DNA of 34,877 nucleotides from Guillardia theta CCMP2712 (taxonomy: Eukaryota > Protista > Cryptophyta): contig NW_005434571.1 in the NCBI RefSeq assembly GCF_000315625.1, positions 191,121 through 225,997 of the forward strand, given 5' to 3'. Below are positions 1 to 34,877 of this stretch, in pieces (the stretch's first letter is position 1; each line of letters starts with the position of its first letter). The notes under the pieces were generated by a model. It saw nothing but the letters and a program-made list of their open reading frames with translations, did no database searches and was not told the origin of the DNA. The position numbers were made by a program, and so were the translations under genes.

Positions 1-19
1 AATGGTGGCCCGAGAAACA

Positions 20-67
<48 letters not shown>

Positions 68-241
68 CTCCTCCTCCTCCTCCTCCTCCTCCTCCTCCTT
101 CATCGCAAGGATTCTTTACCTGCCTTCCTCCTGCATTTCGCGTCACTAGATCCGCCTCAGAGCACAGAGCGTTCTACTAAATAACGGCTTGAATAACGGT
201 TGTATCCAGAAATAGAAAACGAGCGACCATGGCGTGAAGGC

Positions 242-3200
242 ATGAAGTACACCAGGATCGAGGTGATTGGAGGAGGAGGAGGAGGAGAAAGAGGAGAAAG
301 AGGAGAAAGAGGGAGATGAAGAAGAGGAAGAAGAAGAAGAGGAAGAAGAAGAAGAGGAAGAGGAAGAGGAAGAGGAAGAGGAAGAAGAAGGGGAAGGGGA
401 AGGGGAAGGGGAAATGGAAGCTAGGTGTGTGATGTCACGGAGAGCTGGTTGGAAGGGAGTTGGAGCGATTCAATACCTCATTGTCTTTCTGCAGGATAAA
501 ACGACTCTCGGCAGGAAGCCCGTCCTTGCCAAGGATCTTGGGTACGGGACTTTTACCATGCCCTTTCCTACTGTGTTTCCTTGTTCCTGCCATCCGCTTT
601 CTTAGCCATCCGCTTTCTTACTCCCGCCTCCTCTTCCTCTTCCTCTTCCTCTTCCTCTTCCTCCCTCGTGCTATTCTCCTTCCTGCCCTGTACTGACCAT
701 CACTGCAGACATCAGAAATGGTTTCAGAGATTCGCCTATCGGTTTGCGACTATTGCCGGTAAGAAGTCGGAAACAGTCGACTGAGAGGGAGAGACGGAAG
801 CAGAAGAAGTCAGCAGAGGGCAGGCGAGGAGTGAAGGGGGAACTAGAAGGGCACGAGCAGTAGATGTGATGAGATGGAGAGGGATGGGATAGAGTGAATT
901 GCGATTGTAACGATGAGATCAGGTGTCTTTGCACTTGCGGCTGTTGTCCTTCGTGGAGGTCTTCAGATCCAGCCTGTTCGTCGGTCCAAGATGCCCCACC
1001 TATCTTCTTCGCATCGAAACAAGCTCAAGACAGCGACTTCAAGCAAGCATGAAAAGTTGCTCCCTGCTCCTTCTCTCTTTCAGGTGTGTGAGGTGCCGAA
1101 GAGTTTGCTGAGGAGAGGGGAGTGGTCGAGCCAAGAGGAAGCGATGGCAGGAGAGGAGGAGGGAGGGGAGGAAGGAAAGGCTGGAGAGGACGGGAGTTCG
1201 TTGACAACGATGCGTTGCAGAGTTTTGAGTTTCGTGTACCCAATGGAGTGAAAGCTGGAAGTGAAATCCATGTGCTGCTACCAGGTATCCGATCGCTAAT
1301 GTTGTGATGAGGTGGGGGTATAGAGAGAAGAGCGGGGATGGTAAAGAGCGAGAGATGGGATAGAGAAGGAGCAGGAGGAGTGTAGAGAGAGAAAGGGGAG
1401 AAGTAGGAGCAGCGGCAGCGGCAGCAGCAGCGGCGGCAGCAGCAGCAGGGGAAATCAAAAAGAGGGAGGAGTTGAAATCAGAGGAGGAGGGGGAGGGAAG
1501 ATGAAGGAGACGTGAAAGAGGGAGGGGGTCGGCAAGCTGCCAGCGTATCTTGTCTTGTAACGTCAAACCGTGCAGGACTCAAGGAACTTCAGACTGTCAA
1601 GCTCCCCAGCAAGATCTCAGCTGGGGAGATGCTGAGCATTCAGGTGGGGATCGGCTAGAGGTTGAGAGACTTTAACAGAGCACTCAGATCCCCATGTCAA
1701 CCCTCGAGGAGGAGGAGAAGGGGAGAAACTCGACGAAAGAGGAGAGTAGAAGAGTGCCTGTTTCAGGAGAGGTAAATGGCATCTGCAACATCTACAATAT
1801 TGACCGCTGTCTACTTCCTCCTTCCCCTCTCCTCCCCTCTTCTCTCCTCCTGCTCTACCCTCCCCTTTCTCCTCGTCGTTTTCGCCTCGCCTCGCCACTC
1901 ATCTTCTCTTCTTTCCTTCCTTTCCTCGACTTGTTTTGGCTTTTCTCTCAAACTGAGTGCAGGATCAAGTTGTGGAAGAGGTTGAGGCCGTTGCGGATGA
2001 TGTGGAGATGACGTGGCATGTAAGGAGATCACGTGGATGATGATGATGAGGAGGAGGAGGTTGAGGAGGAGAAGGAGGAGGAGGAGGAGGAGGAGGATGT
2101 TGTTGGTTTTGGAGACTATGATAGTGCAACTTTTGTTGGTTGAAATCGCTTCATGGGACTGAATGCCTACCACAGAAATTCTTTCTGCTCATCGTAGTTA
2201 TATTTGGTAAGACCTTCATCGTGATGCCCTTGCTCTACCTCACATTCTCTCAAGTTCTGCTCCTCCTCACCCTCCTTCTCCAGTTCTTGCTCCTGCTCCT
2301 CCTCCCTCCTCCTGCTCCTCCCCAGCCATGACATGCATTCTCCGTCTCACCTGAATCGGCACAGGCGGTTCTGTTATCATCTTCCAGTCTTTCCGAGGAA
2401 TCTTTTATGGATTCGAACCTCTGGAGGTCGACGCCAAGAAAGTGAATCCTCCTCCTCTCCTGCTCCCCTCTTTACCCTCCTCCAGATCGTCGACCACCCT
2501 TGCCGACACAGCTCTCACAAGATCCGCGACATGGCAGACAAGGAGATGTCGATGGTGGGAAGAGGGAGGAGGGAGGGAAGGGGGGAAGGGAGGGAAGGGA
2601 GAGGGTGGAGGGGAACGAGGGGATGTAGAAATGGAGGAAGGGAAATCAAGTCGAGGAAAGGAAGGGTGGAGAAGCTGAATGAGGAGGCAGGAGGCGAGTT
2701 GTTGCTAGAAGTGGTTGAGGTTTGGAATGACGATGATCTGACTTGTTGAATGTCACAGCGGACTGCTCTCTACGGAGCAGAAGCTGCTTCACCTACTGAA
2801 TCTCCNNNNNNNNNNNNNNNNNNNNNNNNNNNNNNNNNNNNNNNNNNNNNNNNNNNNNNNNNNNNNNNNNNNNNNNNNNNNNNNNNNNNNNNNNNNNNNN
2901 NNNNNNNNNNNNNNNNNNNNNNNNNNNNNNNNNNNNNNNNNNNNNNNNNNNNNNNNNNNNNNNNNNNNNNNNNNNNNNNNNNNNNNNNNNNNNNNNNNNN
3001 NNNNNNNNNNNNNNNNNNNNNNNNNNNNNNNNNNNNNNNNNNNNNNNNNNNNNNNNNNNNNNNNNNNNNNNNNNNNNNNNNNNNNNNNNNNNNNNNNNNN
3101 NNNNNNNNNNNNNGTCATTGATGGTTCTCACAGGGGACACATACCTGAAAATAGAGCCTAAAGATGACAGTAGGCTCTGTGAATGGCTAGCCCTTGCCAG

Positions 3201-4619
3201 GCAGCTCCATCCACAGCTCCATCGATACAATTGGATTTGTGCCTGAGCATGGCACACTTTGACATGTATATGCACTTGATGTAATTTTCACCGTTAGCAG
3301 TGAGTTGGAACAGGTAAAGAGGTACATACGTACTATAGCAAACGATGTGAATGAGTATAATTGGGGTTGATTAGCGGGGGGTGGGGGGGGAGGGGGGGAT
3401 GCAGATGCGGAAGAAGAAGCGGAAGAGGATGCAGAAAGTGAAAGAGGGGAAGAAGAAGATTGATTTTGATGGCGATTATGACATCAACACAGAGAGCTGC
3501 GAACACCTCGGTCTACAGCGAAACCATCGCCAGGAAGGTAGAGAAGCATCGTCTCTGTCCCTCCCTCCTTCCCTCCTTCTTACTGAACTCTTGCCCTATC
3601 TCACCTTCAGGAGCTCGCGTGCCCCCTCTGTCAGGTATCTGAAATGTTCGCACAAGATTGTTCGTTGACGTGTTTTCCGCCAGTGAGCAAAAGGGCGTGA
3701 AAGCTGCAGCAGGAGATGTGATGCAGTGCTTTGGCACCTGTTGTGAATCTCTGATCATGTTTGGCTTCTTGTCTTGCAGACCAAACAATCTCGACAGATT
3801 AGGGAAGTTGGAAGGTCCAATGTTTTCATCCAGCGGAGTCTGGTATGTCTCGTCGGGTCGCGGACACGCCTTGCTGATCCTGCTTGGCAGTCTGCGGACA
3901 ACAAGAACAATGAGCAAACGGCATCTGACGAGGGTGAGTGCAGTTTGCGACAACACTTTCACTTGTCATTGGACTCTTATGATATGAATGACTGACACCT
4001 TTGGTTGACCATCAGCAGACGTTCAGATCGAGTTTGATTCCCAACGAGATGACATGCAAAAGGCTGCTGTGAGTGTTTGAGCTTTCCATTCCATCAGCCC
4101 GTGTCGAGCTGTCTTCCCCTCTTGTTTCTCACTAGCCTATCCGTCTTCCACCTCTTGCTGTTAGTTCTTCACCTTCTGATGGGAGAAGTTGCGATTTTCT
4201 CTCTGTACTTGAATCTTTCCCATCCTCTCTCCCCTTCTTGCTTATCTTTCTTGCATCTTCTTCGTCGGCTCACGTTGTTTGCAGACGGCTGATCCTCTGG
4301 CGATGTTTTCCCAAGAATCAGAACCGCTCGACTTCACTTCCAACAAAGTGAGCCCTGTTTGCTATCCATCCTGTGCTACCTCCATAACTGTCAACATCGT
4401 CATCTCCATCTTTTTTTATAACCGTCACTGCAGTCATCAAAGTCATTGTCATACTCCTACTCCTTCTTATTTTCACCATGATTATCGCCATGATTGTCAT
4501 TATCATCATCATTATCATCATCGTCATCATCATCATCATCATGGTCAACACCAACATCATCATCATCATTGTAATCCTCCTCCTCCTCCTCCTCCTCCTC
4601 CTCCTCCTCCTCCTCCTCC

Positions 4620-4654
<35 letters not shown>

Positions 4655-6110
4655 GTAATGATCACATTCGTCATAGCAAAAGTTGTCATCACGATCATCA
4701 TTACGATTATTCGAACCATTGTCTTGGTCTCCTCAACGGCTTGCCTTTTCCTCATTTTCATTGCCGCAGGTCTTCGACGAGGTCTGGATGAGGGGCAAAT
4801 GGCTTCTGATCCTCATGATCTTCCAAGTGAGATGTCAAACATGATGCAACGACTTTGCAACGGCGATGAATGTTGACGCGATGGCAGAGCTTGTCCGGTT
4901 TCATCATGCAAAACTTCGAGGACCTGATTCAGGTGGAAGACGAGGAGGAGCAGGATGGATGATGATGATGAGGAGGAGGAGCATGATGATGATGATGGAG
5001 ATTATGATCACGCGATGATATCTTCGTTGATGATTGATTAACTGATTGATTTACGATGGATTTCAGTCGCACGTCGTAATTGCTCTCTTCATGACGATGC
5101 TCATCGGCTGCGGAGGGAACGCAGGAGGACAAGTCAGCCCTTGTTTCTTTTCTTTTCTTCTCTCCTTACCACACCTTTCAGTCTGTCGCAAAAGCTGTGC
5201 ATGAGATTGCTGACCAGCACATTCCTGCTGATAAGGCCTGGCGACTTGTGATAAGTGAGTGCTTCATATCAAACCTCTCCTTCTTTTCCTTCTTGCCTCC
5301 TGCCTGTGGCCTCTTTCATCACCCCTTCTCCTCCCATCCTTCTCCTCTGAAAGTTTTCGCACCTGACTCGGCTATCAGAGAACGTCAAGTCGCAACTTCC
5401 AGTCGCCACCTGGCTCGGAGCTCTTCTCGGTCTCTTCTTATCCCTTCCCCCTCCCCCCTGGCCGCCCTCCCCCCCCTGGCCGCCCTCCCCTCCCCATCCC
5501 TTTCAGTCCCTTCCCTTTTTCCTCCTCTCCTCCGCACCTAAACCCTAAACCCTTCCCTTCTTGCTCTCCTCTACCTTGCCTCGTCTCATCTGGCTCACAG
5601 GCTGGGCCGCATGGGTTCGTGTCTGGTTCTTCCATGGAGGGTAAGACCTGCAAGGCTCCTGCTGTCCTTATGTCTGACTCCTCCTCCAGGACAAGGAACT
5701 CCGTCTCGATTGCCCTCTCCAGCACCCTCATCGTCTTTGTCTCCATCATTCTCGGTGGCATCTTACCCTACACCATGCATGCCATGGGCTTCAATGTATG
5801 TCTTCCGTCCTTCCCCTTCTTCTTCCCCCTTCTCCCTCCCCTTCTTCTTCGCCCTTCTCCCTCCCCTTCTCCTTTCCCCCGCTCCTCCTTCCACTTCTTC
5901 TTCCCCTCCTCGTCCACCTTCTTATTTTCTCAACTCCCCATCCTCTCTCCTCCCTATCCCTCCCCTTACTCTCCAGCACTCCCCATCCTTTCTTTCATCA
6001 GTGTTGACCGTCGACCGCAGGTGGTACAAGCGGGAGCTGTCATCCAGGTAGCCATGGATATCATCGGCGTTTGCATCACATGCCTAGTTTGCTATTATGT
6101 ATTTCAATAA
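242..6110 (+). CDS. mgtE: Multi-exon MgtE-family (SLC41-like) Mg2+ transporter with long N-terminal extension
   Basis: GT-AG exons 4770-4826, 4888-4932, 5067-5132, 5182-5254, 5379-~5429, 5601-5640, ~5690-5795 and 6021-6110 splice in phase to VFDEVWMRGKWLLILMIFQ-SLSGFIMQNFEDLIQ-SHVVIALFMTMLIGCGGNAGGQ-SVAKAVHE...LPVATWLGALLG...SIILGGILP...VIQVAMDIIGVCITCLVCYYVFQ*. GGNxGxQ and the final-helix D-I-x-G are MgtE membrane-domain hallmarks. Upstream exons from ATG 242 (MKYTRIE-DKTTLGRK...) also join in phase, but continuity across the N gap and 3600-3900 is unproven. Confidence 0.85.
2806..3113. other. Assembly gap (N run)
   Basis: Run of N. Confidence 1.
4480..4660. repeat. Intronic (CAT)n/(CCT)n microsatellite
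   Basis: Visible triplet arrays inside the intron between the 4285-4347 and 4770 exons. Confidence 0.9.
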
Positions 6111-6123
6111 CAACCCTCAACAC

Positions 6124-6702
6124 TCACGACATCGTCAGACGGGTCTGACCTCCGCCCCACTGCTCGTCCTTTCCCATCCTCTCCTCCTCCTGGTGAACAA
6201 ACATGCTCTCCCGCTCTTGAACCTCAACTGTCTTCTCCTCCTTGGCCAGCCCAGCCTGGGCAGGGAAGCAGATCTCAACCTGATCAGCATGAACCTCCGG
6301 AGCGAGGAATCCGGAGAAGTGTTGTTGGACTTTGAGGAGATAGATCCGCATCTGCCTCTGATTGAGATTGGACGAGCCGTCGAGCACAACCACGCAGAAG
6401 ACTTTCTCCGGCCGCTTCAACCGCATGGAGATGGTGAACGAGACAGGCTTGTTGATGTTGGTCTGTGCGAAGGTCACAGCACGAGAGAAGATCCACATGC
6501 CATGAGACTGATCGAAGAGGCTCTCAAGCGACGTGCCAACACATCGCTCAGGCGCCATGTCGAACATGCTTGAGGCCTCTCCATCCACAGAAACGATGCA
6601 GTAAGGGCGGTACGCAGTTATCCTCATGCATGCAATTTCCTGTGGCTGCAAGCTGATCTTGGTTCGGCGATAAAACAATGACAAAATCTGCGAAACATGC
6701 AT
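6124..6702 (-). CDS. PAS-like domain protein (main exon; 5' exons probably up to ~7130, unresolved)
   Basis: 192-aa non-repetitive ORF. ITAYRPYCIVSVDGEASSMFDMAPERCVGTSLESLF fits the PAS N-terminal pattern (I..VN.....F.......G..L..L). Splice-like signals lie at 6690-6900. Confidence 0.55.
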   Translation of the reverse strand: MHVSQILSLFYRRTKISLQPQEIACMRITAYRPYCIVSVDGEASSMFDMAPERCVGTSLESLFDQSHGMWIFSRAVTFAQTNINKPVSFTISMRLKRPEKVFCVVVLDGSSNLNQRQMRIYLLKVQQHFSGFLAPEVHADQVEICFPAQAGLAKEEKTVEVQERESMFVHQEEERMGKDEQWGGGQTRLTMS

Positions 6703-7634
6703 CTTGAAACAACTGGTGTGACTTGAGCAATCTATCCCGTGTACAGCCTTCCTATCATTGAAAAGAAAGCCTCTCTTACTTGGGCATCTGCAACCTAAGA
6801 AGTCAGAACATGGTAACGGAGAATATAAAAGAAGGCAGACAATGACAAGTTAATCTCAACTTGATCTTTCACATTGTGCATGCACGCTGATATTCTAATT
6901 GGGCATAACGCATTTCCAAAACTGCATACAACAGTGACATTGGAATGCCCTGCCCTGCCCTGCCCATGGGAATGCCCTGCCCTGCCCTGCACTGCCCTTA
7001 CCACTCCTGCCCTTCGAGCCTCCTCCATTCCTCCCTTGACATAGTTCGCTCCTCCTTGTTCTTTCTTCGTGCCTCCCTCCCGCTCTTCTCGTCAAAGACA
7101 ACTGGCTTCCTACATACTTGTCGCTCTGACCCATTTTTAAAACAGTATGTGATTTTTACTCTGATCGAAAATTTGGATCGAAATACTTGTCCCACATTTG
7201 GAATCTAAATGATAGGTTGAAATAAAACAGGCACCTCATCAAACTTAAAACTATTGTAGGAGATATCCTTTAAAAAAACAAAAAGGTGAAAGGGCCACCA
7301 CTCGCCGTAGGGTCGCACTTGCGACTAGCTCGCACCCACCCCAGAAAGATACTGCTTACTTGCGGTTATAAGAGGGGTACTTCCGTGGGGGTGAAGCCCT
7401 TTAGAAATATAAAAATATTTAGTGTATTGCTGGTACTATCTCAAGGCTATCTAGCACCAAACAAATATTTTAAAAATTATCCATACAAATAACGAATTTA
7501 TCATATCCCAACAGCTCCCCCCAGTTTTCATTTTGTGATACCTTCAAATTCAAATTTGTGCTCAAATTCTCCAAAAAAGGAGTACTGTGAACCTTTCACG
7601 GCTCAAGTAGACTCGCACTCTCAATAGTTCAGTA

Positions 7635-8360
7635 GTGTGACCGACCCCCGGCGACGCCCGGCGCCGGCCGGGCCGGGCCGGGCCGCTGAGTCACGGCACG
7701 GGTCAGCCGCGGCAGTGTCACTCAGGCTGAAACTTCCGGGCCGCCCGACCCTGACCGGACTGTGGCACTGAGCCCTCAGTGATCCGATCCGCTGAAAGCA
7801 AATCCACACTCCGTGATCTTTTCAAACCTTTCAACTTGCCAAGTTTCCCGCCGGGCCGGGCCCGGTTTCAACTAACGGTTGGCAACTTGACTAGCGCAAT
7901 GGCCGGGCAGGCGCCGCCGAGTCAGCCGGACTCCGGGCCCGGCCCTCGGATAGTCTCTCAGCCTCAGGCTCAGCGCCTCGCAACCGCCGCAAGTTCGGAC
8001 TCCGGCGTCCCGGCGTGGTAAGCACTGCGCACTGCGGCGGCAGATCGGACAGTCATTCACACGCCGGGTACCGTAGTACCGTACGGTCCGATCGGACCGT
8101 ACGGTGACTCGTGATGGCCGCGCCCGCGATGATCGGTCAGTGTGATCGGACTTCACTGTCAATGCGGCAGTGCGGCTGGCAACCGTTCACGGGCCCCGCG
8201 TCGGACTGGGCCGGCGGCCGGCGGTCCGGGGCCGAGAGTTTCGGCCCGCCCGCCAGCCTCGCGGTCTGCCGGAGTCACTGATTCAGAGTCGGCGGCGCCG
8301 GCCGGGCCGCGCCGGGTGTGAGGCCCAAGTTCAACAGTGATTGTCCTCGACGGTACTGAA
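7635..8360. repeat. GC-rich scrambled low-complexity block 1
   Basis: Built from recurring short, often palindromic words (CCGG, GGCC, GGGCCC, GGTACC, CGTACG, GATCGG, TCAGTG/CACTGA, GACTC/GAGTC, AACTT/AAGTT) with no fixed period. Confidence 0.8.
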
Positions 8361-8444
8361 CTTTAACTTTACTTTGAGTAAACTTCCGAGTTACTCAGGC
8401 TTATCATATACACCATAGGTAAGAGATTCTCTAAGTGGGCTATT

Positions 8445-10337
8445 ATGCTGATCGCAAGAACATCCGGTCCTGAGCCTTGTTCCCAGCTCTGCCAGGAACA
8501 TAAGGTTCCCGGGTGGGGCAAACCGAGTTGTACGACGAACATGCAAGGGGAGCACGGTACATGGCTATCGTCAGGCCTGCAGCTGGGCATCGGGTACGTG
8601 GTGCTGGCAGAGCTGCTGGGGATAGAGGAGGTCTCCCAGCCTCCTCACGGCTCCTGCCTTGCTCGCCCTGGACGCTACTGCTCCTATCAGAACTTCAACC
8701 ACGATGTCTGTGATGCTGGTTACTTCTGTGAAGGAGGAAATGCGAGGCCCACGCCCTGCCCCGAAGGTTTCTTCTGTGCTGCAGGAGCTCATTCTCCGGC
8801 CAAGTGCCCCCAGGGTCACTACTGCGAGAAGCAGGCCAAGGCCCCAGTTCGCTGCCCTCCAGGCTTCCATTGCCCAGATCCCAATGGAGGACAAGCAAAA
8901 CCAACGCCCTGCCAGGAGGGCTTCTTCTGCGAGGGCTATACGAGCAAGCAGCAGGCTTGCCCAGCAGGGTTCTACTGCGAGAAGCAGGCCAAGGCTCCGG
9001 TCAGATGCCCTCCAGGCTTCCATTGCCCAGCTCAGTCAAGCAAGCCCACGCCCTGCCCCGAAGGTTTCTTCTGTGCTGCAGGAGCTCATTCTCCGGCCAA
9101 GTGCCCCCAGGGTCACTACTGCGAGAAGCAGGCCAAGGCCCCGGTCAGATGCCCTCCAGGCTTCCATTGCCCAGCTCAGTCAAGCAAGCCCACGCCCTGC
9201 CAGGAGGGCTTCTTCTGCGAGGGCTATACGAGCAAGCAGCAGGCTTGCCCAGCAGGGTTCTACTGCGAGAAGCAGGCCAAGGCTCCGGTCAGATGCCCTC
9301 CAGGCTTCCACTGCCCAGCTCAGTCAAGCAAGCCCACGCCCTGCCCCGAAGGTTTCTTCTGTGCTGCAGGAGCTCATTCTCCGGCCAAGTGCCCCCAGGG
9401 TCACTACTGCGAGAAGCAGGCCAAGGCCCCGGTCAGATGCCCTCCAGGCTTCCATTGCCCAGCTCAGTCAAGCAAGCCCACGCCCTGCCAGGAGGGCTTC
9501 TTCTGCGAGGGCTATACGAGCAAGCAGCAGGCTTGCCCAGCAGGGTTCTACTGCGAGAAGCAGGCCAAGGCTCCGGTCAGATGCCCCAAGGGCTTCTTTT
9601 GTGCTCGAGGAGCCTCCAAGCCTGAGCCTTGTCCAGTCCCACAACTTTGCTTGGGCGGAGCTTCGACCCCCAATGGTGTCATGAAGGATAACACGGGCAC
9701 CTTCCTCCTGGTGCTCCTCCTACTAGTCGCCTTTGCCTTTGCCCTCCGACGGAAGCTCGGCAGCATGACTACCACCTGCAGCATTTGCTTCGACTCCAAG
9801 CCTGTCTTGCTGTGCGTCCCGTGCCGTCAGTCTCACCATGTCTGCGCCGAGTGCCTGGAGGCGCTAGTGCTGGCGAATGCTGGAGAGGCTGAGCAGCAGC
9901 TGCACAACCGACAAATACCCGAGCACTGGATGAAATGCGTCGTGCCAGAGTGCCGGCAGCCCTACAGTGACATGTGGATGTTGTTGCTGCTTACTTCACA
10001 GACTCATCGACGGCATCTGAGTATCAAAGAGAAGATACGGGAGGGTCGTCGGGAGCAGCAGCGACAGGAAACGCTCCTTGTCCAGCACAACATGGATGCG
10101 AATGATGTTGCTGCTATACGGTTTCTTCAGCGGGAGTACAGCAGGCTACTGCAATGCCCTCGATGCGGGACTGGGCCAGTTGTCGTTCATGGTTGTTCAG
10201 ACCTTGCGATGCATCAAGGCGAGGCGAGTGGTTCTGGTCGGATCAACAACTCGTGTCGCCACTGTGGCTTTTTTGCAAAGGAGATGGGGGAATGGCCTAC
10301 ATGGATTCCTCCGCAGTCTCTCAACGCAGCTCGTTGA
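8445..10337 (+). CDS. Uninterrupted ORF: Cys-rich repeat ectodomain + TM + RING finger + second Cys/His module; putative membrane E3 ubiquitin ligase
   Basis: 630-aa ORF. It has 20 CPxGxYC-type 16-aa repeats, a TM (TFLLVLLLLVAFAFAL followed by RRK), a RING (CSIC...CRQSHHVCAEC...CVVPEC) and QCPRCGTGP...GCSDLAMH...CRHCGFF...WPTW. True start uncertain (ATG 8445 or 8540). Confidence 0.85.
   Translation: MLIARTSGPEPCSQLCQEHKVPGWGKPSCTTNMQGEHGTWLSSGLQLGIGYVVLAELLGIEEVSQPPHGSCLARPGRYCSYQNFNHDVCDAGYFCEGGNARPTPCPEGFFCAAGAHSPAKCPQGHYCEKQAKAPVRCPPGFHCPDPNGGQAKPTPCQEGFFCEGYTSKQQACPAGFYCEKQAKAPVRCPPGFHCPAQSSKPTPCPEGFFCAAGAHSPAKCPQGHYCEKQAKAPVRCPPGFHCPAQSSKPTPCQEGFFCEGYTSKQQACPAGFYCEKQAKAPVRCPPGFHCPAQSSKPTPCPEGFFCAAGAHSPAKCPQGHYCEKQAKAPVRCPPGFHCPAQSSKPTPCQEGFFCEGYTSKQQACPAGFYCEKQAKAPVRCPKGFFCARGASKPEPCPVPQLCLGGASTPNGVMKDNTGTFLLVLLLLVAFAFALRRKLGSMTTTCSICFDSKPVLLCVPCRQSHHVCAECLEALVLANAGEAEQQLHNRQIPEHWMKCVVPECRQPYSDMWMLLLLTSQTHRRHLSIKEKIREGRREQQRQETLLVQHNMDANDVAAIRFLQREYSRLLQCPRCGTGPVVVHGCSDLAMHQGEASGSGRINNSCRHCGFFAKEMGEWPTWIPPQSLNAAR
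8709..9670 (+). repeat. Coding tandem repeat, 48-nt units in a 288-nt higher-order unit x3
   Basis: ACGCCCTGCCCCGAAGG recurs at 8751, 9048 and 9336 (spacing 297 and 288). Copies are nearly identical at DNA level. Confidence 0.95.
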
Positions 10338-10743
10338 GCGGCTCGTCCTGTCAACTCAGCACGCAAGAGCAGAGGAGAGAGCTCCTTCTCCACACGATCA
10401 GCTGGGCGCTCTTGCAGCTGGGGAGAAGACATGGTTGGACGGCAATCCATGAAAGGTCGGAATGTATGTAGATAGCAGGAGGAATGTGGGAGGGTCAGCG
10501 ATAGAGTCGCAGCCACCCTTGATCATCGTATTGTAAAGTCTCACATCGGATGAAGGTAAAAGGCACTCGCTCGGTAAGGCAGGGAGGATCGATGGAGACT
10601 TGAAGCATTGAGATGATGCAATGAAGGTCTTTTCACACACTTCTCGTTCCTCCCACTAGTCCACCAGCGTCTCCCCTCCTCGTGTTCATCCTCCCTTCCA
10701 TCATGTTGCCAGGATTAGCGAGTGTCCTAGCTGCAGCTGCTTC

Positions 10744-12170
10744 TTAATCCTTGAGTGCCCCGTGCGCCACTCGGGTTCCTCTTGCTGTAGCGGTGCTATA
10801 CCCGGCTCATTTCACGCGAAGCTCCTTCCTTAGAGGAGGAGGAGGAGGAGGAGGAGGAGGAGAAGAAGAAGCTCTTGATGCACTTGACAACTGAGACGAT
10901 AACCATCATGGCGCAGGCAAAGGCAAACATGACGCAGATTCCTAGCTGCTCGAAAAAGACGGTGAGTAGGAATTCTGAGGACAAGGAAGACAAGGCAGGA
11001 GGAAGGAGGACAGAGGTCTTGAGACACTCTGAGCGGTACTCACCAAGAGTTGCGCCTGCGCGTTGGACTGAACGCCATCAGCACCAAACGTGTATGCCGT
11101 AAGGTCTTGCTTGAGGCGCCACTGCCACAACGTTCAGAGAGAGGAAAGACTTATCCTGCCCTTCACCTTGCCGCCAATGCAGACCTGCGGCTGACCAGAG
11201 CCGCTCCCGCACCTGGTGGCTGACTCAGCACACCTGAACAAGCATGTCAGACGTGCCGAGGGCAGGAGGGGAGAGTTACTCTCTGCAGCCTCCATCATAG
11301 CATGTGCCATTCCAGTCGATGGCATTGCTAGTGAAGCTAAACCTGCTCGAGATTATTCATCAAGAAGACGGCCTCTATGATCGCATCATGCCACCCGTAG
11401 GTGTCTCCAGTCACAGATTCACCACAGGCACCGTAGTTGAGGAGGTTGTCTTGGATTGTCTGAGAGAGTCTGAGAAAATGCGGCCAACTGCAGGAAGATT
11501 ACCTTGCTGCAAACTTGAACGAACGTCTCAGTGCTGGTGAACAACGTCGATCCTGAGCACTTGTCTCCGATGCACTCTTGTGCTTTCGGGTTGAATGAGT
11601 TGATCTTTCCGCAAAATTTCTTTTGGTCTGTAGCAAGGATACTTGATGCCACTTCGGAGAAAATTTCTACCCTGCCATGGCTGTCAGCGACGTGCAATGT
11701 AGCAACATCGTCCACCCGTTCGCATTCTTCTGCGACTTGATAGCTACCCCCTTCTTCAAGTACGCCTCTGCCACACACCCCCCTCTGATATCTGAGCTGT
11801 ACGACTTGCACATGCTGGGGATGCGCAGCCCCTGGTACGCCTGAGAGAGGAGCTCGACTCTCTTCTTGTCGTCCGAGGCGATGGAGAGGGTAGGGGAGAA
11901 CTTGGTGAGCTCGAAATCAGCAGCACAGTACTTGCCAACTGGACAGTCGCAGTCATCCATGCACTGCACGCAGATGCCCTTTGCTTCTAGGTTCTTGTTG
12001 TCAGTCGATTTCATCCTCCAGTACACGTTGCAGATCGGGTGCGAGGTGTCGTTGCAGTCGCTGTGCTTCTGGCATGCCTTGTACGAGTCTGCAGCTGCAG
12101 GATCGGAGAGCAGGGAGAGGAGGAGGAGGAGGAGGAGGAGAGGAAGGGAGGTAGAGAGCCCTGCCTGCAT
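10744..12170 (-). CDS. Multi-exon Cys-rich type I membrane protein, unknown function
   Basis: Signal peptide MQAGLSTSLPLLLLLLLLSLLSDPAAA, then CQKHSDC...CVQCMDDCDCPVGKYC. Later exons give DWNGTCYDGGCRECAESATRC...VCIGGK and a C-terminal TM, LGICVMFAFACAMMVIVSVV. Last exon and stop are less certain. Confidence 0.7.
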
Positions 12171-12898
12171 GGCGGGTGGCGGTAGCATTCGAAACAGCAT
12201 TGCCTTGGCTAGTACAGTGTGTCCACTTCTTCGGGGGGTGGGGTAGCCGACTAGTCAAATGAATAGATAGGGAGGGGTACTTTTTGGACCTACCCCGTTA
12301 TATTGGTATCAAATACACCCGTACTTGTTCAGATTGCGACCGATACTACCCTACCGCTACACGCCATGGGTTTGACCGATGTGGCGATCGAGTGGAAGGC
12401 GCTAGCGTAGGAGAGGAGAGGAGGAGAGGAGAGGGCAGAGGAGATGAGAGGAGGGGAGTCGATGGGAGGGTAGGGGAGACGAAGGGAGGGGAGAAAGATA
12501 GACGAGACGAAAGGAGATTAGCGGGTGATTGAGGAGATTAGCGAGTGATAGAGCAGCCAGAACAGAGCAGGGTAACATAGAGCAGACGAGTATGGTGCTG
12601 AGAATGCAGATATGGGCAGGGAGAAAGAGCGAGTATGTAGAAGGATCAACTAGACGAAGCTGGGCGAGTCCATCGAGACGACAGAAACGAGGAGGCTGAT
12701 CAGAACGAGACGCTATTACTCTCTTACAGACAGCGACTACGTTAACTGCTTCAGAGCATCACGACATGTTCTTCAGCGTTCGAACCTGTTCAACAAGTCA
12801 AGCTGGACAGCACAGACAGCAGGTTGGTTGCGACCTCGTCTTGCGCGCTGCCAGAGAGCGATTCACTGACTACTGCCAGCCTCCTGGAGCGCGATGGG

Positions 12899-15800
12899 TC
12901 AGCTGCGGGGCGAAGACCTGAGATGGGGATCGAGGAGGGTACGGGATGCCGGAGGAGAGGTTCCGAGAGAGGAGACGGAGGACTTGGGGACATGAGAAAG
13001 GGCAGAAGAGGGAAGATGAGAGGGAGGGAATGAAGGAGGGGAGAGGTGGGGATAAGGGAGAGCGATAGGCAGGAGAGGAAGGGAGAGGAGGGAGGGAGGG
13101 AAGAGGAGGGGTGGGGAGGGAAAGGAAGTGGGGAGGGAGGGGAGAGGTCGAGGGTAGTTATACTTGGCAATGGCTGCAAGTTTCTTGGGGTCTGACTTGA
13201 AGTTCTTCTCGTCCATTACCTGCAGTGATGCGTGAGAACGCGAGGAAGTGAGGTAGAAGAGGGGAAGGGAAGAGAACGGAACGCAACGGAAAGGAAGGAG
13301 AAGGACAGGGAGGAAAAGGGACAGAGACAAAACAGGAGAAGGGATTGGGTGGAAAGGTAAAGGGAAGGGAAGGGAAGGGAAGGGAAGGGAAGGGAAGGGA
13401 AGGGAAGGGAAGGGAAGGGAAGGGAAGGGAAGGGAAGGGAGACCAAGACACATGATAGAAAAACAAACAGGAGCAGCAAGCCGAAAAGAAAAGAGAACAA
13501 GGAGACGCATAGAGAGGGAACATCGATGCAAGGGGGCGAGGAGGCAGAGGGTGTGTTGTGTGAGGGAGCACCTTAGCAAGGTTCTTGAGAGAAGAGGCGG
13601 TTTGGTCGAGAGCTTTGGCCTCCAGTTCCTCCTGTGAAACACAGATGTTGGGGTCGTGCTGCTACTGATGTTGGTTGATGTTGGTGTTGGTTGTGATAGC
13701 ACAAAGACAGATCGAAGTGGACAGAGGAACCAGAGTGAAAACGTGATGCATGTGATGCAGGCCTTGCTACCTTCTTCTCCGTCGACTGCTTCTTCTGATT
13801 TGCTTCCTGTGAAAGAAGATCAACAAGACCATACAAGCACAATCTCACTCACCTGTTCTGCATGTTTCTTCTGCTCATCAGCAAGTTTTTGAGCTCGCAG
13901 GTAGGCCTTCGCAATCTGAAAGATGATGAGCAGAGGGCATCAAAGGTTGAACGCGGAGGACGAACGTGTTGAGAAGTTATGCCGTGTGAGAGAGCGAATT
14001 GAAGGGTGGAAATGACAGCAATTCAGAGCGACAACGGTGATTGCAAATGATAGCAAATTCATGAATGCGTTGACAATGATCGAAGTTTCGGAGTTGATGA
14101 TGATGATGATGATGATGATAATGATGATGATGATGATGATGATGACAGTGGAAATGGAGATGGTGCTGGTGCTCACGACGTGGTAATTTGATGCGGGAAA
14201 GGAGAGAATGACAAGAGAACAGGTAAACAAGATGGAGGAAGAGAAAGGAATTTCAGCTGATCATCTCACCATTGCCATTGAAAGAGAGCTCTTATTCTCT
14301 TTCTTGGGCAGGTCAACTACCGGAGCTGAAACATGAGATGGCGCTGCGGGTCTCTGAAGCAGGAACGTCAGGTTAAAGAAAGATCAGTCGCAGGCAAAGG
14401 GGAACAAGGAACCAGGAGGAGGAGAAAACTAGGGTGAAGAGGAGGAAGGAAGGGCGCGGAGGAGAGTATAGAGAGAGAGGAGGAGGGACAGGAGGAAAGG
14501 GAGGAGGGAGAAGAAGAGGAAGTGGAGAAGAGGAGGAGGGAGAGAGAGGAGGATTGCTCCTTACCTTGATAGGAGCAGCAGGATGCACTAGCTGTTTCAG
14601 CGGGTGTGCAAGCGGCACGTGCGGGGACGGGGCAACTGGAGTGAAGTCAGAGAGATAGAGGGCCCAAACCGAGAAGAAATGAGGAAATGAGAGGAGAAGG
14701 AGAGGAGAAAAGCAAGAAAGGGAGAAGAGAAAAGACAGAGAATGCTCAGAAGCCGTAAGATCCGGGAGGGGAGGAAGAGAGTGAAGCTCGACCAGTCTTG
14801 TGTGTTGGCTTGACCACAAGAGGATGAAAGGGAAGGTGGCTTGCGGTCGAGCTAGCGTACTGTTCACAACTACCATCAGTGCTGAGGAGGAGGAGGAGGA
14901 GGAGAAGAAGGAGGAGGAGGAGGCGAGCTGAATGTAGGCCTCTTGCCTTGTGTAGTGAGCGAGGACGGGCGATCAACGGGTGTGCTCGCAGTGGTTGATT
15001 GCGGTGGTACCATGCCGGCATCCTGCAAGGAGGCGGTGAGGGAACTGAGGATATGAGGAGGGGAGGGGAAATTGAAGGGAGGAGGAGAAGGAGGAGGAGG
15101 AGGAGGAGGAGGAGGAGGAGGAGGAGGAGGAGGGGAGGAGCTGCAGCAGCGGCGGGAGGAGCAAGAGCAAGAGCAAGAGCAAGAGCAAGAGCAAGAGCAA
15201 GAGCAAGAGCACGAGCAAGAGCAAGAGCACGAGCAAGAGCAAGAGCACGAGCAAGAGCAAGAGCAAGAGCAAGAGCAAGAGCAAGAGCAAGAGCAAGAGC
15301 AAGAGCAAGAGCAAGAGCAAGAGCAAGAGCAAGAGCAAGAGCAAGAGCAAGAGCAAGAGCAAGAGCAAGAGCAAGAGCAAGAGCAAGAGCAAGAGCAAGA
15401 GCAAGAGCAAGAGCAAGAGCAAGAGCAAGAGCAAGAGCAAGAGCAGGGGCAGGAAGAGGAGGTGGTGGTGGTGGTGGCGGCGGCACAGAACGGGAGAAGG
15501 ATGATAAGATCGGAGGAAAGGAAGAAAAGGGGAAAGAGCGAAAGGGAAGGAGGAGGAAAAATGCAACTCACGGTTGTGACCTCTGATGCTGCAGATGATA
15601 GATCAACCCATTTGTTGGCTGAAGAACAGTCAGTTCACTCCTCCTCCTCCTCCTGCTTCCTTCCTCCTCCTCTTGCTCCTTTCCTCCTGCTCCTGCTCCT
15701 GCTCCTGCTCCTCCCCTCCTGCTCCTCTTCACCTGTTTCACAATCTTCGTGATCTTCTTTATCCTCATTCGTCTTTGACCTTCAACAAGCATGTCACGAG

Positions 15801-16853
15801 CATACAAGGCCCTCGACCTTCTCCCTCACCGTTGAGATTCGGCTGCCCCCAGTAAACTCCTCCTGCGTGCCTTGGATGGTGAATGACATCAGCAAGGAAC
15901 TCTGGTGACCCTGTCAAGACAGTCAAGAATATTTAGAACAATCATCACAACAAACAGATCTACGACTTGCACAACAAGGGTAAGTTGTGCTTCATACATC
16001 ATCTTTCCCAATATCATGTTTTTCATCATCATCTCATCATCATCGGAAAGTGACAGCAGCTCTACAACAATGGCTTGTTTGCAAGACGCAGGAAGGAGGG
16101 AGATGGACAGAGGAGGGAGGACAGGGGTAGCAACAAATGAGGTCATTATTAGCATTTCACCTCCTTTCGGTCTGATCGTCCCAGCCTCTCTGACCTGATA
16201 AAAAAAAAGTTAAAAAAATTCACCATAACTACAATCGTTATCATCATCATCATCTCAATCGCCACTATCCTCCTCATCCGCCCGCTCCTCCTCCTCCTCC
16301 TCCCTCTCCTCCTCCTCCTCCTCCTCGTCGTCGTCATCATTGTCGTGCATCATCGATGACTTGTATTCTCATCGAAAGAAAACATTCCAACACAGCCTCA
16401 TCAATACAGAGTCAAACAAACTTACACCACAACCCTTCTCCCGACCCCAACAACATCACATCATACAATTATAGCCATCACCAACACGAAAACATCAGCG
16501 AACAACACATCAACAGCCGTCAACACCAAATTTCTCCATCATCACCACGTCGCCGCCGATGTCGACAACGTGGTTGTTGTTCGGAACATTGTCGTCCAGA
16601 CTCGACCAGAGTCCTCCCCACAGCCTCTCTGTCTCCAGCTGCAACTGCTTCAGCTCCCGCTCCCAGCACCACCCCCAGCACACAACAAGCTCACCTCCTG
16701 CCTCCTTGGTGTGCTCGAGAGCTGCACCACTACTGCAAGAAGGCAGCACGCGGCAACAGCTGACATAGCAGCTGGGATATGCTGAAGTCATTTCCTCCCC
16801 TCCTCCATCGCAGAGTCAAGAGCAGTACCGTTCAGTCTCCTGTCCTTGAGCAT
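12899..16853 (-). CDS. Multi-exon hypothetical protein: N-terminal signal anchor, Pro-rich middle, charged helical C-terminus
   Basis: GT-AG exons give MLKDRRLNAAMSAVAACCLLAVVVQLSSTPRRQE-LETERLWGGLW..., ...IAKAYLRAQKLADEQKKHAEQ-EANQKKQSTEKK-EELEAKALDQTASSLKNLAK-VMDEKNFKSDPKKLAAIAN*. Phases at 14900-15620 are ambiguous. Confidence 0.6.
13361..13440. repeat. (AGGGA)16 microsatellite, intronic
   Basis: Perfect pentamer array. Confidence 0.95.
15159..15445. repeat. (GAGCAA)~48 microsatellite, intronic
   Basis: Hexamer array with three GAGCAC variants. Confidence 0.95.
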
Positions 16854-17854
16854 GCTTGAAGACAGCTCGGATCAGCAGGAGCTCATGAAATTCGCTGAGA
16901 TCGAATTAGAGGAGGAGGTTGCTGATCGCCCAACAAGCCATCCATCACACCATTTAGATAATGCTCTATTCTCAACATAACATCTACTAGCATAACAAGA
17001 TCATCTTCTCCCCCAAACACACAATCTGATGACATCATCCAAGCATCTACTAACATCTACTCACACCATCATCAGACATAAAACAAAGCCTCTTTGTCTC
17101 CCGGGAACAACATGTTTGACTGGCATCATATATTTGTTCCTCAGTCTCTCATTGGGAGGAAGCTTGCACGTCTGCTCTATCCTTTCCTACTTTCTCACTG
17201 CAACCACCAGATTCTCATCCTGTCTCCTTCAATCTTCTCCTAGCACAAGTGCCATGGATAGCCCAGAGGAGATAACAATTCAGGAAGACAAGGAAGAATT
17301 TTGTAAGCTGTAGAAGGGCAAGGAAAGAGGAAGGGGAGAACGACGCAGGGGCAGCGGCAGCAAGAGATCTTTCAGCATAGCCGACGAAGAAGACGTAGCG
17401 CAAGGCAGAGAGGAGGAGAATGAGGGGAACAGGGAATGAGAACGAGGAGGAGCGGGAGAGAAGGGGGGTGGGGAGGGAGGGAAGGTGGCAGTGGATGGAG
17501 GGCTAGGGGGGAGCAAGGGGAGCGAGGGGGGGTTCTAAGATCGAGACGTAGTCAAGAAGGTGTGGAAGGGAAGGGGGGGGGGGGAGGAGGAGGAGGGGAG
17601 GACGCGAACTACTCTCAGCCATCGGCATGGTGTGAAGAGTCATCTCTGAGGCAGGCTCGATGGATAGTATCCTACCTACCAAACTCAGTAAATTTTACGT
17701 AAGCGGGAGGGGTACTGAGACCCCATATTATTTTTACTTACCTGCGTGTATCAGCCACCTTGACTAGCCGTGTCAGTTAAAAGGAGAGGAAAAAACAGCA
17801 TGAGAGCGTTGGGGAGAAGAAGCATCAGTTCTTGCACATCAAGAGCAACCTGAA

Positions 17855-18085
17855 CATCTCCATCTCCATCTCCATCTCCATCTCCATCTCCATCTCCATC
17901 TCCATCTCCATCTCCATCTCCATCTCCATCTCCATCTCCATCTCCATCTCCATCTCCATCTCCATCTCCATCTCCATCTCCATCTCCATCTCCATCTCCA
18001 TCTCCATCTCCATCTCCATCTCCATCTCCATCTCCATCACAATCGCCATCATCGCCATCGCCATCGCCATCGCCATCGCCATCGC
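17855..18085. repeat. (CATCTC)30 followed by (CATCGC)n microsatellite
   Basis: Perfect hexamer array 17855-18034 grading into CATCGC units. Confidence 0.95.
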
Positions 18086-18352
18086 TGTCATCATCAACTT
18101 GGCATTATCTTCAGCCTCAATATCAGAAATAACATCGTCTGCTCTTACTCCACAACTTCCCCAAGACATCGTGCTTCCGCTACCTCGAAGAATTCATTTC
18201 CTCGAGTCTTGCAGATCGGAATTTCTCCTCAAGGCCCTCGGAACTGAAACTTCAACAAGTCGCTGAGATCGTAATGCCGCTACCCCTCCTCCTCTCCTCA
18301 TAGATCACTGGCAGTCAAAGTGTGTCTCAGCGCAGCGCAGGATCAGTCTCAG

Positions 18353-20642
18353 ATGCCTAACAGCCATGACGAAGAGGACGGTGTTAACGACAAGTCCGAA
18401 GTCCTGGAGCAGTTCAGCCACATCCACCGACGGCTGGTGGAGGAGATGCATGCTAAGCAAGCTCACTCCCTCTCTTCCTTGCTCAGCAACGTAGAGGCGA
18501 TGGACGACGATGTCGACCAGGTGCTGTCCAGCATGGACGACGAGACGCTCGCCATGCATGTCAACCCCGAGGACCGGCGGAACGTCCTGCACTACCTGGC
18601 CAAGTACAACGGACAGAAGTTTTCTGTCCTCGGAAAGATCCTGAAGCGGGTGCCCTCGTTGGCTGACGGGGCGCTGAAGGAGTCGGGGCTGCTCCCTGTA
18701 CATCTGCTGTGCAGGTACTGGGGAGAGGAGAGGAGGAGGGGAGGGGAGGGGAGGGGAGGGGACAAGAAGAGGATGGACGGAAAGAAGCAACAGAAAGGAG
18801 TTGGGGTGAAGGGGAGCAGAGCAGAGAAGAGAAGAGAAGAGAAGAGAAGAGAAGAGGAGAGGAGAGGAGAGAAGAGAAGTATGTTTACACGTGATGTTTG
18901 ATTTCTATCATCGTGATGAGGTCTGATACCTCAGCATGTGCTCACATTCTTTCAGGTACTTTCCGAATGAGACCAAGTCTCTCGACCTCCTCCTGCAGAC
19001 TTCTCCTTCCTCTGCGGCAAGGGCAGAAGCAGAAGGTGAGACAGAGGAAAGATTGTTGATGAACGAGGACAAGGACAAGGAAGGGTCAGGGTAGGAAGGA
19101 GGAAGGGATTGCATGCCAACAACAGGAATCGTGCGAGGAAGAGAGGAGTCGGAGAAACAACAAGGCCAGATGATGGCAATATCAGCATGTTGGCAGTGAT
19201 AGAGTACAAGGCTATTTTGCTTTCTACAACGTGTCCATGAAACTCCTGTCTCTTGCTGTTACCATATCAGACTTTCCTGTTGTTATCCTGCTACTACTGT
19301 TTTACATGCCGTTCAGGTTGCCTTCCGCTTCACTTTGCTTGCGCAGCTGGTGCTTCTTCCAGGGCTGTCAAGGTGAGTAAACATGTGTTTGTTTTCTTCT
19401 GTTTTGCTGTCTGTTAAACGCCCATCATCGCAGACGCTGCTTGCTTACAACCCGCAAGTACGTGACGTCGAAGCTTCTTGCTCTGCTCGTAGACATGATA
19501 CCTTTTCTGACTCTTCTCTGGCCCATAATTGCCTTCATTCTTCCTTCCCCGTTGTCTCCCTCCTTCTTTCCTCCCTCCCTCCCTCCCTCCCTCCCTCCCT
19601 CCCTCCCTCCCCTCCCTCCCTCCCTCCCTACCCGTCTCTCTCCCTCCCTCCCTCCCCCCTTCCTACTTCTTTCCACCTTGGACAATCATTGTTGCTCATC
19701 ACCTTGAGTTATCTAAGACCTCTACCACATCTCACGCGTCCTTATCCTCATGCTTTTTTATTGTTCTTCGTGTAGGCGATCACAGTACAAGACAGCGCTG
19801 GCTGGCTTCCTCTCCACTACTTTGCCTTTAGTCTGCGGGTGAGATGCATAGGAGGAGGAAGATAGAGAAGATGATGTTGCTGACAACGTGGGTCGAAGAA
19901 GCGTTGTGAAGATGTTCTCATGTGTTGTTGTTGATCATGATGATGATCTTATGACGATTTAGATTATGTTGGTGTTGACCATGATCATGGCAATAATAAG
20001 GCATCCATGATGGTGATGATGATGATGATGATGATGTGAAATGTCAATCTGATCCTGTTCCATGTTACCTTCTGCTGTTTGCGACAGCATTCATAGTTTT
20101 CATTTGTCATCTGTACGCCGGGAATCTCAAATCTGTTCTGTTGTCTCTTCCTTTTACTTCTTTGCTGTCAATCTTCAGTGATTGCAGCTTTGCAACTGAC
20201 TTACAAACACTTGCTTGACAGGGAACAGACGATGACATTGAAACATTGAGAATCCTCAGATCCTCGTGACTCAGTACTCCCATTTGTCGCTCACTCACGC
20301 CATGTTCAGGTATCCTGAAGCTGTCTTCACAACAAACTCAGAGGGGAAACTCCCTGTGGACTGTCTGGCTGAGGTAAGGAAAGCGATATCGCCGTACCAT
20401 GAAACGCACTTTTATCACCTCAGTGCATCTTCTGCTTTGTATCATGCTTCTCATGTCTTGCATGAATGTTTCATCGAGCATGTTGATTGCAAGATACCCT
20501 GATCAAGTCATTCTGATGGATATGGTTAGAACAAAGATTATGATGAATATTGTCTGCCGCTGATGCTGAGAGAATTGTTGAAAACTTTCAGAACAAGCAA
20601 GCCAACGAGGAATGTCTCAGGATTTTGTTGGAAAGCGACTGA
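18353..20642 (+). CDS. Multi-exon ankyrin-repeat protein
   Basis: Spliced exons contain RNVLHYLAKY, GLLPVHLLCR, GCLPLHFACAAG, DSAGWLPLHYFAF and NSEGKLPVDC, ending ...CLRILLESD*. Extra 5' exons (17800-18260) are possible. Confidence 0.8.
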
Positions 20643-20859
20643 TGAGCAAACCCGTCAAAAAGAGATTCGCCAGAAAGACAAGGCATGATACGATCCTTGC
20701 GGATTCCAAGAAGTCAACTTTCTGCATTGCTTGTAGTTTAGATGTACACAGAGAGTGAGCTCTTGAGGTTACAGAAAGAATGTAATACATGAATAAGAAT
20801 GAATCGTCAGTTGTCAACACCGCAGACCAATCAGCTCTCAGCGCTGACTTTTCTGTTCT

Positions 20860-22301
20860 TCAAGCTCTTGAGTGCAGGGAGTCGAGACCGTACTGCCATG
20901 AGAGCGAGTTAGAGCGCTCGAGAGCTAGACTGCTCAGATGAGGTCACCTGGAGATTTGGGGGAGGAGCAGGTACTGCATGGAGCTGAAGAAGACGCTCCC
21001 ACATTATCGGCTGTGAGAACAGGCGTTAGTCATGGCCTATCAGAGCACACCAAGAGCACAACAGAAAGCACAACAAGTGCAATATATGTGAGGATAAGAA
21101 GGGGAAGGCGGAACAAGATAAATCAAGGATATGGAAGTGGAGGATGGGAGGTTGAAAGAAGGATAGAAGGAAGCTGCTTCAGAAAGAGGAGTAAGGGAGA
21201 AGCGTCGAAGTAAGGATCAGATATTGAGTTGGCACGCATTAAACTGAACATCGAGACAAAAGAAGACGATATCAGTAGATTTCCGCACATGACAGTTGCA
21301 TTTCTTCCAGCACGAGTCTTTCTTCTGGTCTTTTGGCCTTCATCCTTCTCATAGCGTCTTGCTGCGGATAGCTCATCAATTCAGGAAACAAAAACTTGAA
21401 CGATCATAACACCAAAAATGCATGAAGATGAGAAGAGACAGGAAAAAGTGCATTTAGTGGATAGCAGCGAGAGCTGATCAAGATTCAAGAACCAAGAAAA
21501 GGAATAAGTTGAGTTAACACCAGGTATCATTACAGTTTAGGCATGAAAGAAGGAACCGCCAAGAACACATGACAGCGTTCTCAAACCTGTTCCATTAGTC
21601 TCTGCTGCTCCTGCATTTCCTCGATGTACTCAAGGTGCCTGTGGAAAGGATCAAATCCCACCTGGCAAACAATCTGTTTCCGCACATCAGCTGCTCTGTC
21701 CTGCGAACCATCTCTGCGGTTTGCTCCTCTTGCAGCTTCTTGATGACTTCTTTTGGAACCTTCCCATTACATCAGCACACGACCTCCAGGATTCTCCATA
21801 CACTGACCGCATTCTCTGCTAGAGGAGCGATCTTCTTTGCTGGCAGCATCACGTGAAACTGTTCTGTCTGCCCCGCCGACCCAAAGTCTGCTTTGATCTG
21901 CACAACAAGATCAGTGTTTGAAAAGGTGGAAGGAATGAGCAGAGCACTTGCCATGAGGGAGGAAAGAAGGGAGGAGGGAGGAGTTAAGGGAGGAGGGAAG
22001 GGAGGGGGAACGAAGGGAGGAGGGAAGAGAAAAGGGAAGAGAAAAGAAGGGAGGAGGGAGGAGAATAGAAGGGAGGAGGGAGGAGGGAGGAGGGAAGGGA
22101 AAAGAGAGAAGGGAGGAGGGAGGAGGGAAGGGAAAAGAGAGAAGGGAGGAGGGAGGAGGGAGGAGGGAGGAGGGGGGGGGGGAGAAGAGGAGGATACAAA
22201 TCTTTGAGGGAAGAATAACTTCCACTTACCTCAGGCTCTTGCACTTGCATCTTTGCCCAGACCTTTTGATGGGACTCTGGAATAGGGGTGAAGGACGGCA
22301 T
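20860..22301 (-). CDS. Multi-exon small hypothetical protein
   Basis: Phase-0 exons MPSFTPIPESHQKVWAKMQVQEPE-IKADFGSAGQTEQFHVMLPAKKIAPLAENA-VPKEVIKKLQEEQTAEM-VGFDPFHRHLEYIEEMQEQQRLMEQ-QDAMRRMK...PIMWERLLQLHAVPAPPPNLQ-YGLDSLHSRA*. Confidence 0.65.
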
Positions 22302-23172
22302 TCTTGGTGTATACAGTATGTTCACTCAGCGATATGCGAGATGAAAGCACAACAGCAAGCTGGTCGTTTGTACAGCCGCTGCAATGCCTTGCGGGCAGGA
22401 AAACACACGATTTAGAATCGTGCCCTTCTTACAGCCCACGTGCAGTGTTGAAACGACTAGGAAGAGGAGGAAGGAGAGTAGAGAGGAAGAGGGAGAGGAG
22501 AGGGAGAGGGATCTAGGGGAGAAGGGGAGAGCGGGGTTTAGCAGGAGCAGCAACCCAGCTTTTCGCCGTCGAAAAGTACGGATGGGTTCTCCACCCCCAC
22601 CTCCTCTACTACACATAGTACCCCTCTTTTCATACAACGGTCCTGACCCCTACCCTACTCTGAGTATGCAAACATCTTTCATTTTGAAACCACCGGTGCT
22701 CCGCTGGACATATATCCGTAACTTGGGAGGCTCTGTACTACCACCGCCACCCCTCCACCCTAGACCTCTCTAAAACCGGTATGTGTCGCGAGTCGCCACC
22801 CGTACCACTACCCGGCGCACCTGGTGTGAAAGTGAGTGAGTGACCGCTGACTCTGAGAGTAAATCGGGGGGTAGGTGGGGGGTGGTCGGATCCAGAGGGC
22901 TATGGGGGTCACCGGGTGTTTTATAGGGGTAGGCGATGACCGGTGGTAGACAGGCCAGTCAAAGTTTGAAGTCAGGGGTACTCGATGGGTCTCTGGTGAG
23001 GGATCACTCAACTCTCAGTACCCCTGAGGCTTCACAAGTCATATGACCGTTAAAAAGCTTCTCAGTTTACTCAAAGTTAAGTTAAAAAGCACTGCTCCTG
23101 AAAGCTCCGGAGTCCTGGCCGCGTGACTCCCGTGAAGATCCGCTCTCACTTCCATCATCACTGTGAGACATC

Positions 23173-24762
23173 ATGGCGCGGCACAAGCGGCCTGCCATCC
23201 TCCGTCATCACAGTTCTGTTGTTGATCCTCTACTGACTGGCACGCCGGGCTCGTCGTCCCACTTTCCTCACACAGGCCTTGTGTCCCAAGAGAGCTCCTC
23301 TGACTCTGAGCCACGCTCACAGCAGGAACCCCTACGGACTCCTGACATGCTGGAAGGGCAATCTCGTTCTGCAGCGTCTCCTCCGCAGGATGACTTTGCC
23401 TCCTCCGCCGCTGGATCTGGAGGAGGTTCGGGGAACCAAAGACCTCGGAAGCAGGCAAGATTTCGCCGATCCATCTCCCAGAGGACACCCACCGATCAGC
23501 CTACGGTCAATCCTACACCCCCACCGCCCCCTCCTCAACCGGCAAATCTTTTCCCAGAAGACCCTGGCACGCAATCTAGCGCAGCGGCTTACTTTCATAA
23601 TCTGCGTCCGCAAGACATGCCTTGTGGTACGTCGAATTGGCACAGAGCCCTCCCTCTCTTTGCTCAACAGGGACCACATAAGCTTCCGGCACTCCTGGCT
23701 CGTAATCCTTCCATTACAACCATCAAACACCCCAATCGCCAGACGATTGATAAATGGAAGAGTGCGCTACAGTTTACGTTAGACCTGCTACAAGGTTACC
23801 CTGACTTGCATTGCGAGGAAGCTAAGATTATCCGGAGCTTGTGGCATTGTCTCCCACTGCTCCTGCTGAGAGTGAATCCAGTTCTTGCAATCTCGCGACA
23901 AAACCGAGATGTGAGCTACCGTATCCACCATTTCCTCCAAGGGCGGCGTTGGGAGACATTGCTGAAACTAGAAGAGGGTGTTTCCTTTGACCAAGACGGC
24001 CCAGCGGTTGGCAGCGGTGGAGATCCGCAGGATGTCACGCAGCAGCCCACGGCGGGACTAACTGGGTCGGGACGAGGCACGAGACCGCGGGCACCGCAAG
24101 GTAGGCGCCAACAACCTAACCGTCAAAATGCAGGTCGCCCACAAGGACCTGACCGTGCGAGAGAGGGCGTGCAGCAGCCAGTGATGGAGAGCGAGCAGTT
24201 GGAGAAAAAGAAAATCCTCTCGGCTGTTGAGCATTACCAAAATCGGGATATGAAGAAAGCTCGACAGGCGCTTGTGGGCCATGGCCTCTCCCCAGATCCA
24301 TTTGAGCAGCTATGGCAGCAAACTCGTGAGAAATTTCCGACGAGACTGGACCCCATTCCTCCAACGCTCCTAGACGCAGTCGGCTCCTCAAGGCAAATGC
24401 TAAGTGCTCAGCTCGACGATGCCATCCGAGCCGATGAACCGGCCTCATTGCTTGACAAGATTTTAGATCAGCGAGAGGTAGGGAAATTCCTGCGGCGATT
24501 CACTGCTTCCTCGGCCCCTGATCAATTTGGTTGGCGACCATTCCAGCACCTGCGACACATTCTCAGACTGCATGATGATCACAAACAGCGATACATTAAC
24601 CTCATATTGAAGCCGATCGCGCTGGGAATCCCTTCGGGCGCTTTCCTCGAGGAATACACCAGAGGGGGGCGATTCATTCCTGCTGCCAAGTCAGTGGAAA
24701 AGAGCGGAATCCGACCTATTGTGATAGGGGACCTGGAGCGAAGGATTGTGTCTAGCATCTTC
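23173..24762 (+). mobile_element. 5' part of a CRE-like (R2-group) non-LTR retrotransposon ORF, truncated in RT subdomain 2
   Basis: Intronless ORF with SAPDQFGWRPFQHL (RT region 0) and RFIPAAK...GIRPIVIGDLERRIVS (RT1-2), plus upstream LPLLLLR / RIHHFLQGRRW motifs. No YxDD or endonuclease follows. The last ~33 aa of the ORF are read-through into the neighbouring element. Confidence 0.8.
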
Positions 24763-24994
24763 TGTTGTTGTATCCATGAGGATCCGGAACCACGGATACT
24801 CGTCGGATACTCTGCCGGATATTCCCTATATAGGCGGACGCATCTCGTGCGGACGGCCTCCTGAATTTCCCCCACTTGCATGCACAGTGAGTGTGGTGGT
24901 TGTGCGTAGTTTACCTCCTAGTAAACTTAGAGACTTCTATTTCCTGCTTCTCAAGCTGCTACCGTACCTGGTAAGAGAGGGCTGGGGCGAAGAC

Positions 24995-25055
24995 CAGCGG
25001 CAGGAGGAGCAAGTGATGCTCCCCTCTCGTTGCCTGCCGCTGCTACTCGTTTCCC
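24995..25055 (-). promoter_or_regulatory. -1 programmed ribosomal frameshift signal
   Basis: In-frame G GGA AAC heptamer (25055-25049), 6-nt spacer containing the gag stop, then a 10-bp perfect stem CAGCGGCAGG/CCTGCCGCTG with inner GGAGCA/TGCTCC hairpin. Confidence 0.75.
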
Positions 25056-26588
25056 GCACGCGTCGCGAGCGGTTGAAGAGCAGCTAAAAGCTGAACATGC
25101 TGTTCATGCTGGGTTGCCATGAGTTTCTCATGGCGCTCCTGCTGGAGGGCGACTTCGCGCTTGTACTGCTCGCAGTCCGGCTTGATGTGACCCGGTTCTT
25201 GACAGTAAAAACAACGGATGGATTTCTGCTTGCGCTGGTTTTCTTTACCGTTGGACTTCTTCTTGTTCTGCCCACCGTTGGCTTTGGCCTTAGTGTGCGA
25301 AGAGGTCTGCGCAGCGTTAGCAGCAGCTGAGTTAGGCTGCTTAGACACTGTTAGCGGTTCACCATCGTCCAGAAGAGCTGTGATGAAAGTGACTAGGCGA
25401 GAGAACATGTCTTCTCCGTGTCCATACTGACTGCGATAAATCGTAAACCATGTGTGGATAGACGTGCGCGTCGGCGTATGCGAAAATCCCTTGATGAATT
25501 TCCGGAGTGGCTGATCGTTGAAGTACAGGATGGCGGACCCTACCTGCGATTCGAGCGTTGCGAAGAGTGTCGTGGCGCGAGTCAAGTACGCCCAGGCGGA
25601 TTCGTTGGGCTGCTGCTTGAGCTGATCAAGCTGAGTCTGATAGTTCTTGGCTTGCCGCATTGGGGCTAGACACGAACATAGATGAGTTGAAAATTCATCC
25701 CATTTAAGCTTGTTGATGGCCTCGAGACTCTTTCCGTACTTACGTTCTACCACGACCATCACTTCGTTGGTGAACAACGGCGTGATGCTCTTCACCCATT
25801 TGCGAGTTGGGATCTCTTGAGCGATTAATTCGCGGTTGCACTGACGAAGGAATTCTTCGACAGAGCGAGGATCAGCAAAACCTTTGTACATCGGAATGCG
25901 GCTGGAATTGAAACTCTTGGAGTTCGTTAGCACATTCACGAGAGTCCGATTGGAGAGGACTGGTTCCTGATCAGAGGATTCAGCGCTAGCTGATTCCTCA
26001 GCTGAATAGATATCAGCGTTAGCATCTTGCAGGGTAACTTTCCGTGCGAGATGCGGGAGCTCTGGTGTTGCAGCAGCGTCGGCTGTCGCAAATTCGTCGG
26101 CAGCATTGGCGAGCATGTGGAAACGCTCGCCGGCCCTGCATGGTGTCAGCCAGGAGGGCACACATTCGACGAAGAAGGAGAAGAGCTCGGTCCTGCGCCA
26201 CTGGCGAGGACATGACGGGGTCGGATGAAAAATTTTCCGAGCTTGGCAGACGTACCGATGTTGCAGGGGAGGCTGCTCTCTGAGTTGCCTCCTCTGATCG
26301 CAGAATACTTCGCAAGGGAGTATCCCTCTTGTTTCGGGCCCGTTGATCCGCGCTAGACAGCGCTTCACGTTGTACATCTCCATCCCTATAAGTTTGAGTC
26401 AAAGATCCACTGGTCTGACTCGGAGAAAGCTGCTGCTGCTGCAGCTGCAGCCGCTCGCTCCATTCGACTTCTTCCTCAGAACTCTCTTCAGCAATTTCTG
26501 TTTGAAATGCTCCTGATTGCTTAGATCGAGGTTGAGGGCCCCTTTCCGGCTGAGGTTTCTTTCCTCCTCTTCCTTGTTTCGAGGTCAT
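25043..26588 (-). CDS. gag: Retrotransposon Gag (capsid + CCHC zinc knuckle), split by an apparent frameshift near 26130
   Basis: CFYCQEPGHIKPDC (CX2CX4HX4C) and capsid-like ...SVEEFLRQC...LKWDEFSTHL...LKQQPNESAWAYLTRATTL...FIKG. ATG 26588 directly after the PBS opens a frame that overlaps ORF 25043-26383. Confidence 0.85.
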
Positions 26589-26687
26589 GAATCAACCACT
26601 TCGCTTCCAGAATGTTGTATACACAACACAGAGATTGTCAACGACACGAGTAAAGTAAGGATGAAGAAGACTCAAAATTAAGTTAAG

Positions 26688-27700
26688 GGCCAACTTCACG
26701 GTGGCACTGCACTATCAGTCACTGAATCATATCAACGGCGTGACGGGCCCGGCGCCCGGGCGCCGGGCCCTGATGAGTACCGTGACGGTAACGTTGAACG
26801 GAAGGCCCAAGCCGCCCGGGGCCCGGCCGGGCCGCGGCGCGGCGCTCCCGGCCCGGCCCGAACTTCGGAACTTCCCGCCGGGCCGCCCCGGCGGGCGTGG
26901 AGCCGGGAGCCGCGCCCGGCCTCGCTCAGTCGGCCCCCGCGGCGCGGCATTACCGTTAATGATGCCCCCGGGCCGCTCGGAGCCTCCGAGAGTAGTGATC
27001 GGACGGTACTGAGTGGCCGCCGGGCCAGCCTGTGGCCTGGGGCCGCGGCCCGGCACCGTCCGAGTGACCCGGCGGCGGTACTGTAATCGTTCAAGTTGGC
27101 CGGGCCGGGCACCGGTGACCGCCCGGGCCAGGCTCAGCGGCTGCCACTGCTGGCCGCAGCCGGCCGGGCTCAGCCGGCCGGGCTTGACTCAGTGAACCGT
27201 ACGGTAAGTTAGACGCTCCGCCCGCCGGGGGCCCCGGCCCGGGCCCGCGGCCCCGGGCCGCCGGCCCCAGGCTTCGGAATTTTGGAACGGTCACTCACTG
27301 TCCCGCGCGGCCCCGGACCCCCGGGCCGGCAGAGCCCGGGCCCCGGCTGAGCAGGGCCCGGCTGGCCGCGGGCCGGGCCCCCACCGTCACGGTAACTGTG
27401 GGCCAACCGTTGGTCCGTTCAACCGCCGCCGGGCGGCCGTGAACAGTCACGTTGACGGTACGGTCCGCCGCGGCCCGGGGCCGCGCAGAGTCAATCGCCG
27501 GGCCTCGGAGCCGCCTCGGCCGCCGACTCGGAGGCGTGCCGCCCGGCCCGGCCCCTGACAGTCGGTCCGATGTTCAGCGGCCGGGCGTCCGAGCGCGGCC
27601 TCCGAGCACGGTGACCGTTGGCGGCCGCCACCGGTGAGTCCGATCCTAGTAGGTGTGTCCTACTGGGGTCGCAGCGGCGGCCGGGGCGTGACTCATCAGC
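26688..27700. repeat. GC-rich scrambled low-complexity block 2
   Basis: Same word vocabulary as 7635-8360; no long alignable match seen by eye. Confidence 0.8.
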
Positions 27701-27940
27701 CTACGAAGAGGCCAGGGTGCAGACTTGGCGACCAGGCACGGGGGTAACTGGGGGACAGTGTGTAGACTCTAGAAAGTCATTCAGCCGTTAACCTTGTGAC
27801 ATGCGATCTTGAGGTGAAAGAAATAAGGCGCTTGGAATCTCACCACTACCCACCCGATGTAGCCCGTCGAGGGTAATTAAGGGGGTGAGGTTGTATTTCT
27901 GCATGATTTACAGCTATACCCCCACCCTCGCAAAAGTGCT

Positions 27941-29857
27941 CTAGTAGACTCTGGAAGTAGTCCGTGCACTAACGGCTGACATTCTGCTGACGTTCTCATT
28001 CTCTACAATGACAGAGTTCGGGCGACAGCTGGTGCAAGCCTCCGGTCCGATGGTCGGCTTGTACTGCGTGGAGCTGCACTTGGTGCAGGGGCCACCGTTG
28101 GGTCCGGTGTATCCGGGCTTGCACTGACAGCTTGTTGCAGAGAGGGAGTTGACAGCGCTGATAGAGTTGGCCGGGCATTCAAGGCAGCTCGTGCCCGACT
28201 TGTAGTAGTTGGCGAGGCATTGGCAATCGGCAAAGGAGGTGCTGCCGGCCTGTGCATAGGAGTGTAGAGGGCAAGGCAAGCAGTCCTTAAAGAGCGACGA
28301 TACAGTCGTCTTGTAGGTGTTTTCAGGGCACTGCACACAAGTCGGGTCGTAGTAATTGGGAAGGTACTGTCCTGCCGGGCAGCCGTTCTTCTGGCAGATT
28401 CCGTTGACGATGCTGAAGCCGGTCTGGCACTGGCAGCCCTCGACAAACATGGTTGCGGGAGAGGAGGTGGAGGCGTTGGGGCAACGGTTGCAGACGATCT
28501 CCGCGCTGACAGTTGCATAGCCCTCGGTGTTCAAAGACATGAGGACCTTGCTCACCGTTAGTTGGTAGTTGACCTCATAGACGTCAATGTTGCCGTCGAA
28601 GGAATAGATGTCGGTGCCATACTTTACCTTCATGGCACCCCCTGCAATGTCGAGAACCTTGATCCTCACGCTGGCAAACGCATTGAGCCACACGGTGCAG
28701 GAGGCGCCGGATAGCGTGAAACTGGTGGTGTAGCCGCGGTAGAGCACGCTGGAGCAGCTGCCCTCTCCAAAGACATGGATGGGGTCCGTGAAGCCGTAGT
28801 AGTTGGCAGGGCAGCCGCACCCCACCCTTGTCGGGTAGTATCCATAGTTGGTAGGGCAAGCCTGGCAGGTGTTGTCGCTGGTGGCATACTTGCCTATGGC
28901 ACAGTTCTCACACTTCCCGTTGGTCTCGATGGTGTTGTTAGAGCAAAGGCATTGAGAAATGCCCTCTGCCGCGTACTTGGAGACCCTCCCTGAAGGGCAG
29001 GGGTAGCAGAAGCCGGGTTCGGAGCCGGATCTGTAGTAATTGATGGGGCAGACTGAGCAGGCGCTGCTGTTGTAGCCCGTGTGGCCTTTGAGGCACTGGC
29101 ATTGGAAGACGCTGTTGCTGTAGGGCGGAGCGTAGGAGTTCAGAGGGCAATCGATGCACTCTCTCGTGGTGAGATCGAGGTACTTGCCATTGTCGCATCC
29201 AAGACACACCCCGGGGCTTGCCTCATAGGCGTAGTCCGCACACAACACGCAGGTCTCTACGGTAAAGACCCCCTGCACTGCCGAGGTGTAGTTCTGAGGG
29301 CAAGTCCCAAGGTCGTACATCTGGCACTGGATGTCCTGTGTGAAAGTGCAGTCGGCCACCTTCTGATAGCCAAAGGGGCAGGAGGCAGAGCAGGGGTTGC
29401 ACCTGACATTCTGAGTGTCCGAGCATTCTGAGACGCGGTAGTGGTTGGCGGGACAGGCAGCACAGTCCTTGCACAGCGTGTTGTTGTACTGGCTGCAAGG
29501 GGAGGCAAGGTACTGGTTTGGACCGCAGGCAGAGCACGACTTGCATACGAGGTCCTGATAAGGGTTGCAGGGAGACGCAATATATTCCGTGGGCAGGCAG
29601 CTAGACTTGCAGGGGATGCAGTAGGTGTCATCGTACCTTTGGCTCCCCTTGCCACAGGGCCTGAAGGGGTCAGCAAAGAAGCCATTGTCGCAGATGGAGC
29701 ACTGCTTGCAGGTGTTGATGAATGTCTCACAGATGGAGAAGTGATTGTCAGGGCACTGCAGACAGTCTACGCATACCGTGTCCTTATTGGCGTTGCAAAC
29801 CTCCGCCAGCCCCTTGTTATCCTTTTTGCTGCAGCCCTTGCACAGGACTGCATTCAA
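27941..29857 (-). pseudogene. Intronless Cys-rich surface-protein fragment (TNFR-like repeats, then GCC2_GCC3/ephrin-receptor-like repeats)
   Basis: 638 codons with repeated CxxCxxCxxxxYxxxxCxxxxDxxC and CxxCPxNxYxxxxSxxxxxCxC. It lacks an ATG (starts at TTG), signal peptide and TM, and both ends look frameshifted or truncated. Confidence 0.75.
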
Positions 29858-29879
29858 GCTGCTCCCAAGTACCAGGAGG

Positions 29880-30277
29880 TGTCGAGACAGTCCTCGACGT
29901 CGAGCGCGAGCTCAGTTGCGTCAGAGTTACAACCAGCATGCCCAAAGACGGATCAGAGCTCGAACACATCCCATTCCAGCTTGCAGATCGACTTTGAGGA
30001 GCAACAAACTGCTGCTCAGCCTAAGGATTGCGAGCCGGAATCTTGCTCAACAGTGCAGCCGTACTATCTTCGCTTGAAAGATTTCAAGAACATCCGCCGA
30101 GGATGTCAGACTACACCGAAAAGTGCCGATGAAATGACGTCATTCGTTTTGGAGAACATCACGACAGTTAAGAATAGGCTAGACAATCGCAGGTCCTCGT
30201 CTTATCCACTGCTGCGCAAGAAATCATGGACGGTTGACTCGGACATACTTTTCTTGCCAAACATGCGCACCGTGTAA
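29880..30277 (+). pseudogene. Orphan 3' fragment of an unknown protein gene
   Basis: Open, protein-like frame SRQSSTSSASS...YYLRLKDFKNIRRG...LLRKKSWTVDSDILFLPNMRTV* followed by AT-rich UTR-like DNA. Its 5' side is just the antisense of the Cys-rich ORF. Confidence 0.4.
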
Positions 30278-30782
30278 AATGTCGCGTAGTAAGAAGCATA
30301 GTTTGCATGTATTCTTGTTTGTAAATATATGTTTGTCCTTCTCAAAGATTGTTTTCTGCCTAGTATCTTGTCCATACGTGCAGTTTCCTCTCTACGAGAT
30401 TTCGTTGTGAAAATATCTTTCTACGTCATCAGCAGTAATCAAGGAGTCTCATAGAGTATCATTTGAAATGGCTGGTGTGTTCTCGGCAGCAGCTGCGGTC
30501 TCCATTAAAAGTTGCTATCACAACAGAAGGGGGAAAGCATGAAACAAACCACCGATGAAACAAACCAGTCAGAAAGATTTGCAACATGTGAACAAAACCA
30601 TTGCTGCTCGTCTCTCAGACTCTTGATGCTACATCAGCCCGTTGACCTTGTCTTTCAGACGATTTATTAGAAGGTTGATATCAGGTCCTAGAATAACTGT
30701 CACTCTCAATGTCTTTCACGTCCTCTGTTCTCCTCCTGGCAACCCATGTCAAGCAGCAGCGCCAAGTGGTGTCGCTCGCCCC

Positions 30783-33089
30783 TCAGATCTCCTCGCATGG
30801 CAGCCAGTATCTCGCTGGCTTGTCATGGGATCGCTTCATGATGCCGTTGTCGACGAGTTTGGTCAGGTTGCTCGTCACGAAGTTGAGGGAGGCCGCCTCT
30901 CCCTCCGACACGCTCTTGTTCCACTCATCGCAATACTCGCGGGCCGTCAACCCCACCGCGAAGTCGTCCTCAGTCAGCTCCTGCATGTAGGACTCGAAGC
31001 TCTCCGCATGCCTCTTAGCCAGCTCAATGAGCTTGCTGGCCACTGGGTTGCTTCTCATGCGACGGTCGAGCCATCGGCGTCCCGCTCGCTCCTGGCCCGG
31101 CTGGGGGCGGGAGTAGGAGACGTCCAAGCTGAGCATGTCCTTCTTCTGACCGATGGGCTTCCGCTGGCGGAAGGTAAAGTTGGCCTTGTCCGTGTACTGA
31201 GCGGAGCTCGAAAGCGCTTCTGGCAGCATCATGCCTTCAGCTAGCTTCGTCTCCATCTCAAGGAGCCACTGCGGGTAAGCCTGGGCCGTGTCGTAGTCCA
31301 TGGCGTAGGTGAGGACGGTGACATGGGAGAAGCCGTTGCTCTCGAGCGTGCTGTTCTGGTACGTCGCTCTCCCCATCGCCTGCACCATCTTCTCAATGCT
31401 CATGGCTGTTCCCAAGGCGCAGATGAGGTGGGTGGGGACGCGGAGGGAGCTCCTGAAGGAGTCCCCCCGGATCATCTGCGAGTAGCCGACAATGACAAGA
31501 GGAGTGTCGAGCCCGGCGTGTCGGTCGACCATCTCGATGGCCTGACTGACTGAGATCTGCGGCTTCGTGTTCAGCTCATCCTTGCTCGGAGCCGGGCCGT
31601 TGAGTGGAGCCTTAGGGGCAGGCGGAGGGAAGTAGGAGATGCCTCGGGGTCCTCCCACGATGACGAGGGCGGCGACGTGCGGGTAGTCCCGCTGGAGGCT
31701 GGTGGCGAGGTCGAAGACGTTGTTGATAGCGTTGACCCGGCTGTTGTTCATGACGAGCGTAAGAGACTTGTCCTTGCTAAAGGCCTGCCGGAACATCTCG
31801 TCCGTCAGATCGTTGCAGTAGAGGTTGCTGGGCTTGAGGTCCCCGTACTCGATGAACTGCTCCTCCCCGTCCACCACCAGGGGCTTGAAGTCAACCACCC
31901 CGATGTAGTCCCCCTCCGGCTTCGTGTAGAGGATCGACTGTGTGTCGACCCCGCCGCGCTTGTCCTGGAGGTGGAGGAAGACCGGGACGAGCGTCGCAGA
32001 GACGTTCCAGCGGAGCACCAGGTGGGCGACTCCTCGAAGCTGATCCAGGGCCTCCTCTAGCTGGGTAATCCGGCTCTGCCTGCGGCACAGCGACTCCTCG
32101 TCGTCAGCTCCCACGAGCGCACGGCGGTTGCGATAGAAGGAGTCTGCCTCGTCCATGATGAGCTGGCATGGATACTCGGCCGGGTTCGTCTGCTGGAGGA
32201 TGGAGCACATCTGGCGGATACGATAGGCCGAGTCAGGGAGCGTGCAGCAGCCGGTCTGGAGGTACTTGAGGAGGATGCCGGGGTAGGCAGTGGGCCTCTG
32301 AACGGCCGTAAGACAGATGCACTCTATCCCCAGCTTCTTGTCCACCAGCCTGCCCAGCTCGGCGTTGATCTTGTCTGTCAGGGTCTGCACCCCGCGGTGG
32401 GTGGTGGAGAGGAGGATGGTCCCGATGCCCAGCAGCCCTGCTGTGATGATACCAAGGACCTTGATCTTGGTCTTTCCGTTCTGCGTTACCCCACCTGCTA
32501 TGATCTCCGGCAGGTCTCCTCCCTCCGACACGTCGAACCTCTTCCATCCTCCCCGCTCCCTCGCGCTCTTGAGCTTCCTGACCGCCATGCGCACAGCTGC
32601 GGCGACGTCGAAGCGGTAGCTCGCCATCTTGCGGACAGTCGCAGGATCTCCGTCCGGGAACACGATTCCCAGCACGCGCTTGACGATCTCGTCCTCCGAC
32701 ATGTCGATGGACAATCGCCTTGCCATGTCCCGCTGATTCAGGCGGGTTTGGTCGCCAAGCTCCGGGGGCAAGGACGACACGTCCAGCTCCTCCTCACTCT
32801 CCGTATCCATGAAATACTCGTCAGACTGATCGGAGTCAGACGAGTCAGGAGTCCGTCGCTTTCTGACAAGAGCAGAAGCAGGAGGAGACGACGCCGGCGT
32901 CGCCTCGACGGCAAGCCTAGGGTCACCCTGTGAGCTGGAGGTCGAGCATGCAGAGCCCGGAGGAACTGAGAGAGGGGGGGCAGAGGAAGCGATCAGTTTC
33001 TGGATGAGATCAAAGGTAATGATGCCATTGCTGATCCACTGCTTGAGCTGCGTCTCCGCTGCCGCTGCTTCGTTACAAGCGCTCGCCAT
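30783..33089 (-). CDS. Intronless SF2 helicase-like P-loop ATPase with C-terminal winged helix
   Basis: 768 aa. Walker A GVTQNGKT, Walker B LIMDEAD, motif III SAT, motif V-like MIRGDSF and motif VI QAMGRA. C-terminus LTAREY...VTSNLTKLVDNGIMKRSHDKPARYW is wHTH-like. Strong GC3 coding bias. Confidence 0.85.
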   Translation of the reverse strand: MASACNEAAAAETQLKQWISNGIITFDLIQKLIASSAPPLSVPPGSACSTSSSQGDPRLAVEATPASSPPASALVRKRRTPDSSDSDQSDEYFMDTESEEELDVSSLPPELGDQTRLNQRDMARRLSIDMSEDEIVKRVLGIVFPDGDPATVRKMASYRFDVAAAVRMAVRKLKSARERGGWKRFDVSEGGDLPEIIAGGVTQNGKTKIKVLGIITAGLLGIGTILLSTTHRGVQTLTDKINAELGRLVDKKLGIECICLTAVQRPTAYPGILLKYLQTGCCTLPDSAYRIRQMCSILQQTNPAEYPCQLIMDEADSFYRNRRALVGADDEESLCRRQSRITQLEEALDQLRGVAHLVLRWNVSATLVPVFLHLQDKRGGVDTQSILYTKPEGDYIGVVDFKPLVVDGEEQFIEYGDLKPSNLYCNDLTDEMFRQAFSKDKSLTLVMNNSRVNAINNVFDLATSLQRDYPHVAALVIVGGPRGISYFPPPAPKAPLNGPAPSKDELNTKPQISVSQAIEMVDRHAGLDTPLVIVGYSQMIRGDSFRSSLRVPTHLICALGTAMSIEKMVQAMGRATYQNSTLESNGFSHVTVLTYAMDYDTAQAYPQWLLEMETKLAEGMMLPEALSSSAQYTDKANFTFRQRKPIGQKKDMLSLDVSYSRPQPGQERAGRRWLDRRMRSNPVASKLIELAKRHAESFESYMQELTEDDFAVGLTAREYCDEWNKSVSEGEAASLNFVTSNLTKLVDNGIMKRSHDKPARYWLPCEEI

Positions 33090-33236
33090 TTTGTCACTGA
33101 AGGTAGGTTGTTTTTTTCTGTTTGATGCTCAATGAGATAAGTAGAGGAAGGAGAAGGACAAGTCAACGAGAAAGAGAGGAGGTAGAAGGGGACTTAGTCT
33201 GAAGGATTCAGCGAGAGCTGCTGAGAGCGTGGGGTG

Positions 33237-33387
33237 NNNNNNNNNNNNNNNNNNNNNNNNNNNNNNNNNNNNNNNNNNNNNNNNNNNNNNNNNNNNNNNN
33301 NNNNNNNNNNNNNNNNNNNNNNNNNNNNNNNNNNNNCTTTTTTTAAAAAAAAAAAAAAAAAAAAAAGTTTCCCCCGGGGTTTCCCCC

Positions 33388-33421
<34 letters not shown>
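33237..33421. other. Assembly gap (100 N) plus low-quality homopolymer contig edge
   Basis: N run 33237-33336 followed by poly-A/poly-G runs. Confidence 0.95.
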
Positions 33422-33422
<1 letters not shown>

Positions 33423-33914
33423 AGGGGTCAAATGGGGACAGTGAACCAACTTTGAAGGGTGACATGGTTGTTTTTCAGTTTCAAATTGCATCATCTTGAT
33501 GGTAGGGTACACTACCCCTACCCTGATAGAATACAAATTCAGATGCTAGCTAGGTGTGTGACTGGGTGCAAAGTTTGTGGCACAAAAAAAACACTGAAAT
33601 GCCCCGGGGCTGGCAGTCCGGGCCCGGGCCCGGTAGAAGACCCGTTCTAGTATCCTCCAAAGTTATCCTCCCTTCCAGAAGGCCGCATAGCATGGCAGCT
33701 TCCCCACAACAAGAAGGCGAGAATGGCTGGAGGAAGCGCGAGCATTGAGGGCGAGGAGAATAACCACAGGAGGAAGAAGTTGGCATGTTGTAGTCCATGG
33801 AAGAACCACCTGACGATGCTTTATAGGGTCACGCTAGGCGGGCAAGAGGGGAGTGACCTGATGGCAAGGAAAGACATCTGACTTGCATACGACTCTTCCT
33901 TGGGACTTCAGAAG

Positions 33915-34877
33915 ATGCAGCGAGGAATTTTTCTATCCTGCCTCCTCCTCCTCCAGACTGTCTCGGCCTACCGTCTTTCGATCCTTCTCGAGCTGCCATG
34001 CCAAGGATGCGCCTCCTTCGTTCCCCAGCGAACTGCCTCCTGTGCAGAGGCAGCCAAGGCCGGGGCCGGTCTCGGCATGCTCAGAATGGATCGATCGAGA
34101 GAGAGGATGCTGAAACTACGAGGGGGAGGAAGCGACGAGTATGACTGGCTTGCACGCTTGTGTCGATGTTGATCCTCCTTCCTGTTCAGTATGAGCAACA
34201 ACAGCATAGCGGCGGCGGAAGGAGCAGAGACAGGTTTGTGGGAGAGGCATGGCTGTTTAGCGGTTGCTGATAGGTGTTGGTGAATGCTGCAGGTAAGCCG
34301 TCAAGGGAGAAGCGGGAGGTGACTTGTGGAGATCGGGAAGGAGGAGAAGGAGTCTTGCGAGCATCTGCGAACATGTAGGAAGGAGTTTAAGGGTGCTGTA
34401 GCTGAAGTTGGCTGGACAGAGGCCAGACGGAGGAGCACGAGAACAAGGGACAAGAGGAACAAGAGCCTGCTGAAGGATGTATGCACAACGCTTCTGTTCC
34501 ACCCTGCACTCCCTTCACGTTCCAATCTTATCCCTTGTCACATCATGGTTGGCATCTAAACCTTTCGACAATTCGTTCTTGTTTATCAACATTTCTCCCT
34601 TTCTTACTCTGTCTGGTGTTCTGTCTTCATAATGTCTTATTCGTCTTTCCTCGTTAGCATGCGTCTGATTTCTCCCAGGCGCTGCGCCCGCGGAATGCGA
34701 GCAGGAGGGGATGTATCCGTTGAGGAGAACGACGAATCTTGGTATCGTTAAGACGAACAGGGGGAGAAGGAAGCACGAAGAATCGATGTCAGAGGCAGAG
34801 TCACAAGAGGAGGATTTGATGATTTAGCAGGGGGTGGAGATGGGGGAGAGGGAGGAGGGGAGGAGGGGAGGAGGGGG
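33915..34877 (+). CDS. 5' part of a multi-exon gene with signal peptide + transit-like leader ending LKLRGG
   Basis: MQRGIFLSCLLLLQTVSA...ASF...RMLKLRGGGSD, then a GT donor near 34139 and further GT-AG exons; runs off the window. Confidence 0.6.

What the first reader, a model, noticed from the sequence alone, without database searches (positions are those of the whole stretch)
8445..10337. Receptor-like ubiquitin ligase: repeat ectodomain wired directly to RING + atypical Zn module
Seen: 20 Cys repeats, one TM with a basic stop-transfer, a cytosolic RING resembling RBR RING1, a helical linker and one CPRC-GP-GC-DL-H-CxxC-WPxW module. Known: RBR ligases are RING1-IBR-RING2 and usually soluble; characterised receptor-type membrane E3s use PA, Ig or EGF/partner ectodomains. 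Inference: a single-chain sensor-ligase with a shortened RBR-like core in which HGCSDL may supply the RING2-type catalytic Cys. Its intronless CDS in an intron-dense genome suggests retroposition or domain shuffling. Candidate algal surface or immune receptor.
Basis: partly seen in the sequence, partly recalled or inferred. Interest (0 to 1): 0.75.

Follow-up and report, generated by a model that had tools for sequence, protein, structure and literature searches.

The report
Membrane ubiquitin ligase with RBR-like core
A gene of the alga Guillardia theta joins a cysteine-repeat outer domain, through one membrane span, to a probable ubiquitin-ligase unit that is widespread in protists but undescribed: a parkin-type RING finger plus a small one-zinc domain with an invariant spare cysteine that may carry ubiquitin.

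Summary
Window 8445-10337(+) is one 630-codon ORF with 19 regular 16-residue CxxGxxC repeats, one membrane span followed by RRK, a C3HC4 RING, a helical linker and a C-terminal Cys/His module.

- **A conserved cassette.** RING, linker and module recur together. A profile search found 1,096 cluster representatives, from cryptophytes, euglenids, oomycetes and dinoflagellates, behind kinase, CCCH, Arm, UBA or membrane/Ephrin-like regions.
- **The RING is of RBR RING1 type.** Parkin scores E 1.8e-5 by profile; RNF216 scores Z 10.9 by structure. The first 37 structural matches are all RBR RING1 domains.
- **No IBR is present,** so this is not a canonical RBR.
- **The end module matches no Pfam family above its cut-off and no PDB sequence.** It reads as a one-zinc ribbon (C571, C574, C604, C607). 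C584 and N602 are invariant and H590 nearly so (150/152), and none is needed for zinc. C584 aligns in register with the RBR catalytic cysteine, but only weakly.

My best reading (about 0.5) is a membrane-anchored, two-step RBR-like ligase. A plain RING ligase with an accessory zinc ribbon is the main rival. Domain shuffling is supported; retroposition is not. The receptor or immune role is untested. Earlier notes of this scan report other receptor-like RING ligases in this genome.

The parts
8445..10337 (+). Uninterrupted ORF, 630 codons plus TGA
   Evidence: the frame is fixed by cassette homology and by dN/dS below 1 against the paralog L002
8541..8543 (+). Probable true start codon (M33)
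   Evidence: In the paralog L002 the upstream ATG is cut off from this Met by a frameshift and a stop. Protein similarity in frame starts just before it
8574..8633 (+). Weakly hydrophobic N-terminal segment (residues 44-63), a candidate signal peptide
   Evidence: KD17 1.5-1.7; conserved in L002. Inferred, not tested with a signal-peptide predictor
8655..9650 (+). Cys-repeat ectodomain (C71 to C402): 42 Cys, 19 regular 16-residue CxxGxxC-x9 units
   Evidence: At least 122 matches to the same repeat lie in giant ORFs of the same genome. There is no Pfam hit; Ephrin_rec_like is a weak language-model lead only
8747..9586 (+). 288-bp tandem DNA repeat, 2.9 copies at 96% identity (six protein repeats per unit): a recent expansion
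   Evidence: The paralog L002 has only about 7 repeats
9696..9746 (+). Membrane span, residues 418-434
   Evidence: KD17 maximum 2.81
9747..9755 (+). RRK basic stop-transfer, placing the C-terminal part in the cytosol
   Evidence: sequence; positive-inside rule (established knowledge)
9777..9953 (+). RBR-type RING1 (C445, C448, C460, H464, C467, C470, C498, C503)
   Evidence: The eight ligands are invariant or nearly so in 62 sequences. Profile against PDB: parkin E 1.8e-5, RNF216 1.5e-4. VIA Z 10.9 to RNF216 RING1; rows 1-37 are all RBR RING1. hhalign against the G. theta RNF216-like group gives probability 85%
9969..10136 (+). Helical linker (residues 509-564), without Cys/His ligands; it stands where the IBR lies in RBRs
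   Evidence: AF2 model mae3f9b5781a0: helices at cassette residues 70-76, 79-110 and 113-125, block pLDDT 83-98
10146..10310 (+). C-terminal one-zinc module (residues 568-622); inferred zinc ligands C571, C574, C604, C607
   Evidence: Invariant columns. Generic zinc-ribbon Pfam models hit 36 of 65 members; IBR_1 hits 8 of 65, below its cut-off. No PDB sequence match
10194..10196 (+). C584, the candidate ubiquitin-accepting cysteine
   Evidence: 152 of 152 conserved. Nine residues after CPxC, as in the Rcat sequences of this genome. hhalign puts it on the Rcat catalytic Cys
10212..10214 (+). H590, the candidate general base
   Evidence: 150 of 152 conserved
10248..10250 (+). N602, invariant; a possible third member of a Cys-His-Asn set
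   Evidence: 152 of 152 conserved. The role is inferred
10338..10484 (+). 3' untranslated region; transcript ends at about 10467-10484
   Evidence: Contigs of three runs end at 10467, 10480 and 10484, with zero depth from 10494 to 11900

Best explanation
The gene encodes a type-I membrane protein of the cryptophyte Guillardia theta. A disulfide-rich stalk of about 20 sixteen-residue Cys repeats faces outwards or into a lumen. One membrane span follows. Ten residues further on, in the cytosol, begins a conserved 190-residue ligase cassette.

Proposed mechanism:
1. The cassette's RBR-type RING1 binds a ubiquitin-charged E2.
2. RING1 lacks a conserved linchpin residue, so ubiquitin does not pass directly to a lysine.
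3. Instead it goes to the invariant C584 of the C-terminal one-zinc module. H590 and N602 assist.
4. From C584 it passes to a substrate near the membrane.

The helical linker takes the place of the IBR. This would make the cassette a shortened, RBR-derived two-step ligase.

**Shown:** the ORF, the repeats, the membrane span, the RING1 kinship, conservation of the cassette and of C584/H590/N602, purifying selection, and transcription of most of the ORF.

**Inferred:** topology, zinc ligands, the thioester step, the substrates, and any ligand for the ectodomain.
For: **Gene reality**
- One ORF.
- dN/dS 0.45 and 0.16 against a paralog that keeps the same ecto-TM-cassette layout.
- Contigs of runs that cover genes but not intergenic DNA lie on 8582-9577 and 9821-10467.

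**The cassette is a unit**
- 1,096 representatives at E <= 1e-3 and 495 at E <= 1e-10, nearly all matching the profile end to end.
- Members occur in Hanusia, Peranema, Aphanomyces and Polarella.
- The genome has exactly four copies.

**Link to ubiquitin**
- UBA or CUE domains occur beside the cassette in 4 of 100 members.

**RING1 kinship**
-.

**E2 surface kept, linchpin not**
- V/I/L stands at C1+2 in 58 of 62 sequences.
- The residue after the last zinc ligand is mostly S/A/E/G.

**E2 docking**
- Weak support: score 0.57, best control 0.00.
- That mark was reached by 51 of 78 solved complexes and 2 of 108 mismatched pairs. At 0.60 or under it was reached by only 5 of those 78, and by all 4 mismatches that passed (of 180).
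- The runs agree in at least 94% of contacts; partner pLDDT is at least 89.

**End module**
- There are six near-invariant Cys/His for what reads as a single four-ligand zinc ribbon, so C584 and H590 are spare.
- The CPxC-x9-C spacing equals that of this genome's Rcat sequences.
- hhalign aligns them in register: score 19.6, P 0.0016, reached by 1 of 200 column shuffles.
- The model is confident in the module, with block pLDDT 88-94.
Against: - No direct evidence of catalysis.
- The module matches no PDB sequence.
- hhalign probability for Rcat is only 16%. A comparison with RZ fingers scores about the same, on another part of the module.
- Cys patterns align easily by chance.
- The zinc ligand set is inferred from conservation and zinc-ribbon HMM hits, not from coordinates.
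- In the window's own protein the residue after the last RING ligand is Arg, so direct RING-type transfer is not excluded for this copy.
- The E2 tested is UBE2K-like, and the pass is weak. It may also reflect the model's memory of solved RING-E2 complexes.
- No listed RNA contig spans 9578-9820. The 5' end is unresolved.
Confidence: 0.5

Rival explanations
1. A plain membrane-anchored RING-type ligase. RING1 activates E2~ubiquitin for direct transfer. The C-terminal module is a structural or binding zinc ribbon (for substrate, ubiquitin or lipid), and C584/H590 serve binding or a second metal site rather than catalysis.
For: The RING has all eight ligands and the hydrophobic E2-contact residue. 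This copy has Arg after the last ligand. The module's best Pfam resemblances are generic zinc ribbons. It matches no Rcat in PDB by sequence. E2 docking has weak support (0.57 against 0.00, with the counts given under the best explanation).
Against: Every close structural and sequence relative of this RING is an RBR RING1, which in known cases hands ubiquitin to a Cys. The linchpin position is not conserved across the family. C584 is more strictly conserved (152 of 152) than a binding residue need be, and N602 is equally invariant. Only six conserved Cys/His cannot build two four-ligand zinc sites.
Confidence: 0.33
2. A non-catalytic scaffold or pseudo-ligase. The cassette is a protein-interaction module that recruits E2s or ubiquitinated partners to membranes, kinases and RNA-binding proteins, without ligase activity of its own.
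For: No activity data exist. The cassette is combined with many signalling domains, as adaptors often are.
Against: All zinc ligands and the E2-contact residue are kept over a very wide range of protists. UBA and CUE neighbours fit an enzyme of the ubiquitin system.
Confidence: 0.1
3. An untranslated or decaying duplicate: the long ORF is kept open by chance or by the repeat structure.
For: The exact products are absent from the public protein collection. RNA depth is low. The repeat array is young.
Against: dN/dS is below 1 in both halves at dS about 0.3. A 630-codon open frame persists at 61% GC. All cassette invariants are intact. Contigs cover the ORF but not its flanks.
Confidence: 0.04

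Closest known systems
RBR ligases (parkin, RNF216/TRIAD3, RNF144A, HOIP, HOIL-1, ARIH1/2)
   Same: RING1 with its trailing helix matches by sequence profile (parkin E 1.8e-5, RNF216 1.5e-4) and by fold (RNF216 Z 10.9, rmsd 2.2 A over 84 residues; the first 37 rows are all RBR RING1). A later zinc domain carries CPxC-x9-Cys as in Rcat. Some RBRs (RNF19A/B, RNF144A/B, RNF217) also have hydrophobic anchors (PMC4021871).
   Different: There is no IBR/BRcat; helices stand in its place. The end module has six conserved Cys/His rather than the eight ligands plus catalytic Cys of Rcat. It carries its own N-x-C-x2-C-G-F-F...W-x2-W signature and reaches no IBR or Rcat Pfam cut-off. Known membrane RBRs have no ectodomain.
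RZ finger of RNF213 and ZNFX1 (Pfam PF20173)
   Same: It is a small zinc domain with a non-ligand Cys nucleophile and a His base, preceded by a helix. It works downstream of an E2-binding RING-like domain in an RBR-like relay (bioRxiv 10.1101/2025.10.14.682297). The logic is the same as proposed here.
   Different: PF20173 finds three other loci in this genome but none of the four cassette loci. The hhalign resemblance is limited to the second CxxC knuckle. The first knuckle is CPxGH in RZ and CPxC here.
PA-TM-RING receptor-like ligases (GRAIL/RNF128, RNF13, ZNRF4 and relatives)
   Same: Signal peptide, a lumenal or extracellular binding domain, one membrane span and a cytosolic RING in one chain; the outer domain selects substrates (PMC4021871).
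   Different: The outer domain here is a Cys-repeat stalk, not a PA domain. The RING is RBR-type, not RING-H2, and is followed by the Cys/His module.
Ephrin-receptor-like / TNFR-type cysteine-rich repeats
   Same: Extracellular disulfide repeats with CPxG motifs. Two other cassette proteins (P0055, P0078) have true Ephrin_rec_like ectodomains beyond a membrane span.
   Different: The window's 16-residue unit reaches no Pfam model. The kinship rests on weak language-model scores of 0.78-0.83. In P0055 and P0078 the order is reversed, with the cassette first.

Membership tests
RBR ligase (RING1-IBR-Rcat) | RING1: C3HC4 cross-brace of the RBR subtype with a trailing helix | tested here: met
RBR ligase (RING1-IBR-Rcat) | IBR (BRcat) two-zinc domain between RING1 and Rcat | tested here: not met
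   Residues 509-564 are helical and carry no conserved Cys/His. No IBR Pfam hit appears among the 25 most frequent families in the 100 full-length members scanned at E <= 0.001
RBR ligase (RING1-IBR-Rcat) | Rcat: two zinc sites plus a non-ligand catalytic Cys | tested here: inconclusive
   Only six conserved Cys/His. Cys in register: hhalign P 0.0016, probability 16%, reached by 1 of 200 shuffles. IBR_1 hits 8 of 65 members below its cut-off. No PDB sequence hit
RBR ligase (RING1-IBR-Rcat) | E3~ubiquitin thioester intermediate | not testable with these tools
   Needs biochemistry
Canonical RING-type E3 | Eight zinc ligands and a hydrophobic E2-contact residue | tested here: met
Canonical RING-type E3 | Conserved linchpin Arg/Lys/Asn after the last ligand | tested here: not met
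   The family column is S 17, A 12, E 8, G 5, T 5, D 4 of 62. The window's own copy has Arg
Canonical RING-type E3 | Binds an E2 | tested here: inconclusive
   Weak support: 0.57 against a best control of 0.00, with the calibration counts quoted in the report
RZ finger (PF20173) | Match to the family model | tested here: not met
   The PF20173 search of the genome finds C15, C102 and C68, not the cassette loci
PA-TM-RING | PA domain outside, membrane span, RING inside | tested here: not met
   No PA hit. The membrane span and RING are present
Ephrin_rec_like (PF07699) ectodomain | Match to the family model | tested here: not met
   No hit at E <= 1; only Atlas leads under 0.9
Pfam zf-RING_14 (PF17978) | Score over the gathering cut-off of 26.6 bits | tested here: inconclusive
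   The window's protein scores 16.8 bits. The paralog L003 scores 31.6 and its Hanusia ortholog 35.5

The most novel reading that the evidence does not exclude
The cassette is a new class of cysteine-relay ubiquitin ligase. An RBR-type RING1 is joined by a helical arm to a minimal one-zinc domain with a Cys-His-Asn active site. The class is widespread in protists and is wired to kinases, RNA-binding fingers and, as here, directly to a cell-surface repeat domain. On that reading, what happens outside the cell could set ubiquitination inside without any adaptor.
Probability: 0.4. Interest if true: 0.85.

Novelty: new variant of a known kind. Interest (0 to 1): 0.68.

Why it matters
Only a few ligase classes are known to pass ubiquitin through their own cysteine (HECT, RBR, RCR, RZ). 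The two most recent were found in single animal proteins. This cassette would add a compact and very common protist type that shows how far the RBR core can be reduced.

It comes with a clear test: residue C584, three zinc ions per cassette, and a Cys-only E2.

The fusion to a surface repeat domain, together with independent fusions to Ephrin-like ectodomains and to kinases in other protists, points to a signalling output in algae, oomycetes and dinoflagellates that has not been studied.

The module has no Pfam family, so these proteins are currently named 'hypothetical' or only 'protein kinase'.

Tried and rejected
- **Word-index search.** The search with residues 440-630 found nothing. That blank was due to the method: the profile search then found 1,096 representatives.
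- **First AF2 model.** The four-sequence model left the end module under pLDDT 60. The 62-sequence model replaced it.
- **End module against PDB sequences.** No hits at E <= 10.
- **Fold searches of the whole model.** Foldseek, VIA wide, VIA second look and Atlas were all filled by RING1.
- **ESM Atlas by features.** The module scored 0.81-0.87 (some IBR-carrying giant-virus clusters) and the ectodomain 0.78-0.83 (Ephrin_rec_like). These are leads only.
- **Viral contigs.** Two alignments were too diverse to search with. A closer set gave no relatives, so a giant-virus link is not supported.
- **Building an Rcat profile.** Two word-index searches gave only 4 and 3 relatives, so the Rcat profile has just 12 sequences.
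- **RZ-finger kinship.** Rejected at HMM level.
- **Retroposition.** Similarity to the paralog ends 29 nt before ATG 8445 and 6 nt after the stop, and no A-run follows.
- **Literature.** Searches for zf-RING_14, PF17978, RBR-like zinc ribbons and RBR evolution in protists found no description of this cassette.
- **Split genes.** L004 (RING and the rest in different frames) and the RZ fingers of L040 and L041 (cut by an intron) were used piece by piece.
Full report
**Organism and locus**

The window is contig C103:191121-225997 of an 87.1-Mb, 669-contig genome. A protein of Guillardia theta CCMP2712 (GUITHDRAFT_146109) lies on a contig of 221,806 bases, the length of this genome's C117. The genome is therefore that cryptophyte alga.

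**Observation**

The ORF 8445-10337(+) is real.

- **Ectodomain.** It has 42 Cys, spaced 6 and 10 residues apart in alternation. That gives 19 regular 16-residue CxxGxxC-x9 units plus degenerate end units.
- **Repeat DNA.** Three near-identical 288-bp DNA units (96% identity) show a recent expansion. The paralog on C60 (L002, 77% identical in the cytosolic part) has only about seven repeats.
- **Membrane span.** Residues 418-434 form the only strong hydrophobic segment and are followed by RRK.
- **Frame.** The other long ORFs over the repeats, in other frames, are by-products of the repeat. The coding frame is fixed by homology of the cassette and by dN/dS of 0.45 (cytosolic) and 0.16 (N-terminal) at dS about 0.3.

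**Transcript**

- Contigs of three runs cover a neighbouring gene deeply (to about 6780). They leave 6954-8546 and 10494-11900 empty, which is the pattern of RNA.
- They lie on 8582-9577 in short pieces broken by the repeat, and on 9821-10467 in one unspliced piece. Ends fall at 10467, 10480 and 10484.
- No listed contig bridges 9578-9820. The single-chain layout therefore rests on the open frame and on its conservation in the paralog.

The 5' end is open.

- In L002 the ATG matching 8445 is separated from the conserved Met (M33, 8541) by a frameshift and a stop. M33 is thus the likelier start.
- Similarity to L002 starts at 8416, inside AGGTAAGA. A pyrimidine-rich ...TTCCCAG lies at about 8489. 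A short 5' intron is possible but unproven.
- The exact 630-aa and 598-aa products, and that of L002, are not in the public protein collection.

**The cytosolic part is a conserved cassette**

- The genome has four copies. Two have the Cys-repeat and membrane layout (window and C60). One follows CCCH fingers and ends in a UBA-like tail (C70). One follows a kinase-like region (C264).
- A profile of these copies found 1,096 cluster representatives at E <= 1e-3 and 495 at E <= 1e-10. Nearly all match from the first RING cysteine to the final W-x2-W-D-G.
- Named members come from Hanusia phi, Peranema, Aphanomyces astaci and Polarella glacialis. The rest are unnamed metagenome proteins.
- Of 100 members scanned, 17 carry a protein kinase domain. 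Others carry CCCH fingers, Arm repeats, NYN RNase, SAM, UBA (3) or CUE (1) domains. No IBR appears among the 25 most frequent families.
- Many have membrane spans.
- Two members (P0055, P0078) read cassette-UBA-membrane span-Ephrin_rec_like repeats. A cysteine-rich outer domain has therefore been joined to this cassette at least twice, in opposite orders.

**RING**

- The eight ligands are invariant or nearly so.
- A 62-sequence profile hits only parkin and RNF216 in PDB at E < 1e-3 (26 distinct sequences, best 1.8e-5). The matches cover the RING and the helix after it. The next hit, RNF25, is at E 0.14.
- The AF2 model (pLDDT 91.8, pTM 0.70) matches RNF216 RING1 at Z 10.9 (rmsd 2.2 A, 84 residues).
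- Rows 1-37 of the second-look search are all RBR RING1 domains. Other RINGs begin at Z 5.6. The Foldseek-free search agrees (top 11 rows, Z 8.7-6.2), and so does the Atlas shape search.
- hhalign against this genome's RNF216-like proteins gives 85% probability.
- The family keeps V/I/L at the E2-contact position but has no conserved linchpin residue. This fits RBR RING1 domains, which are known not to promote direct discharge (established knowledge of RBR mechanism).
- A docking test with an E2 of this genome gave weak support: 0.57 against a best control of 0.00.
  - That mark was reached by 51 of 78 solved complexes and 2 of 108 mismatches.
  - At 0.60 or under it was reached by only 5 of those 78, and by all 4 passing mismatches of 180.
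  - The runs agree in at least 94% of contacts; partner pLDDT is at least 89.
  - The pass may reflect memory of solved RING-E2 complexes.

**Linker and end module**

Residues 509-564 are helical and carry no ligands, so there is no IBR.

The last 60 residues are the family's hallmark. Conservation in 152 instances:

| Residue | Conserved |
|---|---|
| C571 | 152/152 |
| C574 | 151/152 |
| G577-P578 | 152/152 |
| C584 | 152/152 |
| L587 | 150/152 |
| H590 | 150/152 |
| N602 | 152/152 |
| C604 | 151/152 |
| C607 | 151/152 |
| W617 | 149/152 |
| W620 | 149/152 |

- No Pfam family reaches its cut-off. Generic zinc ribbons hit 36 of 65 members, and IBR_1 hits 8 of 65 (best E 7.7e-4).
- Six conserved Cys/His cannot build two four-ligand sites. 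The two CxxC knuckles are the natural ligands of one zinc. That leaves C584 and H590 free, with N602 beside them.
- The spacing CPxC-x9-C is that of this genome's Rcat sequences.
- hhalign puts C584 on the Rcat catalytic Cys: score 19.6, P 0.0016, probability 16%, reached by 1 of 200 column shuffles.
- This is suggestive only. RZ fingers score about the same on the second knuckle, and PF20173 does not find the cassette.
- The RZ finger shows that a one-zinc domain with a Cys/His pair can act as the second step of an RBR-like relay (bioRxiv 10.1101/2025.10.14.682297).

**Mechanism and odds**

- At about 0.5, I read the protein as a membrane-anchored two-step ligase: E2~ubiquitin on RING1, thioester on C584, then transfer to a substrate near the membrane.
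- At about 0.33, it is a plain RING ligase with an accessory zinc ribbon.
- The ectodomain's repeat recurs at least 122 times in giant ORFs of the same genome, with open frames up to 9,018 aa. It may bind such surface proteins or an outside ligand. That suggestion, and any immune role, is speculation.

**Comparison and novelty**

- Single-chain 'receptor-like' ligases are known (PA-TM-RING family), and some RBRs are membrane-anchored (PMC4021871).
- Earlier notes of this scan describe other receptor-like RING ligases in this genome. I did not check them.
- What is new is the cassette: RBR RING1 without an IBR, plus a module I found in no family library, structure or paper.
- I class it as a new variant of the RBR kind, not a member of it, because the IBR test failed and the Rcat test is inconclusive.

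Noticed in passing
G000 C80:386346-405930 and C394:1111-8575 (L007-L016); also C103:30417 (L006), C70:74006 (L005), C8:289685 (L017): There is a tandem array of roughly 3.9-kb units. Each has an open frame of about 400-1,200 aa ending in a lone canonical Rcat (CxxC-x9-GCxHMxC...FCWxC). No RING1 or IBR lies in the 260 residues before it. It looks like a multi-copy family of 'Rcat-only' proteins.
   Followed up: partly
G000 C41 (open frame 9,018 aa), C134 (8,567 aa), C28 (3,757 aa), C398 (3,304 aa), C44 (2,874 aa): Giant uninterrupted ORFs are built from the same 16-residue CxxGxxC repeat as the finding's ectodomain (at least 122 matches). They are probably huge surface or periplast proteins.
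   Followed up: no
window 27941-29857 (-): A 638-aa ORF is rich in Cys, with Ephrin_rec_like and TNFR_c6 Pfam hits over their cut-offs. It is a second, different cysteine-repeat ectodomain 18 kb downstream and looks like one exon of a larger gene.
   Followed up: partly
window 25043-26383 (-): A 446-aa ORF carries a zinc knuckle (over its cut-off) and a retrotransposon gag match just under its cut-off. It is probably a retroelement remnant.
   Followed up: no
window 8416-8489 and L002 738-811: Similarity between the two paralogs begins exactly at AGGTAAGA. About 70 nt later comes ...TTGTTCCCAG. This is a donor-like and acceptor-like pair conserved in both copies, upstream of the conserved Met, so a short 5' intron or conserved leader is possible.
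   Followed up: partly
G000 C15:147514, C102:226715, C68:71986 (L040-L042): The genome has three RZ fingers (PF20173). One lies in a 4,100-aa open frame, which suggests an RNF213- or ZNFX1-like giant in a cryptophyte. Two are cut by an intron inside the finger.
   Followed up: no
L004 (G000 C264:11452-14823), about 1460-1492: In the kinase-like cassette gene, the RING and the rest of the cassette lie in different frames about 30 nt apart. The cause may be a very short intron, a frameshift or an assembly error.
   Followed up: no
   Followed up: partly
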